Shown one piece after another: positions 1 through 20,000 of a stretch of 20,000 bases of DNA. The notes under the pieces were generated by a model. That model did no database searches. It was not told where the DNA came from and was given only the letters and a program-made list of their open reading frames with translations. Source of the stretch: an uncultured virus (IMG/VR IMGVR_UViG_3300025305_000013) (taxonomy: Duplodnaviria; Heunggongvirae; Uroviricota; Caudoviricetes); IMG/VR virus record IMGVR_UViG_3300025305_000013; one strand, written 5' to 3'. Both the position numbers and the translations under genes were made by a program. Numbering within the stretch: position 1 is the first letter of the stretch; the number at the start of each line of letters is the position of its first letter.

Positions 1-58
1 TAATTAGACCAGAAGCAATAGGTAGACCTAATTCAGTAATTAGGCTGAATACTTCCAT
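1..58 (-). CDS. 5' end of a probable small membrane protein (possibly holin-like), truncated by the window edge
   Basis: Not in the ORF track. ATG at 58, 7 nt after the nuclease stop, reads MEVFSLITELGLPIASGLI... with no stop to position 1. The hydrophobic N-terminus suggests a TM helix; function is a guess. Confidence 0.5.
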   Translation of the reverse strand, partial: MEVFSLITELGLPIASGLI

Positions 59-65
59 CTAATAT

Positions 66-491
66 TTAGCCATTTGGAACAAAGACTCCCAACTCTATTA
101 ATTTAGCCCTGTTAACCTCATGCTCATCTTCGATTTCCTGCTTACTTTGACCAAAGTAAGCCACAGCATGATGATTTCTAATCATAGAAGTGTTTATGTT
201 TACCCCATCGACAACAACATCTCCCAATACTCTGCCAAACTTTCCTTTGGAGTCCTTTAACTTTGTTTGTATTACAACATGATGCTTAGAAGACTCAATG
301 GCATCTACAAGATAGGCTTTTGCTAACAATCCCCTTGCCTTTTCATCTTTGTTTCTGGTTCTTGACTCGGGAGTATCTATTCCATATAAACGAACTCTGC
401 ATTTATGCAGAATTTTAAACCCAAGATCAAGCGTTACATCACAAGTATCACCGTCTATAACCCTGTCAACTTTACAAGCATACTCATACAT
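66..491 (-). CDS. Thermonuclease / staphylococcal nuclease (SNase)-like protein
   Basis: SNase motifs RVIDGDT, VRLYGIDTPE and KGKFGRVLG. Start moved from 560 to ATG 491 (MYEYACKV), right after the stop of the upstream 62-aa gene; the extra N-terminal residues overlap that gene. Confidence 0.88.
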   Translation of the reverse strand: MYEYACKVDRVIDGDTCDVTLDLGFKILHKCRVRLYGIDTPESRTRNKDEKARGLLAKAYLVDAIESSKHHVVIQTKLKDSKGKFGRVLGDVVVDGVNINTSMIRNHHAVAYFGQSKQEIEDEHEVNRAKLIELGVFVPNG

Positions 492-492
492 G

Positions 493-681
493 TTACTTTC
501 TTTTTTTACGTTTAGATTTTTTTGACTTTCTTTTAACTTGGACTGTTTTATAGGCTTCATTTATATTTGGTGTTGATTTATCGTCTGCCCTATATTGACC
601 TTTGTCGTTTCTAGAACGAACTGTTTTTTCTTCAAAACCAAGGAAGGTCGATTTAAACCATTTTCTTAGACCATATAACAT
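493..681 (-). CDS. Small basic hypothetical phage protein
   Basis: GGAG Shine-Dalgarno upstream (GGGAGAATAGTATG). Fills the gap between the oxygenase and the nuclease. Core RSRNDKGQYRADDKSTPNINEAY, tail KRKSKKSKRKKRK. Confidence 0.75.
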   Translation of the reverse strand: MLYGLRKWFKSTFLGFEEKTVRSRNDKGQYRADDKSTPNINEAYKTVQVKRKSKKSKRKKRK

Positions 682-691
682 ACTATTCTCC

Positions 692-1381
692 CTACGCCGC
701 TAGGTCGGTATCCCAACAATTTAAATTAGAGGCAATAGTTCTTCTTTCTCCATCGCCCTTGAAAGGATAAACCATGTGCTGAAGCCAGCTTGGAAAGACC
801 AAAAGTTTTCCTACCTCTGGTTTCATAACAAAAGACTGAGGAGGTCTGAGCCTATCTGTATTCATTAGCTCGTTTCTCCCATACTGAAATGCTATATAGC
901 CGTCGCAATCACCAGAAGTGTTATACAGAGAATAATTGGGCGACCCCGCAGTCGGCTGATCTAATATTTGCTGGGGAACTTTTGTCCAGCCCGTAGTAGA
1001 TATCCCCATAATTGTTTTAGTGCCGTGGTCGTGTATCGGGTTGTAGTCGCCTTCGTAACTATGAACTGACCATGTTTCATCAATCGACACGGCTTTTGGT
1101 GATTTAAGCTGTGTTCCGGTATTTTCACAAAAAAAGTTTACATAATCAGCCCCAAGGCTAGTTATAAACTCTGTGTATTCTTTAACTCTGGAATCATCAT
1201 TGTCGATAAGAAGTTGCTCACCCTGAGCTATTTGCCCCACCAAAGTATCGGCCAATGACTTTTTATTTATGTCTTCCCTGTACTCGTCAAGGTAGTCATT
1301 TAGGTCATTAACCATGCTTTCAGGCATTTCTGTCTCCATGACAAAAACACTAGGCATGTTATGTACCGTTACTTCAGCCAT
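692..1381 (-). CDS. Putative 2OG-Fe(II) oxygenase (TIGR02466 / 2OG-FeII_Oxy_5-like)
   Basis: W-x6-DYNPIHDH first metal motif, PEVGKLLVFPSWLQHMVYP distal His, and ERRTIASN 2OG-binding Arg, the layout of the double-stranded beta-helix oxygenases common in marine phages. Start overlaps the upstream stop (TAATG). Confidence 0.85.
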   Translation of the reverse strand: MAEVTVHNMPSVFVMETEMPESMVNDLNDYLDEYREDINKKSLADTLVGQIAQGEQLLIDNDDSRVKEYTEFITSLGADYVNFFCENTGTQLKSPKAVSIDETWSVHSYEGDYNPIHDHGTKTIMGISTTGWTKVPQQILDQPTAGSPNYSLYNTSGDCDGYIAFQYGRNELMNTDRLRPPQSFVMKPEVGKLLVFPSWLQHMVYPFKGDGERRTIASNLNCWDTDLAA

Positions 1382-1710
1382 TAGCTAGGAATCGTGTAGC
1401 TTGTATCTGGCACAGGATTCGACGGTGGGCTGGTAATCACGCTGTCCACTTGACTGGCAAACACCGCGTCCCAATGGCTCGTCGGACAAAGCGCCTCTAG
1501 CTCGGATTTAGTCCAGCTACCTTTAGCCTTCTTAGCAAAGACCGTAGCGCCGTCATCATCTACATTATTAACATTTGTAGAAAACGTGCCGGTGTAGTAC
1601 GTCGAATCGCCTTCACTGTCGTTCTCGTAAGTCATTTCCAAGTCCCACCTTTCCACCTTGCTCGACTTAACGTGAGGTACAGCGGAAGTAAGTGTTTTCG
1701 TTACTGCCAT
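1381..1710 (-). CDS. Hypothetical protein, tail-fibre associated
   Basis: GGAG RBS, starts 1 nt after the tail fibre stop and is translationally coupled to the oxygenase. Function inferred from position only. Confidence 0.7.
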   Translation of the reverse strand: MAVTKTLTSAVPHVKSSKVERWDLEMTYENDSEGDSTYYTGTFSTNVNNVDDDGATVFAKKAKGSWTKSELEALCPTSHWDAVFASQVDSVITSPPSNPVPDTSYTIPS

Positions 1711-1711
1711 C

Positions 1712-4183
1712 TTAATCTCCTTGACATTTACATTTGGGCTGCGCTTTCAAATCCTCTACTTCAGCCGATAGCTCTTGAACAGCATTAACCAGCATAGGTA
1801 CAAATTTGTTGTATTTAAGCCCATACATTTTCCCGTCATTACTGAGACTGGAAATCAAATTACTTTTTTCTTCGCTGCTGAATCCGTAATTTTTTTCCAG
1901 TTCATTTACATCTTGGGCAAGAAATCCAACGTCAAGCTGCTCACTCTTGTATTGCCCATCAGGAGCAATGTCTTGATCCTTGCTATAGTGACTACGCTTA
2001 TCCCAACGATAAGTGACAGGCTTCAGTTGGTTGACAAAACTCAATCCAGAATTCAACTCTGAAATATCTGTTTTATCTCTACCATCAGAGGCAACTGTCC
2101 AATCTACCTGAATATGTGCATGAGTGATGTTTTCATCACCAAGACAAATTTGGTTGTTTCCTGTAGTAACCGCACCGCCCGGAGAGCTTGCAATTCCTGC
2201 ATCCCTGCCCAAACAAAGATTGTTATCGCCTGATGTAATAGACTTTCCGGCATCTTTGCCCACACCAGTATTGCTGTCTCCTGTGGTGGCTTCTAAGGCG
2301 TTCTTGCCAACTCCAACATTGTTATCGCCCTCAGTGTTGGTCTTTAAGGAAGATTCTCCTACGCTGACATTACCAGCGCCAGTTGTGTTCGATGACCCGG
2401 ACACATACCCGACTGCCGTGTTGTTATTTGCGGTCGTGTTTGCTGATAAAGCCTCCCTTCCCACAGCAGTATTGTTACTTCCGGTGGTATTTGCGTCTAG
2501 AGCTATATAGCCCACTGCAACATTGCTGCCGCCTGTGGTAGCAGCCGCCATTGCTGAAGTCCCCACTCCCACGTTTTCTGCGCCCGTAGTAATCGCAGTT
2601 CCTGCCGACTTACCTACCATTGTGTTGGCTGTCGCTGTAGTTGCGGTACTCAGGGCCGCGTCCCCCACAGCAACATTTTGGTTGCCTGTTGTATTCGCGT
2701 CCAAGGCTAACGCCCCCACTGCAACATTTTCTGCGCCTGTGGTGTTTGCAATCATCGCATCCTTGCCCACAGCAGTGTTGCGGCTTGCGGTAGTGTTTGC
2801 CGCTAAAACACTTACTCCGACTGCTACATTGTTAGCGCCTGTGGTATTGGCGGTTAATGCGTCCATGCCCACTGCGGTGTTGTCACTTGCGGCATTACTA
2901 CCACCTGACAAAGCGTTATAACCTACTGCGGTGTTATTTGATTGCGTAGTAATTGCTTGTAATGTGGCTCTACCAAGAGCAGTGTTTTTTGCGCCAGTTG
3001 TGTTTGCACTTAGTGCTTTTTCTCCAACAGCAGTTATATAATTTGCGGTTGTGTTAGCGTCTAATGCTAAATAGCCAACAGCTACGTTAGAAGCACCTGT
3101 GGTGTTGGCAGCTAATGCACTTTTGCCAACAGCAGTATTTGCTGCTCCGGTAGAATTAACCAGCAAAGCACTGGCACCCACGGCAGTGTTATGATCGGCT
3201 GTTGTCGTAGCCCCTCCAGCGTTGTCACCGACAAAGGTATTTGTGCTTCCAGTCGTTACAGCATCCCCGGCTGCATAGCCCACGGCTGTATTGTCTGTGC
3301 CAGAGCTATTAGCCGTTAAAGCAAATGCCCCCACCGCAGTATTATCGGCTGCGGTGGTCGCTACCAATAAGGCGCTAGACCCCAAAGCGGTATTATTTCC
3401 ACCAGTAGTTACGGCTCCGCCTGCGTTATCACCGATCAGCGTGTTGTCTGAACCAGTTGTAACAGCATCCCCGGCTGCGTGACCCACCGCTACATTATCT
3501 GTACCAGAAGTATTAGCTGTAAGCGCCTCCGTACCAACTGCTACGTTATTATTTGCCGTGGTCGCAACCAGCAGAGCGCCAGAGCCAATGGCTACGTTGT
3601 TTCCACCCGTTGTCAGAGCGCCACCAGCGTTGTCTCCGACAGCGGTGTTGTCGGAACCCGTAGTCACTGCATCAAGCGAGGCTTCACCTATGGCAACGTT
3701 ATCCGTTCCGGTCGTTAAAGCTGTGCCTAAATTGCCGCTACCCAGTCCTACGTTACCCGTGCCGCCCGTCATGTCCAAGACATCGGTAACTGCGGCTCCT
3801 GCACCTGCGCCATCAGCTACAACCATCTTGATGCTGCCATTCGGGATAACAACATTAGCCCCGGTTCCTTGGCTAAGAGTTACTGTGTTTCCAGCAGAGT
3901 TTTGAACTACCCAGACATTACTTAATGTATTGGGAGCCAATGTGACCGTGCAAGCCTGAGATAAAGAACCAGTCAAAGTTAACGCCGTAGAGCGAAAAGC
4001 ATCACTTGCGCCGTCCGCCATAGTAATGGTTGCGGTACTGGCATCTGAAAGAGCTTCTGACCCAGAGCCGAATTTTTCAGAAATTAACTCAAGATTTGTA
4101 TTTGTTGTTGTTCCCCAAGTTCCCGAGGCGTCACCAGTCGCCATCTCGTTGAGTCTAAGGTCATTCACATATGTACTTGCCAT
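1712..4183 (-). CDS. Tail fibre / receptor-binding protein with 17-aa repeat beta-solenoid and C-terminal intramolecular chaperone (Peptidase S74-like)
   Basis: N-terminal anchor (MASTY...GDASGTWGTTTNTNL) and about 30 repeats of the type NTAVGxxALxANTTGxx. C-terminal SDGRDK autocleavage motif (Ser codon 2087-2089) followed by LKPVTYRW, GFLAQDV and YNKFVPMLVNAVQELSAEVEDLK coiled coil. GAGG RBS. Confidence 0.9.
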   Translation of the reverse strand: MASTYVNDLRLNEMATGDASGTWGTTTNTNLELISEKFGSGSEALSDASTATITMADGASDAFRSTALTLTGSLSQACTVTLAPNTLSNVWVVQNSAGNTVTLSQGTGANVVIPNGSIKMVVADGAGAGAAVTDVLDMTGGTGNVGLGSGNLGTALTTGTDNVAIGEASLDAVTTGSDNTAVGDNAGGALTTGGNNVAIGSGALLVATTANNNVAVGTEALTANTSGTDNVAVGHAAGDAVTTGSDNTLIGDNAGGAVTTGGNNTALGSSALLVATTAADNTAVGAFALTANSSGTDNTAVGYAAGDAVTTGSTNTFVGDNAGGATTTADHNTAVGASALLVNSTGAANTAVGKSALAANTTGASNVAVGYLALDANTTANYITAVGEKALSANTTGAKNTALGRATLQAITTQSNNTAVGYNALSGGSNAASDNTAVGMDALTANTTGANNVAVGVSVLAANTTASRNTAVGKDAMIANTTGAENVAVGALALDANTTGNQNVAVGDAALSTATTATANTMVGKSAGTAITTGAENVGVGTSAMAAATTGGSNVAVGYIALDANTTGSNNTAVGREALSANTTANNNTAVGYVSGSSNTTGAGNVSVGESSLKTNTEGDNNVGVGKNALEATTGDSNTGVGKDAGKSITSGDNNLCLGRDAGIASSPGGAVTTGNNQICLGDENITHAHIQVDWTVASDGRDKTDISELNSGLSFVNQLKPVTYRWDKRSHYSKDQDIAPDGQYKSEQLDVGFLAQDVNELEKNYGFSSEEKSNLISSLSNDGKMYGLKYNKFVPMLVNAVQELSAEVEDLKAQPKCKCQGD
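2140..3760 (-). repeat. Degenerate coding tandem repeat: 51-bp (17-aa) unit with a 204-bp (68-aa) higher-order period in the 5' part
   Basis: Units such as NVAIGEASLDAVTTGSD / NTAVGDNAGGALTTGGN / NVAIGSGALLVATTANN / NVAVGTEALTANTSGTD recur as a four-unit block. An identical 17-mer ACAGCATCCCCGGCTGC occurs at 3258-3274 and 3462-3478, 204 bp apart. Array boundaries are approximate. Confidence 0.85.
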
Positions 4184-4249
4184 ATTAATCCTCTTCTAAT
4201 CAGATTAATTATTGTTCTCAGATTATATTATACTTTTTTTATTCAATAA
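4184..4249 (-). promoter_or_regulatory. AT-rich intergenic region with possible promoter for the tail fibre module
   Basis: Minus strand has overlapping TATAAT hexamers (4227-4232 and 4222-4227) after an A-tract. TTGAAT (4241-4246) is only 13 bp from the farther -10, so it is not a canonical sigma70 spacing. Confidence 0.3.
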
Positions 4250-5044
4250 TTAAGCTACTTCTTTCCATTTTGAATCTTGAGAATCGCTTACACCTGTCCA
4301 ACTTGGGCTTTGAGAATCGCTTACACCTGTCCAACTTGGGCTTTGAGAATCGCTTACACCTGTCCAACTTGGGCTTTGAGAATCATCTATTATCCCCCAA
4401 ACTAGAATATTTGGAGTTCCTGCAGTTGCTGCTAAACCTGTTAAAGTTACAGTTGCCTTGCTGATAGTGGAAACAGTACCTAAACTTCCTGTACAAGAAA
4501 TACCATCAACTTCAACCCGTTCATTATGGTATACTGTAACACTACCAACCGAGCCAGTAACACTCAGGCCAGTTACCGAAACATTTGCTTCGCCGTCTAC
4601 ATCAACAGAAACTGCCCCAAGAGTTCCCACCATAGTGGGCAGAACTGCTATGGCTTGTGCATTAACGGCTACAACAGGTGTTGCTGTAGTTCCTGCCACC
4701 CCTGATACTGACACATTAGCTGCGGCATCAACAGTGGGTGTTCCTAATGCACTTGTGCCTACCTGAGTTGCTAAAGTTACATTAGCTGCGGCATCAACAG
4801 TGGGTGTTCCTAATGCACTTGTGCCTGCTAAACCTGATACGGATATATTGGCTTCACAATCAAAAGTAGGAGTACCTACAGCTCCAGTGCCTACTTGTGT
4901 GGATAGGGTTACATTGGCTTCGGCAACAACACTAACAGAGCCAACTGACCCTGTAGCTGAAAGACCTGTGAGTACAACGGGGTTGGGTTCACCCCAAGTA
5001 TCTGATCCCCAAGTGCCTCGACCCCAACCAGTGATCGCTGCCAT
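4250..5044 (-). CDS. Gly/Ser/Thr/Val-rich repeat structural protein (tail/fibre associated)
   Basis: N-terminal GWGRGTWGSDTWG, about 22-aa beta-rich repeats, and C-terminal DSQSPSWTGVS repeats. Lies directly upstream of the tail fibre. Confidence 0.8.
   Translation of the reverse strand: MAAITGWGRGTWGSDTWGEPNPVVLTGLSATGSVGSVSVVAEANVTLSTQVGTGAVGTPTFDCEANISVSGLAGTSALGTPTVDAAANVTLATQVGTSALGTPTVDAAANVSVSGVAGTTATPVVAVNAQAIAVLPTMVGTLGAVSVDVDGEANVSVTGLSVTGSVGSVTVYHNERVEVDGISCTGSLGTVSTISKATVTLTGLAATAGTPNILVWGIIDDSQSPSWTGVSDSQSPSWTGVSDSQSPSWTGVSDSQDSKWKEVA
4277..4384. repeat. Perfect 33-bp tandem repeat, about 3.3 copies (coding VNTR)
   Basis: TTGAGAATCGCTTACACCTGTCCAACTTGGGCT starts at 4277, 4310 and 4343, with a partial copy at 4376. 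It encodes an 11-aa unit (DSQSPSWTGVS) on the minus strand. Confidence 0.97.
4713..4826. repeat. 48-bp exact direct repeat, period 66 bp
   Basis: ACATTAGCTGCGGCATCAACAGTGGGTGTTCCTAATGCACTTGTGCCT at 4713-4760 and 4779-4826, encoding GTSALGTPTVDAAANV twice. Confidence 0.93.
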
Positions 5045-5051
5045 GGTGAAT

Positions 5052-5480
5052 TTACGCTATTCTTATAATAGCTGTGCTCGCGGCAGCGGCGGGGAAAACT
5101 ATGGTGAAATCTCCACCGGTGGATGTCTTATCTCCACCAAAATCAATAGTCGCAACTGATTTATTTGAATCACTCGAATTATAGATCAAGCATCCTCTTG
5201 CAGTAACTGTCGCTGTGCCAAAAGTAAGATCTGCAAAATCTGTAAACCCTGTTGTACCTGAACTTGTTGGGTCCACTCTTGTTAAATTGGCGCCACCTGC
5301 TGTGTAATTAGTTCCACTAACTTGATTAGTAGTGGCATATGCAGTTGTAGTAGCTCCCATTGTAGCAGAGCTTGTATATAATGCTAATTTAAATGTGTCC
5401 CCTCCAGAATTTTTAAAATTATGGACAGCTTCCAATAATTCCTTCTTAAAACTGGTTGTAAGGGTTGAAGTTATAGCCAT
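5052..5480 (-). CDS. Conserved phage structural protein (tail/neck region)
   Basis: MAITSTLTTSFKKELL...FKLALYTSSAT...NYTAGG, Thr/Gly/Ala-rich and virion-like. Start revised to ATG 5480, just past the upstream stop. Confidence 0.75.
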   Translation of the reverse strand: MAITSTLTTSFKKELLEAVHNFKNSGGDTFKLALYTSSATMGATTTAYATTNQVSGTNYTAGGANLTRVDPTSSGTTGFTDFADLTFGTATVTARGCLIYNSSDSNKSVATIDFGGDKTSTGGDFTIVFPAAAASTAIIRIA

Positions 5481-5481
5481 C

Positions 5482-5775
5482 TCATGCAAACTCCTTCAAT
5501 ATTTTTGCTAAATCTTCATGACCTTGTTTCTTTAGAAGATTTTTCATTGTGCACCTTTCACTATTGATGCTCTGCTTCATATAATAAAGTATTGTGTTAT
5601 AAATGGCTAATTGATACTCTTGTGCTTGTTGTCTTATATGTGGTGCAGCGTCTTTAGAAATACCGCAAATTTTTTCTGTGCATCTTTTAGACCAAAATTC
5701 CAGAGAATGGCCTTCATGATTTGTGGTGGAAACTTCTATCTTTCCTAAAGAAACTTTTGTGTCAATTTCTATCAT
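5482..5775 (-). CDS. Hypothetical protein
   Basis: 97-aa ORF coupled to the upstream stop (TGATG overlap); no recognised motif. Confidence 0.7.
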   Translation of the reverse strand: MIEIDTKVSLGKIEVSTTNHEGHSLEFWSKRCTEKICGISKDAAPHIRQQAQEYQLAIYNTILYYMKQSINSERCTMKNLLKKQGHEDLAKILKEFA

Positions 5776-6512
5776 CAGTACCTTTTTGCTTCTGGTGGAG
5801 TATTCAAAATAGGGACTAATTCTGCATTTTTTCTATTCTCATCTTCCACTGCTTTTGTATATTCTTTATAGCCAATCTTATAAAATTCTTCAGTTTTGGG
5901 GTCAAACATAACTAAAGGCGGGTTATCTAAACGATGATACCCATAAACTTTATCTTGAAGAGGTACATCAGTATCTAATAGACCAGATCTAGGGGCAACA
6001 CTAACGACTATTCCCGCTGATATACACTTTGATAACCAAAATTCTACACAAGCTCTACCTGATTCAGCAAAGTGAAGATTACCCTTATAAGTAAAATCGA
6101 CCCCAAACATGTTAATTCTACCAACTTTATTATACATAGCAAAGGCAATGGCAAAACAAACTGTGTTGTTTAGATAAGAAGAGCCAGTTTCTTTGACAAC
6201 TTCTAAAAGAGGAAATTCTACTAAATTAGTGCACCGATCATCTAATTCACATGTATAGATTGGTCCAGGATGAGATTTTAATATTTTTCTCATCAATCCT
6301 GTTTGAGTTCCTGCTGCGTCTGAATCAAGAAACCTAGTGGCAGGATCTAACATAAAAGTTCTATCTACTTCTCTAACAACCCCCGCCATGGCATTAATTG
6401 CCCAAACTTCATCGAATTGATTACTGTGTGATATTGATAGATGAAAGTCTAACTGACTTTCTCCCATAGCGACGATGGCGATATTCGCCCCGTCGAGTTT
6501 TTCTATTTTCAT
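5775..6512 (-). CDS. Putative glycosyltransferase-like / DUF115 (Maf/MptE-like) Rossmannoid enzyme
   Basis: IAIVAMGES...DEVWAIN...NNTVCFAIAFA...INMFGVDF follows the pattern seen in DUF115 and sialyltransferase-like folds. The gene itself is well supported (ATGA coupling); the product is tentative. Confidence 0.55.
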   Translation of the reverse strand: MKIEKLDGANIAIVAMGESQLDFHLSISHSNQFDEVWAINAMAGVVREVDRTFMLDPATRFLDSDAAGTQTGLMRKILKSHPGPIYTCELDDRCTNLVEFPLLEVVKETGSSYLNNTVCFAIAFAMYNKVGRINMFGVDFTYKGNLHFAESGRACVEFWLSKCISAGIVVSVAPRSGLLDTDVPLQDKVYGYHRLDNPPLVMFDPKTEEFYKIGYKEYTKAVEDENRKNAELVPILNTPPEAKRY

Positions 6513-7159
6513 GCCTGTGGCGTTCTCCTTACTTGGTCATATCTATATTGATCTCGGGTAGATTTACCTTCCCCAAGATTTTTCATCAAGGCGAGAGCCT
6601 CTTGAAATCTTGTTTCATAGATTGGTATAATCTCATAATTTTTTAAATACACCATAGCTTCTGTTAAGCTGCCATATAATATTGCATTTGGAGCATTGGT
6701 AGATAGCCAAGTTGTACCTGAGTCACCTGCCGAAGTAAGGGATGAGGGTCTATAAAAATAGTGCAACTCAAAAGTATAGTTTGAATTTGGCGTGGGAGCC
6801 AATATGAAGGTATCTTCATCAAACTCTGCGTAATACTTTGGTTCTCCCGTAGTGGAAGATGCGGGTGTGTAGTCCCGAATAAAACTTGGGTGCTTTAATT
6901 TAAGGTAGTTATAGTTTGAATCACTATCTATTACCGCTAAACTAAAGGGAGAAAGGAAGTCCGTAGGAGCTCCTAGATATGCAGTACTTGCTGTTCCTGT
7001 TCCTGTCACATTTTTGATAAAATCGTCTAGTTGAACGGCTTTTAAAACACGCTCTTCTGTCGTTTTTATAAAATCATCTAAATGTGTAACAAAAGTAGAT
7101 TCAGTAGACTGAGAATAGTCCTGAATTGCAGTTTTTAGTGTAGAATATGTCCAACTCAC
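6509..7159 (-). CDS. Putative head-tail adaptor / tail ring protein
   Basis: GTG start. TYSTLKTAIQDY N-terminal helix, TGEPKYYA...ILAPTPNSNYTFELHY, and P-x-A-I-L-Y-G-S-L C-terminal helices, as in phage adaptor-type proteins. Post-capsid position. Confidence 0.7.
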   Translation of the reverse strand: MSWTYSTLKTAIQDYSQSTESTFVTHLDDFIKTTEERVLKAVQLDDFIKNVTGTGTASTAYLGAPTDFLSPFSLAVIDSDSNYNYLKLKHPSFIRDYTPASSTTGEPKYYAEFDEDTFILAPTPNSNYTFELHYFYRPSSLTSAGDSGTTWLSTNAPNAILYGSLTEAMVYLKNYEIIPIYETRFQEALALMKNLGEGKSTRDQYRYDQVRRTPQA

Positions 7160-7163
7160 GGTA

Positions 7164-7526
7164 CTACCCTATACTGACTGATATTGTTCCTAAACTTGCT
7201 GTAAGTTCATCCATATAGAAACTAGAACCAATAATATCGTTATGCGTGATATCCATGGATAAACCTGTAACTCCGTCAGCGTTTTTAGTATTTCCTGATC
7301 TAACTATACCATACCCAGTAGTAGGAGCCAATTCTGTAGGTCGGGGTTGCTTCAGAGCTTCTGGATCAACAGGGAGTCTAGCAGGAGTTAATTGCGGTTG
7401 TTTTGGTTCATAACAATCGGGACAAACTTTTAGTCCGTTCCACTCCATTTTCATTTGCAAGTATTTATAGACAAAACCACATCTATCGCACTGAGCTTGA
7501 GAAAATTTACCTAGTGCATAAGCCAT
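7164..7526 (-). CDS. Zn-ribbon (CxxC...CxxC) protein in the neck gene cluster
   Basis: CDRC and CPDC pairs; TAATG coupling with the upstream gene. Confidence 0.75.
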   Translation of the reverse strand: MAYALGKFSQAQCDRCGFVYKYLQMKMEWNGLKVCPDCYEPKQPQLTPARLPVDPEALKQPRPTELAPTTGYGIVRSGNTKNADGVTGLSMDITHNDIIGSSFYMDELTASLGTISVSIG

Positions 7527-8203
7527 TAGATATAGCTCCTGCTGGGTACAAGATGTAGAGAAGTTCTACTACGATCTTCATCTGTAGCTAGTTTAAAATC
7601 TTGTTCATATTGCATCTTTAATAATTCAGCTTTTTCTGGATTCTTTTTTAAAGCAATGTAGTAAGATAACCCACTAGCCATGCAAGGCATAAACCTTGAA
7701 GGTATTTCAGGGTCTTGTGCAGATGCAGTCACATCATCTATGCGTTGGATAGTATTAGCTACCAACCTATAGGTATATGTACTGTCTGGTGTTGGCCACA
7801 ACTTAACAGTTGGGGTTGTTTGTCTATCTAAAAAGTACTGGGTAGGTCTTCCTGTAGAAGACTTATCGGGAATATTTAAATATTCTGCTCTGCCTATCCT
7901 TGTAAGCTGCAGATCTGTAGTATTTGAAGCAGAATCAATCTGGCGTATGATTGCGGAAACTATGTCTAAATCATAGGAATTTAAAGTGTAGCTATTAGTC
8001 CCTGACGTTAGATTAGTTGTAACTTGCTCTATCGTCCAAAGATTAACACCTCTATTAGACCAATCAGCGAACATTATATTTAATGAACGCCGAGCAGTTT
8101 CCGCATCATACCCCGTTCTTAATTCCAGACCAGCTAATTCATAGGCCTCTTCTATGGTATCTGCTATCGTTAGTGCAAATGTCTTGGTACCAGAAGTAGC
8201 CAT
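7526..8203 (-). CDS. Putative head-tail adaptor / connector protein
   Basis: ARRSLNIMFADWSNRGVNLW and GRPTQYFLDR...LWPTPDSTYT motifs; helical N- and C-termini around a beta core; GAGG RBS; post-capsid position. Confidence 0.72.
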   Translation of the reverse strand: MATSGTKTFALTIADTIEEAYELAGLELRTGYDAETARRSLNIMFADWSNRGVNLWTIEQVTTNLTSGTNSYTLNSYDLDIVSAIIRQIDSASNTTDLQLTRIGRAEYLNIPDKSSTGRPTQYFLDRQTTPTVKLWPTPDSTYTYRLVANTIQRIDDVTASAQDPEIPSRFMPCMASGLSYYIALKKNPEKAELLKMQYEQDFKLATDEDRSRTSLHLVPSRSYI

Positions 8204-8208
8204 GCCCT

Positions 8209-8634
8209 CTATGATCCAGGAGCTTCATAATATTTTAAAAATTCACACCAAACCGTATACTCGTTTCCTGCATCAGAGGTGGAGGGTATTACAAGAAGTA
8301 CATCTCCTGAATACCCTGATGCCGCTGTATTTTTTAGTCCACCAATCTCACTAAAATCAAATGAATTATCATAAGATAAAGTGAGAAAAGTCACATCTGT
8401 AGTTGCGTCCCAATCTAAAGAAGCTGGGGCATCAGGTGCCCCACTACAGGTATACCAAACCTTATTTAAGGAAACATGAGCACAGGATTCACCAGTCATA
8501 TCAGAAGCGTTCAAAGCTGAAACGTCTACTAGTGTAGTACTACTTGCGCTCCCATCTGAATAAACTGAACAATAAACAATTAACTTCCTTTCGCCATCAA
8601 GCTGATTAGTTGGACCTGTGACTGAATTAGCCAT
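8209..8634 (-). CDS. Hypothetical virion protein
   Basis: 141-aa acidic beta-rich ORF between the post-capsid gene and the adaptor, with a GGGG-type RBS. Confidence 0.7.
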   Translation of the reverse strand: MANSVTGPTNQLDGERKLIVYCSVYSDGSASSTTLVDVSALNASDMTGESCAHVSLNKVWYTCSGAPDAPASLDWDATTDVTFLTLSYDNSFDFSEIGGLKNTAASGYSGDVLLVIPSTSDAGNEYTVWCEFLKYYEAPGS

Positions 8635-8644
8635 AGTTTACCCC

Positions 8645-9502
8645 CTATTCGTAGATTAATCTACTAATTGCTTGATGATGAACATCCAGGGCTTCTGCCG
8701 CTGCTGCTCCTGCTTCAATTCCAATATATGGGATTAAATTAATGTCGTTAGTTAAAGCTGCTGTCGGCGTTGTTCCTTTAGTTACTGCTGTGCCACCAGT
8801 ACTGCCAGAAGTTGTCGTTACATTATACTGGATACCGTTAACAAAAATAGACGCTTTTCTATTAGAGTCAATTTTTATTGCTAGTCGGTATAATGTATTT
8901 GCTGCAACTGTTATAGGAAGAGCACTGATATAATCAGTTCCTCCAATACTGTGAACAAAATGAAGCAATGTATAGTCCGTGAATGCTTCTGAATTTGTTG
9001 CGTCAGTTTGGAACTTGAAAAACGCTTGGTCAGCGTCTGTTGCAATTAACTGATCATTAGTCAATTTGAGACCCGCCCAAATTTTCTGGTTATCAATCGC
9101 ATTAGTCGAGATTGCACATTCCCACTCTACCTGATTTTCCGTTCCCCAACCCGCACCAGTCCAAGCTGTTTGGTTAGTATCTAGATGAGGAAGAATAATC
9201 GATTGATCTTGGTCTGCGCCAGCTGTGGTTATTGTAAGACCAGCTCTATCTGAGTCAAAAGTTACTAAAGCAGTGGTCATATTAGTGCCCAATACTTCAA
9301 AATCTAGATTATACGCAATAGCAATTGCTGCATTGAGTGCTGGTTTTTGATTCCAATACTCGTCTAGATAGTAACGACGAGTATCTCGGGTAGAAACAGA
9401 ACTACCTGAATTATCCGAAATTTCTCCTGTCGTTGAATTCTCACTTATTACCTTAAAACCATTTCTAGACCTAACTGGTCCACTGAATGTTGAATTTGCC
9501 AT
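8645..9502 (-). CDS. Putative capsid-associated fibre/decoration protein with beta-sandwich (lectin-like) domain
   Basis: Strong AAGGAGG RBS. Short N-terminal anchor-like segment MANSTFSGPVRSRNGF, a Ser-rich linker, then a beta-rich domain (YRLAIKIDSNRKASIFVNG). First gene after the capsid terminator. Function inferred. Confidence 0.6.
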   Translation of the reverse strand: MANSTFSGPVRSRNGFKVISENSTTGEISDNSGSSVSTRDTRRYYLDEYWNQKPALNAAIAIAYNLDFEVLGTNMTTALVTFDSDRAGLTITTAGADQDQSIILPHLDTNQTAWTGAGWGTENQVEWECAISTNAIDNQKIWAGLKLTNDQLIATDADQAFFKFQTDATNSEAFTDYTLLHFVHSIGGTDYISALPITVAANTLYRLAIKIDSNRKASIFVNGIQYNVTTTSGSTGGTAVTKGTTPTAALTNDINLIPYIGIEAGAAAAEALDVHHQAISRLIYE

Positions 9503-9595
9503 AATTTCCTCCTTAAGGAAATAATTCTATAGTCTTGGCTTTGTCTGCTAGGTCAGTCTATAGAATAAATATACCCTAGGAATTTTATTCTATCG
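9503..9595 (-). ncRNA. Structured RNA leader downstream of the major capsid gene (candidate Mu-gpT-DE-like element)
   Basis: 9-bp stem 9558-9566/9524-9532 encloses a CUG-ACCUAG-CAG mini-hairpin whose loop CCUAG (9548-9552) is complementary to upstream CUAGG (9575-9579). An alternative 10-bp stem is 9584-9593/9560-9569, and a 7-bp RBS hairpin is 9516-9522/9504-9510. Identity with the published Mu-gpT-DE motif is inferred from location only. Confidence 0.6.
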
Positions 9596-9605
9596 TACAG
9601 CCTAT

Positions 9606-9636
9606 AAAAAAGAAAGGGAGCCGAAGCTCCCTTTCT
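9606..9636 (-). terminator. Rho-independent terminator after the major capsid gene
   Basis: Minus strand AGAAAGGGAGC-TTCG-GCTCCCTTTCT-TTTTT: a perfect 11-bp stem, cUUCGg tetraloop and U-tract, about 20 nt after the capsid stop. Confidence 0.93.
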
Positions 9637-9657
9637 ACACGATTTGAGAATCGTATT

Positions 9658-10566
9658 TTAGGCACCTGGAGAACCGTAAACACCTCTCCAATCCGACCAA
9701 CCAAAGCTGTATCTTTCTCTCGCTTTGTACCGAACATTACCGGTTTCGAAGTCTCCTTCCATACCAGTGCTCATAGCAGCTCTTTCGAAATGCTTCATGC
9801 CGTTAGGTGCATCAGTTTTGATAAAGAATGCATCTGTGTCGGTTAGATAATGGTTAACCGTATAGCCTTCTGGCAACATCCCCATATTTCTTACAGCGTT
9901 GATGTCGTTATCTGAAGTACCGACTCTGCCAGGAGAGTTTAGAATCCTGTCAGCCACAAATTGTAATTGCGGAGGTACAACCAGTTTTCTGGCTTGTACG
10001 TTCACCTTAATACCCCTTTCATCTTTTATTCCAGAGATATCAATTAAGGCGTTTTCCAACGAAGTTTCGTTCAAGTCTGCAGCAGTGCTTGGCTCATTTT
10101 TCTGATCTCCAGCTGTCAAAGTTGGATGGTCAGTAGTCATAAGTGGCTTACCGTCGCCTCCTGGATAGGAAGTTGAGAAACCATTATTAAGCACGTTTGC
10201 AGCTTTTACTTGCTTCGTATTTGCCATTGATCTAGCTAAAGCTCTAGTATATCTAGAAGAAAGCGTATCGTAGAGATTATCTTCGATTGCCTCTTCTGTC
10301 AATGCAAAGGCCAAAGCTATAGTTTCATGGGTGTAACGAGATGTGAAGGTTTCTTGTGCTGTATCATAGCTTACCGCCGCACCTTCTCCTTTAGTAGGAG
10401 CTTGTGCAAAGCCAGATAGCATCACTTCTTCCTCAAACGCTCTATCTGAAGTTTCTGTATCAAAAATTTCAGAATGCTCATTCTCGTAACGATTATACTC
10501 AAGACCAAAAAGTGCGTTCAGTCCTGGCTCGAGTTCTTTTACTAATTGAGCTCTGTTAATTGCCAT
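9658..10566 (-). CDS. Major capsid protein (HK97 fold, Mu gpT-like family)
   Basis: MAINRAQLVKELEPGLNALFGLEY, RYTHETIALAFALTEEAIEDNLY, KLVVPPQL and YKARERYSFGWSDWRG. It is 302 aa, follows scaffold and cement genes, and is followed by a strong terminator. Confidence 0.9.
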   Translation of the reverse strand: MAINRAQLVKELEPGLNALFGLEYNRYENEHSEIFDTETSDRAFEEEVMLSGFAQAPTKGEGAAVSYDTAQETFTSRYTHETIALAFALTEEAIEDNLYDTLSSRYTRALARSMANTKQVKAANVLNNGFSTSYPGGDGKPLMTTDHPTLTAGDQKNEPSTAADLNETSLENALIDISGIKDERGIKVNVQARKLVVPPQLQFVADRILNSPGRVGTSDNDINAVRNMGMLPEGYTVNHYLTDTDAFFIKTDAPNGMKHFERAAMSTGMEGDFETGNVRYKARERYSFGWSDWRGVYGSPGA

Positions 10567-10579
10567 TTCTAATCACCCC

Positions 10580-11122
10580 TTAGTCGTTACCGTAAGTAGA
10601 AGCTGGGAATATGAAATACCCTCTAGCGTATTGCGCATTGGCGGTATTATCGGGTCTCCCCACATAAGCCACCAATTTTGCTATACCACTAGCGGTAGTC
10701 GTAGTCACACCTTCTTTAGAACGGTTGTTGTTAGTATCCCCTGCAGTTGTAGAAATAGTGTGCACTTTTCCAACATCTGTCTGTGCAGGAGTCCCAGTAA
10801 ACTGAGCCTCATAGACAATATTTGGATCGGCGTACACATATGCCTTCATATTTGCAGAACCCAGCGTAGCAGTACCAGAGACAAATCTTCGTGTGAAGAC
10901 TACCTCTCCAGTGGTCTTTTGGTATTCAACACCACCAAACACACCTAGCGGAGCATCAGTTGCTCCCCCCTGAAGTACATATCCACTTGCGAGCTTTACG
11001 ACGTCTCCTGAAAAGATATCGCCAGTAGCACCACTTTGGATAGGAAACTCAGAAGGGCGAATAGTGCCCCCAGCCATGTGATAAGCTGGTGTGAAACCAT
11101 TTGGATCATTTACATTAGCCAT
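10580..11122 (-). CDS. Putative capsid cement/decoration protein
   Basis: MANVNDPNGFTP, IFSGDVV, LGVFGGVEY and VYADPNIVYEAQ; Gly/Thr-rich; immediately upstream of the capsid gene; AGGTG RBS. Confidence 0.65.
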   Translation of the reverse strand: MANVNDPNGFTPAYHMAGGTIRPSEFPIQSGATGDIFSGDVVKLASGYVLQGGATDAPLGVFGGVEYQKTTGEVVFTRRFVSGTATLGSANMKAYVYADPNIVYEAQFTGTPAQTDVGKVHTISTTAGDTNNNRSKEGVTTTTASGIAKLVAYVGRPDNTANAQYARGYFIFPASTYGND

Positions 11123-11160
11123 TTATTTCACCTTTAAGTCAATAATAAAATTCACGATTC

Positions 11161-11631
11161 TTATGAATCGCCTCCTTTACCAAATGTGATTTGAGTATTC
11201 CTATTAGGCTGACTAATAGGCATCCTACTATCACTTTCTCGCATTAAATTTGAATCGACTGCCTGCATTTGGTCTGCAGCCATTTTGTTGTAATATGCAC
11301 GTCGTTGTTCGACGGTTTCGATTGGCATTTTTGCGAGTATCAGCCCTCCTACTCCGATTACGCCAGCGTGTCTACCTTCTTCAACTGTTGGTGCTTCAAA
11401 TTCAGGGTGATCTTCTGCTCTCACAGGTTCCCATCCTTCACGAATACGTTTTGACATATTCGCTTTATCTTCTACTCCAACCATTGATTCCCGTAGCCAC
11501 CTGTATACATAACCATCTGGGGGCGTTGGTGCGTCTAATAAAGACGGTGGTTGCCATGGTTTTGGGCGAGCAGTTTTTGCTCGACTATCTGCAGATCTTG
11601 GAGTTCGATCTGAATCGGTATTAGCTACCAT
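11161..11631 (-). CDS. Conserved head-module hypothetical protein
   Basis: WQPPSLLDAPTPPDGYVYRWLR...REGWEPV...GGLILAKMP. Start revised to ATG 11631 (AAGGAG RBS), which avoids the overlap with the scaffold gene. Confidence 0.75.
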   Translation of the reverse strand: MVANTDSDRTPRSADSRAKTARPKPWQPPSLLDAPTPPDGYVYRWLRESMVGVEDKANMSKRIREGWEPVRAEDHPEFEAPTVEEGRHAGVIGVGGLILAKMPIETVEQRRAYYNKMAADQMQAVDSNLMRESDSRMPISQPNRNTQITFGKGGDS

Positions 11632-11641
11632 TTTATCTCCT

Positions 11642-12547
11642 TCACTTAACGTGTTTAGCGTATTCTTCAAGTGGTACACCAAGTCTTTTCGCTATTGCAA
11701 CTTGACTCTGTGACAACTTTACTGTGCGTCCCTTTCCTGTTCTTCCTCTTGCCCCTCGGCTAGAATTAGCAACATTTTCTTGGACGATATTTACCTGAGA
11801 ACCCGTTACCTCATCACCTAATTTATGAGGAAACGATTCTGACATTCTTAGATTCAAGTGTTGATAATATTCATCAGTAGTGGGGTCAAATCCCTCTTGT
11901 TCAACTAATTGTCTATGAAACGCAAAAGCACTCGTTGTCATAGCTAAATCATTGCCAAACCATACATTTTTTGCAGCCCATTCTTGCGCTTTTGCATCAG
12001 GCTGTGGTGGAACAGAAGTTGCATATTGTTGCTGAGGAGGTTGTTGAGCCACCGGTTGTTGTTCAGTAACCGGTTCCTCTTTTTTTGAGGGTCTAACTCT
12101 ATTTAAACTCTCAAGTTCTACTGCAAGTTTAGCAACGTCTTTTTGTGCAGTCAATAATTCATCTGTATCCCCGATATCATGTGCTTTTTTATATCGATTT
12201 TCAGCAGAGGAAAGTTGACTTTCAACTCTTGCACTATATTCATCATATAAGTTTTTATCTTTTTGTGAAAGGGTTGCCTGAGTAGTGTTAAGTTTTTCTT
12301 GAACACCTTTAGCGTACTCAAGTGCCGCTACTTCTCTTCTTTCCGCTTCACGAACCTTATAGGTAAGTTTATTTATTCGCTTTTTTACAGATTCACTGTA
12401 GTTAGCGATTTCTTCCTCACTAGATTCAGGTTCTTTACTTTCTTGAACTTCATCCGCAACAATCTGTGGAGAGTTTTCTCCTTCTTCTGTTGTTTCTTCT
12501 AGTTCAATTTCAACTTCTTCGTCTTCTACTTGCATGGGTTCAGCCAT
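11642..12547 (-). CDS. Putative capsid scaffolding protein
   Basis: Very acidic N-terminus, long coiled coil (YSESVKKRINKLT...AERRE), Q/P linker, and C-terminal VKLSQSQVAIAKRLGVPLEEYAK helix-turn-helix. Lies between portal/GroES and capsid. Confidence 0.7.
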   Translation of the reverse strand: MAEPMQVEDEEVEIELEETTEEGENSPQIVADEVQESKEPESSEEEIANYSESVKKRINKLTYKVREAERREVAALEYAKGVQEKLNTTQATLSQKDKNLYDEYSARVESQLSSAENRYKKAHDIGDTDELLTAQKDVAKLAVELESLNRVRPSKKEEPVTEQQPVAQQPPQQQYATSVPPQPDAKAQEWAAKNVWFGNDLAMTTSAFAFHRQLVEQEGFDPTTDEYYQHLNLRMSESFPHKLGDEVTGSQVNIVQENVANSSRGARGRTGKGRTVKLSQSQVAIAKRLGVPLEEYAKHVK

Positions 12548-12571
12548 GATTTTTCCTCTAGCATTGCGTGA

Positions 12572-13027
12572 TTATTCTACATCTTCCGGGTTATTCACCA
12601 CGGCGAGTATTTCATCATCGTTTAATAAGCGCAGGTCTCCTCCATCAATTTTGATTCGAGCTCCTGCGTATCTTCCAAAAATAATCCAATCTCTTTCTCG
12701 GCACCAAGGACCATTAGGAAATTTACCCTTATCTTTGTAAGCATCTGGCCCCAACGATACTACAAAACCAACATTAGTTCCTAATCTTTCTTTTTCAACA
12801 TAGGAGTCTGCTAACCTGATCCCCCCTTTAGTTACCGCTTTTTGGCTAAACGGTAATATCAACATTCTATATCCTGTTGGTTTAGGAAGTTTTTCTATAA
12901 GAGACTTATCTTCCTGAACAGATTCAGGTGTGAATTCTACTTTATCTTCTTGGGGGGAAATTTCCCGTATTAACGGAACATGATCTGGGACTGATTTGCC
13001 TTGCGGCTGTTTCTTAGCTGACATCAT
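12572..13027 (-). CDS. groES: Phage-encoded co-chaperonin GroES (Cpn10)
   Basis: PTGYRMLILP, mobile loop TKGGIRL, VVSLGPDAY, FGRYAGARIKIDG and LRLLNDDEILAVV are Cpn10 signatures, preceded by a roughly 45-aa N-terminal extension. Confidence 0.88.
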   Translation of the reverse strand: MMSAKKQPQGKSVPDHVPLIREISPQEDKVEFTPESVQEDKSLIEKLPKPTGYRMLILPFSQKAVTKGGIRLADSYVEKERLGTNVGFVVSLGPDAYKDKGKFPNGPWCRERDWIIFGRYAGARIKIDGGDLRLLNDDEILAVVNNPEDVE

Positions 13028-13217
13028 TTTGTTCCTGAATATTTTGCAGGTCTATTATTATTCTCTCGGCTGAGCTTAGACCTGATAACTCACCAAGAAT
13101 TCTTTGATACCCCTCCCAATCTTGAACACCCCCTGTCCTTAAAACTTCGGTAAGGTCTTCTTGTCGCTTGCGAAGTTCCCTTAAAAGTTTTTCGACTAAA
13201 TATATGGGGTCCATCAT
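13014..13217 (-). CDS. Small helical hypothetical protein
   Basis: 67 aa, LLRELRKRQEDL...GGVQDWEGYQRILGELSGL; directly upstream of and overlapping groES. Confidence 0.75.
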   Translation of the reverse strand: MMDPIYLVEKLLRELRKRQEDLTEVLRTGGVQDWEGYQRILGELSGLSSAERIIIDLQNIQEQNDVS

Positions 13218-13223
13218 GGGGAC

Positions 13224-13376
13224 TTAGTTACTTTTCTTTTTAACCTTGCCGCCGCCATATTTTTTAACCTTGCCGCCGCCGCCATATTTTTTAACCTTGC
13301 CGCCGCCAGCATAGTCTCCACGAGAAGTAGTGCTTTCTCCCCTCACCCATCTTTTTCTTTCATTCATTCCTGGCAT
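13224..13376 (-). CDS. 50-aa basic micro-protein with Y-x-GG(G)KVKK repeats
   Basis: Start revised to ATG 13376 (GGAG RBS, 1 nt after the upstream stop): MPGMNERKRWVRGESTTSRGDYAGGGKVKKYGGGGKVKKYGGGKVKKKSN. Confidence 0.72.
   Translation of the reverse strand: MPGMNERKRWVRGESTTSRGDYAGGGKVKKYGGGGKVKKYGGGKVKKKSN
13237..13308. repeat. Three-copy 24/27-bp tandem repeat with a variable GGC (Gly) run
   Basis: TTTTTAACCTTGCCGCCGCC(GCC)ATAT units encode GGGKVKKY / GGGGKVKKY. Confidence 0.9.
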
Positions 13377-13377
13377 T

Positions 13378-13575
13378 TTACCTTGCTCCACTAGGGCTTG
13401 AATTAAATTTTGTGCCCTTAGTTGCTGCGCCCTTGCCCTGAACTGTCTTTTGCCCTTGACCAAAAACACTCTTGCTGGTAGAGTTTAAAACAGTAGTGCC
13501 TTTAACCGGCTTACCAAGATCAATCTTTCTAGGAGCGGGAAAACTCACCTTTTTGTACTTAGTCGTATTTTTCAT
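13378..13575 (-). CDS. 65-aa basic micro-protein
   Basis: Starts directly after the portal stop (AGGTG RBS). Lys-rich with almost no acidic residues; motif QGKGAATKGTKF. Confidence 0.75.
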   Translation of the reverse strand: MKNTTKYKKVSFPAPRKIDLGKPVKGTTVLNSTSKSVFGQGQKTVQGKGAATKGTKFNSSPSGAR

Positions 13576-15984
13576 TTAATCACCTTTCGTCTCTGTATCA
13601 GATGATCTTACATCTTTCAATATCTGACCATACGTTTTACTGATATCACCTTGTGCTTTCAACAAGGCTTCTTCTCTATCTTGAGCAACCTTCATTTCTG
13701 CAATTGCTTCTTGGGATTCTATCTTAGCTTGATCAACCCTTGCCCGTAAAGCATCACCTTGAGCTCTTTGTGCTATCTCTTCCTTCTTAAGTTCTACAAT
13801 CGGATCCATTTGAGCATTTTGCTGAGCTTCGATAAGAGCTTGTTGCTGACCTGTAACCTGCTGAGCGGCATTAGCGGCAGCTAGAGCAATTTCATTCATG
13901 AGTTGCTGAGCTTGCTCTTCTGGCATTCTTTGTATTTGATCAAGCGGCGGTAGTTGTTGTCCAAGAGCTTGTTCTATCTGCTGCTTATAGACCATAGCTG
14001 TATGTTCTTGTACATTGGCCTGTATTGACTGTAGCGCCACGGGATTTTGCTGCATCATTGGATTTTGTAAAAATGCACCATGTGCCGCTATATAAGCATC
14101 ATGATTTTGAAACTCAAATGCCTTAATAGGTTGCCCCATCATTGCGGCCTGTTGTTCACTTATCGGGTCTCGAGGGGGAACTTCTGGTGGAGGCGGTAAA
14201 ATTAGTTCTATATTCTTAACTTCTAATGCCTCGTACATTCTTTTATAGGCTTCTCGCAAATTATGTATATCTGGAGCAGCTTGGGCCATTTGTAGTTCTT
14301 GTTGCGCTAACATTACCCGTTGCGCCATACTAAATATGTTAGGATCACTGACTGGTATAATATCTACCCGATCATCAAAATCTGCTTGTTTTATTTCTTG
14401 ATTTCCACCGGCCACTGCGTATGGGTAAATTGGGGGGAGTGATCGAGAAAAGACACTAGCTAGGAGTCTAAATTCCTTCTTTTGAGCAAAATGAAGACGT
14501 TTATGTATAGCGGACATTACTTTTGTGCCACGCTCTAACATAGCCACTGTTGTGCCTACGGGCAGCTGTTGACTGCCAATATCTCCAACTTGCATGTCTG
14601 CAATAGAGGCAAATCGTCTACCAGAATCAATAAGAACACCTAATAATTGACTAAGTACCGCGCTAGGCTCTTTATAGGGTAGTGGCATCAATGCATCACG
14701 AATTGTGCCGCCTGGAACGTCTATATCCCTGAATTCTCCGGGTCTTAAGGGCTCATCTTCCCCTTGAACCCGCATTCCACGTGCTTTAAAGCCTGCGGGG
14801 AGGTTACTTAGCGTCCCTGCGTCAATTAATTGCCTTAAAACGGACGTTGCGGACTTTGTAAGTCCTCCAATCATGTGAATCAGGCCAAATCCGTAAAATC
14901 CAAGCCCCGGAAGGAACTTATAGTGTACAAAATACTCTTTTTTTCGGAATAATTCGTCACCTTGTTGCCAATTTCGCCTAATTGAGAGAATTTCGCCATT
15001 ATCTTCAAGGATTGTGACGATATAAGGCACCGCAAAGTCATATTCATCAACGCCGTCTAGCTCTAGATTCACATGAATTTCTAATAAAGTGTATTCATCG
15101 GAATCATTGGTCGGTTTGGACAACCCCTGAAGCTCATCTATCTTATCTTTTGCCTCATCTAAGGTCATTTCTCCCGGATTACCAATCTCAATATCCCTAT
15201 ACGCTCCGCTTAGTTGCATTTTGCGGACGTCATTACCGGTCATATTGATAGTGTGAGAGATTCTTGGGCTGGTTTCTAGATTAGTTGTGTCATAACTGAC
15301 TACTAAATCCTCCGCTTTTACAAAAGCAGACGTCGCACGGCCCAATAATGAATCAAAAAATACTTTTTTAAATGCACTTCCCGCCAAAGGTAGATAGAAA
15401 AGCAAACTATCCATATCTGGATCATATTCTTCCATCACTTCGGTGATTTGGTAGTTCATATACTCCTTTACACGCTGACATTGTGCCATCGTTTCAGGAG
15501 ATTCTGCGCCCACTATATTAGTAGCGACTGGACCATTAGCTGGGAGGAGTTCTTTATAGGCTTGAGCTTGAAATTGTGTTGCGGCTTCCGCAAGTAGCGG
15601 GTGAGTTACTCCACTCGCCCCCGGAAACGGCATATCTCGGTCTTCTGTTTTAATGCCGAGGAGATCTAACCCCTTACTAAAGGCATCTAACCAATCTTCA
15701 CGAGACGTTTTATCTTCTTCGTAGGCTGAGGTTAATTCAGAAGAAATTTCTTGTAGGACGTTTGGCTCTAGAACTTCGGTTAGATTTGTGGTGTGCTCGT
15801 TTTCTTGTGTTTGTACTGTATCGTCTAGAGCAACCATTTCTCCATCTGGGCCAACTTGAAATTCTACCCCGTTAGCCGTAGGATCTTCTTCAGGAACTTG
15901 TATAGTTAACTCTTCCTCATCATCTGGTTGCTTGAGAAAAGGAGAAGTTCCTTTATTCGGATATCTTTGGACTTCTATCGCCAT
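13576..15984 (-). CDS. Portal protein
   Basis: 802 aa directly after the terminase. Motifs WLDAFSKGLDLLG, HPLLAEAATQFQAQAYKELLP, YLPLAGSAFKKV and GFYGFGLIHMIGGL; long Gln/Ala-rich coiled-coil C-terminus. Confidence 0.88.
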   Translation of the reverse strand: MAIEVQRYPNKGTSPFLKQPDDEEELTIQVPEEDPTANGVEFQVGPDGEMVALDDTVQTQENEHTTNLTEVLEPNVLQEISSELTSAYEEDKTSREDWLDAFSKGLDLLGIKTEDRDMPFPGASGVTHPLLAEAATQFQAQAYKELLPANGPVATNIVGAESPETMAQCQRVKEYMNYQITEVMEEYDPDMDSLLFYLPLAGSAFKKVFFDSLLGRATSAFVKAEDLVVSYDTTNLETSPRISHTINMTGNDVRKMQLSGAYRDIEIGNPGEMTLDEAKDKIDELQGLSKPTNDSDEYTLLEIHVNLELDGVDEYDFAVPYIVTILEDNGEILSIRRNWQQGDELFRKKEYFVHYKFLPGLGFYGFGLIHMIGGLTKSATSVLRQLIDAGTLSNLPAGFKARGMRVQGEDEPLRPGEFRDIDVPGGTIRDALMPLPYKEPSAVLSQLLGVLIDSGRRFASIADMQVGDIGSQQLPVGTTVAMLERGTKVMSAIHKRLHFAQKKEFRLLASVFSRSLPPIYPYAVAGGNQEIKQADFDDRVDIIPVSDPNIFSMAQRVMLAQQELQMAQAAPDIHNLREAYKRMYEALEVKNIELILPPPPEVPPRDPISEQQAAMMGQPIKAFEFQNHDAYIAAHGAFLQNPMMQQNPVALQSIQANVQEHTAMVYKQQIEQALGQQLPPLDQIQRMPEEQAQQLMNEIALAAANAAQQVTGQQQALIEAQQNAQMDPIVELKKEEIAQRAQGDALRARVDQAKIESQEAIAEMKVAQDREEALLKAQGDISKTYGQILKDVRSSDTETKGD

Positions 15985-16006
15985 AGTTTACGTTACCGTT
16001 ATAAGT

Positions 16007-17527
16007 TCAATAATAGCTTATTTTCTTTTTGTATAATACTTCTTCTTCATAATCACTGGGTAACTTAATAAATCCACCTTGCCTGAATCTCATGAGAGCT
16101 TGGGTAGTGGAATCCACTAAATCATCATGGTCTCCGGCGGGGAACGCTGCACATTCTTCAATTACATCGTGTGCCCAGTTTGTATCAGGGTACCAAACCA
16201 TCCCAGATTCAAATAACGGAGCACAACTATTAACTCTGGCTACTTTGTCGCTGCCTTTTGATGGTGTGAAGTTCTGAACAGGAATCCCTACATTACGCAA
16301 CTCCTGAGTAAGCGGCATACCCGATGCTTTACCCTCAATAATCACTATATCAGGTTTATGGTGTTCATATTGTTTAAAGGCTTGACCTTTAAGTTCCGGG
16401 AAATTATATCGACCCTTAACCACGTCTATTAAAATAATATGAGGAGCATCACCATTATATATTTCGTCTCCACCTAAACGTCCTTCTGGATAAAATACTC
16501 CCCATGTGGTTATTGCTGAATAGTCTGCCATCTCTGATTTTAAAAATGCTGTGTCATAACTTTGGATAATATAGTCGCATTTAGGAGGCTTACTATTTGG
16601 CCATTCCATCCACCACTCCCGCTTAATTAATGCCCCTTCCTCGGAGGTCGGATTTTGCATGTATTGGGCGTGCCACTTTGGACCGCCTCTTAAACTTGCC
16701 TGAACACTTTCTAATTCTTCAATTGACCAATATTCTGGCCACAGTGCTTTACCGCTGGGCATTATTGCGGGAAGTTCGATTAACTCCCACTGGTCTGCTT
16801 TAGGATCTCGTGCCGCGTCTTTCAGTAATCTACCTGTTAAATCATTGACGTTCCACCGAGTCATGACTATGACTATAGCTCCTCCCGGCTGTAACCTTTG
16901 GCGGGGACCGCTAGTGTACCACTCATAGACATCTTCCATGGACTTGGGGTTCAAGGCGTCTTGTTCTGAATGAGGGTCATCAATAATAAACAAATCCGCA
17001 CCACGACCCGCCAAAGCACCCCCCACTCCCGCAGCATAATACTCCCCCTTTAACTTAGGATTATTCGTGTCTTGGGTTTCCCATTTTCCCGCTGCCTTAC
17101 TGTCTGGATTAATGGTTACGGAATCAAATATCTTCTTAAAATCCTCCATTAGCATCAAATCTCGAATCTTACGACCAAACTTCACCGCCAAATCTGCGGT
17201 ATGGGTTGCTTGTAAGATCTTGAGCGACGGATTACGGCCCACGAGATATGCAGGAAACATATGAGACGCAAATTCAGACTTCGTGTGCCGTGGCGGCATA
17301 TTAATGATTAATCGCTTTATCTTGCCAGTAGCAATACGATCAAAAGCCTCGGCCATGGTTTTGTGGTGAGCACCTTGTATAAAACTAGGCCATTGGCTCT
17401 TAACGAAGTCTAGAAAATTATTTTGACAGGTCTCTACCCGTTCAATCTCAGCTAACCTTTCGGAGAGCTCTAGGTGTTCTTTTAATACGTCTTCGGGTAA
17501 TTGTTCTAGTTCAGAACGAGTCGTCAT
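16007..17527 (-). CDS. terL: Terminase large subunit
   Basis: Walker A-like INMPPRHTKSE, Walker B LFIIDD, VMTRW coupling motif, YMQNP, and RNase H-like nuclease acidic residues (SYDTA, IIEGKASG, HDDLVDS). Confidence 0.95.
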   Translation of the reverse strand: MTTRSELEQLPEDVLKEHLELSERLAEIERVETCQNNFLDFVKSQWPSFIQGAHHKTMAEAFDRIATGKIKRLIINMPPRHTKSEFASHMFPAYLVGRNPSLKILQATHTADLAVKFGRKIRDLMLMEDFKKIFDSVTINPDSKAAGKWETQDTNNPKLKGEYYAAGVGGALAGRGADLFIIDDPHSEQDALNPKSMEDVYEWYTSGPRQRLQPGGAIVIVMTRWNVNDLTGRLLKDAARDPKADQWELIELPAIMPSGKALWPEYWSIEELESVQASLRGGPKWHAQYMQNPTSEEGALIKREWWMEWPNSKPPKCDYIIQSYDTAFLKSEMADYSAITTWGVFYPEGRLGGDEIYNGDAPHIILIDVVKGRYNFPELKGQAFKQYEHHKPDIVIIEGKASGMPLTQELRNVGIPVQNFTPSKGSDKVARVNSCAPLFESGMVWYPDTNWAHDVIEECAAFPAGDHDDLVDSTTQALMRFRQGGFIKLPSDYEEEVLYKKKISYY

Positions 17528-17536
17528 ACATTAGTC

Positions 17537-18163
17537 CTAATACCGAAGAGGCATTAATTGGCCACCCATATTATACTCCTGTGTAAACCCGTATTTTTCT
17601 AATACGGGTTCGTATCTTTCTTTGTTTAAGTGTATGCCTTCCACTGATTCAGGGTCTCTATATCGGTCATAGTGTAGATCTTTAAGAACTTGTCCTATAC
17701 CACTCCTCTGTTTCCAATATGGGCTTTCTATTTGATCTAAGTCCCCCCCGCTCATACCAACATCATAAAGTTCGTCTAAATACTTTTTATTTTCTTCTTC
17801 AGAAACAAACTCAGGGACATGACTCCATAACCTACTAGGAATGGTACTGGTTTTTTCTTTTAATGTTTCATAAGCACCTGATAAAGCTGTTGAAAAAGGG
17901 GTTTCTCTTAGTTGATCTATGTGTTTTACTTCTTCAGTTATAAATTCCTTAAACGCTTCAGGTGTTTCTCTAGCAGCCTTAGGAACATAAATAGTTAATT
18001 CGCCTGAAGGATTCCACCAACTACTGGGTCCGATGTGTCCTCTAGGGTGGGTTCCTCTCATCTTCAGTAAAAAATTCTTTATGGAATTTTCGTCTTCATC
18101 ATAATCAACTATTCTAATATTATGCTTGGCTAAATTTTCTGTAATTTTATTTACTTCGGACAC
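17537..18163 (-). CDS. Hypothetical protein, possible degenerate zincin-like domain, with C-terminal YNMGGQLMPLRY tag
   Basis: GTG start with AGGA RBS. ELTIYV...EFITEEVKHIDQ resembles an HExxH-x-x-Q helix with His replaced by Glu. Confidence 0.65.
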   Translation of the reverse strand: MSEVNKITENLAKHNIRIVDYDEDENSIKNFLLKMRGTHPRGHIGPSSWWNPSGELTIYVPKAARETPEAFKEFITEEVKHIDQLRETPFSTALSGAYETLKEKTSTIPSRLWSHVPEFVSEEENKKYLDELYDVGMSGGDLDQIESPYWKQRSGIGQVLKDLHYDRYRDPESVEGIHLNKERYEPVLEKYGFTQEYNMGGQLMPLRY

Positions 18164-18178
18164 TAGATTTTCCTAAAA

Positions 18179-19999
18179 TCAATACTTAAGATTCATTAAA
18201 GGTTTTTTGTACACAGCCCCACCGTCCTTAAATACAACTGTTTTAAATATTTCTTTAAGTTCTGGTGTTAACACTATTTCTAAAAACTCATTCCTATTTC
18301 CGTCGGTTACTTGTTCGGTCTTAAGTTCGATGCCGTATTCGGCTTCTATACGCTTTAAGCCGTCTTCAATACGTTTCTTATATATTGGGGCGAGTGCTTG
18401 AGCTGCCCGTCCGGGGTCATAATTTGTTTCATAACCTTCCCCCCAATTTGAAGTATCGGGGTACTCCGGGATTGGCTCTTCGTAGTCTCGTGCTCTAACT
18501 GGTCTGACCCTTGCGCCGGTTTGGTTTGTTATGGCGTAATCATTCATAGGAAAACGAACCGTATCTGCGCCTTGTTCTACGGCTTCGTTCAGGGATGTTT
18601 TCATATAGAGGGGGAACCATTCTTTAAAAAGAGGAGCGGGAGGTACCTCATCGACTGTCCTTCCTACAACCATTCGAGAAAATTTTGGAGAATATTTTTG
18701 TAGATTATCTGCTCTTGCGAGTCGTACAGCATTATATACCCTAGAAGAAATAGGACTCCCTGGCTCCGCAATGGTAGGTAAACTGGTAGGTGACTCATCA
18801 AGGTTAAAGCGAGTTTGGATCTCTTTCATTCTACGTTGGAAGTCTTGCTGTTGTTCTCGAGCAAGATTTTTCCAATCTTCTATAGTATGCCCTGACTTAT
18901 TGAGTACTTCTGTGAATTCATCGTAACTTGGCCAGTGAGTTGTACCACGTGACCACGCCTGATCATGTAAGAAGAGTTGCAACCCCAGTTCGTCGGGATT
19001 CTGGAGTCCTGTGACTGCGTCGTACTCTGACGCCGATGTAAGAAAAGATTCTATATTTTCCATAAACATAGGATCCCCCAATTGACTCGGATCATAGGGA
19101 TCTGGCACTGTTCTTTCGAGCATTCCTCTTGTGATATTAGGAGGAAACATACCAACATGACTCTCGATATCTAGTTTTGCGGCATTTGGGGACGTCCCCA
19201 TCTCATAAATACCGGATTGTCCTTCACCGGCAATATAAACTCTTTGATCGTTTATGTCATACATAGCTCCACGAGTAGTAAATATACGATTAGGTACATT
19301 TCGAATATGGTCCAGTTCGATATTTTCGTCAAACGGGCCTTGTTGCAAAGACCCGTCGGGTCTGGTCCGGAGACTGGAACCTGTGCCAACTTCTCTGTGT
19401 CCTGGGTCATTCAATAGTGTTGGCCTCCCCCAAGATTTTAGAACTTCGTCGGAAGGATTATAGGACCAACTAGATTCTAAATAGCGATTAGGATGCACTT
19501 GTGACATTGCCTGTTCCCAGTTGGCCGGGCTCGGGTGTTCGGGTATGTTGGGCATCAGATCTGAGTAAGCAGATTCGTCGGGCCAGTCGGGATCGTCTAT
19601 TCTTGAATCTTCTAGAAAGTTTTGTCTTAGGGTAGGCTTATTTTTGCCTATATTGTCCAGTATTTCTTGTATTGTTGCTTTTTTACCACGGAGCTCAGGC
19701 GAAATCCATTCGTTTAATTGACTTTCTACTGTGGTGCGTATTGGTCCTGGGGACTTGGCTTTGGTGCTTTTTATAACCTCTTCAACATCGTAGGCTTTAT
19801 CAGGGTTCCTAAAATCTGGGTTACTGAGGAGTTGTCTTTCGGCGTTGGTTTCAAAATTTAATCTACCTTCTTGAAGAGGACTCAAATCCTCAGTGAAATC
19901 GAGGGTTTCTCCGCTTGTCCAAGATCCAGCGTCAGTTCTGCCGTGTTCGTATCTTGCGTTTTGTTCTGCTCTATCACTTGTGTGTGTTCTTATAACTCT
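18179..19999 (-). CDS. Large hypothetical protein (5'-truncated), possible virion-internal/ejected protein, with C-terminal FKDGGAVYKKPLMNLKY tag
   Basis: The reading frame has no stop from 19885 to the window end (...RVIRTHTSDRAEQNARYEHGRTDAGSWTSGETLDFTED-LSPLQEG), so the true start probably lies beyond 20000. It is more than 600 aa, acidic and Pro-rich. Confidence 0.8.
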   Translation of the reverse strand, partial: RVIRTHTSDRAEQNARYEHGRTDAGSWTSGETLDFTEDLSPLQEGRLNFETNAERQLLSNPDFRNPDKAYDVEEVIKSTKAKSPGPIRTTVESQLNEWISPELRGKKATIQEILDNIGKNKPTLRQNFLEDSRIDDPDWPDESAYSDLMPNIPEHPSPANWEQAMSQVHPNRYLESSWSYNPSDEVLKSWGRPTLLNDPGHREVGTGSSLRTRPDGSLQQGPFDENIELDHIRNVPNRIFTTRGAMYDINDQRVYIAGEGQSGIYEMGTSPNAAKLDIESHVGMFPPNITRGMLERTVPDPYDPSQLGDPMFMENIESFLTSASEYDAVTGLQNPDELGLQLFLHDQAWSRGTTHWPSYDEFTEVLNKSGHTIEDWKNLAREQQQDFQRRMKEIQTRFNLDESPTSLPTIAEPGSPISSRVYNAVRLARADNLQKYSPKFSRMVVGRTVDEVPPAPLFKEWFPLYMKTSLNEAVEQGADTVRFPMNDYAITNQTGARVRPVRARDYEEPIPEYPDTSNWGEGYETNYDPGRAAQALAPIYKKRIEDGLKRIEAEYGIELKTEQVTDGNRNEFLEIVLTPELKEIFKTVVFKDGGAVYKKPLMNLKY

Positions 20000-20000
20000 T

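Follow-up and report, generated by a model that had tools for sequence, protein, structure and literature searches.

What kind of RNA separates the capsid gene of this phage from the gene that follows it, and what could it do there? The stretch of DNA analysed as a whole (20,000 nucleotides, hereafter the window) belongs to a marine podovirus-like genome that reads on the minus strand and encodes a terminase, an SU10-type portal, GroES, the capsid protein and SU10-type adaptors. The capsid protein shares 74% identity with that of phage DSL-LC04, 67-69% with those of the pelagiphages HTVC023P (68.8%) and HTVC027P (66.6%) and 59-60% with those of the Roseobacter phages CRP-901 and CRP-902; a phmmer search of solved structures returned no match for it. 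The minus strand of the window also carries auxiliary genes for a 2OG-Fe(II) oxygenase (692-1381), a staphylococcal-nuclease homologue (66-560) and GroES (12572-13027), a gene for a long fibre-like protein that contains many 14-residue repeats and carries a Peptidase_S74 chaperone domain at its C terminus (1712-4183), and an ORF (4250-5044) with a GWGRGTWG-like repeat at the start and three to four tandem copies of an 11-residue Trp-containing unit at its C-terminal end (4250-4464).

The element under study lies between the capsid terminator (9636-9611) and a 285-aa ORF that starts at 9502 on the minus strand. A first-pass annotation, made from the letters alone, had proposed here a switch-like RNA with two mutually exclusive folds, one of which (fold A) contains a 5' pseudoknot and the other of which (fold B) uses the same strand, together with a hairpin that occludes the Shine-Dalgarno (SD) sequence. 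A script check found every pairing that it named in the sequence, namely the 9-bp helix P1, the hairpin P2, the pseudoknot PK1, the 10-bp fold B and the SD hairpin (P3). The folding energy of 9503-9595 is unremarkable (z -1.40, with 21 of 200 shuffles equally good), and since energy alone fails to single out the region, our case is built on comparison. A nested-only fold of the promoter-length RNA gives values of 0.04 for P2 and 0.08 for P3 and places a rival helix onto the SD, so that the knotted fold is not predictable from energy alone. The parts of the locus are as follows:

9658..10566, minus strand: major capsid protein gene, the upstream neighbour (Pfam PF25209, 61 bits; PF10124 Mu-like_gpT, 41 bits, cut-off 20.1; phrog_371, major head)
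9603..9636, minus strand: intrinsic-terminator-like hairpin (11 bp) and U run 3' of the capsid gene, presumably functional as such
9560..9593, minus strand: fold B (9593-9584 with 9569-9560, 10 bp), in this genome possible on read-through RNA only, and unconserved
9587..9592, minus strand: -10-like hexamer TAGAAT, 7 nt 5' of the first paired base, the predicted leader promoter, lacking a good -35
9575..9579, minus strand: 5' strand of PK1 (CUAGG), which pairs with the P2 loop; pairing kept and covarying across relatives
9558..9566, minus strand: 5' strand of P1, with two-sided changes in 8 of 9 pairs
9545..9557, minus strand: bulged A (9557) and P2 hairpin (9556-9554 with 9547-9545), whose loop CCUAG (9552-9548) is the 3' strand of PK1; P2 is invariant in 55 of 55 sequences
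9533..9544, minus strand: internal-loop strand J, of which GCCA (9539-9536) is the 5' strand of PK2, as judged by comparison
9524..9532, minus strand: 3' strand of P1 (9566-9558 with 9532-9524, 9 bp), as judged by comparison
9504..9522, minus strand: P3 hairpin (9522-9516 with 9510-9504), enclosing the SD (9514-9508), from per-sequence folding of relatives
9498..9501, minus strand: 3' strand of PK2 (UGGC), the last two bases of the start codon and the first two of codon 2, as judged by comparison
8645..9502, minus strand: the putatively regulated gene (285 aa), encoding a conserved N-terminal arm and a predicted ConA-lectin-like beta sandwich

Conservation of the fold and of two pseudoknots

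Relatives were drawn from the best 80 of 600 capsid-matching IMG/VR stretches, from three pattern scans with at least 120 loci each and from nine cultured phages (L numbers, such as L031, denote sampled loci). A descriptor consisting of a paired base, A, C ... G, AC, 5-11 nt, GA and a paired base, placed ahead of an ORF with the N-terminal motif of the family, parsed 417 of 449 loci (356 distinct, 240 of the long and 116 of the short type) and missed 32. As it required the core letters and the N-terminal motif, both are circular for the pattern-selected loci; the capsid-selected set, 72 of whose 80 members were parsed, was chosen without reference to the RNA sequence. In that set of HTVC023P-like relatives, the element is present in 74 of 80 contigs, including L039 and L040, which failed the protein filter. 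The remaining six stop too early, five of them at most 63 bases from the capsid gene and L028 at most 429, short of the position that the element takes in its close relatives L031 and L033, so that it is found in 74 of 74 informative cases.

The window, searched on both strands, contains a single match to the descriptor, and a strong model match occurs once per genome in four of five records, with all other model matches in these five below 20 bits. The phage 023Pt_psg01 has a copy that appears deviant by eye (18.1 bits), and the element was not found in the more distant phages MinM2, QDWS535 and RW. The homologous gene of MinM2 (L451), devoid of the core, shows by eye a simple long hairpin over its SD (1590-1634), perhaps a simpler solution to the same need. 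Among cellular assemblies (185,579 genomes, searched with one pattern for one subtype group), 13 matches were obtained, of which 12 adjoin a capsid homologue and one is a chance match without P1; none lies ahead of a metabolic gene. A capsid homologue with a long SD-type leader is found in the 1.12-Mb chromosome of a Dehalococcoidia metagenome-assembled genome (L461; CP070693.1, about 1,089,000-1,093,000), possibly a prophage, or else a misassembly, in a group described as lytic.

Fold A is conserved with compensatory changes. In an alignment of 55 window-type sequences (drawn from 78 of the window subtype, with the window replacing its identical contig and the first 54 others added), 89.9% of its cells are paired, eight of the nine P1 pairs vary on both sides, and none of 500 shuffles reaches the covariation score. 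The second pair of P2 shows matched variation across the subtypes represented by the 72 capsid-selected elements. The proposed 5' pseudoknot is conserved as well: PK1 forms at least 4 bp in 239 of 240 long elements (score 14.0 versus 9.9 with swapped partners) and, while near-invariant inside the window subtype, occurs across the long elements in matched versions such as CUGGG/CCCAG, CCAAG/CUUGG and CCGAG/CUCGG, among others. A PK1 sought in the short type performed no better than swaps (10.97 versus 11.29), and these short relatives, devoid of PK1, do have PK2. P3, the hairpin said to occlude the SD, reaches -2.4 kcal/mol or better in 73 of the 78 window-subtype elements, in at least two different sequence versions. 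These two versions are misaligned by MAFFT, on whose alignment just 62.4% of the P3 cells are paired, and the support for P3 is therefore taken from per-sequence folding. Fold B fared differently, with 58.1% of its cells paired versus 57.4% after shuffling, and a score of 11.97 versus 11.38 +/- 0.37 for swapped strands. Judged by comparison, the structure is thus real and conserved, whereas the proposed switch between folds A and B is unsupported.

A second pseudoknot, PK2, links the J strand to the initiation region of the downstream gene and comprises at least 4 bp in 355 of 356 elements. The J-to-downstream score amounts to 14.3 in the 240 long elements, versus 10.1 +/- 0.15 for swapped and 9.1 for shuffled partners, and to 13.7 in the 116 short elements, versus 12.1 +/- 0.27 and 8.0, respectively. 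The partner lies within -19 to +8 of the start codon in all 356 cases, a range partly built in by the search region, which extended from the end of P1 to position +9. It covers the start codon in all 116 short elements, whereas in the 240 long ones it covers the start codon in 81, overlaps the SD in 93, ends at most 5 nt before the SD in 49 and lies elsewhere in 17; in SD-type elements, PK2 mostly measures 5-8 bp. Where the partner occupies the start codon (81 long and 116 short elements) or the SD (93), initiation must be blocked as long as the pairing lasts. The short-type loci L068, L077 and L442 have UUG start codons, and the J strand of L068 carries G for A and retains a G-U pair with the start codon.

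The tie to translation follows from covariation with the coding sequence. The J strand of 199 elements terminates with the CC motif; here, the nucleotide that precedes CC and position 2 of codon 2 are matched as G:C in 173 cases and as C:G in 21, G:G and C:C never occur, and the five others mostly pair elsewhere. The matched swap entails an Ala/Gly change in the protein. On a FastTree capsid tree (226 of the 356 elements, those with sufficient capsid sequence), the loop base and codon 2 show 10 changes in both traits, and the independent pairs are concordant in 8 of 8 cases (p 0.008), a count that may be too high if the leader-plus-gene module recombines. On the same tree, the target of PK2 shifts between the start codon and the SD region 23 times, with the knot retained. 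The codon-2 covariation extends to elements of the Mu-gpT-DE (RF03012) type; in 40 short elements, hand-picked and enriched for the C version, this position holds G-C 29 times and C-G 10 times, and one element leaves it unpaired. The structure thus sits over the initiation region of the downstream gene, as it does in an autogenous translational operator. Comparison thus establishes the fold, its two pseudoknots and the link to the downstream gene and its initiation region.

The leader, its gene and its kinship with Mu-gpT-DE

In 12 of the 72 capsid-selected cases, the element is separated from the capsid gene by 366-663 bases yet remains on the same downstream gene family, and in HTVC027P two genes are inserted between the capsid gene and the leader. 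A small gene cassette of about 450-550 bases between capsid terminator and leader is seen in the pelagiphage-like loci L032, L035, L039, L040, L043, L044, L059, L067, L078, L079, L447 and L454. Of the long elements, 106 of 233 have a -10-like box 12-16 nt upstream, as do 74 of 115 short ones, compared with 9 and 4, respectively, in a control window. The first paired base follows the box by 7-8 nt in 61 of 97 long elements and, in the short type, by 8-9 nt in 26 of 40, which puts this base near the expected transcript start. The site in the window was not among the 44 sites returned by a consensus promoter scan. On a rough scoring, strong U runs are followed by the box more often (142 of 196) than weak ones (51 of 151), which would be expected if the leader arose by read-through or else from a promoter of its own. 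No terminator-like site was found between the element and the ORF, into which the RNA runs directly. Linkage to the downstream gene and the frequent -10-like box identify the element, at the level of sequence comparison, as a 5' leader of that gene that is not tied to the capsid gene and is presumably transcribed from a promoter of its own. Four RNA runs, in the form of contigs that give no start, strand or level, contain just 5-7% of the sampled words, and relatives of the element are present in contigs of three of them.

The product of the downstream gene is likely a capsid-surface protein, as far as modelling and synteny can tell. The model of the 285-aa protein (pLDDT 64.8) shows, at modest confidence, a lectin-like beta sandwich, with SO2946 and legume lectins as the best Foldseek matches (TM 0.4-0.6), and the syntenic gene of DSL-LC04 is annotated as a cement protein. 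A profile built from nine relatives weakly matched the Pam1-type cement chain 7eel_H (E 0.71) and gave another structural protein at E 0.034. A phmmer search of solved structures gave nothing for the downstream protein and chance-level matches only for the DSL-LC04 cement protein, and an Atlas search mostly returned unnamed viral clusters, one row of which, with PF18454 on 15% of its members, is a lead only. When the 241 complete downstream proteins are grouped by the sequence that follows residue 25, 24 clusters result; the N-terminal arm alone is common to them, having been used as a filter.

The first-pass annotation had also suggested that the RNA is the Mu-gpT-DE motif or an analogue. Its position agrees with this view, since the capsid protein scores 41 bits for Mu-like_gpT and true RF03012 members occupy the same site in relatives. 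The Rfam model itself does not recognize the element. A search of the whole window against Rfam at the gathering score (49 bits for RF03012) gave no match, a search of 9400-9750 at E <= 10 gave eight weak matches, mostly on the terminator, none near its own cut-off and none to RF03012, and RF03012 scored 8.2 and 13.4 bits at the element of two window-type records, exceeding 49 bits in 0 of 5 records. Among 20 relatives scanned (13 picked as short-looking and 7 as long), 10 exceeded the cut-off, all of them short. The reverse model R1, built on the window type, gives 25-60 bits for long SD-type elements and at best 20.4 bits (E 0.19) for short ones.

Both forms share P1, one bulged A, P2, a 12-13-nt 3' internal-loop strand of the form AC...CC-A-(A/C)-GA, the position before the same gene family and the pairing of J with the start codon. 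In Mu-gpT-DE, P1 is an invariant helix of 4 bp (40 of 40 short elements) whose 3' strand continues into the SD, and P2 is a long hairpin, whereas the window type has a 9-bp P1 free of the SD, a 3-bp P2 with a pseudoknotted loop, the 5' PK1 and the P3 hairpin. In the intermediates L031 and L033, an RF03012-like top of P1 is joined to a PK1, and the capsid tree shows 17 alternations between short and long forms. Given the shared position, core and start-codon pairing, we class the window element, in spite of the failed Rfam model, as a pseudoknotted variant of Mu-gpT-DE, an assignment made by comparison of sequences. The shared core, J ending, start-codon pairing and gene family, together with the intermediates and the alternations, further lead us to infer a common origin of the two forms.

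A palindrome that we take to be parS-like occurs in 17 of the 356 distinct loci (22 of 467 loci overall; none in the window), in 16 of them either inside P2 (L334, L344, L348, L357, L399, L402, L408 and L439) or within 120 nt upstream of a short-type element (L041, L370, L375, L383, L393, L403, L430 and L440). Its presence inside P2 implies that the tip of P2 is free to vary, and it may be that a ParB site of the host lies next to the capsid gene in these phages.

The Mu-gpT-DE motif is said to originate from work published by Weinberg in 2017. The main text of Weinberg 2017 (PMC5737381) does not name it, and a search for its name or accession in literature largely outside the subscription journals returned the CaCoFold paper only. 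The motif bears the accession RF03012 (Rivas 2020). Its Rfam model comprises 53 positions and 9 pairs, has no pseudoknot, ends at AUG and is filed as Gene; sRNA, and the ZWD structure has 11 pairs. In the supplements of the CaCoFold paper, Mu-gpT-DE is grouped with the loop and non-Watson-Crick covariations and does not figure among the new pseudoknots; the consensus drawn there ends at AUG. RF03012 appears six times among the matches of Fremin 2023 (PMC10690425). The window's core is absent from six of its supplementary files, and the long form could be one of the candidates that are left without a name there. In the 40 matches listed from a blastn search of the region against cultured phages, the records match the terminator only, and the literature searched, including parts of PMC9599517 and PMC10149686, yielded no description of this leader.

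Several proposals of the first-pass annotation have therefore stood, namely a structured RNA, its 5' pseudoknot, kinship with Mu-gpT-DE and a site able to affect the next gene, whereas the Rfam match, fold B and the ribozyme and packaging ideas have not. What the comparison adds is the second knot, which involves the start codon, as well as a -10-like box and the element's tie to the downstream gene.

Possible modes of action

We propose, at a rough probability of 0.45, that the element represses translation in response to a phage protein, a reading that is drawn from sequence comparison and whose least certain part is the trigger. P1 and P2, linked by the conserved internal loop, would be locked by the two pseudoknots, with PK1 joining the predicted 5' end to the P2 loop and PK2 placing the internal-loop strand on the start codon, while P3 would hide the SD and return the start codon to the core. 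Ribosomes could not initiate on the RNA folded in this manner (OFF). In the window, PK2 consists of just 4 bp (GCCA with UGGC, -4.2 kcal/mol as a free duplex), so that a helper is to be expected. This helper would most likely be a phage protein, either the unassembled product itself, acting through its conserved N-terminal arm, or a partner in capsid assembly. Free protein would thus keep its own synthesis off until capsids soak it up. A protein trigger is favoured by the marginal PK2, the maintenance of the core where a plain hairpin would suffice, the exclusively structural gene context and the common N-terminal arm. The lectin-like fold of the product, not that of a known RNA binder, counts against a protein operator, and the 66 of 240 long elements in which PK2 stops short of the SD or lies elsewhere, perhaps without covering the SD, count against repression.

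A self-folding knot could also act without any ligand, as a brake that fixes initiation of the minor capsid protein at a low rate and a cap whose paired transcript 5' end resists 5'-end-dependent decay. The closeness of the first paired base to the expected start, the small number of invariant letters, the 5-8 bp of PK2 in most SD-type elements and the mere hairpin of MinM2 speak for such a device. However, a plain hairpin would suffice for it, and all informative relatives (74 of 74), from several hosts, keep one and the same core, as if it were specifically recognized, which makes this reading unlikely, albeit one to be taken seriously. Alternatively, a small molecule or ion might bind in the conserved internal loop and close PK2, as in the preQ1 pseudoknots over the SD, whose classes occlude the SD in part or bury it completely (PMC11625349); the compact knot, the conserved unpaired purines and the marginal PK2 would fit this picture. 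Such a riboswitch appears improbable, considering that Rfam searches at the gathering score and at E <= 10 matched no riboswitch family, that few bases are invariant and that the element was seen before a virion gene only and before no metabolic gene (one pattern, one subtype group). The copy number required of a cement protein can be similar to that of the capsid protein, and the 66 long elements with PK2 off both SD and start codon would be compatible with a leader that aids translation, offering the ribosome a standby or docking site and presenting the initiation region to it, with PK2 forming transiently. We give this possibility little credence, because in the majority of elements the partner occupies the start codon or the SD and blocks initiation while paired.

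The originally envisaged switch, in which read-through RNA adopts fold B and promoter-derived RNA fold A to produce two outputs, draws on a nested model of this genome that yields 0.95 for fold B on read-through RNA and 0.93 for P1 on promoter-length RNA, and 13 of 77 window-subtype elements can form at least 8 bp at fold B. Yet this model omits pseudoknot energy, the start codon is still paired in fold B (0.82) and the covariation of fold B exceeds neither shuffles nor swaps, leaving the switch very improbable. The same holds for a self-cleaving or otherwise processed RNA and for a packaging RNA, both contemplated by the first-pass annotation. Double-pseudoknot RNAs include small ribozymes, and the element adjoins the capsid gene; however, no ribozyme family was matched at the gathering score or at E <= 10, short relatives do without PK1 but keep PK2, the RNA is continuous with the ORF, and the covariation with codon 2 ties the element to translation. 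Returning to repression by a trigger, it is quite possible that Mu-gpT-DE and its knotted relatives represent a single, widespread class of translational switches in phages, in which a conserved three-dimensional core would sense either the capsid-binding N-terminal arm of an unassembled virion protein or else a small molecule, and would then fix a re-targetable strand on the start codon or the SD.

Comparison with known systems

The phage group carrying the leader is very common in the ocean, and the gene behind it is a probable capsid-surface gene. An orphan Rfam 'sRNA' becomes a testable cis-regulatory leader in this light, which suggests a role for a catalogued motif that so far lacks an assigned function and extends the class to forms that the Rfam model misses. 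In phage P22, unassembled scaffolding protein reportedly limits its own synthesis (Wyckoff and Casjens in 1985). That product is of a different protein class, and we know of no such RNA structure in the P22 case. The preQ1 riboswitches likewise form compact pseudoknots that bury the ribosome-binding site partly or fully (PMC11625349), whereas the element described here has neither an Rfam match nor a link to queuosine genes and stands in a phage structural context. Our working analogy is provided by the operators of T4 gene 32 and E. coli rpsO (S15), in which a leader pseudoknot serves autogenous translational repression (PMC3014915). The likeness is drawn as an analogy, and the product here is a virion protein. 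Moreover, the knot of T4 gene 32 lies 67 nt upstream and nucleates coating by the protein, whereas here the knot itself pairs with the start codon. A 2010 review considered the gene 32 knot as possibly the sole viral pseudoknot in translational autoregulation (PMC3014915); a second one, linked to capsid decoration, would show a phage balancing the parts of its virion after transcription.
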